Virus record (IMG/VR): IMGVR_UViG_3300029131_000011
Coordinates: 1 to 42,996 of that record
Origin: a virus
Reading direction: 5' to 3' (one strand)
DNA length: 42,996 nt
Shown here: one piece after another, positions 1 to 42,996 of the stretch
How the letters are laid out: each line of letters starts with the position of its first letter
Numbering within the stretch: position 1 is the stretch's first letter
Program-made: the position numbers and the translations under genes
Notes under the pieces: model-generated
The model's database searches: none
Seen by the model: only the letters and a program-made list of their open reading frames with translations
Told to the model about the DNA's origin: nothing

Positions 1-99
1 ATCGCCGCCCCTTCGAGCGTGTGGGTCTTGTCCCAGAACACAAGGCGGATAAATTTTAAGCGCTCTTCTCCGTCTTGCATTAACTTTGTTTCGCTCACC
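1..99. repeat. Terminal overlap copy 1 (identical to 42898..42996)
   Basis: Exact 99-nt identity read directly: atcgccgccccttcgagcgtgtggg...tttcgctcacc at both ends. Confidence 0.95.
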
Positions 100-221
100 G
101 CTTTTCGCACAGCGATGCTTTCTAACAAAGACACTCCATGCAACTCCTGCTCTCGGTCGGGGGCATAGCGGCGAATAATGGCTTTTACATAGCCCCACCA
201 ACTATAACGAGGTCTACTCAT
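1..221 (-). CDS. N-terminal part of putative late transcriptional activator (continues across the circular junction into 42807..42897; 103 aa in total)
   Basis: ATG at 221..219 overlaps the stop of the upstream gene by 8 nt. Translation is MSRPRYSWWGYVKAIIRRYAPDREQELHGVSLLESIAVRKAVSETKLMQDGEER..., in frame with ORF 42807..42995 through the 99-bp overlap. Confidence 0.7.
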   Translation of the reverse strand, partial: MSRPRYSWWGYVKAIIRRYAPDREQELHGVSLLESIAVRKAVSETKLMQDGEERLKFIRLVFWDKTHTLEGAA

Positions 222-672
222 GGCGCGCTACCTTTCTCTTGAACCACGCCCACAGATTACGCCACGGGTGGGATTCTGCGTAATTGGCGCGCTCACACTC
301 AACAGCGGCGCGATTCTTCAAGTTAACTCTTTCGCACCATAGTTGTTTATTCTCAATGACAGAACGCGTCAATTCTGCATTTGCCCGCCCAAGCGCCGAC
401 TCAGTGTCAGCAAGCTTATTTCGCAGCGTATCCGCGTTCGCTTTCTGCTTTGCGATCACGTTCTCGCGGGTGATGGCCTCGCCGTGCATCTGGGTGAGCT
501 TTTCCGTCAGCGTGCCGATCTCTCCGCGCAGCTTTTCATTTTCCTCGGCCAGTTTTACGCCGGCCTTAAAATGTTCCGCCGCCTCGGCTTCCGCCGCTTC
601 CTGCCTTTCGGCGGCGTCCTCCACCATCTTCGCCATCTGGTCTTTGGTGTACTTCTTAATGTTAATGCTCAT
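214..672 (-). CDS. Coiled-coil early protein, function unknown
   Basis: 152-aa ORF rich in heptad-like E/A/K/L stretches. ATGA-type coupling with its neighbours. Confidence 0.7.
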   Translation of the reverse strand: MSINIKKYTKDQMAKMVEDAAERQEAAEAEAAEHFKAGVKLAEENEKLRGEIGTLTEKLTQMHGEAITRENVIAKQKANADTLRNKLADTESALGRANAELTRSVIENKQLWCERVNLKNRAAVECERANYAESHPWRNLWAWFKRKVARHE

Positions 673-1136
673 TCGGCCACCTCTTCCCCAACGATCATCC
701 AGTCATCAGCCAGCATGTCGGCCTGCGAGGCCAGCCAGCCGAGCTGTACGCCGGACGTGCCGACAAATGCAAGCGCTTTGTTTCCGATGGCCTCGTGCTT
801 GGCGTTAATTACCTCGTGCGCGGCGTTCTCGTAGCTGATACGCTCCGCAAGCTCGACGTACTGGTTCTTACCGTTCCAACCGCGGCGTGCGATCTTCATG
901 CCCTTCTTCGCTGCCTCGATAGCAAGTCCAAAGCTCAGCCCGTCAGTCGGTCGATACGCCTCTTCAAAAACCTGCTTCGGGCTGAAAGATTCGTATCCGT
1001 CAGGGTAGCGGACTTTGTAGCCGTCTTCCTCGCGCTCCATACTTCTCGGGATGGGCTGGGTCTTCTCGTAAACTTTTCCTCCCTTGCGGATAGCCGGTGC
1101 TGCCTCGATAAGTTTTGTCCCGATGTACTTTTTCAT
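669..1136 (-). CDS. DUF2829-domain protein (Tad2-like Thoeris anti-defence candidate) with an N-terminal GTK..A.P / GY.V.YPDGY.S.SPK..FE.AY domain
   Basis: ATG 1136 is preceded by AAAGGAA. The C-terminal half FGLAIEAAKKGMKIARRGWNGKNQYVEL....GWLASQADMLADDWMIV matches the DUF2829 signature (GWNGK, DlLAdDW). Confidence 0.75.
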   Translation of the reverse strand: MKKYIGTKLIEAAPAIRKGGKVYEKTQPIPRSMEREEDGYKVRYPDGYESFSPKQVFEEAYRPTDGLSFGLAIEAAKKGMKIARRGWNGKNQYVELAERISYENAAHEVINAKHEAIGNKALAFVGTSGVQLGWLASQADMLADDWMIVGEEVAE

Positions 1137-1252
1137 AGTAAAATTCCTTTCTTTTTCGCCCGCAGGCGTTATTTCATTCGTAGCTGTTCTTCCTGCCCCC
1201 GGTCGCTTACGATGCTCACGACCTTGCAATCGCCGCTTCTCGCTTGATGTAT

Positions 1253-1465
1253 TCATCCATTTTCCGCCCTCCTGTTCCATGCTTCGATTGCTTTTGCTTT
1301 GCTGGGCAGCCCAGATACTTTCATCTTCTTTGTGTGGAGGCCATCACCAGCCCTATATCTCCCACAACCGGCATCCCACCCAAAATCTGCTCTATCGTAG
1401 GTGTCGTACATATGGATAACGGTTGCAACTCCACCGCACTCAGGGCAGCGTTTCAATTCAGCCAT
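1253..1465 (-). CDS. Lar-family-like restriction alleviation protein
   Basis: 70 aa. N-terminus MAELKRCPECGG and C-terminus AKAIEAWNRRA resemble the Lar family pattern (LKPCPFCGG ... AIeAWNRRa). The second Cys pair is degenerate. Confidence 0.5.
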   Translation of the reverse strand: MAELKRCPECGGVATVIHMYDTYDRADFGWDAGCGRYRAGDGLHTKKMKVSGLPSKAKAIEAWNRRAENG

Positions 1466-1913
1466 CCTTCATCGCCTCCAATGCTTTCTCTGCCTCCTCG
1501 CGGGTGAGAAATACGGTCTTGCCGATGTCAGCACCATCATTACGCAGACGATACGCGCAGAACCCGTCCGGCTTTCGATTGCACGTTGACATACACAGAT
1601 TATCCTCATCCGTGCAAACAGCTCTAATGTCCGGGGCTTCAAGCTCCATTTCTCGCGGCACATTGTCACGGCCAGTTACCCATAGCGTGCCGCCCATCTT
1701 GCATGGCAGTACCACCAGCCGACCGTCCTTGTCGGCCTCGGCCAGTTCGCGCAGGCGGGTGTAACCTCCACCGATGCTGTTCAACACAGACATCATTGCG
1801 CGCCACTCGCCATGCATACTGATGACTTCCTGCGGCGTTAGCCCCGTGTCCTCGTAGGCGGCAAGGCGCTCCTTGAGGCGATTGCGGTAGTACAGCGCGG
1901 TGCAGTCAACCAT
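1458..1913 (-). CDS. Hypothetical protein (AYEDTGLTPQEV motif). Likely the 3' part of a longer reading frame, 1458..2006, interrupted by an in-frame TGA at 1956..1958.
   Basis: 151-aa ORF without an obvious SD. Upstream, an in-frame 16-codon ORF (MERLTKRDTDGQAIMD) has a strong SD, GGAGGTGGAG. Confidence 0.6.
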   Translation of the reverse strand: MVDCTALYYRNRLKERLAAYEDTGLTPQEVISMHGEWRAMMSVLNSIGGGYTRLRELAEADKDGRLVVLPCKMGGTLWVTGRDNVPREMELEAPDIRAVCTDEDNLCMSTCNRKPDGFCAYRLRNDGADIGKTVFLTREEAEKALEAMKDG

Positions 1914-2005
1914 CGGTTTACCATGCTTACCCGTCCAATCTGCTTTGCACTTCTCTCAGTCCATGATTGCCTGTCCATCGGTGTCTCGCTTCGTCAGTCG
2001 TTCCA

Positions 2006-2647
2006 TCACTCCACCTCCTGCATCTTACTAATCACTTTTCGGATCACATCTCCGCCATAAGCGTCTTCCGTCAACTCCAAGAACTCCGTCAGCGTCATCA
2101 TGCCATGCTCGAGGTCAACACCGTGGTCGCGGGCAAACTGCTTTCGCCCCATGTCGCACGAACCGGTCAAGCGGTGATGCCAGTCGTAAAAGTACTGCGT
2201 CGGATATGCTTTCTTGCGGTCTGTCTCGCGCAGAAACGTATCAATGCGCTCATCTTCCGGTATATCCTCAAATAGCTTATCCCGGAGCGCCTCCATCGCC
2301 TCGCGCAGCGTTTCTCCGTGCGCGAAAATGTTGTCCTGCTTGACGATGTAACACGGTGTGAGCGTCAAATTGCCGTTCAAGATTGCCCCGTGCACAGTGT
2401 TGCCGCGCACGGAACGAATCAGCGTGTTTACGCCGTCGATTTGATAGACTGGTTCTCCATTGAAACCTTTAATGCCGGAGCCGGAGCCGGAGCCGGAGCC
2501 GTCGCCGGAGCCGGAGCCGGAGCCGGAGCCGTCGCCGGAGCCGTCGCCGGAGCCGTAGCCGTAGCCGTAGCCGGAGCCGGAGCCGGAGCCGTCGCCGGAG
2601 CCGAAGTTCACTGACAGGAATGCCTTGACCTTTTCATCAAGCGTCAT
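2006..2647 (-). CDS. Hypothetical protein with a Gly-Ser/Gly-Tyr/Gly-Asp repeat linker and a conserved C-terminal domain
   Basis: ATG 2647 is in an ATGA overlap with the upstream stop, and AAGGAG lies 9 nt upstream. The ORF-track start at 2656 is GTG. Sequence runs GSGDGSGSGSGYGYGYGSGDG... then IKGFNGEPVYQIDGVNT...FAHGETLREA. Confidence 0.7.
   Translation of the reverse strand: MTLDEKVKAFLSVNFGSGDGSGSGSGYGYGYGSGDGSGDGSGSGSGSGDGSGSGSGSGIKGFNGEPVYQIDGVNTLIRSVRGNTVHGAILNGNLTLTPCYIVKQDNIFAHGETLREAMEALRDKLFEDIPEDERIDTFLRETDRKKAYPTQYFYDWHHRLTGSCDMGRKQFARDHGVDLEHGMMTLTEFLELTEDAYGGDVIRKVISKMQEVE
2474..2603. repeat. Hexanucleotide-type microsatellite (gccgga/gccgtc/gccgta units) encoding the GS/GD/GY linker
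   Basis: Read directly as gccggagccggagccggagccgtcgccggagcc...gccgtagccgtagccgtagcc. Confidence 0.9.
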
Positions 2648-2934
2648 CTCTTCCACTCCTTTACGCCGCGAAGCGATACCGATGCGTCATCTGTGCAAGG
2701 GATAATCTGGATTGCCCCAAGTACAGTCATTTCCGGAATCGTCACGGTAAAACGGCAGTTGCCCGGTGCTTTTGTGCCGTCCTGCGCCAGCTGCTCCACG
2801 GCACACGCGCCGTCCCAGCTCCACAGCTTACGAACCTCGGTCATGGTGACCTCGGAGCCGTTGCGTTCCTTGATCTTGCCGAAAAACACGCCTGCGCGGT
2901 CACAGCGAACGATGTAGTCCTGATTGTTGTTCAT
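2644..2934 (-). CDS. Hypothetical early protein (96 aa)
   Basis: ATG 2934 is preceded by CAGGAGGAAT. The longer 232-aa ORF-track version overlaps the Dam gene and is rejected. Confidence 0.65.
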   Translation of the reverse strand: MNNNQDYIVRCDRAGVFFGKIKERNGSEVTMTEVRKLWSWDGACAVEQLAQDGTKAPGNCRFTVTIPEMTVLGAIQIIPCTDDASVSLRGVKEWKR

Positions 2935-3020
2935 GATGAAATTCCTCCTGATTTTTGTTAAAATTAAAAGTTCTCTCTGAGCCTCTGCCCGTTGATATCC
3001 GCGTACATGGTCATTCCTCC

Positions 3021-3467
3021 CTAATGTAGCGCTTTCGCGGGGCGGCGAAAAATCACCACCATGCTTGGGAATGGGGCACTGTTCTTTTCTCCGCCGAACT
3101 TTAATCTCCCCCGCACGAAATTGATGGTTGCATATTTGTCGTTGTAGCAGTAATCGTGGAACCAAGCGGTATCCGTCCGCGCCGGAAGCAGCATCACAAC
3201 CGTTGCGTCTGATTCCTCGGCAGTTCGATGCGCTTTCTCTACCCACGCCCCAACGCCGCGTCCATATGGGGGATTGCACCACACAACGCCGTCCCAGGCC
3301 TGTTTCAGTCCGTCCATTTCCGGGGTGAAATAGCGTTCGCATTTCGCGTTTTCTGGCGTTGCGCAGGCATCCAGCGTAAATTGGAAGAGGTTGTTGAGGT
3401 CGTCAAAGAAGGCTTGCGGGGTCTCCCACATTTCAGATTTTGACGAAAACATTAAATCGTTGTTCAT
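3021..3467 (-). CDS. dam: Phage DNA N6-adenine methyltransferase (Dam family)
   Basis: WETPQAFFDDLN...FTLDACA...NAKC..YFT ... VWCNPPYGR ... LLPARTDTAWFH is the classic phage Dam (NPPY) pattern. ATGA overlap with the upstream gene. Confidence 0.85.
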   Translation of the reverse strand: MNNDLMFSSKSEMWETPQAFFDDLNNLFQFTLDACATPENAKCERYFTPEMDGLKQAWDGVVWCNPPYGRGVGAWVEKAHRTAEESDATVVMLLPARTDTAWFHDYCYNDKYATINFVRGRLKFGGEKNSAPFPSMVVIFRRPAKALH

Positions 3468-4168
3468 TGTCTCCCCTCACATTCCCTAATGTCTCCTCCC
3501 CATTGTTCCGCCATGGCTTTGGCGATACCGGGAAATGTTTTGCTTCTGGCTTTTGCCGTACGCGGGTCATTCCATCGCATAATCTTACCAGTTTCATCTT
3601 TTGCATAGTTTGCGCTTGCCCCCACACTGTATCCACCTGGCAAAATAATTCCTGCATCTACAATGTTTGTCGGTCGCAAAGCGGGTAAGCCTTTTAGCCA
3701 TAGGCAAGTCTTTTTTCTTGCGTGGTGCCCGAATTCATACGGCTGGATAATACAATCAGGCTTACGATAGTGTGTAGACATATATCCGACCGGATTTTCT
3801 ACCGCGATTTTACAAACGTCGGCATTTACAAAGGCCAAGAAAAACGCCGCAGCTTCTTCCCGCAACTGCAACCGTCTGACCGCCTTTTCGCCATATCTTT
3901 CCGTGTTAAACCAGCGATTCCCGGTAACAGTCAGGTATGTACACGGCGGGTGCGCGATCAGCAAGTCCCATTTGCCGACCTCATGCGTCTCCCCGTCCAT
4001 AGTGGTCACTTCGCCCCCCTCGATGGCCTTGAGCGCATCGCCTAAGATGTGCCACTCAGGATGCCCGCCGGACGGCTCCTGAATGTCGCAGGAATACGCC
4101 TCATACCCCAGTGCTCGGAACGCCTTGCACACTTCCTGCGATTCCTCACAGGCAACTAAAACTTTCAT
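3464..4168 (-). CDS. C5-cytosine-methyltransferase-like protein
   Basis: AHPPCTYLTVTG (PPC motif IV-like) and IAVENPVG (ENV motif VI-like). 234 aa. ATGA coupling on both sides. Confidence 0.6.
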   Translation of the reverse strand: MKVLVACEESQEVCKAFRALGYEAYSCDIQEPSGGHPEWHILGDALKAIEGGEVTTMDGETHEVGKWDLLIAHPPCTYLTVTGNRWFNTERYGEKAVRRLQLREEAAAFFLAFVNADVCKIAVENPVGYMSTHYRKPDCIIQPYEFGHHARKKTCLWLKGLPALRPTNIVDAGIILPGGYSVGASANYAKDETGKIMRWNDPRTAKARSKTFPGIAKAMAEQWGGDIRECEGRQ

Positions 4169-4410
4169 CGGCGCCCCTCACATTCCCCGAACAGCTCCCG
4201 GAACGTCATCCCCGTCAAGTCTTCCAGTGCGAGGAACGCCCGCACGGTCACATCCACGTCTCCCTTGATATACCGGCTCACGTTGGTCGCCGAAATGCCG
4301 GTCGCCTCGGCAAGCGTGGCCTGGTTGTAGTCGGTCTTTTCAAGCGCCGCCTTAAGCCCTGGATACGGGCAGCGCTCCCACGGGGTCTTGCTCATAACGA
4401 ATCGGCTCAT
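4165..4410 (-). CDS. HTH (XRE-like) DNA-binding protein
   Basis: NQATLAEATGISATNVSRYIKG helix-turn-helix pattern. 81 aa. Confidence 0.65.
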   Translation of the reverse strand: MSRFVMSKTPWERCPYPGLKAALEKTDYNQATLAEATGISATNVSRYIKGDVDVTVRAFLALEDLTGMTFRELFGECEGRR

Positions 4411-4411
4411 G

Positions 4412-4843
4412 TCATTTCCCTCCTAACAGCGCCGCGATGGACACGTCCAGCGCTTCGGCGAGATAGAGATACGTCGTGACTATACCGTATCGCTCGCCGC
4501 GCTCAATGGATGAAATCGTGCTGTCCGCGACGCCTGACTTCTCCGCAAGCTCTGTTTGGTTCATTCCGCGCATCAGCCGCAATGCTTTCACACGCTCGCC
4601 GATGCGTTTCTCGGTCGAGATTCCGCTTTTTCCCTTGTCATCCTCCCGCAAAAAGTCGAGCAGGTTGATGCCGACGGCGCGGCAAATCCGCTCGCACAGT
4701 GGAATAGTCGGCATGATGCGCGCCATCTCGTAGTTGCACAGCTGCCCTTGCTCAATGCCGCACATGGCGGCAAAACTCGCTTGGCTCATGCCAGCGGCAG
4801 TTCTCAGCCCACGAATTCGCTCCGCAGTGTCTTTTACATTCAT
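4412..4843 (-). CDS. Tandem double-HTH (XRE family) regulator
   Basis: Two HTH units, GMSQASFAAMCGIEQGQLCNYE and GMNQTELAEKSGVADSTISSIERG. SD GAGGGAG. Confidence 0.75.
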   Translation of the reverse strand: MNVKDTAERIRGLRTAAGMSQASFAAMCGIEQGQLCNYEMARIMPTIPLCERICRAVGINLLDFLREDDKGKSGISTEKRIGERVKALRLMRGMNQTELAEKSGVADSTISSIERGERYGIVTTYLYLAEALDVSIAALLGGK

Positions 4844-4856
4844 CTTTTTCGCTCCC

Positions 4857-5051
4857 TCATTTCGTTCGTTGATAGCGCCTCGTCTTAAACTGCCGCGCGC
4901 CCCAATAGGCGCCGCGTTCCTGCGTTTGTCGCGCTTCCTCTTCCTTTGCCTCGTTGTACTTGGCGATATCCGCCTGATAGTACGGGCAATCGCCGTGACA
5001 GCCTACGTGCCGCGTCGGTGGCTTGCAGCTGTGGCAGTGCTCAAAGCTCAT
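4857..5051 (-). CDS. Small Cys/His-rich (zinc-binding-like) protein
   Basis: 64 aa, HCHSCKPPTRHVGCHGDCPYY followed by a basic tail. Overlaps the RusA stop. Confidence 0.55.
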   Translation of the reverse strand: MSFEHCHSCKPPTRHVGCHGDCPYYQADIAKYNEAKEEEARQTQERGAYWGARQFKTRRYQRTK

Positions 5052-5466
5052 CTCTTTCCTCCACGCTCCTGATTGTTACCGCCGTAAACGGTTCTTCCAT
5101 CGTGTAAATTTTTCTCCCATAAACGCTATACACGGCAGAATCGTCCTTGTACGCATAGCCATTGAGCGCGTCCAGTACCGCCTTGATGATGTTGTCAATG
5201 TCTCCGCGCTTGAGATACGGGGCCAAATGCAATTTCCCACTTTTGCTTTTTGGCGTTCCCGATGGGATGGGGAAATAAGCATTTACCATGACATCCAGCG
5301 CTTCGCCATCTTCAAACGGCTTTTCGCCGCACTCGAGCCACGCCGCGCGAATCGCAGATTCGAAAATCTGCGTGCTTTTCGGCGTATATGCCCCATGCCG
5401 CGTAACGCGTGGTCTTCCCTTCGGCACGGGTCTCCCATCAACGGCAAATGTGACTATTCGTTCCAT
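5041..5466 (-). CDS. rusA: RusA-family Holliday junction resolvase
   Basis: FAVDGRPVPKGRPRVTRHGAYTPKST...YFPIP....K......P..KRGDIDNIIKAVLDALNG.AYKDD is the RusA signature. Confidence 0.85.
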   Translation of the reverse strand: MERIVTFAVDGRPVPKGRPRVTRHGAYTPKSTQIFESAIRAAWLECGEKPFEDGEALDVMVNAYFPIPSGTPKSKSGKLHLAPYLKRGDIDNIIKAVLDALNGYAYKDDSAVYSVYGRKIYTMEEPFTAVTIRSVEERDEL

Positions 5467-5469
5467 GTG

Positions 5470-5844
5470 TCAACCTCCCATTTCGGCAGCTGCCGCTTCC
5501 CACGTCAGCCCGTGTTCTCTCGCATAACGCGATACGCTCGGCATGAACGCCTCCTGTTCGGCTGTCCGCTCGATGTATGGCTTCATCCACGCCACCGAGA
5601 CTCGCGGGGAAGCTGCACCCCTGATCTTTGCAAGCACTTGGCCGACCTTCGGGGGGAATCCCCTCGTATCCTCGGCGATCAGCGCATTCACTGCGTCCAT
5701 CGCCTCGGCGGGGTCTTCATTGCCCAGCATGTCCGACCAGAGGGCAACCATCTCTTCGGCTTCTGCTCTGGTCATCTTGGCATAGGCCTGCGGATAGGCC
5801 TGTTTTACTCGCCCAAAAAGGCTAATTACGTCAGCTCTTTCCAC
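5470..5844 (-). CDS. G39P-like helicase loader/replication accessory protein
   Basis: GTG 5844 lies 8 nt after GAGGAGG. ISLFGRVKQAYPQAYAKM...VALWSDMLGNEDPAEAMDAVNALI...GFPPKVGQVL resembles the loader/inhibitor-of-G40P family. Confidence 0.45.
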   Translation of the reverse strand: MERADVISLFGRVKQAYPQAYAKMTRAEAEEMVALWSDMLGNEDPAEAMDAVNALIAEDTRGFPPKVGQVLAKIRGAASPRVSVAWMKPYIERTAEQEAFMPSVSRYAREHGLTWEAAAAEMGG

Positions 5845-6661
5845 GGTTCTTTTCCTCCTCCAACATCTCGGCGAATACATCGCCGCCTACAAACGTCCTA
5901 TTCTGCGGTGCTTTGCCGCCCTTGTCCTGCTCTCTGGCAAGCCAAGCGGCGATGAAACGCTTAATCCCTCCGCGTGTCTTTCGCTTGGTAGGGTTCGCGT
6001 CGCACCATCCCGCCATGTTTCTGAGCTGTTGTAGAACGTCAACGTTCGGATAGAGCTGCGACCATTTGGTCCTGTCGCTCTCCGACACGTCGAAAAAAGT
6101 CCCGTCATTCAGCGGCAAAGAAATCACCGGCAGCGCGTCAGCCGCTTGCGGCTCAGCGCATAATATGTACTCTTCTTTACTCTTCTCTACTCTACTTTTC
6201 TCTACTTTACTTTGTCGTTCGATGTCAGCATTTTTTGAAAAAATGTTTACATTTTTCGAAGAAATGTAAACATTGGGCAAAATTTGGGCAACATCAACCA
6301 GAAGGATGTTGTAATCGACTTCGAGAGTTTTACGGCGGCTGACTGCCTCGAAGTACCTTTCCTGTATGCCTTTAGAGGTCAATACGTGGTACTTGTCATA
6401 CTTCTCTTTGTCGAACATCCCTCGTCTGATAGAAGCCTCTATTATTTCGGAAACGACGCTCCCACCCAACCCGACCTTGCGGGCGAACAAAAGCGCAACC
6501 TCCTCTGTCCATTCAATGTAGTAACCCGCCTTGCCGTAAATCTCTTGCAGCAAGTGAACGACTACACCAAATCCTGTCAAGCCAAATTCTGCTTCTATCA
6601 GTTCAAACTTTGCGTTCAATGTGACATCAAGCGGAAAGTAATCGATCCCGCTCTTTGCCAT
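5831..6661 (-). CDS. Replisome organizer / replication initiation protein (DUF4373, Lin1244-like N-terminal domain)
   Basis: MAKSGIDYFPLDVTLNAKFELIEAEFGLTGFGVVVHLLQEIYGKAGYYIEW... is typical of DUF4373. Contains internal DNA repeats (see 6170..6274). Confidence 0.75.
   Translation of the reverse strand: MAKSGIDYFPLDVTLNAKFELIEAEFGLTGFGVVVHLLQEIYGKAGYYIEWTEEVALLFARKVGLGGSVVSEIIEASIRRGMFDKEKYDKYHVLTSKGIQERYFEAVSRRKTLEVDYNILLVDVAQILPNVYISSKNVNIFSKNADIERQSKVEKSRVEKSKEEYILCAEPQAADALPVISLPLNDGTFFDVSESDRTKWSQLYPNVDVLQQLRNMAGWCDANPTKRKTRGGIKRFIAAWLAREQDKGGKAPQNRTFVGGDVFAEMLEEEKNRGKS
6242..6274. repeat. 12-bp perfect inverted repeat (aatgtttacatt / aatgtaaacatt, 9-nt spacer) in an AT-rich repeat patch inside the organizer gene; candidate origin element
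   Basis: Read directly. Preceded at 6170..6225 by ctcttc/ctctac direct repeats that encode KVEKSRVEKSKE. Confidence 0.4.
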
Positions 6662-6672
6662 AGACTACTCCC

Positions 6673-7077
6673 TTAAAACGGCAGCTCGCCGTCGTCCTCG
6701 CTGACCTCTGCAAAGCCGCCTGCGGCGCTCTCTGCGGCGTATTTCGGTGCGGCAGTGTTGTTGTCCTCCGAGCGCCTGTTGTCTGCGAAATACACGCTGT
6801 CAGCCTGCACCTCGTAGCTCTTGCGCTTGTTGCCGTTCTTGTCCGTCCAGTCGCGCATCTGCAAGTGCCCTTCAACGCCAATCATGCGACCTTTATCAGC
6901 GTAGTTGCAGAGCACTTCCGCCGTGCCGCGCCATGCGACAACATCGATCCAGTCTGTGCCGCCCTCTTTGCCGTTGCGGTCAACGGCAAGAGGGAACGAC
7001 ACAACGGATACGCCGCTGTTCGTCTTTTTCAGCTCCAAGTCACGCCCGATGCGTCCCATCAGGCACACGCGATTCAT
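6673..7077 (-). CDS. ssb: Single-stranded DNA-binding protein
   Basis: MNRVCLMGRIGRDLELKKT..G.SVVSF.LAV.R... with acidic tail DDGELPF. ATG 7077 lies 2 nt after the RecT stop; the ORF-track start 7083 is GTG. Confidence 0.9.
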   Translation of the reverse strand: MNRVCLMGRIGRDLELKKTNSGVSVVSFPLAVDRNGKEGGTDWIDVVAWRGTAEVLCNYADKGRMIGVEGHLQMRDWTDKNGNKRKSYEVQADSVYFADNRRSEDNNTAAPKYAAESAAGGFAEVSEDDGELPF

Positions 7078-7079
7078 GC

Positions 7080-7898
7080 TCACTGTGCGTCACCGTCGCT
7101 TTCGATGACCTCGCCGGTCGTCTCATCCACGGTGAAGTTCTCCGTCTCGATGACCGTGTCATCGCTCACGGAATACATGTCCTCGCTGATCTTCGTTTTG
7201 ATGGTCTCGTCCTGCGCCACCGCGCGGACAAAGTCGCTCTTGAGCGGCGCATACTTGAGCACGCGCTTGAGCACAGTCTTCTTCGCCATCTCCTCGAAAT
7301 TCGTTTGCCACGGCCCGTTGATGTAGGCCTTGGAAAAGCGCTTCGCGTGGTTACGAACGTCCTCAACGCTCATCACGTCATAGCCAAAGCCACCATCCTT
7401 TGTGCGGAACATCGCGTAGATGAATTTCGGCTCACCGCGCTCACCGCTGGCGGGCTTGTGGTTGAGTTTCGGCTCAAGGCCGAAGGAATACTCAAACTCG
7501 TCGTTCTCGTAAACGACCTGCGCCTGAATAATGCTGACCTCACCGCTGCGGTACGCAAGGTCAATAAGCCCCTTGTACCCCAGTTGGAATTGGCATTCCA
7601 GTTGGCCGTGGTTGCGGTACGGAATCAGGTATGCCTGCCCGAGCGGCGTGTTCGGCTCCATGCCGAGCTGTGCTGCCGTCATCATCGCGCCGAGGAAACT
7701 TTGCGGCGTGGTCTGCGCAAGCTGCTTGTTTGCGCTCAACGCGGAAAGCGTGATGCGTGTGAAGCGCTCCGGCGTGATGACGCTCGGCAGCGCCTTTGCG
7801 ATCTCACCCTCCATCTGCTTGATGTACTGCTGCATCGTGGGATTGCCTTTCTTTACGGCCTGCGCGCCCTGCGCGTTCTGAATCAATCCTTCCTTCAT
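7080..7898 (-). CDS. recT: RecT-family single-strand annealing recombinase
   Basis: ERFTRITLSALSANKQL...SFLGAMMTAAQLGMEPNTPLGQAYLIPY...QFQLGYKGLIDLA is the RecT pattern. Confidence 0.9.
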   Translation of the reverse strand: MKEGLIQNAQGAQAVKKGNPTMQQYIKQMEGEIAKALPSVITPERFTRITLSALSANKQLAQTTPQSFLGAMMTAAQLGMEPNTPLGQAYLIPYRNHGQLECQFQLGYKGLIDLAYRSGEVSIIQAQVVYENDEFEYSFGLEPKLNHKPASGERGEPKFIYAMFRTKDGGFGYDVMSVEDVRNHAKRFSKAYINGPWQTNFEEMAKKTVLKRVLKYAPLKSDFVRAVAQDETIKTKISEDMYSVSDDTVIETENFTVDETTGEVIESDGDAQ

Positions 7899-8881
7899 CT
7901 TTCTTTATCCTCCTTCACCGCAAACTTGCGGAAATTTGTCGTTTTGTAGTAACTGCTCAAGTCCACCTCGGGGTGATCCTTGGCAAACGTCTTTGCGTCA
8001 AAGGTCTGCCGCGACTGCCCCTTCCAGTCGACCGTGTATTTCCCACAGTAGCCGCGCTCGTTGTCACCGAGGTCGGTCATCAACTGCTGCTTGATGGCGT
8101 CCGCGTCCTCCTCGATGGCCTTTTTGCGGCTCATCAGGTATTGATACTGCTCGATGAGGCTTTCGCGCCCGAACAGCTCTACCTCTCCGCCGCCACCCTC
8201 GTAGATGGTCGTGATCGTGTCGGTCGTGCTCTCCGCCCCATCCATAGGAGGCGGGTTGTCGGAGTCCACGTAGTCGCGCCAGAAGTCCTCCGCGCAGCGC
8301 TTGACGGCCTCGATCTCTTCCGGGCTGACGTATACGCTGCTTTCGCACCATTCCGGCGTGTCATCGTCTTTGACCGTCGTGATCTGGTAGCAATAGAAGC
8401 CCTTGCCGAGCACCAGCGCAGAGAGATACCACCGGGCCCAACCGGTCACGGCCAGATACGTCACGCACTGCGCGTAGTAGCTTTCGGGGAAGTCCCCGCC
8501 CTCGTAGCGCTTGAGGTTCAGCGCGCTCGCGGTTTTGCATTCAAGGCCGGAGCTTTCGCCGAGGATCTGCCGGTCGATGTTGGCGTGCAGGTGAGGGCAA
8601 TCCTCGCGGCGCAGCAGGTAGTTCATGCGGCGCACCGCCTTGCGGCTCGCCTCTTCAAAGCGGCTTGCCACATACGGCTCAAGATCGCGCCCGACGCGCA
8701 TCGCCTCGTTTTCCGGCTCTTCGTCAATCCTGCCGGTCTTCTCCGCCCATACCGTGTAGGGCGAACGGTATTTATTCAGGCCCAGCACCGCGCCCATGTC
8801 GCTGCCGCCGAGGCTCTTCTTGCGCTCTTTAAGCCACTCCTCGCGGCTCATCCCGCGCGTCGATATCTTCTGCATCTTCAT
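7895..8881 (-). CDS. YqaJ-like (lambda Exo-type) recombination exonuclease
   Basis: ATG 8881 follows GGGGAGA. EEWLKERKKSLGGSDMGAVLGLNKYRSPYTVW...GRDLEPYV...LECK is the YqaJ viral recombinase pattern. Confidence 0.85.
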   Translation of the reverse strand: MKMQKISTRGMSREEWLKERKKSLGGSDMGAVLGLNKYRSPYTVWAEKTGRIDEEPENEAMRVGRDLEPYVASRFEEASRKAVRRMNYLLRREDCPHLHANIDRQILGESSGLECKTASALNLKRYEGGDFPESYYAQCVTYLAVTGWARWYLSALVLGKGFYCYQITTVKDDDTPEWCESSVYVSPEEIEAVKRCAEDFWRDYVDSDNPPPMDGAESTTDTITTIYEGGGGEVELFGRESLIEQYQYLMSRKKAIEEDADAIKQQLMTDLGDNERGYCGKYTVDWKGQSRQTFDAKTFAKDHPEVDLSSYYKTTNFRKFAVKEDKER

Positions 8882-9047
8882 CTTTGTCTCCCCTGTAGTT
8901 TTCGAAATAGGATTCCTCTGCACCGCAGTCCGGGCAGAAAAGCTCTTTTTCGGTCTGGTATCCACGCTCCCCGTCCAGATTCACGCGATGCAGAACGACG
9001 TCCGGCTCGTCAAAAATGAGGTGGCAGCAGGTGCAGCGATAGATCAT
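8829..9047 (-). CDS. Small zinc-ribbon protein
   Basis: CTCC....(36)....CPDC pairs. ATGA overlap with the upstream gene. 3' end overlaps the exonuclease start by about 50 nt. Confidence 0.55.
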   Translation of the reverse strand: MIYRCTCCHLIFDEPDVVLHRVNLDGERGYQTEKELFCPDCGAEESYFENYRGDKDEDAEDIDARDEPRGVA

Positions 9048-9577
9048 TGTTCGCCCTCCAAATACGCCATCGCGCTCTGCACGCCGAATACGCGCGCCGC
9101 CTGATGGTTGTCGAAAAACACGTCGATGTGGTTCCCGTTCACGCCACCGCCGCAGTCCTCGGCGATGTAGCTGTGCTGCGTGCCGTCCGGCCAGATCAGC
9201 AGGACGCGCGAGCCGTAAGGGATCACCTTCGGGTCAACCGCGATCGTGCGTCCATCGGTCGCCAGCGTGCCAGTCGCGGTGTAGCCGCTTGCCCACTTGC
9301 CGCAGCAGCAGCGTCCGGGGCAATAGGCCGTCAGCGTAAATTCGCCGAGAAACACGTCATTACAAACGGCGCTCTCCGTCGCGGGCTTGTCCCACGCGGG
9401 ATCATACTCCTCAACGACTACCGAGGATTCCTCGGGACTTGCTTCGACCGCCTGCGCGCTGGTAGCGAGGATGGAGACCACGATCAAGATGACCGCCGCG
9501 CCCAGGCACGCCGCCGCGAACAGTGCAGATTCATCGGCCTTGCGCTGCTCTCTCGTGCGCTTGTCGTGCCGTCTCAC
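9044..9577 (-). CDS. Membrane-anchored 3D-domain (MltA/YuiC-like cell-wall-binding or lytic transglycosylase-like) protein
   Basis: TM segment AACLGAAVILIVVSILA, then FTLTAYCPG..CCGKWASGYTATGT.A.DGRTIAVDP.VIPYGS.V..... is the 3D-domain pattern. GTG 9577 is in a GTGA overlap with the small upstream ORF; the alternative start is 9637. Confidence 0.7.
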   Translation of the reverse strand: MRRHDKRTREQRKADESALFAAACLGAAVILIVVSILATSAQAVEASPEESSVVVEEYDPAWDKPATESAVCNDVFLGEFTLTAYCPGRCCCGKWASGYTATGTLATDGRTIAVDPKVIPYGSRVLLIWPDGTQHSYIAEDCGGGVNGNHIDVFFDNHQAARVFGVQSAMAYLEGEQ

Positions 9578-9729
9578 CGTCTGCACCCCCTGTCGATATA
9601 CGGCAGCAGATCGTACAGCACCTTGCACACCGCGCACGCGCCGATAACGGCGAGGCCCGTCGTAAAGTCGCAGCCGTTGAGCGCGATCACCGCAGCGGCG
9701 ATGCCGCCGAAAAACAACGTGTCGATCAT
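9574..9729 (-). CDS. Small hydrophobic membrane peptide (51 aa, below the ORF-track cutoff)
   Basis: MIDTLFFGGIAAAVIALNGCDFTTGLAVIGACAVCKVLYDLLPYIDRGCRR. GGAGG lies 6 nt upstream. ATGA overlap upstream and GTGA overlap downstream. Confidence 0.6.
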   Translation of the reverse strand: MIDTLFFGGIAAAVIALNGCDFTTGLAVIGACAVCKVLYDLLPYIDRGCRR

Positions 9730-9971
9730 TTCGCGCCTCCGATCAGCATGAGCTTTTCCGCGTCCGTAAATTGCAAAACTCGGTCAAGCTCCCAGATTTC
9801 TTCTAACGTCCAGCGGGAACGCCCCGCCATTCTGTTACAAATCTGCGTTTCCGATAAGCCGATTTCCTCGCCCAGCTCCTTGCCGGTGCGAATCAACGCC
9901 CGTCCCATCGCGCCGCGCACGGCTCGCTCAAGGTCATTTCGCCGTCGCGTTAGCTGTTGTGGCTTTAGCAT
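9726..9971 (-). CDS. Small HTH-like protein (81 aa)
   Basis: ATG 9971 follows AAAGGAAAAGG. GKELGEEIGLSETQICNRMAGRSRW is an HTH-like pattern. Confidence 0.55.
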   Translation of the reverse strand: MLKPQQLTRRRNDLERAVRGAMGRALIRTGKELGEEIGLSETQICNRMAGRSRWTLEEIWELDRVLQFTDAEKLMLIGGAK

Positions 9972-10079
9972 CTTGCCTTTTCCTTTCTCTCGTGCTACAA
10001 TAAGCACGGACACAATATCTTGTGGTGAGATTTGTCCCACCCGCCCCGCTCGATGCTGCAACATTGGGCGGGGCATTTT

Positions 10080-10715
10080 TTATTCAACTCCGACAACATG
10101 GTATCTGCCGTATCCGCTCGAACGACCGGAACCGATGCCAAGGCCAAACCCAGCTATATTGATAATGTTTACGATTTGGTCAAGCGTGTAGACATTCTCG
10201 GTGTATGTGATGTGGATTTGCGATGACCACCCGGAAAACCGATTGATGTACACCAGAACAGGTTTGCCGCGCTTCGGAGACATCAGCGTTTTGTCAACGA
10301 AATGCTCCGCGAACTTCACGGGCTCTAAACGAGCCGTAACATTCATGGCAGTGTCAAACTTCGTCGCGTAAGTGTCGATCTCATTTCGCACGACTGCCTG
10401 ACAGAAGGACTTTTTCAAGCCGAAGCCCGTAATGCAGGGCGCGTTGTTCGTCAGCATATCGCGCAAGGTCTCCTCGGTCATGTCGCGGTAAGTGTCCTCC
10501 ACGGGGTATCCGTCCCGCCAGTGAATTGCCGTGATGATGTCCTCCCAGATGTTGGGGACTTCCTTGATGGTCTTCTTGCCATCGCGGGCGGCGATCAGTT
10601 CTCGGACGGCGCGGGCGTTCATCTTGTTCAACACAAGGTCGCCATCACCTTCAATCAGGATTGTTGCCTGTTCGATTTTTACAGGCTGGACTTCGATAAT
10701 GCGCTCTTTCGTCAT
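10080..10715 (-). CDS. Unknown early protein with a C-terminal glycine-rich loop resembling the RAMP (Cas5/6/7) G-loop
   Basis: 211 aa, SD AGGAGG. Ends ...NIAGFGLGIGSGRSSGYGRYHVVGVE (G-h-G-x5-G-h-G pattern). No other motif recognised. Confidence 0.7.
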   Translation of the reverse strand: MTKERIIEVQPVKIEQATILIEGDGDLVLNKMNARAVRELIAARDGKKTIKEVPNIWEDIITAIHWRDGYPVEDTYRDMTEETLRDMLTNNAPCITGFGLKKSFCQAVVRNEIDTYATKFDTAMNVTARLEPVKFAEHFVDKTLMSPKRGKPVLVYINRFSGWSSQIHITYTENVYTLDQIVNIINIAGFGLGIGSGRSSGYGRYHVVGVE

Positions 10716-10738
10716 CTTTCATTTCCTCCTTGATTTGC

Positions 10739-10856
10739 TCGTGCGCTTGCTGTGGCTTATGCTGTGCTTTCTTGTTATGTTCTATGGTTTTCTTATCTTT
10801 TCGTTTTCTTTAAAGTTCTGTGATCATGGCCTTCATAAGCCACAACAAGCGCACGA
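10739..10856 (-). ncRNA. Long-range 23-bp RNA duplex (arms 10739..10761 and 10834..10856, 72-nt loop) in the 5' leader of gene 10080..10715
   Basis: Arms are tcgtgcgcttgctgtggcttatg / cataagccacaacaagcgcacga. The single non-Watson-Crick position is a U-G wobble on the minus-strand transcript and a C-A mismatch on the plus strand. Lies in a 331-bp ORF-poor gap. Confidence 0.5.
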
Positions 10857-11046
10857 TGTTGTTTTGTTCTGTCGGGTAATTTGTTGTTATGCGCGGTCAT
10901 GTACTATCGTCTGCGGTAAGCAGAAACAGAAGCGTGTAGTGTAGTGTAATGTTTTATGTTGTCATATATAGATGTTTAGTGTCCTGGTCTCTTGCTTTAT
11001 TTTGCTACGGAGCTACGCGCCCCTGTTTCCGCTTACCGCCGTTTTG

Positions 11047-11490
11047 CTATCCGGCAACCTTGTCGATGGCGTCAAACACGCCGTCAAGCTCCGCCAGTGT
11101 TTTGTACTTCGCCCGGAAACTGGTCAGCTCTGCAAGAGCGCGGTCAAGCAGCTTTCGGTATTCGTCCTTGTCCTGCATAATCATGACGGTCGGCTTGTAT
11201 CCGCTGTCTGCGTCTGTCTTGAAGAACACTCGAACTTCGGGGCGGAGTGTATCGTTCTTCTCCTTGATAACAAGGTTACAAACGATGTGCCGCGCCTGCT
11301 GCAAACGCCACTTCTCGGCGGCTTCTGCATCGTCCCAATCAAAGCACTTATGCAGCTCCGTCTGCTCGTCCCTCGCCTTGTCGAGGATTTGGGCGGTCGT
11401 TGCGGAGTTCCCGATTTCCAAGATTTCGTCAGCGACCTTTTGCGCGTCAGCGGAAATGCGGCAGCCGCTTTTCCATGCTGCAAAAATCAT
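11047..11490 (-). CDS. Hypothetical early protein (147 aa)
   Basis: SD CAGGAGG. Contains LHKCFDWDDAEAAEKWRLQQARHIV. Function not recognised. Confidence 0.7.
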   Translation of the reverse strand: MIFAAWKSGCRISADAQKVADEILEIGNSATTAQILDKARDEQTELHKCFDWDDAEAAEKWRLQQARHIVCNLVIKEKNDTLRPEVRVFFKTDADSGYKPTVMIMQDKDEYRKLLDRALAELTSFRAKYKTLAELDGVFDAIDKVAG

Positions 11491-11510
11491 CTTTAACCTC
11501 CTGTTGCGTG

Positions 11511-11717
11511 TTAGTTTTCTTCGCTGGATTCCAACAGCTCATCCGCGGTCACGCCGAAGTGCTTTGCCAGCTTCTTGACTTGGCGCGGATGCGGGCGGCG
11601 CACGCCCTCTTTCCAGTTTTTGATCGACGTCTGCGATACGTCGATTTCTTTTGCAAGACGATAATTCGTCTCGCCACGCTCAGTTTGCAGCCGAGCCAGA
11701 TTCTCAGGAAAACTCAA
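11511..11717 (-). CDS. Cro-like XRE-family HTH regulator (first gene of the early leftward operon)
   Basis: TTG start 8 nt after AAGGAG. ETNYRLAKEIDVSQTSIKNWKEG HTH. Divergent from the plus-strand lysogeny genes. Confidence 0.75.
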   Translation of the reverse strand: MSFPENLARLQTERGETNYRLAKEIDVSQTSIKNWKEGVRRPHPRQVKKLAKHFGVTADELLESSEEN

Positions 11718-11796
11718 TTTATCAACTCCTTTCTTAGTGTTGCCCCCTTCAATCCCATCGTGATAAAATGGAGTAAAGAAGGGAGGTGAATTACCT

Positions 11797-11997
11797 GTGA
11801 AGCAATTTTCTGATTTTCAAAAATCCATAAACTTCGACAAATTGGATTACGATATGTCAAAGTTAGCCGATAAATCACTTTTGCAATCAAGTGATTTATT
11901 TACGCAGGAACAATACGATTTTTTGACAAAAACAACCGCCGTCATGCTTCTGGGGCTTCTTCGCCAGTATCACGAATGGCTGAACGAAAAGAATTAG
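11797..11997 (+). CDS. Hypothetical small protein (66 aa), lysogeny-side
   Basis: GTG start after GGGAGGTG. Upstream candidate promoter TTGCCC-18-TGATAAAAT. AT-rich. Confidence 0.55.
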   Translation: MKQFSDFQKSINFDKLDYDMSKLADKSLLQSSDLFTQEQYDFLTKTTAVMLLGLLRQYHEWLNEKN

Positions 11998-12136
11998 CCA
12001 TCGTCTCAAGGCAGTCCGAGATTGTAGTTCGTCCAACGTCTTTCTCGCCGATCAAAACTGAAACTTCCATGCCTCGCTGGCCTTGTAGTGCAAGTACAAG
12101 GTCAGCGATTTCTTTCGCCGTTGCCTCAATTTTCAC
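11942..12136 (-). CDS. Hypothetical small protein (64 aa)
   Basis: GTG start after GGAGGTGAATAA. Converges on, and overlaps, 11797..11997 by 56 nt. Confidence 0.5.
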   Translation of the reverse strand: MKIEATAKEIADLVLALQGQRGMEVSVLIGEKDVGRTTISDCLETMANSFRSAIRDTGEEAPEA

Positions 12137-12165
12137 TTATTCACCTCCAAAATTAGAGTATTCTA

Positions 12166-12194
12166 TTGACAAATTGGAGTATTGGTGCTACTCT
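12166..12194 (+). promoter_or_regulatory. Candidate sigma-A promoter (TTGACA, 17 nt, TGcTACTCT) bracketed by the 8-bp inverted repeat ttagagta/tactctaa
   Basis: Read directly. Inverted-repeat arms at 12153..12160 and 12189..12196. Confidence 0.45.
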
Positions 12195-12284
12195 AAGTTT
12201 TGCTACAAACATTGATTCGCGCCAGCTCGATTTGTCGGGGTGGTCTGGTTTCTTATTGCCTGTCCACGAATCTAATTATAGTCG

Positions 12285-12338
12285 AAGTTAGACCATTAGT
12301 CAACCTAAATTAGACCGTCAAAATAACCTAAGTTAGAC
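12285..12338. repeat. Three direct repeats, consensus aacctaaRttagacYgt, phased every 22 bp, immediately upstream of the HTH gene
   Basis: aagttagacc 12285, aaattagacc 12307 and aagttagact 12329, so the spacing is exactly 22 bp twice. Confidence 0.7.
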
Positions 12339-12339
12339 T

Positions 12340-12702
12340 GTGATTTTTATGGGATTTACCAGAAATTTTAACTATTGCATGGATAGCGCAAGATACTCTT
12401 CGTATCGATTTGCTAAAATCCTTGGCGTAAACTTACAAAGCGTTTCTAACTGGAAAAACGGCGCAGTTGTTCCGCACCCAAAGACCCGCCAGAAGATCGC
12501 TGACCATTTCGGCATCACCCTTGCCGAGCTGGACGGCGACGAGCTTCCCGTCCTGCCGGAAGATGGCGCAAAAAAAGCCCCCGCCACAGAGGGCGAGGGC
12601 GAAAAGGACGCGCTTATTAAAGCTGTCGGGGAAATAACTGATAAAGATACGGCGCTGGCCGTTTTCGATGAGCTTAGTAAAAAAATGCGGGAGCTAATGT
12701 AA
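12340..12702 (+). CDS. XRE-family HTH regulator (repressor candidate); start uncertain (GTG 12340, ATG 12349 or ATG 12379), no SD, possibly leaderless
   Basis: YSSYRFAKILGVNLQSVSNWKNG HTH, then an acidic/Gly-rich linker and a helical C-terminus. Confidence 0.7.
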   Translation: MIFMGFTRNFNYCMDSARYSSYRFAKILGVNLQSVSNWKNGAVVPHPKTRQKIADHFGITLAELDGDELPVLPEDGAKKAPATEGEGEKDALIKAVGEITDKDTALAVFDELSKKMRELM

Positions 12703-12893
12703 TGCCTACTTTCTACCCATCAAATCCGCAAGACCGCATGAAAACCGAAGCGGAGCGGAAAGACCATGAGCGGCTGCAAAAAGAGCAAGGCGAAAAGGAA
12801 CGCCGCGAGAAAATGCGGTTTATTATTACTGCTGTTCTTTCTGGCATTGCGGCGCTCGCTGCTGTTGCAGGAGTGATAATTCAACTTGCTTGA
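12702..12893 (+). CDS. Small tail-anchored membrane protein (63 aa)
   Basis: TAATG overlap with the upstream gene. Charged N-terminus, then FIITAVLSGIAALAAVAGVIIQLA. Confidence 0.6.
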   Translation: MPTFYPSNPQDRMKTEAERKDHERLQKEQGEKERREKMRFIITAVLSGIAALAAVAGVIIQLA

Positions 12894-13017
12894 GCGCAAT
12901 TAGCGTGTCAATCTTGTCTGAGATTTCCTTCAATCCAAATACAACGTCGTTGATCTGGCCTTTCATAATGATGCTGTTCTCTGCCAGTTTGGAAATGTCA
13001 AACTCATAGCCCTTCAT
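12826..13017 (-). CDS. Hypothetical small protein (63 aa)
   Basis: ATG 13017 is in an ATGA overlap with the upstream small gene. 3' end overlaps 12702..12893 by 68 nt on the opposite strand. Confidence 0.45.
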   Translation of the reverse strand: MKGYEFDISKLAENSIIMKGQINDVVFGLKEISDKIDTLIALKQVELSLLQQQRAPQCQKEQQ

Positions 13018-13157
13018 AGCACACCTCTTTCTTTTAATTTTGAAAATACTTCTGCGCAATCCGCAGGGGGTAACTGGTCTATCATTTCAAGGATTGGTTT
13101 GCGCAATTCCTCAAGGTCGGCTTTATCCGGCTCGCGGAGTTTTTTGAGTTTCCCCAT
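13014..13157 (-). CDS. Hypothetical small protein (47 aa), nearly leaderless
   Basis: ATG 13157 lies 13 nt downstream of a -10 element. MGKLKKLREPDKADLEELRKPILEMIDQLPPADCAEVFSKLKERGVL. The ORF-track start at 13217 is a TTG inside the promoter region. Confidence 0.45.
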   Translation of the reverse strand: MGKLKKLREPDKADLEELRKPILEMIDQLPPADCAEVFSKLKERGVL

Positions 13158-13170
13158 CAACTGTGATTTT

Positions 13171-13199
13171 ATTGTATCATTTTTTACGCCATTACACAA
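13171..13199 (-). promoter_or_regulatory. Candidate promoter (minus strand): TTGTGT, 17 nt, TGATACAAT extended -10
   Basis: The plus strand reads attgta at 13171..13176, tca at 13177..13179 and acacaa at 13194..13199. Confidence 0.5.
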
Positions 13200-13285
13200 C
13201 GTTTTGTGTCCCTCCAAGTAATTATAGTAACGGGCCTATATGTCGATTGTCGCACATAGCGGTGCAAGCATCAATATTTCGAAGT

Positions 13286-13327
13286 AAAGGCACTGCCGCC
13301 CTCTGCAACAAACGGCAGTGCCTTTTT
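13286..13327 (+). terminator. Rho-independent terminator (13-bp perfect stem aaaggcactgccg/cggcagtgccttt plus T-run)
   Basis: Read directly. The T-run follows on the plus strand; the minus-strand version has a weaker U-tract. Confidence 0.6.
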
Positions 13328-13492
13328 GCAGCCAGCGGGAAGCGGTCGCCGCTGCTTGCTTTGACCATACTCCGCTTTACCTTGGCAATTCAACACCGAA
13401 ACATTGCAATAAAACAGCGCTCGACGTGGTTCGACAAGCCATCATCTTGCGACTTCGCGGCGCGAAAATCGGAAAAAATTAAGGTGGCGTAC

Positions 13493-13885
13493 ATGAACAT
13501 TCAAGAAGTGTGCAGAATCCGTAAAGAAGAATTGAAACTGACCTATCAGGACATTTCCGACGCTTCCGGCGTGCCGCTGTCCACCGTGCAGAATTTCTTT
13601 TCCAAATTTTCCAAAGCCCCGTCCATTTATACCGTCGCGCCCATCTGCAAGACGCTGGGGATATCGCTTGATGAAGTGTTTGGAATTTCCGAACGGTTGA
13701 CGCCGACCGAGGAAACTTTGCAAGCGCGCAACGATGAGCTGGAACGCCACGTTGACGCGAAAGCGGACATGATCGAGATCATGCGGCGCGGAGTGCGTAT
13801 CCGAAACATTGTGATTGCTATAATGTTTGTCATTATCGTCTTGCTGGCCGCGTGGTGCTTGTACATTGATTGGAGGGGGATTTAA
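13493..13885 (+). CDS. Membrane-anchored HTH protein (N-terminal XRE-like HTH, coiled coil, C-terminal TM)
   Basis: ATG after AAGGTGG. LTYQDISDASGVPLSTVQNFFS HTH. C-terminal IVIAIMFVIIVLLAAWCLYI. TAATG overlap with the integrase gene. Confidence 0.75.
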   Translation: MNIQEVCRIRKEELKLTYQDISDASGVPLSTVQNFFSKFSKAPSIYTVAPICKTLGISLDEVFGISERLTPTEETLQARNDELERHVDAKADMIEIMRRGVRIRNIVIAIMFVIIVLLAAWCLYIDWRGI

Positions 13886-14898
13886 TGAAAATACCAAAAG
13901 CAAAACTACTACCGTCTGGCAACTGGAATGTCAGCGTCATGGTAGACGGAAAGCGTGTGTCCGTCACAGCGCCTACCAAAAGGCAGGCGGAGAATGAAGC
14001 TGCCGCATTGAAGTCCGGCGCAAAGTCTGCCGCTCGTGCGTCTGAGCGAACGGTCGGCGACGCTATTGACCGATACATTGACAGCAAGGACGCGATACTC
14101 TCCCCCTCCACCGTCAACGGGTACAGAAAACTCCGCAAGGTGGTTTTTCCGGAGCTGATGAGCGTTAAGTGCTCTGCGTTGACGCAGGATCGCGTGCAGC
14201 GTGCCGTGAATAAGATGGCACGAGAAAAGTCCCCTAAGTACGTCCGCAACGCTTACGGCTTATTTACTGCGGCAATGTCGGAGGAATGCCCGGATAAAGT
14301 GTTCCGTGTATCTTTGCCGCAGAAGGAAGCGCCCAAAATCAAAATACCTACCATGGAAGAAATCAGAACCTTACACGAAGACTGCAAGGGCGCAGACTTT
14401 GAATTGCCTTTCCTGCTGGCCGTCTGGCTCGGCCTCCGTACATCGGAGATTAGAGGTCTAACATGGGATTGTCTTGACGGCGATATATTAACGATCAGGC
14501 AAGCAATGGTAGACGGTGAGGACGGTCCGCAGCTCAAGCAGCCAAAAACTTACAGCGGCAACAGAAAGCTGAAAGTGCCGCCGTATATTATGGGGCTGAT
14601 TGAAGCAACACCGCGCACAGATGAGTATATTGTCCATGCAACCAGAAATGTCCTGTATAAGCATCTGCAACGCGCGTGTGCCCGCTGTGGAGTTTCGCCG
14701 TTCCGCTTTCACGACCTCCGGCATGTAAATGCGTCGGTCATGCTCAGGCTCAATGTCCCAGACAAATATGCAATGGAGCGCATGGGGCACTCTACAAACA
14801 ACATGCTAAAAAACGTATATCAGCACACGATGAATGATAAAGCCGTAGCAGTGGCAGATGCCGTTGACGGCTTTTTTGAATCCGAATTTCATCTGTAA
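13885..14898 (+). CDS. int: Tyrosine recombinase (phage integrase)
   Basis: ATG 13885 follows GGAGGGGG. LAVWLGLRTSEIRGLTW (catalytic Arg), FRFHDLRHVNAS (HxxR), GHSTNNMLKNVYQH (catalytic Tyr). Confidence 0.9.
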   Translation: MKIPKAKLLPSGNWNVSVMVDGKRVSVTAPTKRQAENEAAALKSGAKSAARASERTVGDAIDRYIDSKDAILSPSTVNGYRKLRKVVFPELMSVKCSALTQDRVQRAVNKMAREKSPKYVRNAYGLFTAAMSEECPDKVFRVSLPQKEAPKIKIPTMEEIRTLHEDCKGADFELPFLLAVWLGLRTSEIRGLTWDCLDGDILTIRQAMVDGEDGPQLKQPKTYSGNRKLKVPPYIMGLIEATPRTDEYIVHATRNVLYKHLQRACARCGVSPFRFHDLRHVNASVMLRLNVPDKYAMERMGHSTNNMLKNVYQHTMNDKAVAVADAVDGFFESEFHL

Positions 14899-14920
14899 TT
14901 TCATCTGCAATTCATCTGCA
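14890..14920. repeat. attP arm-type repeats, left arm: catctgtaatt, catctgcaatt, catctgca
   Basis: The same 23-mer, catctgtaattYcatctgcaatt, recurs at 15118..15140 on the other side of the core. Confidence 0.6.
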
Positions 14921-15004
14921 AAAGCACTGTTTTAACGGAAGATAACTTGCAAATATCGCAAGTAATGTGCAAATATGAAAGCCCGAAAACCCTTGTAAAT
15001 ACAA

Positions 15005-15042
15005 GAAAAACCCCGCAGCCGTTGAGACTGCGAGGTTTTTTT
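15005..15042. terminator. Bidirectional rho-independent terminator between int and the cargo cassette
   Basis: aaaaaa-ccccgcag-ccgttgaga-ctgcgagg-ttttttt. 8-bp stem (U-G wobble on minus, C-A on plus) with A/T runs on both sides. Confidence 0.65.
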
Positions 15043-15044
15043 AA

Positions 15045-15072
15045 TGGTGGAGGCGGCGGGAGTCGAACCCGC
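15045..15072 (-). other. attP core: 28-nt copy of the 3' end (T-arm plus acceptor plus CCA) of a tmRNA/tRNA-like gene
   Basis: The reverse complement gcgggttcgactcccgccgcctccacca has the T-stem/loop GCGGG-TTCGACT-CCCGC and the 3' end ...CTCCACCA, which is typical of Ala-identity acceptors (tmRNA, tRNA-Ala). No matching 5' acceptor strand lies upstream, so it is a fragment. Confidence 0.7.
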
Positions 15073-15117
15073 AACTGAAACAGTAAAAGCATTGGTATTA
15101 CACGATTTTTTGACGCG

Positions 15118-15140
15118 CATCTGTAATTCCATCTGCAATT
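15118..15140. repeat. attP arm-type repeats, right arm: catctgtaatt, catctgcaatt
   Basis: Direct-orientation copy of the motif at 14890..14912. Confidence 0.6.
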
Positions 15141-15460
15141 TATTTTCCCAGTTTGCGCATGACGCTATTATAGACACGCTCGTTCACGATTTTCAAACTG
15201 TCCATCAGCTCGTCCATGATTTCCCACGCCTTGTCCGGTGGAACATCTGCCACTGCATGTAGAAAATCGCTGTCGCCGTATGTTTCGACGCTAACCGGCG
15301 CGGGCGCTGCAGAGTATGCCGTTGGCAAATCTCTCTCTCTACTGCCGCTTTGCTGGTCACGGATGGCATACAGCACGGCAAGGCGCTCATAGTTTGTCCA
15401 GCTTGATTCCTCTGTTTCAAGGCGAGCTATCCAGCGCTTGACCTCATTCTCGTCGACCAT
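15140..15460 (-). CDS. Cargo cassette protein E (106 aa), unknown
   Basis: SD AAGGGGGTGG. Contains YGDSDFLHAVADVPPDKAWEIMDELMDSLKIVNERVYNSVMRKL. Confidence 0.7.
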   Translation of the reverse strand: MVDENEVKRWIARLETEESSWTNYERLAVLYAIRDQQSGSRERDLPTAYSAAPAPVSVETYGDSDFLHAVADVPPDKAWEIMDELMDSLKIVNERVYNSVMRKLGK

Positions 15461-15475
15461 AGGGGGCCACCCCCT

Positions 15476-15829
15476 TTAGCCCTCAATCGTGTCCATGCAA
15501 CGTTGGATTGCTCTGCGGATGCTGTCATCGTCCGCATCGTCAAGCATCTCCTGCAACTGGCGCTTCATCTTGTCCATTGCCCCGTCACGGGAGTAATGTC
15601 CGCGGACGTAGTGCGTGTTGCGTCTGTTTCTGCCACGCATGTCGTACTCGTCGCGGCGGCTGGAATAGCCGTCCTCTTCAAGCGTTTCGATCTTGTCGAT
15701 ATTCTTGATGGTATCGGTCAACTTATGCACAATGTCAAGGTCGCCCGCGCCAAGCTCGCCCTTGCGGGTGATCTCTTCCAGCTCCTTGCAGAGCATATCG
15801 CGCAGGTCATACATAGATTTCATACCCAT
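15476..15829 (-). CDS. Cargo cassette protein D (117 aa), helical with an Arg/Tyr-rich basic segment, unknown
   Basis: SD AAGGAG. Contains RRDEYDMRGRNRRNTHYVRGHYSRDG. Confidence 0.7.
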   Translation of the reverse strand: MGMKSMYDLRDMLCKELEEITRKGELGAGDLDIVHKLTDTIKNIDKIETLEEDGYSSRRDEYDMRGRNRRNTHYVRGHYSRDGAMDKMKRQLQEMLDDADDDSIRRAIQRCMDTIEG

Positions 15830-15843
15830 TGTTCATTCTCCTT

Positions 15844-16266
15844 TCAACTTACGCGCTCGATGGTCAGGTTACTGTTGGCAAAGCTGACCGCCTCCGCGCT
15901 GGTGTTCTTCGCTGCCACCGTCACGCAGCAGCCGCGCGGCACTTCCACGATGGCGCTGACATAGACGTTAAAGTAGTTCTCCACCGCAGCGGGCGTGACG
16001 GTCGCCGTAGCTCCGTTGAGCGCTTCACCGTTGACAGCGAGCGCCGTTGTGATCGCGCCTACCGTTCCGCCCGTGGGGACGGCGATGTTTGCGCCAAAGC
16101 TCACCTTAAAGCGCGCCTTGCACTGCTGCGTCAATCCGCGCAGGGTGACAAGTCCGCTGCCCTCGCGGTGGACGATGCAGGGCTTGCCGCAAGCCGCCGT
16201 GGAGACCATCGGCACATTCTGCCCAGCAGGAACAGTAACAATGCCAGCGGTAACGTATTCAGCCAT
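15844..16266 (-). CDS. Cargo cassette protein C (140 aa), beta-rich, Cys-containing (possible jelly-roll/C1q-like fold), unknown
   Basis: ATG 16266 follows AGGAGG; the longer ORF-track start is rejected. Contains ACGKPC, QQCKARFKVSFGANIAVPTGGTVGAI and VPRGCCVTVAAKN. Confidence 0.7.
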   Translation of the reverse strand: MAEYVTAGIVTVPAGQNVPMVSTAACGKPCIVHREGSGLVTLRGLTQQCKARFKVSFGANIAVPTGGTVGAITTALAVNGEALNGATATVTPAAVENYFNVYVSAIVEVPRGCCVTVAAKNTSAEAVSFANSNLTIERVS

Positions 16267-16474
16267 TTTTCTTCTCCTCCTTTTTCCAAGTAGTTGCCGC
16301 AAAAGGGGGAATGAAGCCGGATGCAAGTACATCTGTATAGCTTGGCTTGAAAAGAGCATCCGCCTTATGCAGCAGATCGGCATAGTTTGTGAGTTCGAAC
16401 ATGCTCATTTCGGACTTATCCATAGCGGCAAGATGGTCTACAAATTCTTGTTTCAGCTCGTCAATCGTTTTCAT
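16259..16474 (-). CDS. Cargo cassette protein B (71 aa), unknown
   Basis: SD AAAGGA. 8-nt overlap with the downstream gene. Confidence 0.6.
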   Translation of the reverse strand: MKTIDELKQEFVDHLAAMDKSEMSMFELTNYADLLHKADALFKPSYTDVLASGFIPPFAATTWKKEEKKNG

Positions 16475-16577
16475 GAGTTCAGTCCTTTCTAAAGGGGTCG
16501 ATTTCGACCCGGTTAAAATGCAGCGGCAGGGCTATTGCCCCGCCGCGTTTGTCGTAGTATCGGCACGGGGCCGAACA

Positions 16578-16597
16578 TTTTGTTGACGTCAACAAAA
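16578..16597. repeat. Perfect 20-bp palindrome ttttgttgac|gtcaacaaaa in the 155-bp gap between cargo genes
   Basis: Read directly. Candidate operator. Confidence 0.6.
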
Positions 16598-16629
16598 CAT
16601 CGCCAACAAAAAGCTATGCTATGCAGTTG

Positions 16630-17400
16630 TCAGCAGCCGCAACCCTGATTGCAGCCGCAGCCGCAACCCCCGTACTGATAAGGTGCAGGAACCGCAAAAG
16701 AAGGAACGGGGCGCGGATTGTAATACGCGAACTGTGCGCTAACATAGTTGCGCATATCAAGCGTCTGAGCAGACTGAGAAGCCGCGAGGTCAGCAGCAAA
16801 AAGACGCTGGTTCTGTTCAGCAATCTTCGCGTCCTTCGCAGCCAGTTCCTGCGCGGTCAGACGCTGGTCGATGCTACGGAAGCCGCAATTCATCGCGTCG
16901 ATGATGTCGCGGGTATTGGTCTGGAGCTGATTGCGCGTGTCGCAGCCCTGCGACGCCATGTCATAGCGCACGCCCTCGATGCCGCGCTGGGTGTTGCAGC
17001 AACACTCAGCGGCCTGCATCTGCATGGCGTTGAGCTGCTGCATAAGCGCCGCCTGCTGGTTGCTGCGGGAAAGCTCGGCATTGCCGAAGCCGGTGTTGAT
17101 GGCCTGTGTGGTCGTAGCAAAGCCGCCAGTAATGGCATTGTTCAACGCAAAGGTGGAATCGCAAATGCCATTTGCAATACTGTCGAGCTTGCGCTCAACG
17201 CTCGCAAAGTCAGATGTCAGAACGTAGCCGTCCATCACACCGCCGCCGTTACCGTTGCCAAATCCGTTGCGGCCCCAGCCGAAGAGGAAAAGAACGATAA
17301 TCCAGATCCAGCTGTCGCCCCACATACCCATACCGCCGCCGTAATTGTTCGCGGGGGTGACCGGCATAGTCATCATGGGAGTACCATCAGAAAGAGACAT
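16630..17400 (-). CDS. Cargo cassette protein A (256 aa): Gly-rich N-terminus plus TM, Q/N/A-rich helical core with a CCC motif, C-terminal GCGCGC tail, unknown
   Basis: SD AAAGGAGAG. NNYGGGMGMWGDSWIWIIVLFLFGWGRNGFGNGNGGG ... AAECCCNTQ ... YQYGGCGCGCNQGCGC. Confidence 0.75.
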   Translation of the reverse strand: MSLSDGTPMMTMPVTPANNYGGGMGMWGDSWIWIIVLFLFGWGRNGFGNGNGGGVMDGYVLTSDFASVERKLDSIANGICDSTFALNNAITGGFATTTQAINTGFGNAELSRSNQQAALMQQLNAMQMQAAECCCNTQRGIEGVRYDMASQGCDTRNQLQTNTRDIIDAMNCGFRSIDQRLTAQELAAKDAKIAEQNQRLFAADLAASQSAQTLDMRNYVSAQFAYYNPRPVPSFAVPAPYQYGGCGCGCNQGCGC

Positions 17401-17452
17401 GTTATCTCTCCTTTCAATAAGTTTTTATTTACAACTTTCTGGCCAGAAAATG

Positions 17453-17481
17453 TTGTATCAATGTTGAAAATATGGTATAAT
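17453..17481 (+). promoter_or_regulatory. Strong sigma-A-type promoter: TTGTAT, 17 nt, TGgTATAAT (perfect extended -10)
   Basis: Read directly. Followed by a 93-nt leader containing a hairpin at 17488..17538 (gcacgga/tccgtgc plus taggg/tccta). Confidence 0.65.
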
Positions 17482-17574
17482 TGATATGCACGGATAGGGT
17501 AGCTCCCGACAAGCCGAAAGTCCTATCGGTTTCCGTGCAATACAAAATTTAGGACTGCACGAAAGGACAGTGCT

Positions 17575-18420
17575 ATGCCGTACAGAGACAAAGGTTTTTA
17601 CGCTCAAAAACACCAACAACTAATCGGTCAAAAATTTAACCGCTTAACTATCCTTGATATTTGGATTGATAAGGTAAAAGGTTACTATGTGTGCAAATGC
17701 AAGTGTGAATGCGGAAGCGAAACTGTAACCCGACTATCTCCCGTAAAAAACGGGGGAATAAAATCTTGCGGATGCATTCGGTACAAATACAGGAAAGCGC
17801 CTATAATGGGCTGCAAATTGTATACAGGTCGTTCAAAGCATCCCCTTTACAACACTTGGAACAACATGCTTGGGCGATGTGAAAACCCAAATGATGAAAT
17901 GTTCAAGAATTATGGTGGCAGGGGCATTTCCGTTTGCAACCAGTGGCATGATTTTGATAAATTTATAGAATGGTCAGATTCAGTTGGTGGTCGTCCTGAT
18001 GGATGCTCTATTGACCGAATTGATGTAAACGGAAACTATTGCCCTGAAAATTGCAGATGGGCTACCAATGAAATTCAGCAAAACAACAAAACTACAAGCC
18101 AGTATCTAACATACAAAGGCGAAACAAAAACGCTTGCTGAATGGTGCCGAAAACTCGGGTTGAGCCGATATTCCGTTCAATATCGCTTTATGCAAGGCTG
18201 GTCGGCTGAAGATATATTAGAAATCCCGTTAAACCATCGGAAAGACGAATACCGAAGAAAAATTTTGCAGAGAACAAAAGACGGGATCATTGTTGCAACA
18301 TATAATGGCCTTTCGGATTTGCCAGAAGAATATAAAATGACATCAGTATCTTCGGCTTGTAACGGTCATTATAAGCGGGATACTTACAAAGGTTATATTT
18401 GGGAGTATGCAGAGGGCTAA
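17575..18420 (+). CDS. HNH/AP2-like homing-endonuclease-like DNA-binding protein (free-standing, AT-rich)
   Basis: GQKFNRLTIL...YVCKCKCECGSETV....GGIKSCGC; HPLYNTWNNMLGRCENP....KNYGGRGISVCNQW..F..F..W; SIDRIDVNGNYCPENCRWAT..QQNN; C-terminal ...YKGYIWEY. Patterns common to phage HNH/NUMOD-type proteins. Confidence 0.6.
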   Translation: MPYRDKGFYAQKHQQLIGQKFNRLTILDIWIDKVKGYYVCKCKCECGSETVTRLSPVKNGGIKSCGCIRYKYRKAPIMGCKLYTGRSKHPLYNTWNNMLGRCENPNDEMFKNYGGRGISVCNQWHDFDKFIEWSDSVGGRPDGCSIDRIDVNGNYCPENCRWATNEIQQNNKTTSQYLTYKGETKTLAEWCRKLGLSRYSVQYRFMQGWSAEDILEIPLNHRKDEYRRKILQRTKDGIIVATYNGLSDLPEEYKMTSVSSACNGHYKRDTYKGYIWEYAEG

Positions 18421-18437
18421 ATGCCCTCTGCTTTTTT
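18409..18437 (+). terminator. Rho-independent terminator of the HNH-like gene (gcagagggc-taaat-gccctctgc-tttttt)
   Basis: 9-bp perfect stem with the stop codon in the loop, followed by a T6 run. Confidence 0.75.
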
Positions 18438-18654
18438 AGCGGAACAAATGCTCGAACTGCTTTGCCATCGTTTGCAGTTGGTTTAACTCCTGCTGGCTCA
18501 TAGCGCCAGATTGCAGGAGCTTATTGACTTCTTCTTTCGGGTTCCCCTGAAAGCCGCTTTGGAACTGTTGGAATTTCTGCTTGAGCTGCATCAGCTCACC
18601 CATCGCCCCCGGCATCTGCCCGCCGCCCAGCGCGGCCATGAACGGATTAGTCAT
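18436..18654 (-). CDS. Hypothetical Q-rich small protein (72 aa)
   Basis: ATG 18654 overlaps the upstream stop by 8 nt. MTNPFMAALGGGQMPGAMGELMQLKQKFQQFQ... Confidence 0.55.
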   Translation of the reverse strand: MTNPFMAALGGGQMPGAMGELMQLKQKFQQFQSGFQGNPKEEVNKLLQSGAMSQQELNQLQTMAKQFEHLFR

Positions 18655-19084
18655 CGTCCTCGTCCTCCTCAACCTTGCGCTTCTTCTTGCCCTTTAATTC
18701 GCCCACAAGCGCCGCCAGCGCGTCAAACTCTTTGCGGGTGACAAATTCCGCACCCTTTTCCTGCGGAGCTGTGCGGGGCGTTTCCGTGCGCTCTACGAGG
18801 TCATAAATCTTTAGCGTCGGTTTCCCGCTTGCATCCGCCTGCTTGAGATACACAGTCGGCGCGGTAGAATCCCACAGTGCTACGGCAGAGTTGGGCGCGA
18901 TGAGATATCCTCTTGCCTCCTGCTCGCCGCTTACCCACTGCACGCCGCCCTGCGCGATGGGGTTCTGTTGCACTGGCTGCGACATAGGCTGCTGCATGGG
19001 CTGCATCTGCTGCATCTGCCGCATCTGCATGAGATTGTCCGGCATTGGCTGCGGATAATAGGGATTGAAATAGGGATATGCCAT
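18647..19084 (-). CDS. Hypothetical protein with a P/Q/M-rich N-terminus, a conserved core and an acidic tail
   Basis: ATG 19084 lies 7 nt after GGAGGA. YPYFNPYYPQPMPDNLMQMRQMQQMQPMQQP...GGVQWVSGEQEARGYLIAPNSAVALWDS...KKKRKVEEDEDDD. Confidence 0.65.
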   Translation of the reverse strand: MAYPYFNPYYPQPMPDNLMQMRQMQQMQPMQQPMSQPVQQNPIAQGGVQWVSGEQEARGYLIAPNSAVALWDSTAPTVYLKQADASGKPTLKIYDLVERTETPRTAPQEKGAEFVTRKEFDALAALVGELKGKKKRKVEEDEDDD

Positions 19085-19086
19085 GT

Positions 19087-19470
19087 TCATTCCTCCGTTT
19101 CTTTTACCCAGTAATAAAGCGGGATCTCATTCTCGCTGTTCCAACTGTCATAGATTGTCCCGTCCTGAACGCACACCACATGACCGGAGAGGGCGAGAAT
19201 ATACGTCCCGCGCGGGTGCTCATCGGCAAACCTTCCGACTGTGTAGCAGTCGGGGCAGGTGTCCGGTATGATATAGCGCCGATAGCCCAAAGACCGCAGA
19301 TACGCGCCCCAACAGGCATTTGCATTGGGTAAGTCGCCGTCAAGGTAGCCCTGTATGCAGAGGGACAAATACACCTCGCCCCAGTCCTTCCCCGTCGCCT
19401 TGCAGATCGCACGCACGGTGCAATCGGACACATTACGCCCAGTGGGATTTGGATTGAAATAGCTATACAT
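19087..19470 (-). CDS. Hypothetical protein with a conserved Cys...His pattern (possible papain-like fold)
   Basis: NVSDCTVRAICKATGKDWGEVY ... GTYILALSGHVVCVQDGTIYDSWNS. Function not recognised. Confidence 0.65.
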   Translation of the reverse strand: MYSYFNPNPTGRNVSDCTVRAICKATGKDWGEVYLSLCIQGYLDGDLPNANACWGAYLRSLGYRRYIIPDTCPDCYTVGRFADEHPRGTYILALSGHVVCVQDGTIYDSWNSENEIPLYYWVKETEE

Positions 19471-19585
19471 GGAATAGCTCCGCGAAATAGACGTAAGTGC
19501 GCAGCTCGTCAGGGTCGGGGAACAGCGTCAAAATGTCCATTGCCATCTGCTCAGTAAAGCCCAAAGCTAAAAGTCGGTCGTACAT
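19463..19585 (-). CDS. Small ORF (40 aa, below the ORF-track cutoff)
   Basis: ATG 19585 follows AAAGGAGGTG. MYDRLLALGFTEQMAMDILTLFPDPDELRTYVYFAELFHV. Overlaps the next start. Confidence 0.5.
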   Translation of the reverse strand: MYDRLLALGFTEQMAMDILTLFPDPDELRTYVYFAELFHV

Positions 19586-19615
19586 CGCCGCACCTCCTTT
19601 GTTGTTTATATGGTA

Positions 19616-19644
19616 CAAAAAAACGGGCGCTCAAAAGCGCCCGT
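19616..19644 (-). terminator. Rho-independent terminator (acgggcgc-ttttga-gcgcccgt-ttttttt on the minus strand)
   Basis: 8-bp GC stem plus a T7 run, read on the minus strand. Confidence 0.75.
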
Positions 19645-19753
19645 AAAGTGTATGAAAAGTGCGTCGAAAACCGTCGAACGATTCTGCTTGCCTTTCCACA
19701 TGAAACATGATATTTTAATTTTGCAGGTTCTTCCCGGCCCGCTTTTTACACAA

Positions 19754-19789
19754 AAGAAATTGCCTCACCATTTGGTGGGGCAATTTCTT
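19754..19789. terminator. 16-bp hairpin (aagaaattgcctcacc/ggtggggcaatttctt) with U-rich flanks on both strands, covering the stop codon of 19765..20025
   Basis: Read directly. T6 run on plus, uuucuuuugugu on minus. Confidence 0.55.
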
Positions 19790-20025
19790 TTTTCGTGTTG
19801 GTCTGATGAAATTTTGTGGTACGCCCGTTGCCGGTATTTTTTAACCGCGTCAACGGACAGGTTGTGCTCCATTGCGACCTGTACGCAGCTTTTCCGCCGC
19901 ACATCGCGCTCGATGATGCACGCCGCCTCTTCAGGCGGCAATTCGAGGGATAAGATATATTCGACGGCTCGCGGGGGGGCCATCGCGGATAACTCCGCCC
20001 GGATACGCTTGTGCTGACTGTTCAT
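19765..20025 (-). CDS. Sigma-70 region-4/LuxR-like HTH protein (86 aa)
   Basis: LELPPEEAACIIERDVRRKSCVQVAMEHNLSVDAVKKYRQRAYHKI is a region-4-like HTH. Confidence 0.55.
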   Translation of the reverse strand: MNSQHKRIRAELSAMAPPRAVEYILSLELPPEEAACIIERDVRRKSCVQVAMEHNLSVDAVKKYRQRAYHKISSDQHEKRNCPTKW

Positions 20026-20109
20026 GCCCCGTGTGGGACGTTGCAGAGCGCTTGCGCGTGGCTTTCGCCGTCCGTGCTCCTTCCTTATTTTTTCGCCCGC
20101 TCCAACAAA

Positions 20110-20685
20110 TTACTTCATTACGGCGAGTTTTCTAATGAGGTCATCCCCATACTTGTACGCCGCGAGATAGTCCATCGTCTTGTCCTCAAGCCCCGCGCGC
20201 TTTTTGAGCACCTCGCGGTAACTTGCCTCATACTTCGGGCGGTATGCGCCCAGCACAAGCGACAGCTTGCGCTTTCGGCAATATACCCCGTCGCCGTTGC
20301 TCTGGCTGCCGGTGTTGCCGTTGGAGGTATTGCCTTCGATGGCGGTCACATACTGCCCGCTGACGCTTTCGCAGATGCCCGTGTGGTCGGTCTTGACCTT
20401 CGTGTTGGGAAAGTCATAGATGAGCACGTCGCCCGGCTGATAGCCGGACGTGACCCACTGCCCGTGAGCCTTGGCGTAGTTCATCAGCTCGCCGCAGCTT
20501 GCGGTCTTTCCACCGCCGTAGAAGAGGGACTTATCCACCTGCTGAAAGCACCACCACACAAACTGCATGCACCAGTACACGCCGTCCACGCCGTAGGCCT
20601 TGCCATACTTCTGGCGGTTGCCCGGCTGCTCCACCGTGCCGATCTCCTTGCGCGCGATGGCAAGGATGTCTTCTGCTCTCGCCAT
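20110..20685 (-). CDS. CHAP-domain endolysin
   Basis: NRQKYGKAYGVDGVYWCMQFVWW (catalytic Cys), GDVLIYDF....DHTGI (His), IEGNTS. Follows the holins. Confidence 0.85.
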   Translation of the reverse strand: MARAEDILAIARKEIGTVEQPGNRQKYGKAYGVDGVYWCMQFVWWCFQQVDKSLFYGGGKTASCGELMNYAKAHGQWVTSGYQPGDVLIYDFPNTKVKTDHTGICESVSGQYVTAIEGNTSNGNTGSQSNGDGVYCRKRKLSLVLGAYRPKYEASYREVLKKRAGLEDKTMDYLAAYKYGDDLIRKLAVMK

Positions 20686-20687
20686 GT

Positions 20688-20897
20688 TTACGCCCCCTTG
20701 TCGATGGCGTCCTGATTTTTCTGCGACTGAGTCCCGAAATAGAATGCGATGATAGAGCTATAGATTAGCATAAGCTGCTCGCCCGTGATCTTGCCAACGA
20801 CAAAGCCGTAGATCACCGCGCCGGTTGCGGCGATCGTCACAATGCTCTTCACGCTGCACAGGTTCGCCAGTCTCTTTTTCAGCAAATCGTTATTCAT
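20688..20897 (-). CDS. Holin-like membrane protein (69 aa)
   Basis: ATG 20897 in an ATGA overlap. Two hydrophobic segments (IVTIAATGAVIYGFVVG, LMLIYSSIIAFYFG). Confidence 0.6.
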   Translation of the reverse strand: MNNDLLKKRLANLCSVKSIVTIAATGAVIYGFVVGKITGEQLMLIYSSIIAFYFGTQSQKNQDAIDKGA

Positions 20898-21118
20898 AGT
20901 GTTGTGTCGTCCTTTCTGAAAATCTTGATGCCTGCCACAACGACAAGCTCTGTTGTCCATGCCTTAAACCAGCGTTCCGTCAGCACGTCGGGCGGCGGCA
21001 CGCCGAGCGCCGCCATGGTGAGCGAGGCGACGGTGTACCACGTCAGGCTGAAAATGGCGATGGATATGTACTTGTCCCGCTTTTTCATCTTGCCCCAGTG
21101 CTCTTTCAGCTTTTTCAT
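20894..21118 (-). CDS. Holin-like membrane protein (74 aa)
   Basis: ATG 21118 in an ATGA overlap with the 38-aa ORF. ISIAIFSLTWYTVASLTMAAL and TTELVVVAGIKIF. Confidence 0.55.
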   Translation of the reverse strand: MKKLKEHWGKMKKRDKYISIAIFSLTWYTVASLTMAALGVPPPDVLTERWFKAWTTELVVVAGIKIFRKDDTTL

Positions 21119-21231
21119 GCCATGCACCACATCCATAGTTCGCGGATGCCCTTGACGGCCGCCGCCGCGCCGACCAGCAAGGCCGCGCCCACAATAATGG
21201 CAACTGCCACCTCGGCAAAATCATCCATCAT
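21115..21231 (-). CDS. Small TM peptide (38 aa, below the ORF-track cutoff)
   Basis: MMDDFAEVAVAIIVGAALLVGAAAAVKGIRELWMWCMA. GGGAGGTG upstream. ATGA overlaps on both sides. Confidence 0.5.
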   Translation of the reverse strand: MMDDFAEVAVAIIVGAALLVGAAAAVKGIRELWMWCMA

Positions 21232-21530
21232 GCCACACCTCCCGAGATGATCCACGCCACAAACGCACCGACTAGCGCTGCAAGCAGCTTGTCCACGATG
21301 CTGTCCCAGCGCTTCCCCGCCTTGCCCGTGATGGTCTTCACGTCCTCCTTGATCTCCTTGACGTCGCCCTCCACGGTCTCTTGTTTTGTGGCCAGCACCT
21401 CGACCGAGGTCACCAGCCGGTCAAGCGCCACCTGATGTTCTGTCAGCTCGTTGATTCGGTGCGTGTTGCTCTTGCACCTCGATTCAATTAGCGCGATTGC
21501 CGCGTCATCATAGTGCTTAGCATTATCCAT
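21228..21530 (-). CDS. XhlA-like lysis accessory protein (coiled coil plus C-terminal TM)
   Basis: 100 aa. Coiled coil followed by LLAALVGAFVAWIISGGVA. Sits at the head of the lysis cassette, as in PBSX xhlA-xhlB-xlyA. Confidence 0.55.
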   Translation of the reverse strand: MDNAKHYDDAAIALIESRCKSNTHRINELTEHQVALDRLVTSVEVLATKQETVEGDVKEIKEDVKTITGKAGKRWDSIVDKLLAALVGAFVAWIISGGVA

Positions 21531-21554
21531 ATCCCGCTCCCTTTCTGCGGCGTA

Positions 21555-22355
21555 TTACACCGCCTTAAAATAATTCCCCACCAGCTCGTGCGGCAGGTAT
21601 TGCAGCGTGATCTTGCCGCCCGCGGCCTCGCCCGTGCGCTCGCAGAGGTACACCTTGCCATCCTCGCTGTCGAGGTAGTACTTGCCGTATTCGTATTCCA
21701 TGCCGCGCGCTGCGGGGATGGGGTCATCCTGCGTGCCTGCGTGCTCGGCGTCGATGACCGCCCAGAGGGCCGGGGTCTTGTCCGGCGTCCAATCGGCCTG
21801 CGAGGTATGCGCCTGACGGCACTTGTGCACCTTGCCGCTGTAGCTTCTGCGGTCGCCCTCAGCGTAGGCCACGGGGTACGCCCATGCTGTGATGAGTTCC
21901 GGCACGCTTGCCGCCTCGCCGTCGCTCAGGCTGACCGCTGCCTGCTCGATAATGGGGCGCAGCTTCACAGCGCGGGCGTATGTGACCGGCTCACCCGCAA
22001 GGGCGGTGACGGTTGCCTTGGCGCTTTCGGTCTCCGTGGGCTTGCCCATCTTGATAGATACCGTGCCGTCGCGGTGGTCGGTGATGGCCCCGCTCAGGCT
22101 GTACGCGCTGTTGTCCCACTCGTTGACGACCTCCTCGGTCTCCCCCGTGGGCTGGCCGTCGTTGTCGAGCTTGTCCACCGTCTCGCGCTGGACGATGCTC
22201 CACGGCGTACCAGAGGGCAGCAGCGCCGCCGCCTGCGCGTAGGGCATGGTGAGATGCACCGTCTGCGTCTCGCGCATGTCCCAGTTGCGGTCTTTGTAGA
22301 TGTAGATCAGCGTCGCAGGATACTCCTGCCCGTTCACTTTGATAAATTCTGCCAT
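21555..22355 (-). CDS. Tail-fibre-associated protein with a CBM5/12-like carbohydrate-binding motif
   Basis: ATG 22355 follows AAGGAGG. AWAYPVAYAEGDRRSYSGKVHKCRQAHTSQADWTPDKTPALWAVI matches the CBM5/12 pattern (W..Y..GD.V.Y.GK.Y.C.Q.HTSQ..W.P...PALW). Confidence 0.65.
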   Translation of the reverse strand: MAEFIKVNGQEYPATLIYIYKDRNWDMRETQTVHLTMPYAQAAALLPSGTPWSIVQRETVDKLDNDGQPTGETEEVVNEWDNSAYSLSGAITDHRDGTVSIKMGKPTETESAKATVTALAGEPVTYARAVKLRPIIEQAAVSLSDGEAASVPELITAWAYPVAYAEGDRRSYSGKVHKCRQAHTSQADWTPDKTPALWAVIDAEHAGTQDDPIPAARGMEYEYGKYYLDSEDGKVYLCERTGEAAGGKITLQYLPHELVGNYFKAV

Positions 22356-22366
22356 GTTGGCCTCCT

Positions 22367-23341
22367 TTACACAATGGTGTTGGATTTGTCCAAATAATAA
22401 GTGGTGTTGATTGTTGGTGTTTCCTTGAACGTGCCGCCCGTATTGGCAAACATATTGTCCATTGCTTTTGTCGCCGTTGTTCCTGTTCCGCTTTTCGGGA
22501 TGCGGTATGACTTGGTATATGTCCCGGATGCCGTGGTAGATAGTTTGATTTTCGTACAATCTTGGAACATGGAGTAGTAGCAGTAGCGCACCAGCCTAGT
22601 TGCGGGCAACGCCGGTGCTGTTGTAAGGCTCGTACAACCTTGGAACATGGAGTAGTAGCAGCTGATCGCCAGCGTAGTTGCGGGCAGCGCCGGTGCTATT
22701 GTAAGGCTCGTACAATCTTGGAACATGGAGTAGTAGCAGTTGTCCGCCAGCGTAGTTGCGGGCAGCGCCGGTGCTGTTGTAAGGCTTGTACAGCCGTAAA
22801 ACATGTAAGAGTAGCAGTAGCGCACCAGCCTAGTTGCGGGCAACGCCGGTGCTGTTATAAGGCTCGTACAATCTTGGAACATGGAGTAGTAACATCTGCT
22901 CACCAGCGTAGTTGCGGGCAGCGCCGGTGCTGTTGTAAGGCTTGTACAGCCGTAAAACATGTAAGAGTAGCAGTTGAGCTCCATTGAGGGACGATTGCCA
23001 CCTCTTACGGTCGAATAGTCTAATAGGAGATCGATATCCCCGTTGCAGGCGATATTCGTCCCAATAATGTTCCATTTTCCGTTGCCGGAACTTGTTCCAG
23101 TTATTTTTGTGTTTCCAGTCCCTCTGAGATAAATGCAATGATTGTTTTCGATTTCGCCGGAAGCAATAGCGCTGCCATCCCACATTTTCCATCCGCTTCC
23201 ATTGGTATATTCTAATTTGCCGTCCCAGTTTTTTGGCGCGGAAATCGAAAATGGATTTGCAGATGAAAATTCTAATGCTGTATCGAGGTCATCAGGCCAG
23301 CCTTTGACCCGCCGTCGCATCCTCGGATAATTTACGATCAT
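22367..23341 (-). CDS. Receptor-binding/tail fibre protein with BspA-type leucine-rich repeats
   Basis: At least six 26-aa repeats, CYYSMFQDCTSLTTAPALPATTLxxx. N-terminal beta-rich region. Confidence 0.7.
   Translation of the reverse strand: MIVNYPRMRRRVKGWPDDLDTALEFSSANPFSISAPKNWDGKLEYTNGSGWKMWDGSAIASGEIENNHCIYLRGTGNTKITGTSSGNGKWNIIGTNIACNGDIDLLLDYSTVRGGNRPSMELNCYSYMFYGCTSLTTAPALPATTLVSRCYYSMFQDCTSLITAPALPATRLVRYCYSYMFYGCTSLTTAPALPATTLADNCYYSMFQDCTSLTIAPALPATTLAISCYYSMFQGCTSLTTAPALPATRLVRYCYYSMFQDCTKIKLSTTASGTYTKSYRIPKSGTGTTATKAMDNMFANTGGTFKETPTINTTYYLDKSNTIV
22560..23000. repeat. 78-bp tandem repeats (about 5.5 copies) encoding the LRR units
   Basis: The motif catggagtagta recurs at 22568, 22646 and 22724, then continues with variant copies every 78 bp to about 22960. 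Confidence 0.85.
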
Positions 23342-23350
23342 GTTCTCACC

Positions 23351-25459
23351 TCACGATGTAAAGTTGACCGGCTGGACCGACACAAAAACCTCTATGGCTG
23401 CTGTCGGAATCTCGTCACACTGGAAGGTCAGCGAATCCGCCCCATGACCGACGCACTGCACATAGCAGACATTCCACACGCTGTCATAGCTTTCGTCAAC
23501 AGGGGAGCAGATCACCCTCTGCTTTGTGCTGTCGGCGAGAACGCCAGTCACGGTCACGCTCTGCTGCTTGGTGCTGGAATTCCAGCCCGTCACCGGCAGC
23601 GTCACCTTGCGCATGGTCGGCCCACCTTCTGGAATTTTCACGGTTTTCGCCGCGCTTCCGTCGTAGCTCGTCGTCGTATCGCCGATCTTGATGTTAAGTG
23701 CATTCGGGTTCTTGAGTGCCGTCGGAATCGTTGGGATATCGGACGCTCTCGCCAGCGTTCCAATCCAAGCGGTCCACTTTCTGTTACCTCCGTTATACGC
23801 TACCACCGGATAATTCGGCGCGGCTAGCGAACTTAACGAGCCGAGCGCGGCAAAGCCAAGAAGTATCATATCACGCATGCCCACCGCCGACACAAGCGGC
23901 AACACAAAAGGTACATCCATCCCAGGAAATTTTGTAATCGCATACACAGCATAGCCCGCCTCATAAGCCGCATACACTTCCGCTGCCGTTTTGTCAGCAG
24001 TTGCGTCGTATTCGCTTTCCGTCGGCGTCACTGTCACATAAAACGTGCTCCTCACCGCGCCTGTCTTGCTGTTGACACTCGTGACCGGCGCACTCTGCAA
24101 AGCGCTGTCAGCTTTGCCTAAACTCGTCTGCACGTCGCTTGCAAGGTCGGATTTGGCGACCGTGCTCTTAAAGGCCAGACTGCCGAGGTCGGCGAACCAC
24201 TTTGCGATTTTGCCAAACAGCACGGAGAGCTTTTCGCCCGTAGCGATGTTTGCGCGGGCGGTCGCCGCCGTGAATGCCGCCGTGACGTTGCTACCGTTGC
24301 CGGTCTTGTCCAGCTTGCCGGAAATGTCCTGATGCTGCGTCAGATAGCCACTGTCATTGGTAAGTTGAGAGGTCTTTGTGGGGATTTTGGCGCGGATGTC
24401 GGGGTGCGCTGTCTTGTCCTCGTTGTGCGCCTTGATTTGCGCGGATACGTCCGGCGTGGGGATTTTACCAATAGCGTCATCCACATACTTGTACACATCC
24501 GTCCGCTTGCCCTGCGGGTCGTACACGCTTGCAAGCATATCGCCAGCGCCTTGACCGTTCGCGCCGTTGTAGACCTCAAAGTCAAACGTCGTCCCGTCCG
24601 TCAGGGTGATGGTATAGACGTCGCTCGTGCCGGGGGCGTGTGTGCCGCTCTTGAGCGCGATGTCGGAAATGCCGTTGCCGGTTGCACCCTGCGGGCCGGG
24701 AGCGCCAGTGTCACCGCGCGGCAAGCCAAAGACGAGCTTATAAACGTTGTCCACGAGGGACTTGCTCACCGTGGCGGGCTTGCCCGTCTCAAGCGTCACC
24801 GCATCGACGATCATGTTGACGATGGCGTCGCGCGCCGCTTGTGCATCGGCCTTTGCTGTCTCCGCCGCAGACTTGGCGGAAGCAGCGTCCTCGGCGCTCT
24901 GAGCGGCCTGTGCGGCTTTCTGCCCCGCAGCGGTCGAACTACCCGCCGCCGCGTCCTTTGCGCTCTCAGCGGCTTCCTGTGCCGATTCCGCTGCCGTCTT
25001 GGCGGCCTGTGCGCCGGTCTGCGCACTCTCCGCCGCTTTCTGCGCATTGGCCGCAGCGGTCTGTGCATCCTTTGCCACCGTCTCTGACTTTGCCGCATTG
25101 GTTGCCGCCGTCTGCGCGGCCTGCACCTTCTCGTCAACGCCGGTCGCAGATGCAGCGGCAGCAGCCGCAGAAGACGCCGCCGCCTTTGCGGACGCATCTG
25201 CCGCAGCAACCTTGTCGTCGATGCCCTGTGCAGCGCCCGCGGCCTTTTCAGCCGATGCAGCCGCCGCATCAGCCGATGCCTTGGCGCTGTCAGCGTATTC
25301 CTTTACGCCCTGCACCTCTGCCGCGACGGAATCCTTGGCATACTGCACGACCTGACTGCCTTTCAGCTTTTTTGCCTCGCCGCCCTGCTCAAGCACAAAA
25401 AGGTCTTCGCCCGTGATCTGTGTTGCTTGGGTGAGGTCAGAAATTGCTTTATCAGCCAT
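23351..25459 (-). CDS. Tail fibre protein (Ala-rich coiled-coil N-terminus, short collagen-like GxY segment, beta-rich C-terminus)
   Basis: 702 aa. AKASADAAAASAEKAAGAAQG... repeats. GDTGAPGPQGATGNG. Confidence 0.8.
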   Translation of the reverse strand: MADKAISDLTQATQITGEDLFVLEQGGEAKKLKGSQVVQYAKDSVAAEVQGVKEYADSAKASADAAAASAEKAAGAAQGIDDKVAAADASAKAAASSAAAAAASATGVDEKVQAAQTAATNAAKSETVAKDAQTAAANAQKAAESAQTGAQAAKTAAESAQEAAESAKDAAAGSSTAAGQKAAQAAQSAEDAASAKSAAETAKADAQAARDAIVNMIVDAVTLETGKPATVSKSLVDNVYKLVFGLPRGDTGAPGPQGATGNGISDIALKSGTHAPGTSDVYTITLTDGTTFDFEVYNGANGQGAGDMLASVYDPQGKRTDVYKYVDDAIGKIPTPDVSAQIKAHNEDKTAHPDIRAKIPTKTSQLTNDSGYLTQHQDISGKLDKTGNGSNVTAAFTAATARANIATGEKLSVLFGKIAKWFADLGSLAFKSTVAKSDLASDVQTSLGKADSALQSAPVTSVNSKTGAVRSTFYVTVTPTESEYDATADKTAAEVYAAYEAGYAVYAITKFPGMDVPFVLPLVSAVGMRDMILLGFAALGSLSSLAAPNYPVVAYNGGNRKWTAWIGTLARASDIPTIPTALKNPNALNIKIGDTTTSYDGSAAKTVKIPEGGPTMRKVTLPVTGWNSSTKQQSVTVTGVLADSTKQRVICSPVDESYDSVWNVCYVQCVGHGADSLTFQCDEIPTAAIEVFVSVQPVNFTS

Positions 25460-25679
25460 CGGTTACCTCGCTTTCCTTTTCGGGCTTCGTCTTGCCCTCT
25501 TTGGCGGGCGGCTCTGCGGGGACGTGCGCCGCCTGCTGGTCAAGCCGCTCGAGGATCGCATATGCCTGCCTTAGCTCTCCCTTGACCTTTGCCATCTTCT
25601 CCGCGTCGTTCGCGGAGATCATCACTGAGGACAGCGTATTAAATGCGCTGTCAAGGATCTGCATTACCTGCTTTTTCAT
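25452..25679 (-). CDS. Small tail-module protein (75 aa)
   Basis: SD AAGGAGG. Helical. Overlaps the fibre start by 8 nt. Confidence 0.6.
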   Translation of the reverse strand: MKKQVMQILDSAFNTLSSVMISANDAEKMAKVKGELRQAYAILERLDQQAAHVPAEPPAKEGKTKPEKESEVTDG

Positions 25680-25688
25680 AGTGCCTCC

Positions 25689-26126
25689 TTATCCCGACTC
25701 CCACCAAGAGTCGGTGTAGATTTCTGCGTTGTAGGGTCTCCACGTGTCCGTGTAGATGTATGGCGTATACGCTCGCCACATATCCGTGTAGATGTACACA
25801 GCGCCGCCCGAAGTGCCGCCGCCCTCTGTGGTAAACGATCCGCTGTCGGAATAGCTGGTCTCCACCCATTGATTGAGGTTGGTGTCCCAATAGCAGAGCA
25901 CTGCCTCCCAATCGTAGGTTTTGCCGGGAGTAAGTCCGTCGAACGAATCCGTAAACGTGTTGTTCGCGCCGGAATCCTCGTTCGAAGTCAAGTAATACCC
26001 GTACCCCAGAATGCCGGTCACGTAGATTGCACGTGCTCGGTCGTGGTAGCTGTCTCCGTAAAACGTGCCGTTGAGAACGGCTGTCGTCGACCCCGTCGCC
26101 GTAACGCTGACGCTAAAACTTGCCAT
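25689..26126 (-). CDS. Tail-module protein with a fibronectin-III-like domain and a Y/W-rich C-terminus
   Basis: SVSVTATGSTTAVLNGTF...GLTPGKTYDWEAV. SD GAGGTG. Confidence 0.6.
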   Translation of the reverse strand: MASFSVSVTATGSTTAVLNGTFYGDSYHDRARAIYVTGILGYGYYLTSNEDSGANNTFTDSFDGLTPGKTYDWEAVLCYWDTNLNQWVETSYSDSGSFTTEGGGTSGGAVYIYTDMWRAYTPYIYTDTWRPYNAEIYTDSWWESG

Positions 26127-26134
26127 GCGTCACC

Positions 26135-27208
26135 TCACTGACGAAGGAAAAACAGTTTTCCCCAGCTACCGGCCGGTAAGCTATTTCCGTACATCTGGCT
26201 GCCGATATACAACTCGCCGCCGCCGAGCGACACAATGTTGTTGGACAGCGTGATAAATCCACCGTAGGGACCGCTGGCTTTTAGGTATACGTTAGTCGCC
26301 GATTCCAGCTTGATACCGCCATAGAGGGTTTTAATGCCGACACCGTAGTCAACGTTCGTCTCGACGAGCGAAAGTTCGCCCACTTTGGTATTGCTGTTTG
26401 CCAGGAGTTCCACCGTCTGGCCTCGTAACTTTTGCGCTGTGATAGATGTCCCGTCGATGTACGTTGCGATCGCACTATTGACCTCGTTTGCGTTCAGGCC
26501 CGCGTTGTTGTCGACGTAGGTCTTCGTAGCATAATTCGAGCCGTCCTTGAGATCGCCGACGCGGATGCTGCCGGTCTGGATTTGGTCGGCTGTCAGCGTA
26601 CCCTTGATATTCGCCGCATCGACGTACAGATTATCCGTCTTGATGCTGCTGCCGTTGATCTTGGTCGTGCCGCTCGCGTCCGTCACCGTCAGGCCGTCCA
26701 GCGTGGTCTTGACCTCGGTGTACTTTCCGTCGATGCCCTCGACCTTGAGCATGATCGCCTCGCTGGTCTTGGTGATGAGGGAACGAGTTTGAGCAATCTT
26801 TCGGTCAAATTCCTGTTTGATATAACCGCCGGATGGATATTCGTCATCCATCTCCAACTCACCAGGGGAGGCAATATCTGCGTACCCTCGCCCGTCATCA
26901 GCAATGCGAGAAAGCGGAGAATAGACCCCTCCGACATTCACGCCGTCGCCAAGCTCCGCGGCGGGGTCGATGTTAGCCGCGCCAGCTTCGTATGCCTGAT
27001 ATCGATACCCTTTCATTCGTTGCAGTAAGGCGTTTACCATCGCTTGTGTTGCGTGAGGGCAACTTGCAGTGATCTCCATGCCGGTATCATCACCGGCAGT
27101 CAAGCTATTTTCGTCGTCAAGTAAGAGCGTCACGCGGGAAATGGGCTTATATTGGCCATTGTCGGAAAAGCTGGTCATGTCCTGACCAACAAAATACTTA
27201 TCAGACAA
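26135..27208 (-). CDS. Tail tip / minor structural protein (prophage-tail endopeptidase-like C-terminal part)
   Basis: 357 aa. TTG start after GGGGGGTGAG. Position downstream of the tape measure and distal tail genes. Confidence 0.6.
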   Translation of the reverse strand: MSDKYFVGQDMTSFSDNGQYKPISRVTLLLDDENSLTAGDDTGMEITASCPHATQAMVNALLQRMKGYRYQAYEAGAANIDPAAELGDGVNVGGVYSPLSRIADDGRGYADIASPGELEMDDEYPSGGYIKQEFDRKIAQTRSLITKTSEAIMLKVEGIDGKYTEVKTTLDGLTVTDASGTTKINGSSIKTDNLYVDAANIKGTLTADQIQTGSIRVGDLKDGSNYATKTYVDNNAGLNANEVNSAIATYIDGTSITAQKLRGQTVELLANSNTKVGELSLVETNVDYGVGIKTLYGGIKLESATNVYLKASGPYGGFITLSNNIVSLGGGELYIGSQMYGNSLPAGSWGKLFFLRQ

Positions 27209-27878
27209 GGATTCTCACCCCCCCGAATGTAATTGCATCGCCGTACTCGGTGATAAGGTAATTGGTTTCAGCAGGCATGGATAAAAGCGGGACAAGCAAA
27301 AGATCCCCTGCGTCTGTAATAATCCAGTTGCCGCCGTGTGCCGCAGCGATAAAGCAAAGCTCATTACGCACCGTGTAATCATTGGCGGGGTAGTCAATGG
27401 TATACGCGCTGTTCAACGCAGTTCGCTTATCCAGCGTTACCCCCATCATCTGGCAAAACAGATTTACAGCGGTAGGCATAGACATCGGGAACGTCAGAGA
27501 ATTAGACGGTTCCCACACAACGTCCGCTTTACGCATTGCGTCATATGCTTCGACTTCCCAATAATCGTCGTCGCGAGAACGCTTGTTGGTAAAAAACACG
27601 CCCTTTGGAATCCATGCGGTCGCCTGAGTGCCGTTTACCAGTCTGAGATAGCGCTTGATCGTCGCGGCGCGCGGGATATTGTCTGCAATGACTGCAAGTT
27701 TTAACGTCGCGCAACAGGCATTGCCAATCCCAAACTCCTCAAACAACTGCGATTCAACGGAGTGGGAAACTTCTGCATCTTTTCCGTACTCTACGTCGTT
27801 GATGACAAATTTGAATTCGCGCTCCGTCCCGGGCTTGTGGAGCAAATCATGCCACAGCGCGCTTGTCGTCTGCCCCAT
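27201..27878 (-). CDS. Tail tip protein (baseplate-hub-like)
   Basis: ATG 27878 lies just after the upstream TAA. 225 aa. Synteny. Confidence 0.55.
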   Translation of the reverse strand: MGQTTSALWHDLLHKPGTEREFKFVINDVEYGKDAEVSHSVESQLFEEFGIGNACCATLKLAVIADNIPRAATIKRYLRLVNGTQATAWIPKGVFFTNKRSRDDDYWEVEAYDAMRKADVVWEPSNSLTFPMSMPTAVNLFCQMMGVTLDKRTALNSAYTIDYPANDYTVRNELCFIAAAHGGNWIITDAGDLLLVPLLSMPAETNYLITEYGDAITFGGVRILV

Positions 27879-27879
27879 G

Positions 27880-28239
27880 TTACACCTCAATCAGATTAAA
27901 CGTCGCGCCGCCCCACACCTCGTTATCGTCTGCCGCTTCTTCAAGCGTGCATTCCATCGACGAGCAATAAAACGTGCTTGTGCGCACACCGTGCAAGTCA
28001 AGATACTTTACGGTGCAGGTCGTTTTGTTGAGGTCGTCATCAAGCTTCGCCAGCGCATCGCGCGGGATGGAGCGTGTCGTATAGCTCAGTTTCCGCTTGG
28101 TGGTGATCTTGTCGCGCCGCATCTTGCCATCTTTGGTACGGGTGGTCTTGTCGCTGTCAAGGTCGTTTCTGCTCCACCCGTACCCTTTCGTTGCGATTGC
28201 GGACGAATAATCCGTGCCGTTGATAATAAGGACTTCCAT
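27880..28239 (-). CDS. Distal-tail-like small tail protein
   Basis: 119 aa directly after the tape measure. SD AAGGAGGGG. Confidence 0.5.
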   Translation of the reverse strand: MEVLIINGTDYSSAIATKGYGWSRNDLDSDKTTRTKDGKMRRDKITTKRKLSYTTRSIPRDALAKLDDDLNKTTCTVKYLDLHGVRTSTFYCSSMECTLEEAADDNEVWGGATFNLIEV

Positions 28240-28251
28240 GTTTGCCCCTCC

Positions 28252-30435
28252 TTAGTACAGCAGCACGGGCTTACCCGCTGCGCGTGTCATGTTGTTGATG
28301 TTCTTCACCGTGCTGCGCGCGATCTCCTTGCCGTCGAGCTGCACTACGACCGTGGTTGTGCCACCGCCCGATTCTGCCATAGCCTGCCTAAATGCGTCGA
28401 CCATCGTTGCAAGCGGCGTTTCGATGTTCGTCCCGCTTTTCTGGTCGCCCAGCACGGCAAGAAATTCTTTGTTCGGGGGAATAACCGCGCCGCGTGCCAA
28501 TGCAGGAGCGGAGATACGGCTAATCGATGGAGCGCGAGAAGGGCTGCCAAAGCCCCCGCTTCGGGTCCCAAATCCTCCGCTGCGTCCAGAATTCGATCTT
28601 GCAATAGAGTTTTGCGCTTCAACGAATTTGTTTCCGAACCAGCTAACGGCATTAGCCACCCACGTTTTTACAGCCTCCCATGCGGATTTTAAGCCGGACA
28701 AAAGGCCGTCAATAATCCTTCGACCTAACGCTTTCCAGTAATCAGCAGTAAAAAACTTCGAAACGCTGGTATTCCACCACTGTTTAATGTTCTGCCACAT
28801 TTCTTTAAGCTTGGTAAGAAGCGCACTCCAATCCAGATCAGATGCCGCGGCAATAGCCGCGCCGCCAGCAATCATCATCCCAATGCCAAGTGGTAGATTT
28901 GCGCCGGAGAAACACAGAACCGCACCGATAGCGATAAGCGAGACGCCAATCGAACCCATAAGAGATTTGATTGCAGCTTTTGTCTTTTCGGGGGCTGTGT
29001 TCCAGTTCATGGCGACCGACGCCGCAATAGATGCTGCACCCGCAATCATTAACCCAATACCGAGAGGTAAGTTTGCTCCCGAAAAGCAAAGCACTGCGCC
29101 GATGGCAAGCAAGGTCATTCCGAGCGCCATCATTAAGGCCGACAATGTATTTTTTGTTTTGTCGTTTACTGCATTCCAGTTCAAGGCGACTGCCGTTCCC
29201 AGCATAGCCGCTCCTGCCAGCATAAGCCCAATGCCGAGGGGGATGTTTGCGCCAGATAAACACAAAATTGCACCAATGGCGAGGGCAAAAAGGCCCAGCA
29301 CCGAAAGCACATTTGTCAGTGCAGCTCTAAGGCGGTCAGACATTGCATTCCAGTTTTCTTTAATAAGTGCAACAAGCCCAATCGCGCCCGCCGCCATAAG
29401 TGCGATGCCGAGGGGGATATTTGCGCCGGAAAAACACAGAATTGCGCCAAGAGCTAAAAGCGCGCCGCTAAGGTATGCCGTAAGCTCGTCGATCTTTGCT
29501 TTGTACTCGTCGGTCGTAAACTGTTCAAACACGGGAGAAAGCCGATCTGCAAGCGCAGACGCAGCGCCGCCTCCACTGCTTGATGTGGAAATCGTGTTGA
29601 TCTCGTCAAAACTAGCAAGATTCCCTTTTGCTTCTTTTGCCGCCGAACCGACGCTACCGATAGCATCTGCTTCTTTATAAAGTCCTTTTGCCGCCGCTTC
29701 TGATTTTTTTGCCGTTGTTCCAAAAAGCATCGATACAATGTTTACAATAACGCTGATAACCTTTGTAAGGATGTTCACAAGCGCTGTAAAGGAGGGAACA
29801 ATTACACTTAATAGCGGTTGTGCCAAAGTGAGCAACGCGCCCTTTAAGCGTCCAATAGCTTCTGCGGCTTCGTCATTTATTTGGATGACTTTCCAGACAT
29901 AATCACGCACAACAGATAATGCCCTTGTAATAAGAGTAAACACAAACGCCCTGAGAGCGAGCTTCTTTACTCGGTTAACGAAGCGGGACATGTATTCGTC
30001 GGCTTTTTTAGTCGCCTCACCCATCCCGAAAACACCGTTTTTTGTGTTGGAGATTTTTTCGGAAAGCTCCCCCGCTTTTGTCTTCATCTTATCGAGATTT
30101 GCCGTATCGGACTGAATTGAAGCGTCCATCTTCTCAACTTTAGCTGTAACGGCGTCATACTCTTTTTGCAAAGATTTCACAGTGCTTTCCTGTGCCTTGA
30201 TGGAATCCGCCGTAAAAAACTCTTTGCCGCTGTGCATTGAATCAAGCGTCGCTTTTGCCGCATCGAGATTTGCCGCGATTTCTGCCGACTGCTTTGCCAG
30301 CGGCATTTTGTCTTGCTGTTTCTGGTAAATTTTATCGTTAAGCGTGTCGATTTTTTTAACCAGTTTATTCAGTTCTTTTTGAGCGTCTTTGTCGTCCAGA
30401 TCCACGCTGAAAACTACCGAACTGTCCGCTGCCAT
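28252..30435 (-). CDS. Tape measure protein
   Basis: 727 aa. N-terminal coiled coil. Four approximately 55-aa hydrophobic repeats (LCFSGAN(I/L)PLGIG(L/M)M(I/L)AGA). Located between the chaperones and the tail tip. Confidence 0.85.
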   Translation of the reverse strand: MAADSSVVFSVDLDDKDAQKELNKLVKKIDTLNDKIYQKQQDKMPLAKQSAEIAANLDAAKATLDSMHSGKEFFTADSIKAQESTVKSLQKEYDAVTAKVEKMDASIQSDTANLDKMKTKAGELSEKISNTKNGVFGMGEATKKADEYMSRFVNRVKKLALRAFVFTLITRALSVVRDYVWKVIQINDEAAEAIGRLKGALLTLAQPLLSVIVPSFTALVNILTKVISVIVNIVSMLFGTTAKKSEAAAKGLYKEADAIGSVGSAAKEAKGNLASFDEINTISTSSSGGGAASALADRLSPVFEQFTTDEYKAKIDELTAYLSGALLALGAILCFSGANIPLGIALMAAGAIGLVALIKENWNAMSDRLRAALTNVLSVLGLFALAIGAILCLSGANIPLGIGLMLAGAAMLGTAVALNWNAVNDKTKNTLSALMMALGMTLLAIGAVLCFSGANLPLGIGLMIAGAASIAASVAMNWNTAPEKTKAAIKSLMGSIGVSLIAIGAVLCFSGANLPLGIGMMIAGGAAIAAASDLDWSALLTKLKEMWQNIKQWWNTSVSKFFTADYWKALGRRIIDGLLSGLKSAWEAVKTWVANAVSWFGNKFVEAQNSIARSNSGRSGGFGTRSGGFGSPSRAPSISRISAPALARGAVIPPNKEFLAVLGDQKSGTNIETPLATMVDAFRQAMAESGGGTTTVVVQLDGKEIARSTVKNINNMTRAAGKPVLLY

Positions 30436-30447
30436 AAAATCACCACC

Positions 30448-30476
30448 TTGCTTTTAGTTTTTTGCTGTGATATGGT
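30448..30476 (+). promoter_or_regulatory. Candidate promoter of the moron: TTGCTT, 17 nt, TGaTATGGT
   Basis: Read directly in the 73-bp gap upstream of 30509. Confidence 0.5.
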
Positions 30477-30508
30477 AAAAGAACCGTATTTAATGGGAGG
30501 GAAATAGA

Positions 30509-31147
30509 ATGAAAGCATTGAAAAGAACCTTGTTATTCCTTGTTGTCTTCTTTGCATCGTTTCTTTTGATCCTAATTGTAGGAGTTGCTACAACGCCAGA
30601 AGGCCAAGAAACTATGCCGGTATGGGTTGGCGTTGCCCTTATAGCAATACCTATCCCATTAGGGATTCTGGCCGTTAATAAAGCCGTACCGCAGACTTAT
30701 GACGAAAAGATTAAAATCCAAACAGTAAAGTGCAAGCTACAACTTGTCGGCGGGCTTGACCTTGCAGCGGGGTCTATTTGCTCCGCCGTGTGCTCCCCAG
30801 AATCTATTTCATTTTCAGCGAGCGGACAAACATTTACGCTTTCGCCAGAAAAACTAATCGATGTGTCTGTTATGACACCGCAGGAGATCCAGACACAATA
30901 CGTTTCAAGCGTCGGCGGCGCAATCGCGGGCGGTATTTTACTCGGCCCAATCGGCGCGGCGCTTGGAGGGTCAGCGCAGAAGAAGAAAACAAAAATTGTC
31001 CGTCAGTACCTTATATTTGCGTATCAGGCTGATCCAGAAGTTAAATACATTGTGTTTGACGTGACCTCTGCACCTCAGAACGGGAAGAAAATCAGCAAAA
31101 TTTATGCGTACTTAAAGAAAAATGAAAACAAGCAAGTCTCGCTTTAA
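30509..31147 (+). CDS. Reverse-oriented membrane protein moron inside the tail module (2 N-terminal TMs plus a Gly-zipper segment)
   Basis: SD GGGAGGG. LLFLVVFFASFLLILIVGV, VWVGVALIAIPIPLGILAV, VGGAIAGGILLGPIGAALGG. AT-richer than the flanks. Confidence 0.75.
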   Translation: MKALKRTLLFLVVFFASFLLILIVGVATTPEGQETMPVWVGVALIAIPIPLGILAVNKAVPQTYDEKIKIQTVKCKLQLVGGLDLAAGSICSAVCSPESISFSASGQTFTLSPEKLIDVSVMTPQEIQTQYVSSVGGAIAGGILLGPIGAALGGSAQKKKTKIVRQYLIFAYQADPEVKYIVFDVTSAPQNGKKISKIYAYLKKNENKQVSL

Positions 31148-31151
31148 TTTT

Positions 31152-31181
31152 AACCGGCTCATTCATGAGCCGGTTCTTTTT
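31152..31181 (+). terminator. Rho-independent terminator of the moron (aaccggctca-ttca-tgagccggtt-cttttttt)
   Basis: 10-bp perfect stem plus T-run. The stop codon of the convergent gene 31159.. lies at the end of the 5' stem arm. Confidence 0.75.
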
Positions 31182-31749
31182 TACCCAACCATGCACTAAG
31201 CGTATCCGCTTCTTCTTTCGAGACCTTTTTCGGGATATCGACCACATCTTTATTGCGTCGGTAAAATTCTCGGTCTGACTTGTCTAAGGGTTTTCCTTTC
31301 GCCTTTAGTTCTCGAATGCGGATGACTTGCGCAAAGAAGCAATCGCCAATTTCCATATAAGCAGACAAGAAAGTAAACCAGTGCGTACCGCCAGTGTTGG
31401 TATCTGGATCGTATTCGCTTTCGCGAATCTCTTTCCCAAGCACTCGGTTGACAGGGGAAACGATAAACTGAAAATCTTTCGCCCAATCAATGATCTCCGG
31501 CTCTTTCTTTTTATCATCAGGGTATTGCCCACCGTTGATAAACCAAAACAGCTGTTTGATCGCTTCGTCGTAGTCGGGAATTGAATCAAAGTCAACAAAG
31601 AAGAGACGAAGGGCGGTATAAGCTCGTTCTTCGTCGCTGAGTTCTTCATCGTCCAGAACCTCGAATATCGTCAGTATCACTCGAAAGTCATACCGAACGG
31701 CAAAGCTCTGCCCGCTGATCTCTACGCTTTTAGGAAGTCCGTAACTCAT
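31159..31749 (-). CDS. Gp15-family tail assembly protein
   Basis: FAVRYDFRVILTIFEVLDDEELSDEERAYTALRLFF resembles the bacteriophage Gp15 family. Position upstream of the tape measure. Confidence 0.55.
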   Translation of the reverse strand: MSYGLPKSVEISGQSFAVRYDFRVILTIFEVLDDEELSDEERAYTALRLFFVDFDSIPDYDEAIKQLFWFINGGQYPDDKKKEPEIIDWAKDFQFIVSPVNRVLGKEIRESEYDPDTNTGGTHWFTFLSAYMEIGDCFFAQVIRIRELKAKGKPLDKSDREFYRRNKDVVDIPKKVSKEEADTLSAWLGKKEPAHE

Positions 31750-31761
31750 ACCGCCCTCCGA

Positions 31762-32184
31762 TTAATGCTTCTGCACTTTGTCGATGTACTTTTTGATCCT
31801 CGGATTCGTGAATTTCTGTTCACGGGAGAACGTATTGTCGATTTCGTCCATTACAGCAAGCATGAAGTTACACCACACAGGGACACCCTCTGCCAGCGCA
31901 TAAACGTTCATTCCGCCAAAAAGATCATCTGCAATATGCGTACCAAAAACCGAGTCGATGATCTCGCGCATTTCCTTGTCGCGCTCACGGGCAAATTCAA
32001 AGATGAGCTTTTTGTCTCCCATCTTTTCGATCTGCGTTTTGTACCCTTCCTGCTTTTTGTCGAGGTCTTCAAAGGCAAGGTAGAGCCTTTCGACAAAGTT
32101 GCTGTCGGTAGGGTTAAACGACACCTCGCACTTCCCATTTACGGCGTAAGTTACAAGGCCGTCGCCAAAATTAAGTTCCTGCAT
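31762..32184 (-). CDS. Tail assembly chaperone
   Basis: 140 aa between the major tail and Gp15-like genes. SD AAGGAGG. Confidence 0.55.
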   Translation of the reverse strand: MQELNFGDGLVTYAVNGKCEVSFNPTDSNFVERLYLAFEDLDKKQEGYKTQIEKMGDKKLIFEFARERDKEMREIIDSVFGTHIADDLFGGMNVYALAEGVPVWCNFMLAVMDEIDNTFSREQKFTNPRIKKYIDKVQKH

Positions 32185-32195
32185 GATGTTCCTCC

Positions 32196-32720
32196 TTATT
32201 CGCCCTCGGTAAACGTAACCGTATTGCCAGAGATAGCGGCAGTGCCGACCGTGCGCGTGCCGCCAAGCGTCACGTCGATGGGCATACCGATAAAGCCGCC
32301 ACCCTCGCCGCCGAGGGAAGAGGGCTTAACCATGCAGGACGAATAGCGCTCCGCAAAAACAGCCGTATTCGCCGTACCTGCATAAGCGTGGACGATCAGC
32401 ACGTCCTGATTTGCCAGCGCCGCCGAGTTCTGCTCCTTGACCGCAAGATTCCAAACCTTGACGATGGCAGGGTCGCCAGCGTCCAGATCAGACGGGTCAA
32501 AGGTCTGAGTGATGATAGGTTTCTTCATGGTCGTGCGCGTCGTGCCAAGAATATCCTTCGAGGAATCCTCCTGCCAGTCGTATTCCATGCTGGAATCCGT
32601 GACGCGCGTGCCGAGGGGAGACCATGTAGGCGTGCCAGCTTCGCCCGTGTTGAGATACGCGATCAGAAGTTCGCGGTCTACGGTCTGCCCCGCCGTGGTG
32701 TTAAAGGTCATATCAGCCAT
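32196..32720 (-). CDS. Major tail protein
   Basis: 174 aa. Synteny (after the connector genes, before the chaperones). TFNTTAGQTVDRELLIAYLNTG...WSPLG pattern typical of siphovirus major tail proteins. Confidence 0.7.
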   Translation of the reverse strand: MADMTFNTTAGQTVDRELLIAYLNTGEAGTPTWSPLGTRVTDSSMEYDWQEDSSKDILGTTRTTMKKPIITQTFDPSDLDAGDPAIVKVWNLAVKEQNSAALANQDVLIVHAYAGTANTAVFAERYSSCMVKPSSLGGEGGGFIGMPIDVTLGGTRTVGTAAISGNTVTFTEGE

Positions 32721-33069
32721 TTTTAATCACCTCGTAGTTCATTTTCATAAGGATTTGATGATCCTCGTCACCGTTTTCATAAACGGCGAAAAGAGAGGAT
32801 CGCGTTGTCGGCTCAATGCGAATGACGCGCCGGCCGTCGCCAATGTCAGGCGGTGTTTCGTTTGCCGCCCAATCGCCCAAAGCATTGAGCAGCTCGTCAG
32901 CCTTGAGCCGTTTATCATTGCTGTTCCCCGGCTTCATGCGGTAAATGACCTTGAATTGGTATTCCGCCTGATACCCGCCGAGAATATATTTTCTGACGAT
33001 GTACGCCGCCTGAATCGTAGACAGCGCCATCGCCGGAGTATCGGCGGGAAGAAATTCGAACCGAATCAA
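32713..33069 (-). CDS. Head-tail joining / minor capsid-family protein; N-terminus uncertain
   Basis: ORF-track start is a TTG without an SD. The open frame continues upstream to 33174 and encodes a plausible VKKTVSAAEEDQVSRKLLAWLNTFPDKPVD. Confidence 0.55.
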   Translation of the reverse strand: MIRFEFLPADTPAMALSTIQAAYIVRKYILGGYQAEYQFKVIYRMKPGNSNDKRLKADELLNALGDWAANETPPDIGDGRRVIRIEPTTRSSLFAVYENGDEDHQILMKMNYEVIKNG

Positions 33070-33154
33070 ATCAACCGGCTTGTCAGGGAACGTGTTTAAC
33101 CACGCAAGCAGCTTTCGCGATACCTGGTCTTCTTCCGCTGCCGATACCGTCTTT

Positions 33155-33574
33155 TTAACCTGTTCCGTACTTCTTCACCGCCTTTTCTGCCACGCGCAAC
33201 CACTTATCAAGGTTCTGTGCTTTAGATGCTTCGCACCAATGGGCTTGAGCTTGTGGGTGCATCGTCTTGTTGAAAACCAAATTGCGGTCTGTGACAACCT
33301 TCGTGCCGCCTTTTGGCGCGTATGTGCTACCGGTGTTTGGGTCAACCATCACTTTCCCGTAATACAGGAAACGGGCATACGGACCGGGGTAAATAACGGC
33401 GCTTCCGTCTACTCTTGTGCGCTGCGTTAATGAGCCTGTGAGCATCGGCACAAAAGGTTGCGTGTCTTTCTCCATCTGCTCGGCTAAGACGTGCTCTGCG
33501 CGCGTACAAGCCTTTGCAATGGCGGTTCTGACAGCGTCCATCCCGTCGGTATGCACGGAAAACTTGATGCCCAT
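33155..33574 (-). CDS. Head-tail connector (minor capsid 2 / HK97 gp10-like) protein
   Basis: FVPMLTGSL......V.YPGPYARFLYYG ... HPQAQAHW pattern. TAATG overlap upstream. Confidence 0.6.
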   Translation of the reverse strand: MGIKFSVHTDGMDAVRTAIAKACTRAEHVLAEQMEKDTQPFVPMLTGSLTQRTRVDGSAVIYPGPYARFLYYGKVMVDPNTGSTYAPKGGTKVVTDRNLVFNKTMHPQAQAHWCEASKAQNLDKWLRVAEKAVKKYGTG

Positions 33575-34023
33575 TACGCACCCCCGACTTCCCAGTGCTG
33601 CATATCGGCGCTACCGTAGTCCATTGCATCAACCTTCGTCACGTTGTAGCAATCATCATGGCTCAGCACGACGGTCATGTTGTCCGACACGAATTCGCCC
33701 TTTACAAAGCACGTCATGCCGCCGTTACCCTTGTATGAGAGCGTCCATAGGTTAGACTTGTCCGCCGCTTTGAAAAACGATTGCGGGCCGATGTAGGATT
33801 TTGGTTTACCTGTTACCCCGTCCACCGCTTCCGCGGAGAACGGGATATACAGATTTACAGCGTCAGCACCTTCAAGGCCGCTTTCGCGCACGTTCACGCC
33901 TTTAGACGCTTGGAGCATCACACCGCGCAATATCGTGGTGTAGACCTTTTCGACCTCATCAAGAGTTGTCGGGTCGATCTCCTGCACGACGTTGTAAATC
34001 GTTACAGTGTGGGGAGCGTACAT
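33574..34023 (-). CDS. Head closure / connector protein
   Basis: 149 aa. SD GGAGGTGG. Synteny. Confidence 0.5.
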   Translation of the reverse strand: MYAPHTVTIYNVVQEIDPTTLDEVEKVYTTILRGVMLQASKGVNVRESGLEGADAVNLYIPFSAEAVDGVTGKPKSYIGPQSFFKAADKSNLWTLSYKGNGGMTCFVKGEFVSDNMTVVLSHDDCYNVTKVDAMDYGSADMQHWEVGGA

Positions 34024-34439
34024 CTACAACCACCTCCGCGATACAGCAGCCCGGTATGTGCAAGGTATTTCATGCACGTTTCTGCCAGAAGTTTCTTTGC
34101 CCCGTCCGTCGCATTGAGGGCAGACAAAGCAGATTCCCCGCTTGTTGCAAGCGTTCTGGAGCAACTGCCTACCGTTTCGCTTTTTACTTCCGCATCATTT
34201 GCCGCAGCATTTGCAAGGTCCTTCACGGCAAGCGCCTGCGCTGATTCAATGACGGCGTACTTGTCAATCAGCGCGCAGCAGCACATCTTTACCGCGTCCA
34301 GATCGGCGTTGTCTTGTGCTTTATTGCGCGTGTAGTAGTCGAGGAAGGAGCTGGCGCGGACAACAAGACGCGGGAAGTCATTTTCACTCACGGCGCCCAT
34401 ATAGGTACCGGTGTAGTATGTATAATCAGCGTATGTCAT
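34002..34439 (-). CDS. Head-tail connector (gp6-like) protein
   Basis: MTYADYTYYTGTYMG..SENDFPRL..RASSFLDYYT is typical of head-tail connector proteins located after the capsid gene. Confidence 0.55.
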   Translation of the reverse strand: MTYADYTYYTGTYMGAVSENDFPRLVVRASSFLDYYTRNKAQDNADLDAVKMCCCALIDKYAVIESAQALAVKDLANAAANDAEVKSETVGSCSRTLATSGESALSALNATDGAKKLLAETCMKYLAHTGLLYRGGGCRCTLPTL

Positions 34440-34459
34440 ACGGGTCAGCTCCTTTCAGA

Positions 34460-35671
34460 TTAAGAAACGGTAACAGTGGCAGTGCCGGTCTTCGTGCTGT
34501 CCTGCTTGGACTTGGCCGTAACGGTGATACTGGTCTTAGTCTCAGCGGAGTCGATAGTCAGCAAGCCGTCTTCGCTGATCTTGGACTTCGTGCCATTCTG
34601 GCTCCACTCGACCTCGCCGTTGATAATGCCCTCGCCGGTAACAGCAGCCGTAAACGACTTGCTGTCGCCCTTTGCCATCGTCGCGGTAGCGGGCGATACG
34701 GTAACAGCAGAGATGTCGCCGCCCTTGCCGTAAACAGAGAAGGGGAAGGGGTTGACCTTGTCCACGTTGTAGGCGTTGACGGGATTCGCGATCTCCCAGC
34801 CGAGACGCATGACCGCACGGAGAGCGACCATATCGTTCTGCATGAGGTTGTAGGTGATTGCCTTGGTAGCAGGGTCCTGAATAACGCCCTCAGTGAAGAT
34901 CTTGAAAGTCATGTCCTGACGAATGGCATAGACAAGTTGGCTCCAATCGCCGACGATCATCTGAGCCTGCGCAGGGTCAAATGCACCGTTCATGGGAAAG
35001 TACATATCCATGCCGTCAAGACCGTAGCGGGTGGCGCCCTGCATATCGGACTTGAAAATGGGCTGGCCAGTGGTGTCCTTCAAACCGCGCAGCTTACCGC
35101 GCATCTGGATGGCGGACATGACGCCGTTGGGGTTAAAGCCGTCCAGCTCCACCTTGGCGATCAGCCCGTTCTCGCCCATGATATCGTCAAAGACGCTGGT
35201 CCCGACGGGCACACCGTTACCGGCAGCGATAGCAGCGGGCACAACGCCAGTGCGCCAAGTGCTGGGTTTGTTGGTGCCGAACAGGATAGCCGCGTCAATG
35301 ACCTTGCCGAAAGCCTCGGTCAGACGGGGCTTGACCTCGCCCCAAATGTCATAGTCCGCATCATCGAGTGCCGCCTCGGGAATGGGGACAATGACTGCGA
35401 TCTCCTCGGCGTACAGTTTCTTCTTGTCCCACGCCATCTTGGTGGTCTGCTTGAATGCCTCACCTGCGCCGCCGTCAGTGGCTTCGCCATTGACAAAATA
35501 CGCAGAGGGGAGCGCGTCAAGCACGTTGATGGTCTGCGTCTTGCTGGACATATTCGCCAGACGACGGCCCATGCGCAGGACAGCGGATTCCGCGATAGCG
35601 CCCTGCATGATCTCGCGGGTTACGGGTTCCGGAATAAGTCCGGAAAGTGCGGAACGATCAATAGTTGCCAT
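34460..35671 (-). CDS. Major capsid protein with a C-terminal Ig-like (Big_2-type) domain
   Basis: 403 aa after the scaffold gene. C-terminal VTVSPATATMAKGDSKSFTAAVTG....V.WSQNGTKSKISEDGLLT is an Ig-like pattern. Confidence 0.8.
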   Translation of the reverse strand: MATIDRSALSGLIPEPVTREIMQGAIAESAVLRMGRRLANMSSKTQTINVLDALPSAYFVNGEATDGGAGEAFKQTTKMAWDKKKLYAEEIAVIVPIPEAALDDADYDIWGEVKPRLTEAFGKVIDAAILFGTNKPSTWRTGVVPAAIAAGNGVPVGTSVFDDIMGENGLIAKVELDGFNPNGVMSAIQMRGKLRGLKDTTGQPIFKSDMQGATRYGLDGMDMYFPMNGAFDPAQAQMIVGDWSQLVYAIRQDMTFKIFTEGVIQDPATKAITYNLMQNDMVALRAVMRLGWEIANPVNAYNVDKVNPFPFSVYGKGGDISAVTVSPATATMAKGDSKSFTAAVTGEGIINGEVEWSQNGTKSKISEDGLLTIDSAETKTSITVTAKSKQDSTKTGTATVTVS

Positions 35672-35689
35672 GTTGTAATCTCCTTTTCG

Positions 35690-36187
35690 TTACTTGAGTG
35701 CGCCGCGGATCAGATTGTTCATCGCGGCATTATTTGCATTCGGTTTGTCGCCGCCGCCCACAGGAGCCGTCCAGTCAAACTTGACTTTCTGACGATTTTC
35801 CGTGAGCTTATCAACGGCCTGCTCAAAAGTGGTCTTGTCGTCCATCATCCTGAGAGCCTTAAACGCGATAAACTCCGCTTCCTCGCCGGTTAGCCCCTTG
35901 GAAAGCACATACTTCTCGCGCTTGAGCTGCTGAACTTCGGCCTGCGCTGCGGTCAGGGCGGACTTGTTATCCGCAAACTCCTTTTCGCGCTTTGCCTGCC
36001 GCTCCTGCTCGGTCTGCTGACTGTCTTTCCATGTGCGATACGCGGTCATCTCGTCCTCGCTGGGGTACTTTCTCCGTTCCCGGTCAAGCCTCGCCTGAAT
36101 CATCTTGTCAACATCAGCCTGAGTGAACGTCTTTTCCTGCTCTTGCGCAGTCGTTCCCGTGCTCTGCACGGTGGTTTCTTCTGCCAT
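35690..36187 (-). CDS. Capsid scaffolding protein
   Basis: 165 aa, charged and helical, FTQADVDKMIQARLDRERRK. Immediately upstream of the capsid gene. Confidence 0.7.
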   Translation of the reverse strand: MAEETTVQSTGTTAQEQEKTFTQADVDKMIQARLDRERRKYPSEDEMTAYRTWKDSQQTEQERQAKREKEFADNKSALTAAQAEVQQLKREKYVLSKGLTGEEAEFIAFKALRMMDDKTTFEQAVDKLTENRQKVKFDWTAPVGGGDKPNANNAAMNNLIRGALK

Positions 36188-36227
36188 AAAAATCTCCTTG
36201 TTTAACGACCTGTCGGTCAGTGTTGAT

Positions 36228-36271
36228 AAAACAAAAGAGCCAACCTGTAAGCGTTCCTTACAAGTTGGCTC
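36228..36271 (-). terminator. Rho-independent terminator (gagccaac...gttggctc stem with inner ctgtaag/cttaca, then uuuuguuuu on the minus strand)
   Basis: Read on the minus strand, between the morphogenesis genes and the scaffold gene. Confidence 0.6.
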
Positions 36272-36291
36272 CTATTGCCCTTTCCCGCGCC

Positions 36292-36429
36292 CTATTGCGC
36301 GGGAGTGCTATATTTAATTGTTTTCTTCACCTCTAAGACAATGTACCCATCGCCTTTTCGTCGTATCTCTGCATCGTTGCCGCGCTTTAGAATAGCTTGC
36401 ACGGCCTTGATGGCTTCGTCAAAGTTCAA
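36292..36429 (-). CDS. Small ORF (45 aa, below the ORF-track cutoff)
   Basis: TTG start in a TTGA overlap with the upstream stop. (M)NFDEAIKAVQAILKRGNDAEIRRKGDGYIVLEVKKTIKYSTPAQ. The stop sits in the loop of hairpin 36284..36303. Confidence 0.45.
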   Translation of the reverse strand: MNFDEAIKAVQAILKRGNDAEIRRKGDGYIVLEVKKTIKYSTPAQ

Positions 36430-37628
36430 TATTGCATCTTCGTCCTTTCCCACTGTTCAGGCAGCCCCGCAGCCTCGCTGAACGCCTTGTATTTCGCGTT
36501 TAACCGCCGTAGCCGTATGTTTACCGCCCGTTCTTTTTCCGTCAATCCTGCGGCCTTGTAAGCGGCTTTCTCGCGCTTTAGATTACGGATTGTCCGCTCT
36601 ACGCGCCGTTGCATCTGTGTTGCTTCGTATGCGGTGTATGTTTTCCCCTCAAAAGTGCAGCCGAGCCCATCGTCGATATGCTCAAGCTGCTTATCGGTAT
36701 AGGTGCGCTCCATAACTCCTTCAACAAACGCCGACCAGCTATGCCGACAATTTGCTCCAAGAATACCGGTCACATCTCCAATGCCGCATGTGCTTTCAAA
36801 ATCTGGATATTCCCCTTTTGACGCGTCGGGGTATTTCTTTGTAAATTCAGCCCATCGATACAGTTTGCCTTGCCATTTTTTGTGGTTTTCCCACCCTTTA
36901 GGCCCATCGATATCACGCGCTCCGGCGTGCGCCTCTACTTGCACAAGGTCGGTTTGCAAAAAGTCCATAGACTGTTCCGAGTATTTACGGTTTAGCTGAT
37001 TTACCGCCGTCATAACCGCGCGGCGGGCAGCCACATCGATCTGGTCGCGGTGTCCGCTCTCATAATCCACGACTTTTAGGCCGCTTTGCGCCAACTGACG
37101 CACCGCCGATTTGATAGCCTGATTGTAGCTGATAGCGCCGCTCTGGATTTGCATTGTAGCGTTATCCAGCGCCCATTGGTATGCTTTGGCAGGTGACAGC
37201 ATTGTGCGCCCAGCGTCCACTAAAAAGCCCATTGATCGCGTTATATTGCGCATTGTTTGCTTTGTCTGCTCGTATATTGCCCAAGTATCTTCTACGCTTA
37301 CCAGCGTTTCCGGCTGCGTGATGTGCGCAAGGTCAATAAGCTCGGTGTAATACTTCTGGTTGCGTTCCACAACATCGTCAAGCAGCTCATTCAACTTCGT
37401 TTCACTGATACCGGAAGTTTTGCGAATTGCTTTCTCAATCTCTTTTAGGTCGATGCCATGTGAGCGAAGCACGCGAATGTCTTGCACGGTTACTTCGTTC
37501 AGTTGGTCTGACGCTTTGAGACGGGAGCAGATTTCTTCCAGCAGCGTGATTTCAAGCGCACGTAACAATTCTGTCAATTCTTCCGGCATTGCGTCAAGCA
37601 GGTCTGGGCTAAAAGGGTAAGGCCGCAT
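36426..37628 (-). CDS. Minor capsid / head morphogenesis protein (SPP1 gp7 / minor capsid 2 family)
   Basis: 400 aa directly after the portal gene. DVAARRAVMTAVNQ...GANCRHS motif. Confidence 0.75.
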   Translation of the reverse strand: MRPYPFSPDLLDAMPEELTELLRALEITLLEEICSRLKASDQLNEVTVQDIRVLRSHGIDLKEIEKAIRKTSGISETKLNELLDDVVERNQKYYTELIDLAHITQPETLVSVEDTWAIYEQTKQTMRNITRSMGFLVDAGRTMLSPAKAYQWALDNATMQIQSGAISYNQAIKSAVRQLAQSGLKVVDYESGHRDQIDVAARRAVMTAVNQLNRKYSEQSMDFLQTDLVQVEAHAGARDIDGPKGWENHKKWQGKLYRWAEFTKKYPDASKGEYPDFESTCGIGDVTGILGANCRHSWSAFVEGVMERTYTDKQLEHIDDGLGCTFEGKTYTAYEATQMQRRVERTIRNLKREKAAYKAAGLTEKERAVNIRLRRLNAKYKAFSEAAGLPEQWERTKMQY

Positions 37629-37639
37629 ACGCCGTCACC

Positions 37640-39070
37640 TCACTCAATCTCTTCTTCCGGCTCTTTTGTCATGGCCTGCATCTTCGGAAGCTCCGCCTTT
37701 GCGGTTTCCTCGTCCTCGTTTTTGTACGTCATGCGCATTTCATAATCGTTGAGGATCCCAGCAGACAAAAGCTGCATATCGCGCGCAAACTCAGCGTCTT
37801 TGTCCTGGAAAATACTGTCGTCAAAATCAATACTAATTTCAATATTTTCATCCAGTCCGGCGTTCATGGTCGTATTGCCCAGTCGGAGGAGAACCCTACA
37901 AAGTTCAACAAGCACCTGCTCCAAGATGATCTGGTGCTTTCCTCGCGTCTTTGCAAGCTCACTGTGCGTACTGATAACCTGCGTCGCAGTCGCCATTACG
38001 GCTTGGTCGATCTGATAAAAGTTCGTGCCAAAGCCGCACTTGCTCCCCAAGATATTAAGCGCGAACTGAACCCCGACACTTAACTTATCGGAGTTAAGTG
38101 TCATGTCGATTGGCTGAATAACCGCCCCATCGCTTACATCTTCTGGCATAACGTAGTACACAAGATCGTTTTCATCAAACGCCGGTGTACCATCAAGAAA
38201 TTTACTCGCCGCAGGCTTAACCATAATGCGTTTTTTGCCCATCACGAACTCATTGATGTAAGCATCATAGGCAATATCGGCACCTTCGAGTGCATCGATA
38301 GCATTGGCATAAACCGAAATGCCGGTTGGAAGCAAATAGTTGAAGTTATTCGCAATGTTAAGTCGGTCAATGACAAATTGACGCTTATCGCTTCCGGTAT
38401 GTACAACAGGGGGGATGCGCTCAAAGCCCTTAACATTGGTCAGTGCTTCGTCTGCAAGTTGCTCATTATCATACCGATAAATGCGGTTCTCAATGACGTA
38501 TTCGCCGCCATCCTCTTTTCTATGGATTTGCAGATAGAGGTAATCGCGCCCGCCCCTTGTAATTACAGAGGAAAACGCGCACTCGCTGATATATCCGTTC
38601 TGCCATGCCAGCGGGTAGATATTTTCGATAGTCACATAGTCCAGCACAATGCCGGATGTATTGCCGGGTACGATCTCGCCGCTCTCGTTGACCTCCTGCC
38701 CCACTACGCGGGGAATGTATGCCACCGTGCCAAGCGCAGACTTCATTTCCTGCATCTCATTCGCCTTAACAGCAAAATTGTTCTCCGTCAAGATGCGGTC
38801 AATAAATTCCTGCTCCTTATTCCCTTCAAGCGTTATCTGCACTTTTTCGTTCATGAGCAGATTCGCCCAATCCTCGCACAGTTTCTTTCCCATTCCAAGG
38901 GAATACCGCTTGCAGTTGACCATGCTTTCACCGTTACGGACGCGGTAATTGTGGAAGCCCTTTACATTTCCCTGATACCAGCTTTTCCACTCCGCAACCT
39001 TGCTGTAAAACGATTCGGGGATCGTGGTATAGCCAAGCTCGTTAAGTTTTAAGATAACTGCATTGCTCAT
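37640..39070 (-). CDS. Portal protein
   Basis: 476 aa. ATGA overlap with the TerL stop. Acidic C-terminus. Synteny. Confidence 0.85.
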   Translation of the reverse strand: MSNAVILKLNELGYTTIPESFYSKVAEWKSWYQGNVKGFHNYRVRNGESMVNCKRYSLGMGKKLCEDWANLLMNEKVQITLEGNKEQEFIDRILTENNFAVKANEMQEMKSALGTVAYIPRVVGQEVNESGEIVPGNTSGIVLDYVTIENIYPLAWQNGYISECAFSSVITRGGRDYLYLQIHRKEDGGEYVIENRIYRYDNEQLADEALTNVKGFERIPPVVHTGSDKRQFVIDRLNIANNFNYLLPTGISVYANAIDALEGADIAYDAYINEFVMGKKRIMVKPAASKFLDGTPAFDENDLVYYVMPEDVSDGAVIQPIDMTLNSDKLSVGVQFALNILGSKCGFGTNFYQIDQAVMATATQVISTHSELAKTRGKHQIILEQVLVELCRVLLRLGNTTMNAGLDENIEISIDFDDSIFQDKDAEFARDMQLLSAGILNDYEMRMTYKNEDEETAKAELPKMQAMTKEPEEEIE

Positions 39071-40305
39071 GCGATAACTCCCATCCGGCGAGAAATCCGC
39101 TCTAAAGCGTATCTTGTGGCATCAATCAAATGGTTATTTGCATCAGGATACCCGCTGATGATGTCGCCGTCTTTATTCCGTTCGTATTCGTAATTTACAA
39201 ACTCTTTATACGCGTTTGGTGTCCGGCGGCGGTCAATGACGATCTTGCGCCTCTGTAGCCACTTCATGCCGTAGTCCACGGAGCCGGGGCCTTTGATAGC
39301 CTCCTTTGCCGGAAGGCCAAGCGCCCGATAATCCGCAGTGCTCTTCGGCTCTGCGCTGTCACACGTGATGTACGCGTCGCCATATCCGCACCCTTTGATA
39401 ATTCCGCCGCTCTCCTCGTTTGTCAGCTTATTTTTATAAATCTCGTCAATAAAGTAGATTGTCTCCCGCGCCCGGTCGTAGTGTAGCCGGATAAACGCAA
39501 ATGGATCTGGATACCATCCCCAGTCAACACCTTGGTATATCTGGTCGAAGCTCCCGATCTCCTTGTCCGTAATCTCTCGCAGCTCCAAATTTTCAAACAC
39601 ATTTCCACCCGTGCCGACCGGAATGCCAAGATACTCGTGCTGATATGCACGCTCGTCTGTCTCTTTGAGGTGTTCCGCTTCTGCAAGAAACTGTTCTCCC
39701 AGCCATTCAGGCGGTGCTTGCAGATATGTTGACTTGTGGCACAAGCGGTCATCCCGTTCTTCCAAGCTATCCTTGTTTGCCCAGTTGTCGCGCGAAATTG
39801 GTGGGTTATAGCTTTCAAAATTCCAAAACACCGAGCCGCCGCGCATGGTCGACTGCAAAATGTTTCGGATTTCTGCGCGTCCGGCAAACTGGTCTTTTTC
39901 TTCAAAGTGCGTTACGGCAATGTAGCCAAACGGCACCTTGATAGACTTGATCTTCATGGGATCGTCAGCACCCCGAAACATGATCTTCTGCCCGGTAGGC
40001 TTATAAATCAGCTCCATCGGGGATACCTTTGCTTCCCAATACGCCGCCATGCCCAGTTCACCGATTGCCCAGATATACTGCGCGTATACGCTGTCACGAA
40101 TGGTATTTGCCACCTTACGCAGCACCAGCGCGTGTGTACCCGGATTGTTTATCAGCAGCAGGGGGACGAGTACAGACACCGTGGAGGATTTTAGTGAGCC
40201 GCGCCCACCGCTGAAATCGTAGTGCGTGTGACCGTGGTGGAACACGTCATGCGCCACGGCGTAGAACGCAGAGCCGATTTTTTCAGACAGGCGAATGTCA
40301 GACAT
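39067..40305 (-). CDS. terL: Terminase large subunit
   Basis: ATG 40305 (the ORF-track start is a TTG one codon upstream). Walker A-like FSGGRGSLKSS. C-terminal nuclease region with D residues. Confidence 0.9.
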   Translation of the reverse strand: MSDIRLSEKIGSAFYAVAHDVFHHGHTHYDFSGGRGSLKSSTVSVLVPLLLINNPGTHALVLRKVANTIRDSVYAQYIWAIGELGMAAYWEAKVSPMELIYKPTGQKIMFRGADDPMKIKSIKVPFGYIAVTHFEEKDQFAGRAEIRNILQSTMRGGSVFWNFESYNPPISRDNWANKDSLEERDDRLCHKSTYLQAPPEWLGEQFLAEAEHLKETDERAYQHEYLGIPVGTGGNVFENLELREITDKEIGSFDQIYQGVDWGWYPDPFAFIRLHYDRARETIYFIDEIYKNKLTNEESGGIIKGCGYGDAYITCDSAEPKSTADYRALGLPAKEAIKGPGSVDYGMKWLQRRKIVIDRRRTPNAYKEFVNYEYERNKDGDIISGYPDANNHLIDATRYALERISRRMGVIA

Positions 40306-40624
40306 CAATTATCACCTTGACACCCTCTGTGTTGATGTTCTGCTCCACAATATCCTTCTGGTCGAGGTACTGTTTCCCCAGCCAAATGGCCATATTCGCG
40401 TTCTTTTCAGCCAATCGCCACTGACTTCTCCGCAGCGAAATTTTCCCAGCTCCGCGCTTTTGCTTAAATACTTCGGAAAAACTGGCATGATAGGTGCGTT
40501 TACACCAACTATCCAGTGTTTTATCGGTCACACCAAACCAGCCACAGATTTCCTCAAGCGTGCATTGCAGGCCGCAGAGGTTCTCGAACTGCTTCTGGTC
40601 TATTTCCTTTCTTGGCCTTGCCAT
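40298..40624 (-). CDS. terS: Terminase small subunit (HTH type)
   Basis: MARPRKEIDQKQFENLCGLQCTLEEICGWFGVTDKTLDSWCK. SD AAGGAGG. Overlaps the terL start. Confidence 0.8.
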   Translation of the reverse strand: MARPRKEIDQKQFENLCGLQCTLEEICGWFGVTDKTLDSWCKRTYHASFSEVFKQKRGAGKISLRRSQWRLAEKNANMAIWLGKQYLDQKDIVEQNINTEGVKVIIDV

Positions 40625-40730
40625 ACGCGCCCTCCTTTCTCTGCTGGCGTTTGATAAACTTCTCCATATCCCGCTTTAGGTGCGGGCTGCTTGTTTTGGC
40701 GATGATCGCCCGCGCTTCTTCAATCGTCAT
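40554..40730 (-). CDS. Possible small ORF (58 aa) overlapping the terS start
   Basis: MTIEEARAIIAKTSSPHLKRDMEKFIKRQQRKEG... The 3' third overlaps terS in another frame, so it is doubtful. Confidence 0.25.
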   Translation of the reverse strand: MTIEEARAIIAKTSSPHLKRDMEKFIKRQQRKEGAYGKAKKGNRPEAVREPLRPAMHA

Positions 40731-41913
40731 TCAGCAGCACCGCTTTCTTCCCCGTAAACTTCTCCCAACGGTCAACAATGACATCGGCATACTTTTGGTC
40801 AAACTCCATGCAGTACGCGTGTCTTCCGTTCTGCTCCGCTGCCATGATCGTTGTGCCGGAGCCAGCGAACAGGTCAAGTACATTCTCACCCGGCTTACTG
40901 GAGCACTGCATCTGGTAATCAAACAACTTAATCGGCTTCATGGTCGGATGCTCCGCAGATTTGACAGGCTTATCGAAATTCAACACCGTTGTCTGTCTGC
41001 GATTCTTGAAGAAGTAGTGCTTCTTACCCTCCGTCCACCCGTACAGGCAAGGCTCGTGATCGTCCTCTTCAATCTCACTTTCACCGTACAGGCAAGGTTC
41101 ATGTTTCCACTGGAAATCCTGTCTCCCCATTACGAGGGAATTCTTTACCCAAATCAGGCACTGCCGGACACGCAGCATTGCGTCTTTACACGCACCGCGA
41201 AAGTTATACCCTTCACTGTCTGCGTGCCAGATGTAGAACGGAGCACCGGGCTTCATGACCAGCGCCGCATTGGAGAATGCATCCGTCAGGAAACGCCTGA
41301 AGGCCGTATCCTCCATATTGTCGTTCTTAATCTTCCCGGCGGTGCCCTGATAGTCCACATTGTACGGGGGGTCTGTGAGCAGCAAATCCATTTGTGCCCC
41401 CCCCACGAGCTTCTGTACATCTGTCAAAGACGTGCTGTCTCCGCACATAAGGCGATGGTCTCCAAGCTGGTACACATCGCCAAGTTTGCTCTTTGGCTCT
41501 GCCGGTAAAACGGGATCGTAATTGTCCTCTACCACTGACGTGTCGAGTTCATCACGCAGACCCCAATCAAAGTCAAAAGCAGACAAGTCAAGCCCCGGCA
41601 GCTCATCAGCCAGCAGGTCAAAGTCCCAATCGCTCTCGTTGCTCTTGTTATCTACCAGCCGCAGGGCGTTCACCTGCTCCGGTGTCAGATCGTCCACGCA
41701 GACGCAAGGCACTTCTTCCATGCCCAGTTTCTTCGCCGCCAGAGCGCGGCAATGCCCGATTACGATCACGCCGTCACGATCAATCACAATCGGCTGTACA
41801 AATCCGTACTGCTTGATGCTCTCCGCAACGTTGTTGATTTGCCGCTTATCATGCTTTTTTGCGTTTGCGGAATACGGCACAATATCCGCAAGCCGCCGCT
41901 TTGTGATTTCCAT
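40720..41913 (-). CDS. ParB-like nuclease domain fused to an N6-adenine/N4-cytosine DNA methyltransferase
   Basis: The N-terminus IVPYSANAKKHDKRQINNVAESIKQYGFVQPIVI..DGVIVIGHCR is ParB-like. LLLTDPPYNVDYQG (DPPY motif). Motif I-like VLDLFAGSGTT near the C-terminus. Confidence 0.85.
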   Translation of the reverse strand: MEITKRRLADIVPYSANAKKHDKRQINNVAESIKQYGFVQPIVIDRDGVIVIGHCRALAAKKLGMEEVPCVCVDDLTPEQVNALRLVDNKSNESDWDFDLLADELPGLDLSAFDFDWGLRDELDTSVVEDNYDPVLPAEPKSKLGDVYQLGDHRLMCGDSTSLTDVQKLVGGAQMDLLLTDPPYNVDYQGTAGKIKNDNMEDTAFRRFLTDAFSNAALVMKPGAPFYIWHADSEGYNFRGACKDAMLRVRQCLIWVKNSLVMGRQDFQWKHEPCLYGESEIEEDDHEPCLYGWTEGKKHYFFKNRRQTTVLNFDKPVKSAEHPTMKPIKLFDYQMQCSSKPGENVLDLFAGSGTTIMAAEQNGRHAYCMEFDQKYADVIVDRWEKFTGKKAVLLNDD

Positions 41914-41939
41914 GCCATCCTCCTGTTTTGCTACTAGCC

Positions 41940-42581
41940 CCCACCCCTTGGCCTTACATAGCAGACTTTACCCGCCCCGAAGGGCTTCAACGCCGCCCAC
42001 ATTGGGCGTTATCCTTTTCACAGGTCCCGGCATTGCAATCTGTTTGAATTGCTTACACAGCGGCCTAATCATACGATTGCCGCCACCACGCCGCATCCAT
42101 TAAACGCCTCGGCACTCGCGCAGATTGTAGCAATGCCGGTATCCCACGGAACTTTTCAGCCCTGCGCCGGTATGTCGGTCGCATCCGTTTCTTCATCCAT
42201 AGGCCGGAGCCAGCAAAATAATGATTATTCGGCCTGCCGCTTTCATACAGCGCACAGGCAAGCCCCTTGTAGCGGTCTTACCCTTCCACGGTGCCGCAAT
42301 GCGGTAGCATACATCTGGTACGGCATTGCAGTCCTGCCCTGCTTTAGCGCTTCAGGGAAAGCCCCCGTCACTCGCTGTGGCCTCCCCTTACGGGGCACCT
42401 ATGCCGCATATCCCGCGTTTACGGATCTGGCACTGAAGCCCCCGCATTCTATGTAACGCTCGATTCAACGCGGGCAAATCGAACGGCCCTTCGCGGAGCC
42501 ACGCCCTGCTGACGGGACGCTGCGCTTGCCAAGTTCGGGCTTGCCGCAATGTCGCCCTTGTACGCTGTCAGCTTTGGGATT
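41940..42581 (-). ncRNA. Candidate large structured ncRNA (ROOL/GOLLD-class-like context); boundaries approximate
   Basis: 668-nt gap (41914..42581) with no minus-strand ORF of 60 aa or more. Many stable hairpins, with minus-strand-specific tetraloops (cUUCGg 41974..41985, GUAA 42384..42395). Long-range helix 42027..42042 / 42121..42139. Directly downstream of a tRNA. Confidence 0.55.
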
Positions 42582-42658
42582 TGGTGCAGATGGCTGGACT
42601 TGAACCAGCGACCTTTTCATTATTTTCGAAATGCTCTTGCCTACTGAGCTACATCTGC
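42582..42658 (-). tRNA. tRNA-like gene with encoded CCA and a non-canonical anticodon loop (AAAAUAA); identity undetermined
   Basis: The minus strand reads gcagatg-ta-gctc-agtaggcaa-gagc-a-tttcg-aaaataa-tgaaa-aggtc-gctgg-ttcaagt-ccagc-catctgc-a-cca. Acceptor, D and T arms are canonical. There is no U at position 33. Confidence 0.7.
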
Positions 42659-42806
42659 ATGGTGCGGGGGCGGCGTGAAAAAGATGAAAAGCACCGCCCC
42701 CCGCTATGGCGCAGGAGGTAAACGCCATAAATGAGAGAACCGCAAAGGCTTTTACACCTCTGCGATTCTATTATCTCATAAGCAAATGGCTTTTTAAGGC
42801 CAACTT

Positions 42807-42996
42807 TTAGTCATCGAGCAGCCCGTAGTTCCGTGCGACGCACTTGATAAAATCCGTATGCCAGCGTCTCGCCGTCCGGTCGGAACAGTTGACTGCCATC
42901 GCCGCCCCTTCGAGCGTGTGGGTCTTGTCCCAGAACACAAGGCGGATAAATTTTAAGCGCTCTTCTCCGTCTTGCATTAACTTTGTTTCGCTCACC
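42807..42996 (-). CDS. C-terminal part of the junction-spanning late transcriptional activator (sigma-70 region-4-like HTH; RinA/ArpU-like position)
   Basis: ...GEERLKFIRLVFWDKTHTLEGAAMAVNCSDRTARRWHTDFIKCVARNYGLLDD. HTH-like C-terminus. Located immediately upstream of the tRNA, ncRNA and packaging genes. Confidence 0.6.
   Translation of the reverse strand, partial: VSETKLMQDGEERLKFIRLVFWDKTHTLEGAAMAVNCSDRTARRWHTDFIKCVARNYGLLDD
42898..42996. repeat. Terminal overlap copy 2 (identical to 1..99)
   Basis: Same 99-mer as 1..99. Consistent with circular assembly overlap. Confidence 0.95.

Follow-up and report, generated by a model that had tools for sequence, protein, structure and literature searches.

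Firmicutes phages carry late activators of the small sigma-region-4, DUF1492, ArpU or RinA type, which are encoded before the terminase gene. Cross-linked surface structures have been described in spores, where the endospore appendages, S-, L- and F-ENA, were reportedly characterized by Pradhan in 2021 and Sleutel in 2024/2025. ENA consist of small beta-sandwich subunits with Cys-rich terminal peptides and BclA-like trimer tips, and the assemblies are very stable and cross-linked (PMC12357932). The phage locus reported here would follow a similar logic.

We analysed a stretch of 42,996 nt, the IMG/VR record IMGVR_UViG_3300029131_000011 (hereafter, the window), to which all coordinates refer. 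As its ends overlap by 99 bp, the window represents a circular phage genome of 42,897 bp. A first-pass annotation had singled out five minus-strand ORFs, A to E; all five were found where it had placed them, and so was every sequence motif that it quoted. These ORFs are the distal half of a larger mobile cassette with its own regulation (15140..20025), in which the order of transcription is a sigma70-region-4-like regulator, a repeat promoter, p40, p127, p147, p78, A, C, D and E. We propose, with a probability of roughly 0.35, that the cassette is driven by an activator very late in infection and builds a membrane-anchored, Cys-cross-linked assembly, with A as the anchor and C as a trimeric head. 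Unlike ENA, the cassette has no DUF3992 match in Pfam, and C lacks an N-terminal Cys connector, a Cys-rich tail being present on A instead. C2, an alternative protein found in the place of C in other cassettes, has a Cys-rich N-terminus.

Extent and distribution of the cassette

Seven cassette genes were colinear in 60 of 60 related loci, and the core genes were present in 64–76 of 66–76 loci. On the other hand, just 16 of 58 loci had the same integrase, and just 5 of 57 had the same endolysin. Integrase and lysis genes are swapped around a cassette core that is constant and not variable cargo. All eight ORFs compared with relatives had dN/dS values of 0.05–0.28, and all five of A–E evolve as genes; they are real, colinear and co-inherited. 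AGGAG-type Shine-Dalgarno sequences precede all five, that of B (AAAGGA) being the weakest. A, C, D and E occur together as a unit across related loci, whereas B is optional. The unit is also not one of five genes, as p127, p147, p78, the 40-aa ORF and the small regulator belong to it.

B (71 aa; 16259..16474, minus strand) lies between A and C, gave no match in family searches, and is present in 14 of 77 related loci (median dN/dS 0.10). The 155-bp A–B gap (16475..16629) and its perfect 20-bp palindrome (TTTTGTTGACGTCAACAAAA; 16578..16597) were both found as annotated, together with a terminator-like hairpin (16546..16523). The gap is part of the B insertion, and the palindrome occurs only in loci with B. 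B and the palindrome are thus an optional later insertion. Another later insertion, outside the cassette proper, is an intruding element on the opposite strand (17487..18431, plus strand) that consists of an int-alpA RNA motif (17487..17553; Rfam RF02996, 40.4 bits against a gathering score of 35.8), an HNH endonuclease gene (17575..18420; phrog_374, E 6e-65) and the terminator of this gene (18409..18431). The HNH gene splits the operon in the window and is carried by 0 of 49 close relatives; in other phages, HNH genes are found at different sites inside the cassette.

The cassette end (15006..15158, minus strand) contains the bidirectional terminator reported earlier, which a hairpin scan located at 15006..15040. 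The attP-proximal position is also supported by a tRNA-like 3' end (...GGTTCGACTCCCGCCGCCTCCACCA; 15047..15078, minus strand), the attP core, located between E and the tyrosine integrase gene (13870..14898). A partial match to tmRNA in Rfam (15045..15158) reached 22 bits, less than the gathering score. In ten relatives E is likewise followed by this tRNA/tmRNA-like fragment, whose CCA is the exact end of contig L057; in integrated copies, the cassette adjoins tRNA genes. The five ORFs had been placed between the lysis region and attP. This holds on the attP side, where attP adjoins E, but the lysis genes (20110..21530) are not directly adjacent, and the stretch in between belongs to the same conserved cassette.

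Thousands of phages of gut and rumen Clostridia carry the cassette, and it moves between unrelated phages. Butyrivibrio phage Ceridwen, for which no integrase is annotated and the lytic cycle alone was observed, has the complete cassette. Other carriers are a Vescimonas fastidiosa prophage, Dulem viruses 33 and 39, phages with a giant LPD23 protein, and a contig with Rep_3 and a resolvase. Consistent with an autonomous cassette, it sits at differing places in different phage genomes. In bajarodcaudo virus 2 it lies between the portal and capsid genes, and in some phages it occupies the morphogenesis region, either in the portal–capsid interval (L104), after the receptor-binding protein gene (L105) or after the capsid gene (L106). 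A long distance separates the cassette from the lysis genes in both Dulem virus 39 and bajarodcaudo virus 2.

The five proteins A–E were rightly called uncharacterized. They had no significant match in Pfam, NCBIfam, PADLOC or PDB sequences, and the only PHROGs that they matched are of unannotated function. The cassette proteins are rich in Cys, Gly, Tyr and Gln, compositions which, in our estimation, resemble those of coat and exosporium proteins. Judged by sequence and hydropathy, none of them apart from A has a hydrophobic stretch fit for a signal peptide or a membrane span.

These compositions, and the BclA/ExsF fold of C described below, would suit the explanation first put forward for A–E, namely lysogenic-conversion cargo that is expressed from the prophage and alters the surface of lysogen cells or spores. 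In temperate members, the cassette adjoins the attachment site and has its own promoter and terminator, so that the features of a moron at a prophage end (repeat array, -10-like box, terminators and attP/tRNA adjacency) are all found. A moron, however, would be patchy and confined to temperate phages, while this cassette is nearly universal in its phage group and is whole in Ceridwen, which makes a strictly lysogenic role doubtful. Butyrivibrio is not known to form spores, and Vescimonas coprocola, the type species of its genus, is described as non-spore-forming. Ceridwen and this type species together weaken the spore-coat or exosporium reading as well as that of lysogenic conversion. Moreover, the activator gene belongs to the late operon, where it comes after the endolysin gene, and Pfam gave no match to DUF3992 (Ena) or to coat or exosporium families beyond weak BclA_C hits in 2 of 55 homologues. 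We consider lysogenic conversion distinctly unlikely.

A defence, superinfection-exclusion or anti-defence module carried by the phage would explain a mobile cassette with its own regulator at several genome positions, an anchored protein as in many exclusion systems, and, in temperate members, a location that is frequent for phage defence genes. Against this, none of the eight cassette proteins scanned against PADLOC gave a significant match, the only hits in PADLOC-DB being insignificant ones to Csm2 (E 0.012) and MTase_II (E 0.035, on a probably spurious plus-strand ORF), so this part of the first-pass annotation gained no positive evidence. A nuclease, ATPase, NTase or other effector domain was not found in Pfam or NCBIfam either. 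Defence genes are usually patchy and fast-evolving, in contrast to the strong purifying selection and near-universal presence seen here, and seven to eight genes would be a large set for an exclusion function. A role in defence thus appears very unlikely.

A candidate activator and phased repeats

The regulator (86 aa; 19765..20025, minus strand) has a sigma70-region-4-like HTH. It matched Pfam Sigma70_r4_2 (E 2.4e-4) and Sigma70_r4 (E 4.4e-3), both under the gathering score, and also DUF1492 weakly; its counterpart in bajarodcaudo virus 5 clears the Sigma70_r4 cut-off. The regulator gene lies directly behind the endolysin gene. Homologous small ORFs are found between lysin and cassette in most relatives, and the order lysin, regulator, cassette recurs in most cassette variants. 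The 86-aa protein is a candidate activator of the cassette. Like the small sigma-region-4, DUF1492, ArpU or RinA-type activators, it is small, consists of an HTH only, and is encoded upstream of the operon that it would control. Unlike them, it is encoded after the lysis genes and not before the terminase gene, and its predicted target is one accessory cassette with 11-bp-phased direct repeats.

These repeats (GCACTTT, ACACTTT and GCGCTTT; 19634..19662, minus strand) are three in number and have an exact 11-bp spacing. Three phased copies were reached by 0 of 2000 shuffles of the upstream region in the window, and in five of seven upstream regions no shuffle of 2000 matched the array. An 11-bp-phased array is unique within the window. 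In relatives, arrays of other repeat words occupy the same position, and at least six types of regulator recognition helix are each paired with their own repeat word; regulator type and repeat word change together. We regard the phased repeats as candidate binding sites of the activator.

A -10-like box (TACCATATAAAC; 19604..19616, minus strand) was assigned by eye from upstream sequences. Most relatives whose upstream sequences were read have an equivalent TAYNAT/CATACT hexamer 28–34 nt ahead of the first start codon. The sigma-70 promoter scan of the window did not call the box, and its assignment is one that we infer from sequence only. The first ORF that follows, p40 (40 aa; 19463..19585, minus strand), has a strong Shine-Dalgarno sequence, and its 3' end overlaps the start of p127. 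Relatives, Dulem virus 33 and Ceridwen among them, keep the p40 frame ahead of p127.

The stretch from the regulator to the first gene contains terminator-like hairpins. One of them, found by the hairpin scan, is bidirectional and spans the regulator stop codon (19752..19791); the last repeat copy falls within another (19644..19623). Instead of being activated, the cassette might be controlled by attenuation or read-through.

In the interval from endolysin to regulator no terminator was predicted. With the activator gene behind the endolysin gene and no terminator intervening, the cassette is most likely on at the very end of lytic development. As the cassette is far from any lysis gene in some phages, this very late timing may not be general.

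Proteins of the cassette

C (140 aa; 15844..16266, minus strand) was modelled as a stand-alone TNF/C1q-type jelly roll. A longer frame of 179 aa, reaching to 16383, is possible, but we chose the 140-aa start because more than 100 homologues are 140 aa long. The AF2 model had a pLDDT of 96.4 and a pTM of 0.88. Its best matches in a Foldseek search of the PDB were BclA-CTD, F-BclA and ExsFA/BxpB (1wck, 9h38, 7r1m and 8d02; E about 1e-6, TM 0.69–0.76), followed by EDA, 4-1BBL and C1q, and the modelled ten-strand fold superposes on that of the TNF/C1q-like jelly-roll superfamily. In BFVD, C matched stand-alone phage proteins of 130–145 aa (TM 0.83–0.93). By its model, C has the BclA/ExsF fold, in agreement with the jelly-roll or C1q-like fold that had been suspected from its sequence. 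Pfam BclA_C (PF18573) did not match C of the window at E<=1 and matched 2 of 55 family members weakly (best E 0.0019).

Homologues of C gave at least 7,888 matches, in 578 clusters at 50% identity. With a median dN/dS of 0.051 (91 pairs), C is the most conserved cassette gene, far above A. It has no signal peptide, and therefore the outward-facing part of A would be reachable only at lysis. In a second cassette type, the C slot is filled by C2, another small protein, for which no homology to C or to a solved structure could be detected.

The exosporium of the Bacillus cereus group has the nearest known proteins, BclA-CTD, F-BclA and ExsFA/BxpB, with which C shares its TNF/C1q-type fold. C and ExsFA/BxpB are both stand-alone proteins of about 140–170 aa, and, as in the exosporium, C is encoded alongside a Cys-rich partner. 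Its sequence identity to these proteins, however, is just 10–14%, the collagen-like stalk of BclA is missing, the cassette has no ExsY/CotY homologue, and C is encoded by phages of Vescimonas and Butyrivibrio. Three closer identities were considered and rejected. A BclA-type collagen-like exosporium glycoprotein, in which a targeting motif for the exosporium and a GXX stalk come ahead of the C-terminal domain, does not agree with 140 aa that start directly at the first beta strand, and no GXX repeats were seen in the sequences of C or A. For an ExsFA/BxpB basal-layer protein the stand-alone fold fits, but the cassette proteins have no coat or exosporium family match in Pfam or NCBIfam, and the non-spore-forming description of V. 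coprocola does not suit a host with an exosporium. As for an Ena/DUF3992 subunit, there is no Pfam DUF3992 match, and C is without an N-terminal extension.

TNF/C1q-type knobs are also common at phage fibre tips. Foldseek matched C to the phi812 central spike knob and to a short-fibre domain of cyanophage A-1(L), and many fibre proteins were among its BFVD matches. The cassette could accordingly encode a virion accessory, A and C being an extra fibre, whisker or head decoration and D and E assembly chaperones. Its orientation with the late genes, its location within the morphogenesis region of some phages (L104, L105 and L106) and the lack of signal peptides, as in virion proteins, are consistent with this. 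However, the cassette has its own regulator and promoter, is parted from the late operon by terminators, shifts among phages with unrelated structural genes, and is also found beside Rep_3 and a resolvase or inside the lysogeny region. Receptor-binding heads are normally the most variable proteins, while C is the most conserved here, and A bears a hydrophobic anchor. No structural annotation came from PHROGs, the sole hint being an insignificant match of E to a tail chaperone family (E 0.24). We judge a virion accessory to be rather unlikely.

A (256 aa; 16630..17400, minus strand; phrog_16490, E 1.7e-40) has more than 6,600 homologues and is present in 67 of 68 related loci (median dN/dS 0.28). 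A Gly-rich N-terminus and a short hydrophobic anchor (WIWIIVLFLF) are followed by two long predicted helices (79–132 and 150–225) and by a CCC motif, a Pro-rich segment and a terminal CGC tail. Alignments with homologues as distant as 34% identity show no change in CCC or in the C-terminal CGC. The pLDDT of the structure model was only 38.8, so that stalk, trimer and topology are guesses. The maximum 19-residue hydropathy is 1.37 and the hydrophobic core has just 10–15 residues, which makes the membrane span borderline.

p127 (19087..19470, minus strand; phrog_3754) is a putative papain-like hydrolase in which Cys17, His97 and Asp108 are invariant in an alignment of homologues. It is present in 66 of 66 related loci (dN/dS 0.089), matched phrog_15863 weakly (312-aa proteins; E 2.5e-7), and had no match in the PDB or Pfam. 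Members of the family are also found by themselves in phages of Bacillus and Geobacillus, some records of which label them 'putative peptidase'.

With its anchor at the N-terminus, its two long predicted helices, its conserved cysteines and a C-terminal part rich in Pro, A shares the layout of Rz/Rz1-type spanins in phages of Gram-negative hosts and would resemble an i-spanin plus an o-spanin. A lysis accessory could then complete the disruption of the envelope after holin and endolysin, A being spanin-like and p127, with its Cys-His-Asp triad and weak phrog_15863 match, an extra wall peptidase. In several independent contexts the cassette comes after the holin and lysin genes and the small regulator, and Vescimonas coprocola stains Gram-negative. 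Butyrivibrio does so too, despite a Gram-positive-type wall. The hosts, however, are single-membrane Clostridia, and the N-termini of the cassette proteins read have neither signal peptide nor lipobox, so that no lipoprotein partner was seen. Also unlike spanins, the cassette is set apart from the lysis genes by a separate promoter and terminators, can be distant from them (Dulem virus 39 and bajarodcaudo virus 2), and adds TNF-fold and low-complexity proteins that have no obvious role in lysis. An accessory function in lysis is therefore unlikely. A two-component spanin in the strict sense was rejected: a short hydrophobic segment of borderline hydropathy and, in the low-confidence model, two long helices are what A would offer as an i-spanin, but a signal peptide or lipobox of an o-spanin was not found on the N-termini read, and the hosts are Clostridia.

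Of the remaining proteins, p147 (18647..19090, minus strand; phrog_21718) starts with a Gln/Pro/Met/Tyr-rich stretch, to which a small conserved domain and a helical, charged tail are added; it is present in 66 of 67 loci and has counterparts in every cassette variant. The small Gln/Met-rich p78 (18436..18672, minus strand; phrog_22984), found in 64 of 68 loci, probably starts at Met7 (18654). D (117 aa; 15476..15829, minus strand) has acidic helical ends, a Gly/Tyr/Arg/Ser-rich centre and a conserved HYVRGHYSRD. It is present in 76 of 76 loci (dN/dS 0.072), and counterparts of 126–332 aa occur in every cassette variant. E (106 aa; 15140..15460, minus strand) is helical with a conserved YGDS(D/E)F...W.(I/V)MDELM and is present in 68 of 69 loci (dN/dS 0.089); the Ceridwen homologue is 31% identical.

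A possible anchored and cross-linked assembly

In the late, membrane-anchored assembly that we propose, the small HTH regulator, encoded behind the endolysin, would turn on the cassette through the phased repeats and the -10-like box, most likely at the very end of lytic development. The product would be a non-virion protein assembly, anchored by A and cross-linked through cysteines. A may serve as both anchor and stalk, with C as a trimeric head bound near its Cys-rich end. p147, p78 and D could be low-complexity matrix or cross-linking partners, and p127 a processing enzyme. We infer this assembly from the fold of C, its stronger conservation compared to A, the invariant CCC and CGC of A, the Cys-rich N-terminus of C2, and the restriction of hydrophobic stretches to A. 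It would be similar to the BclA-ExsF-ExsY and ENA assemblies of spores, but would form in infected vegetative cells, and release, protection or adhesion of the progeny are its candidate purposes.

A bolder version of this idea, which we put forward as a long shot, sees in the cassette a 'very late' programme by which a cross-linked coat or matrix is made at lysis from A, BclA/ExsF-like trimers and prion-like low-complexity proteins. Such a coat, if real, would serve to embed or tether progeny virions on cell debris or to protect them there, or would make them adhere to gut surfaces. The coat would then be the phage counterpart of the exosporium nap or of baculovirus occlusion bodies, in vegetative, non-sporulating Clostridia.

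Extent and conservation of the cassette

All five minus-strand ORFs of the first-pass annotation were found where it had placed them: A (16630..17400, 256 aa), B (16259..16474, 71 aa), C (15844..16266, 140 aa), D (15476..15829, 117 aa) and E (15140..15460, 106 aa). Each is preceded by an AGGAG-type ribosome-binding site, and every sequence motif quoted from their products was present. A terminator-like hairpin (15006..15040) lies at the cassette edge where a terminator had been described, and the perfect 20-bp palindrome was confirmed in the A–B gap (16578..16597), which also contains a terminator-like hairpin (16546..16523). Purifying selection acts on all five ORFs, with a median dN/dS of 0.051 for C, 0.072 for D, 0.089 for E, 0.10 for B and 0.28 for A.

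The proposal of a five-gene unit had to be revised, as comparison of related loci showed that the conserved unit is larger and that B is optional. Three further minus-strand genes belong to it, named here by the length of their products: p127 (19087..19470), p147 (18647..19090) and p78 (18436..18672). They are located between A and the lysis genes (endolysin, a small protein and an XhlA-like protein; 20110..21530). We compared 80 IMG/VR loci having a C homologue, each count being limited to the loci with sufficient sequence reach. D and p127 were present in all testable loci (76/76 and 66/66, respectively), and A (67/68), E (68/69), p147 (66/67) and p78 (64/68) in nearly all. B was present in 14 of 77, the same integrase in 16 of 58, the same endolysin in 5 of 57 and the HNH gene of the window in none of 49. 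The one-strand order p127-p147-p78-A-C-D-E was kept in 60/60 loci having all seven genes. The 20-bp palindrome is confined to B-carrying loci, and therefore B, the palindrome and the hairpin constitute a single optional insertion.

The HNH endonuclease gene (17575..18420, plus strand), located between p78 and A, is an intruder that splits the operon. Directly upstream of it is an int-alpA RNA motif (17487..17553, plus strand; Rfam RF02996, 40.4 bits against a gathering score of 35.8), with no integrase or alpA gene adjoining. The p78–A gap also carries an HNH gene in locus L083 and in Dulem virus 33, the A–C gap in L070 and L078, and the C–D gap in Butyrivibrio virus Ceridwen (L101). HNH homing-type endonuclease genes have entered the cassette at no fewer than three different intergenic sites (the window, L083, L070, L078, L087 and L101), and may target it by preference.

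The window termini overlap by 99 bp, so that the phage genome is circular, with a length of 42,897 bp. Between E and the tyrosine integrase gene (13870..14898) is a tRNA-like 3' end on the minus strand (core 15047..15078). It recurs after E in ten relatives, and the contig of one relative terminates precisely at its CCA; the attP-proximal position assigned to the cassette was thus correct. The attP core resembles the 3' end of a tmRNA or tRNA-Ala-type gene (acceptor strand CGCCTCC-A-CCA), and Rfam gave a partial tmRNA match (15045..15158, minus strand; 22 bits, under the gathering score). ssrA is probably the integration target of the phage. The phage genome itself encodes a tRNA-Ile with the unusual anticodon AAT (42582..42658, minus strand; ARAGORN). 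Upstream of the integrase, the ORF at 13163..13885 (plus strand) has an XRE-type HTH (MNIQEVCRIRKEELKLTYQDISDASGVPLSTVQNFF...) and a C-terminal hydrophobic segment (IVIAIMFVIIVLLAAW), and may encode a membrane-tethered repressor.

Products of the cassette

The suggestion that C is jelly-roll or C1q-like was borne out by a confident all-beta AF2 model (pLDDT 96.4, pTM 0.88; alignment of 55 diverse homologues). Its best PDB fold matches are the exosporium proteins BclA-CTD, F-BclA-CTD and ExsFA/BxpB (E ∼1e-6, TM 0.69–0.76), followed by EDA, 4-1BBL, C1q and phage fibre knobs. Support at the sequence level is thin, Pfam BclA_C matching 2 of the 55 family members (best E 0.0019). The BFVD matches are stand-alone uncharacterised proteins of 130–145 aa (TM 0.83–0.93) from gut phages labelled sipho-, podo- and myovirus. 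The family has at least 7,888 hits in a 90%-identity protein collection, forming 578 clusters at 50% identity, and was sampled from human, lemur, rodent and rumen material. C constitutes a stand-alone branch, very large and new, within the BclA/TNF-fold superfamily.

The model of A is of low confidence (pLDDT 38.8; AF2, 20-sequence alignment). Among aligned homologues with as little as 34% identity, A keeps its Gly-rich N-terminus, a 10–15-residue hydrophobic core, a Pro-x-Pro segment and two invariant Cys motifs, CCC and a C-terminal CGC. We dropped the 'sporesilk' helical hairpins of A-ENA as a model for A; the published abstract reports hairpin fibres joined by isopeptide bonds, which have no evident connection to A.

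In p127, Cys17, His97 and Asp108 are invariant. The p127 family is also found on its own in Bacillus and Geobacillus phages, some records being labelled 'putative peptidase'; a homology search retrieved 1,177 relatives and yielded no name for them. Both p147 and p78 have a high content of Gln, Pro and Met, and the centre of D is rich in Gly, Tyr, Arg and Ser. As a lead from the Cys-His-Asp triad, p127 might be a transglutaminase with the Gln-rich p147 and p78 as its substrates, by analogy with Tgl and GerQ.

PDB sequence searches with A, C, p127 and p147, and PDB profile searches with the families of C, p127 and C2 (the protein in the C slot of a second cassette type), found nothing. The PHROGs matches of the cassette proteins were to families of unknown function only. 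Scans of these proteins with Pfam, NCBIfam and PADLOC gave no significant match, and we regard a role in defence or exclusion, which the first-pass annotation had also raised, as improbable.

Proposed regulator, promoter and programme

The cassette begins with a regulator ORF of 86 aa (19765..20025, minus strand) directly after the endolysin gene, with no terminator predicted between the two. Its Sigma70_r4 matches are weak and under the gathering score; the counterpart in bajarodcaudo virus 5 exceeds the cut-off. The regulator is followed by two hairpins and then by a 40-aa ORF (19463..19585) having a strong ribosome-binding site, the 3' end of which overlaps the start of p127. We rejected a plus-strand ORF in this region (19610..20017, 135 aa) as a gene. 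This ORF is probably spurious and runs antisense to the conserved gene for the regulator, which accounts for its partial 'conservation' in tblastn.

Upstream of the 40-aa ORF are three 7-mer repeats, GCACTTT, ACACTTT and GCGCTTT (19634..19662), at an exact spacing of 11 bp. This phased array was matched by 0/2000 shuffles and is found nowhere else in the window. Most of the relatives tested have two to four copies of a word at the same spacing and position, and the word is group-specific (TGACCA, GGCAG, GGGCA, AAGAC, TGACCC, AGTAAT or ATTGC). The repeat word co-varies, in at least six groups, with the recognition helix predicted for the small HTH protein, and the array still adjoins the cassette where the regulator is separated from it by other genes. 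By-eye reading located a TAYNAT/CATACT hexamer 28–34 nt upstream of the first start codon in the majority of groups read. From these sequence features we infer an activator-dependent promoter, the small HTH protein being the candidate activator. In some groups the last repeat falls within the terminator hairpin, so that attenuation is also conceivable. The gene order holin/lysin, regulator, cassette is repeated in most variants, from which we infer that the cassette would fire after the late operon.

Our preferred reading, to which we assign a probability of about 35%, is that the activator would switch on the cassette very late for the making of a protein assembly. A would anchor this assembly and cysteines would cross-link it, C would make a trimeric head, and the low-complexity proteins would act as partners. 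Such an assembly would share the logic of the BclA-ExsF-ExsY and endospore appendage (ENA) assemblies, but would be placed in infected vegetative cells.

The neighbouring lysis genes bring up an accessory role in lysis, with A being spanin-like. We consider this unlikely; the separate regulation of the cassette and its movement between structural backgrounds argue against a core function in lysis or in the virion.

Mobility, hosts and the second cassette type

The cassette was found in very different settings. In Ceridwen it follows the endolysin gene and is complete from the regulator to E, and in the Vescimonas fastidiosa MM35 prophage (L103) it is at the prophage end, adjoining tRNA-Val and host genes. 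In Dulem virus 39 (L090) it lies between the integrase and the lysogeny switch. A group of 43-kb phages (L092-L096, 1..8100) carries it without E, after a giant gene and before the integrase; the polyvalent protein of ∼3,760 aa (Pfam LPD23, LPD3, MuF_C) is encoded directly before the cassette. A copy on a 9.8-kb contig (L099, 4982..6141) adjoins Rep_3 replication and resolvase genes, and this element is perhaps not a phage but a plasmid or a satellite. A 120-kb bacterial contig (L091) has a remnant consisting of an A fragment, C and D.

The isolation host of Ceridwen was B. fibrisolvens DSM 3071; no integrase is annotated in this phage, and it was observed solely in the lytic cycle. Strain MM35 of V. 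fastidiosa is a cultured member of the Oscillospiraceae, and V. coprocola, the type species of Vescimonas, is described as non-spore-forming and Gram-stain-negative. This host biology weakens the spore-coat reading of the first-pass annotation. Its proposal of surface cargo for lysogenic conversion we hold to be rather improbable. The cassette forms an autonomous, strongly selected module that is bound neither to lysogeny nor to sporulating hosts nor to any single virion type.

A second cassette type retains the regulator and p147-like, p78-like, A-like and D-like genes, C being replaced by the unrelated C2 (127–146 aa, Cys-rich N-terminus; L089 7878..8297, L104 4267..4671, L105 4097..4480, L106 4320..4760). 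We rejected C2 as a distant homologue of C (hhalign probability 1.6%). Its Cys-rich N-terminus (CxxxCxxC or GxGCGGC), together with several conserved internal cysteines, is reminiscent of Ena-type subunits, but searches of Pfam and PDB gave no match for C2. In Dulem virus 39 (L090 9228..9545) and MT835477 (L106 5437..5823) the D-like gene is followed by a small HExxH metallopeptidase-like gene, and these two cassettes lack the p127-type Cys-His-Asp hydrolase; each cassette type may need some peptidase.

The position of the second type varies: in bajarodcaudo virus 5 it follows the lysin, in bajarodcaudo virus 2 it is flanked by portal and capsid, and in Dulem virus 36 and MT835477 it comes after the receptor-binding protein and the capsid gene, respectively. 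Occurrence within morphogenesis regions in some phages leaves room for a virion accessory fibre or decoration, but C is much more conserved than A, which is not expected of a receptor-binding head, and we consider this explanation possible though doubtful.

Literature searches found no paper describing this cassette, which as a system corresponds to nothing described so far. It is very common, and Vescimonas, a human gut genus that is abundant and has been linked to leanness, is among its hosts. Uncharacterised throughout, it carries a regulator and promoter of its own, moves from one phage to another unrelated one and has repeatedly attracted homing endonucleases. It pairs a spore-surface fold with a Cys-rich anchored protein in hosts that include a genus with a type species described as non-spore-forming. 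Two culturable systems, Ceridwen on Butyrivibrio fibrisolvens DSM 3071 and the V. fastidiosa MM35 prophage, make the cassette testable. With its function solved, thousands of dark-matter genes in gut viromes would gain an annotation, and an undescribed stage or structure of phage infection could come to light.

Follow-up and report, generated by a model that had tools for sequence, protein, structure and literature searches.

Evidence for separate structured RNA cassettes, one of them tRNA-shaped, in a phage tRNA island

The DNA analysed in this study, hereafter the window, is 42,996 nucleotides long and constitutes a complete phage genome in which terminase, portal, capsid, and integrase genes are present. 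It contains a 668-nt stretch (41914-42581) that lies between a gene for a 103-aa phrog_36 regulator (the late-regulator gene) on its upstream side and the packaging operon on its downstream side. Here the operon opens with a minus-strand gene encoding ParB_N and N6/N4 DNA methyltransferase domains, recognized from sequence, ORF, and domains (ribosome-binding site AGGAGG at 41924-41919, ATG at 41913-41911), which is followed by genes for the small and large terminase subunits and the portal. On the minus strand the order of elements is a tRNA-like gene, module D, module A, module CE, a small hairpin, and module B. A tRNA is adjacent, relatives of the phage carry tRNA arrays, and the phage tRNA-island context, the niche reported for ROOL and GOLLD RNAs, is as an earlier annotation made from the sequence alone (the first-pass annotation) had described it.

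As that annotation had observed, the ORF list holds no minus-strand ORF of 60 aa or more lying fully within 41914-42581. Two ORFs touch the region: an 87-aa minus-strand ORF (42465-42728), which overlaps it by 117 nt and crosses the tRNA gene, and a 135-aa plus-strand ORF (42049-42456) inside it. Both are judged to be spurious, since they run across a mosaic of cassettes, each of which may be present or absent independently in relatives. TAA, TAG, and TGA each occur in every one of the three minus frames, which rules out a recoded gene with TAG or TGA reassigned. Homologues carry indels of 1-2 nt, not multiples of three, and have no protein gene at this place. With stops in all minus frames and such indels, the stretch is non-coding, as had been proposed.

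Just downstream of the late-regulator gene, a consensus scan finds a promoter-like site (TTAAAA-16 nt-GATAAT with a TG extension; 42770..42797, minus strand) that is perhaps the start of a transcript of the array. The scan returned one site versus 0.8 expected in shuffles, so the evidence for this candidate is weak; its -10 part falls within a block conserved in relatives. The site is followed by a minus-strand leader (42662..42769) with two G+C-rich terminator-like hairpins (42769-42736 and 42702-42662), and this leader is conserved in the related loci L001, L013, and L084. Next comes a minus-strand tRNA-like gene ending in CCA (42582..42658), which ARAGORN calls tRNA-Ile(aat) and which scores 59.3 bits with the Rfam tRNA model, so that the tRNA first annotated here is real. 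Its anticodon loop is non-standard (AAAAUAA). In its family the anticodon arm is variable, replaced, or deleted, and the acceptor, D, and T arms are conserved.

Apart from tRNA, no Rfam family has a match in the window at gathering score or at E<=10, the latter search covering 1.3 kb and 411 nt under permissive filters. The ROOL and GOLLD covariance models are likewise without a match in the window and in 17 related loci, and the proposed identity with these RNAs is not borne out. Nor is the 668-nt region as a whole any stabler than its shuffles (MFE z: minus strand -0.67, plus strand -0.69). The first-pass annotation was to be abandoned if both a covariance-model match and covariation in homologues were missing; the match is absent, yet covariation is clear, and conserved structured RNA is indeed present in the stretch, in modules A and CE. 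These two modules and module B are not among the curated Rfam 15 families, newness being judged here against Rfam. All six pairings that had been listed in the stretch exist where they were placed; four are conserved in homologues and two are not, as detailed below for the modules to which they belong.

Module D (42408..42581, minus strand) is a 174-nt conserved spacer RNA, known from an alignment of six relatives that shows an invariant core and variable hairpins. It starts right after the CCA of the tRNA and ends at the first base of module A. In relatives a tRNA takes the place of A after module D, so that A occupies a slot elsewhere held by a tRNA.

Module A (42316..42407, minus strand) is a 92-nt cloverleaf, supported by covariation, RNAalifold, MFE folding, and a covariance model. 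It is an independently conserved structured RNA with compensatory base changes, and it has the outline of a tRNA: four arms, a 7-bp closing stem, one unpaired base, and CCA. The closing stem, P1, is acceptor-like and shows double changes in six of its seven pairs. P2, a hairpin of 7 bp, has an internal loop and ends in a GNRA tetraloop; the GUAA hairpin noticed earlier at 42384-42395 is this helix, and it covaries. P3 has 9 bp and a purine-rich 5x3 internal loop, and its tip varies in length and sequence (ACUUU, GAAUGAU, CGUU, GAGAAUGU). P4 carries a conserved 7-nt loop, GGCAGGA, and the 3' tail is A-CCA. Comparison of relatives gives the module sharp borders. Thirteen pairs show double changes, versus 2.0+-1.1 in shuffles, and 97.3% of cells are paired, versus 34-46% when the partner is slid. 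The four-way junction is recovered both by RNAalifold and by single-sequence MFE. A covariance model of the module scores 115.5 bits with its one copy in the window. The module occurs in at least 120 viral contigs. In divergent copies, whose acceptor stems include GGAACAU/AUGUUCC and GCAACAU/AUGUUGC, the ACCA tail and the four helices are all retained. A second listed pairing, the 7-bp helix 42296-42302/42323-42329, competes with the closing stem of A and is missing where a tRNA replaces A.

G.U exceeds A.C in the cells of module A (65 versus 14), which places the RNA on the minus strand, in agreement with the orientation first proposed. The tRNAs near A are always on the same strand as A. NCCA tails are seen in 38 of the 50 unique copies, about a quarter lacking CCA, and the base at position -1 is U in 56 contexts and C in 22 (78/78 U or C). 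Together with the acceptor-like stem and RCCA, this pyrimidine is compatible with processing by RNase P and tRNA 3' enzymes, and module A may plausibly be recognized by tRNA enzymes. It is nevertheless distinct from a tRNA in its details. ARAGORN finds only 42582-42658 and leaves module A unrecognized, and the Rfam tRNA model has no match to 42316-42407 even at E<=10. A has none of the loop hallmarks sought, namely a 5-bp/7-nt anticodon stem-loop, the T-loop UUCRANY, or GG in the D-loop. A has no anticodon loop, given a long arm whose tip is variable in both length and sequence, and we infer that it cannot decode. Most likely it acts as a tRNA-shaped decoy or as a protein-binding RNA. Three other identities were considered for parts of this region. 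A self-cleaving RNA (a hairpin ribozyme or other) and, for P3, a kink-turn were both set aside, the loop sequences being unfit on inspection and Rfam giving no match. Short repeats (GCGAGUG.C, CUGCAAUGCCG) raised the possibility that domain E of module CE is a paralogue of A, but the A model has no significant second match in the window.

Module CE occupies about 297 nt (42315-42019) and consists of two minus-strand domains: C (42144..42315), defined by alignment and predicted helices, and E (42019..42143), defined by covariation of a closing helix and a hairpin. It, too, is an independently conserved structured RNA with compensatory base changes, and it is found in at least 119 viral contigs. 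Domain C begins at the base following the CCA of A, and within it a 46-nt block, AACGGAUGCGACCGACAUACCGGCGCAGGGCUGAAAAGUUCCGUGG, is invariant. Of 27 copies, 25 have both C and E, and the remaining two are truncated where the locus ends. In 99 of 101 copies CE comes directly after the NCCA of a tRNA or of a tRNA-like element, and in some relatives CE follows ordinary tRNAs.

Domain E is closed by the 16-bp helix 42139-42121/42042-42027, one of the pairings listed by the first-pass annotation. The helix exists in seven sequence versions, all of which pair, with cognate arms at -27.2 kcal/mol and non-cognate arms at -16.0 kcal/mol. RNAalifold on the MAFFT alignment of CE missed it because the covarying arms were misaligned, and per-sequence folds and cognate versus non-cognate duplexes were used in its place. 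The listed hairpin 42083-42060 also covaries, with double compensatory changes, and the domain, which trails off in CCUGUG (42024-42019), has a folding z of -2.27. The 6-bp helix 42201-42206/42230-42235, in domain C, exists here but is not retained in homologues. A reading of CE as a reduced RNase P RNA was suggested by the resemblance of GAAAAGUUCC and GGGUAAGA to CR-I and CR-III; it is rejected, as the strands of the long-range helix come in the reverse order and RNase P models have no match in the window at E<=10. A palindromic AU-rich segment of C was examined as a dimerization site of the ROOL/GOLLD type, and since its inverted-repeat arms average 3.6 nt versus 3.3 nt in shuffles, such a site is unsupported.

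Between CE and B lies a small minus-strand hairpin, CGCCC-AAUGU-GGGCG (41994..42008), whose stem is kept and whose loop differs in relatives. Module B (41926..41985, minus strand) is a near-invariant 60-nt leader composed of GCCC-loop-GGGC, GGGUAAAG, and CCAAGGGGUGGGGGCURGUAGCAAAA. The UUCG tetraloop hairpin reported at 41974-41985 is the first of these: its GCCC/GGGC stem is kept in relatives, but the UUCG loop is not, being replaced by CUCG, GUUA, AAUU, or AUUU. B is single-copy in this genome, occurs at 115 places in the loci collected before several different downstream genes, and directly precedes the ribosome-binding site of the first gene of the packaging operon, whichever that is, here the ParB-methyltransferase gene. 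It gives no folding signal (z +0.06). TGCTATGTA in B resembles an extended -10 element and is absent from a divergent B variant, and the promoter scan finds no sigma-70 promoter in B. As for a cos site, those contig ends that are near the methyltransferase gene lie at varied distances and not at B. B appears to serve the packaging operon as a cis element in its own right, working as a promoter/operator or as a signal in the 5' UTR.

Among related phages of the human gut, the stretch splits into independently shuffling cassettes. The spacer between A and B takes discrete lengths (5, 40, 118, ~165, and ~330 nt), the shortest in 15 loci. Locus L013 equals the window minus exactly D plus A, with breakpoints at two NCCA ends, and cassette gain and loss fall exactly at NCCA ends. 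In CE, and in the copies of D examined, the first base is the one right after the NCCA of a tRNA or of a tRNA-like element. Phages that have the same B and late genes differ in whether they carry A, CE, or D, and these modules are interchangeable among them. Conservation of A and of CE is 90-97% over at least 119 contigs each, and their flanks diverge; the contig counts for A and CE refer to viral contigs and are lower bounds. Most homologues are closely related and come from the same few gut metagenome data sets, so that some of the covariation depends on a small number of independent events. From these arrangements we propose a simple grammar in which a tRNA-like element plus a structured trailer is repeated and then followed by an invariant leader.

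The stretch 41914-42581 is thus probably the body of a phage tRNA island made up of co-oriented, separate RNA cassettes on the minus strand. The array would be transcribed as one precursor, perhaps from 42797-42770, that runs into the late genes; the scan finds no terminator-like site on the minus strand from 42581 to 41914. The tRNA-like elements would serve as punctuation of this polycistronic precursor. Their 5' ends, where the -1 base is always U or C, would be cleaved by RNase P, and the tRNA 3'-end machinery would act at or near NCCA, so that D, A, and CE would be freed as discrete stable RNAs. In the tRNA maturation of Bacillus an encoded CCA blocks RNase Z, and a clean cut after the discriminator base is therefore not assured. 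A tRNA-like element and its trailer, for example A plus CE, may stay joined as one RNA.

Other readings of the locus have to be weighed against that of separate cassettes. The first-pass annotation had proposed that the whole stretch is a single large ornate RNA of about 670 nt, a relative or analogue of ROOL and GOLLD. The niche is indeed the same, phage or prophage DNA near tRNA islands, tRNAs can be covalently linked to GOLLD, and the region is non-coding with conserved helices. Yet a ROOL or GOLLD match is absent from the window and the 17 related loci even at E<=10, the whole-region z is unremarkable, and what is found are cassettes of 60 to ~297 nt with sharp borders at tRNA-type ends. 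These parts separate and are reordered in relatives, A lying 5 nt from B in some loci and CE following ordinary tRNAs in others. The single-RNA reading is already largely refuted, and we regard it as very improbable. Alternatively, the cassettes might not act in trans at all and might form a long cis-regulatory leader of the late operon, concerned with attenuation or antitermination or with mRNA 5'-end formation or stabilization. This would suit their placement between the phrog_36 regulator gene and the first packaging gene, the terminator-like hairpins after the promoter-like site, the lack of a terminator ahead of the methyltransferase gene, and the invariant B, directly before the ribosome-binding site of whichever gene is first, with A 5 nt upstream of it in 15 loci. 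That A, CE, and D are optional and interchangeable among phages sharing B and the late genes is, however, unexpected for an essential cis regulator, and the conserved internal loops, GNRA loop, and NCCA tail exceed the needs of a processing or attenuation signal; a role solely in cis is unlikely, though not negligibly so.

It is improbable that the conserved elements act as DNA, whether as a pac/cos site, an origin, or recombination sites for cassette exchange. The precise cassette borders would accord with such a role, as would B, which is single-copy, invariant, lacks a folding signal, and heads the packaging operon; but the excess of G.U over A.C and the compensatory changes in A and CE point to single-stranded RNA of one sense, and the scatter of contig ends away from B speaks against a role of this kind. 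B alone may still act as DNA. A graveyard of decaying tRNA genes and functionless junk spacers might account for the damaged, replaced, or deleted anticodon arms of the 42658-42582 tRNA and its relatives and for the many neighbouring tRNAs that have unusual A34 anticodons or are untypable. Against decay stand the conservation of A and CE amid diverging flanks and the compensatory changes that preserve their helices; moreover, acceptor, D, and T arms are all intact in the degenerate tRNA-likes, which indicates selective retention, and this reading is quite improbable. The chance that the stretch is a decayed or recoded protein-coding gene is close to nil. The 135-aa plus-strand and 87-aa minus-strand ORFs do touch the region, but they cross cassette borders that are not kept in relatives, the shorter one passes through the tRNA, all three stop codons interrupt every minus frame, and the indels are not multiples of three.

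With separate cassettes as the preferred reading, a functional scheme can be sketched for them that we consider doubtful as a whole. Gut Oscillospiraceae phages would carry a shuffling toolkit of hitherto uncatalogued RNAs, each joined covalently to a tRNA-shaped handle. A would be an L-shaped tRNA decoy that acquires or retains a CCA end and blocks a host tRNA-directed defence or enzyme, and CE and D would be RNA-only machines, analogous to ROOL and GOLLD, that use the linked tRNA-like element for processing or delivery. By their niche, CE and D may be counted as analogues of phage RNAs of the ROOL/GOLLD type. The tRNA islands of phages harbour enigmatic RNAs such as ROOL, GOLLD, and the stable RNAs of T4, to which the window adds at least two families that are well supported, widespread, and much smaller. 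Loss of the anticodon arm from tRNA-likes that retain the other arms suggests that processing or mimicry, and not decoding, is the reason why some phage "tRNA genes" are kept, a point of consequence for interpreting the tRNA content of phages. Being small and sharply bounded, with many natural variants, the new RNAs are tractable for structure determination, RNase P assays, and genetics.

ROOL is an RNA of ~580 nt with a complex fold of multiple pseudoknots. A preprint (bioRxiv 10.1101/2024.12.08.627333) describes ROOL and GOLLD as phage- or prophage-encoded and often near tRNA islands, and GOLLD as covalently linked to tRNAs or just downstream of one, with many GOLLD RNAs exceeding 800 nt and sharing a conserved 3' region. 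The cassettes resemble them in being non-coding phage RNAs near a tRNA island, a shared context that is no criterion of membership, and the fusion of CE to a tRNA-type 3' end recalls the linkage of GOLLD to tRNAs. In contrast to ROOL and GOLLD, they are modular RNAs of 92 to ~297 nt and not one RNA, they match neither in sequence or structure, and the palindromic loops that form multimers were not found here by the inverted-repeat test of domain C. The tRNA cluster of phage T4 contains two small stable RNAs, rnaC and rnaD ("species 1 and 2"), which are co-transcribed with the tRNAs and matured by the tRNA-processing machinery. There, as here, non-tRNA RNAs are embedded in a phage tRNA gene cluster; T4, however, has E. 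coli as its host and a fixed cluster, whereas the present phages are associated with Oscillospiraceae and have shuffling cassettes. Arrays of UG27 ncRNAs adjoin the UG27 reverse transcriptase and accessory genes (bioRxiv 10.64898/2026.09.22.753630). An array of that kind was considered and dismissed, with no reverse-transcriptase domain in the 38 larger window ORFs scanned; the flanking genes here are instead a regulator and a ParB-methyltransferase.

The closest formal parallels to module A are tRNA-shaped elements that do not decode. In the vtRNA-pre-miRNA units of MHV68, a tRNA-shaped element is joined to another RNA and cut by tRNA-processing enzymes. At the 3' end of MALAT1, the tRNA-like element mascRNA is cut by RNase P and RNase Z, according to two papers (PMC11693755, PMC8457004). 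A shares with these eukaryotic systems a non-decoding, CCA-tailed, tRNA-shaped element joined to another RNA, with processing that is predicted here; unlike them, it keeps far less of the tRNA consensus and has no T-loop/D-loop signature. Compared with tRNA itself (RF00005), A has the four-helix cloverleaf order, the 7-bp stem, the discriminator base, CCA, and a pyrimidine at -1, but its "T" loop is GGCAGGA, its "D" arm ends in a GNRA tetraloop, and its "anticodon" arm is a 9-bp stem with a 5x3 internal loop and a tip that varies. A catalogue of 10,006 candidate structured RNAs, compiled from IMG/VR and from RNA viruses (PMC10690425), includes many tRNA-like candidates as well as candidates upstream of terminase genes, and its source data, IMG/VR gut phages, are the same as those of the cassettes described here.

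The non-coding stretch at 41914-42581 (minus strand), read by the first-pass annotation as a single large RNA of about 670 nt, consists instead of distinct RNA cassettes that share one sense, are conserved and covary, and are present or absent independently of one another. Homologues were collected with the methyltransferase protein as query, which gave 80 viral contigs, and with a DNA pattern from one of the cassettes, module A, which added about 120 loci; these homologues are closely related and come mostly from a few human-gut data sets. The stretch aligns to the 80 contigs in blocks, and the coverage profile over the enlarged locus set has sharp steps at the block borders. On the minus strand, these blocks are a tRNA-like gene (42658-42582), module D (42581-42408), module A (42407-42316) and module CE, made up of domains C and E (42315-42019); a small hairpin (42008-41994) separates CE from module B (41985-41926), after which come AGGAGG and ATG. 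Across phages, the spacer from A to B has discrete lengths of 5, 40, 118, about 165 and about 330 nt, and longer, which reflects the presence or absence of entire cassettes. Cassette exchange takes place at tRNA-type 3' ends, and one related locus, L013, equals the window minus exactly D and A, with both breakpoints at CCA ends, one of the tRNA and the other of A. Among GenBank phages, BLAST matched no more than three records, all of them unannotated "Bacteriophage sp." entries from human faeces, and the matching piece of the stretch differs from one to the next.

Relatives carry further conserved non-coding cassettes in the same slot, namely one of about 165 nt that begins UCCCGGCCAGCGGGCGAGGAAGCG and has the closing stem UCCCGGC/GCCGGGA, a 118-nt module and a 40-nt hairpin module; L084 and L100 have a conserved block, several hundred nt long, upstream of A. 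Related loci with such extra cassettes, placed either in the A-B interval or on the upstream side of A, include L098, L117, L008, L084 and L118, and an Rfam scan of a subset (L098, L117, L008 and L118) gave no match to them.

The window is a complete phage genome, circular or terminally redundant, since its bases 1-99 are identical to 42898-42996 (a circle of 42,897 bp). The minus strand carries almost all of its genes. Upstream of the cassettes, a 103-aa late-type regulator (PHROGs match phrog_36, "transcriptional regulator") spans the circle junction; downstream, a ParB_N-fused N6/N4 DNA methyltransferase (40720-41913, minus) heads the packaging operon, with the small terminase subunit (40298-40624), the large terminase subunit (39067-40308), an SPP1-type portal (37640-39070) and further genes for a minor capsid protein and a capsid protein. 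The cassettes therefore occupy the gap between the late-type regulator and the packaging operon. The genome has a second DNA methyltransferase, phrog_757, in its early region (3464-4168, minus). Elsewhere, a 203-aa protein with a Tad2-like (Thoeris anti-defence 2) domain (669-1280, minus; E 3.7e-19) represents counter-defence cargo without any link to module A. An Rfam int-alpA RNA (17487-17553, plus; 40.4 bits against a gathering score of 35.8), unrelated to the cassettes, lies between two unannotated ORFs, with a tyrosine integrase (13870-14898, plus) about 2.6 kb upstream.

Module A is a tRNA-shaped, CCA-tailed, non-decoding RNA. Its 92 nt fold into a four-way junction of P1 (GCGGCAU/AUGCCGU), P2 (3+4 bp, GUAA loop), P3 (4+5 bp, with a purine-rich internal loop in which AGUGA faces AAG) and P4 (4 bp, loop GGCAGGA), followed by a 3' tail of A-CCA; P2 is the GNRA hairpin that had been noticed at 42384-42395, which thus belongs to a covarying module. 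The same junction was obtained as the single-sequence MFE (z -1.51, versus +0.19 for the antisense) and by RNAalifold from 50 distinct copies. Paired cells amount to 97.3% in this structure versus 34-46% with partners slid by 1-3 columns, and both-side changes occur at 13 pairs versus 2.0+-1.1 in shuffles (0/500 as high). The tip of P3 varies in length and sequence with its pairing kept (GGGG-ACUUU-CCCU, GCC-GAAUGAU-GGC, GGCGG-CGUU-CCGCC), which rules out an anticodon loop. Divergent copies retain all helices and the ACCA end, with acceptor stems of GGAACAU/AUGUUCC or GCAACAU/AUGUUGC and a P4 of GCGG/CCGC or GCCG/CGGC. Cells with G.U outnumber those with A.C (65 versus 14), so that the sense strand of A is the window's minus strand, and adjoining tRNAs always lie on the same strand as A. 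The borders are exact, as flanking sequence diverges immediately outside either end of the module; the base preceding position 1 is U in 56 and C in 22, counting every distinct context, and an NCCA 3' end (discriminator base plus CCA) is found in 38 of the 50 unique copies. A covariance model of A scores 115.5 bits on the window copy and found no second copy in the window. The module occurs in at least 120 viral contigs, and a bacterial search with one genome per species matched only four contigs (two Oscillospiraceae, one Clostridiales and one labelled Rhodospirillaceae, the last unsupported by the covariance model), which argues that A is a phage element rather than a host gene.

Domains C and E co-occur in 25 of 27 copies among the first loci, the other two being truncated by the locus end, and a scan with an invariant 30-mer located C in at least 119 viral contigs. 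In 99 of the 101 copies with a typable 5' end, C starts immediately after an ACCA or GCCA that belongs to A, to a tRNA or to a degenerate tRNA-like element. Domain C contains an invariant 46-nt block as well as a helix in which G-C changes to U-A (alignment pair 59/86), and its 5' CCRYGG may pair with either UUCCGUGG or CUGUG after E. The 16-bp helix reported previously (42139-42121 with 42042-42027) closes E and exists in relatives in seven unrelated sequence versions, all of which pair; cognate arms give -27.2 kcal/mol versus -16.0 kcal/mol for arms from different versions (n=2446). The bulged hairpin at 42083-42060 shows double compensatory changes, which affect four of its pairs, and E alone beats shuffles in folding (z -2.27). 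Two other proposed helices did not survive comparison: the 7-bp pairing 42296-42302/42323-42329 would join A's 3' acceptor strand to the start of C, competes with the well-supported P1 and is impossible where a tRNA substitutes for A, and the 6-bp pairing 42201-42206/42230-42235 is lost in homologues.

The adjoining tRNA (42582-42658, minus) is real, being called by ARAGORN and scoring 59.3 bits with the Rfam tRNA model. Its anticodon loop, AAAAUAA, is non-standard, with A at positions 33 and 34. In its relatives (for example L009, L008 and L088), the acceptor, D and T arms are nearly unchanged; the anticodon arm reads CACAUAA, CCAAUAA or CAAAUAA, is deleted, or in some is swapped for a loop with CCAGGAGGUAUG (a ribosome-binding-site-like AGGAGG beside AUG). 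Among neighbouring tRNAs in related arrays (L058, L107, L113, L124, L177 and others), many are untypable by ARAGORN or carry an A34 anticodon (aat, atc, aaa, aga), a kind seldom seen in bacteria. These degenerate tRNAs look like tRNA-shaped elements retained for a non-decoding purpose. Six relatives conserve module D; its two borders are a tRNA-type CCA and the 5' end of either a tRNA or A.

Module B contains the C(UUCG)G hairpin of the first-pass annotation. The GCCC/GGGC stem is retained with a variable loop (UUCG, CUCG, GUUA, AAUU, AUUU), so UUCG is no conserved special tetraloop. The remainder of the 60-nt module is nearly invariant across 115 places, and B, single-copy in the window genome, sits immediately before the ribosome-binding site of the gene that opens the packaging operon, which may be the small terminase subunit, the ParB-methyltransferase or a small ORF. 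Folding of B gave no signal (z +0.06). The module may act at the DNA level, for which a promoter, an operator and a packaging signal are candidates, or in the transcript as a 5'-UTR element.

As had been claimed, no minus-strand ORF of at least 60 aa lies wholly inside it; an 87-aa minus ORF (42465-42728) extends into it through the tRNA gene, and a 135-aa plus-strand ORF (42049-42456) lies within. A recoded gene was rejected, because TAA, TAG and TGA stops are present in all minus frames and stop-codon reassignment rescues none. All six helices listed earlier are present at the coordinates given for them, and the whole 668 nt has no excess stability over dinucleotide shuffles (z -0.67 minus, -0.69 plus).

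CE and D are structured trailers that begin exactly at tRNA-type 3' ends. The array would be transcribed as a single precursor, as suggested by a weakly called promoter-like site (42797-42770, minus) upstream of the tRNA, by two strong hairpins that follow it (within 42662-42797, minus) and by a scan that found no terminator-like site between the tRNA and the methyltransferase gene. In the window genome, though not in L013, ACCA comes directly after the second of these hairpins (13 bp, 42702-42662). RNase P would then cleave the 5' end of every tRNA-like element and the tRNA 3'-end machinery would work at NCCA, which would free D, A and CE as stable RNAs. An encoded CCA inhibits RNase Z, so a tRNA-like element and its trailer may stay joined. 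For A itself, we favour a role as a tRNA decoy or in protein binding. Punctuation by tRNAs is also found in the MHV68 vtRNA-miRNA units and in the T4 tRNA cluster with its two stable RNAs, and the array as proposed would follow the same logic. It would resemble mascRNA/MALAT1 in this respect too, going by two papers (PMC11693755, PMC8457004).

Against Rfam 15, only the tRNA matched in the stretch; permissive filters at E<=10 over 1.3 kb and 411 nt added no meaningful match, and at gathering score 17 related loci gave tRNAs alone in the equivalent arrays. The cassettes are thus not members of ROOL or GOLLD, as had been suggested, and none of A, CE, D and B is present in Rfam 15. Some of the four may be among the 10,006 candidate structured RNAs catalogued from IMG/VR in 2023 (PMC10690425). 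Outside the arrays, SpF41 sRNA matches barely over the gathering score (53.3 versus 52 bits) occur in two related phage loci, at L001 586-692 (minus) and L168 12824-12930 (plus). The genomic niche and tRNA linkage are common to the cassettes and to ROOL/GOLLD as described in a preprint (bioRxiv 10.1101/2024.12.08.627333), whereas size, sequence and modularity do not agree. We rate the cassettes as belonging with phage tRNA-island RNAs and tRNA mimics.
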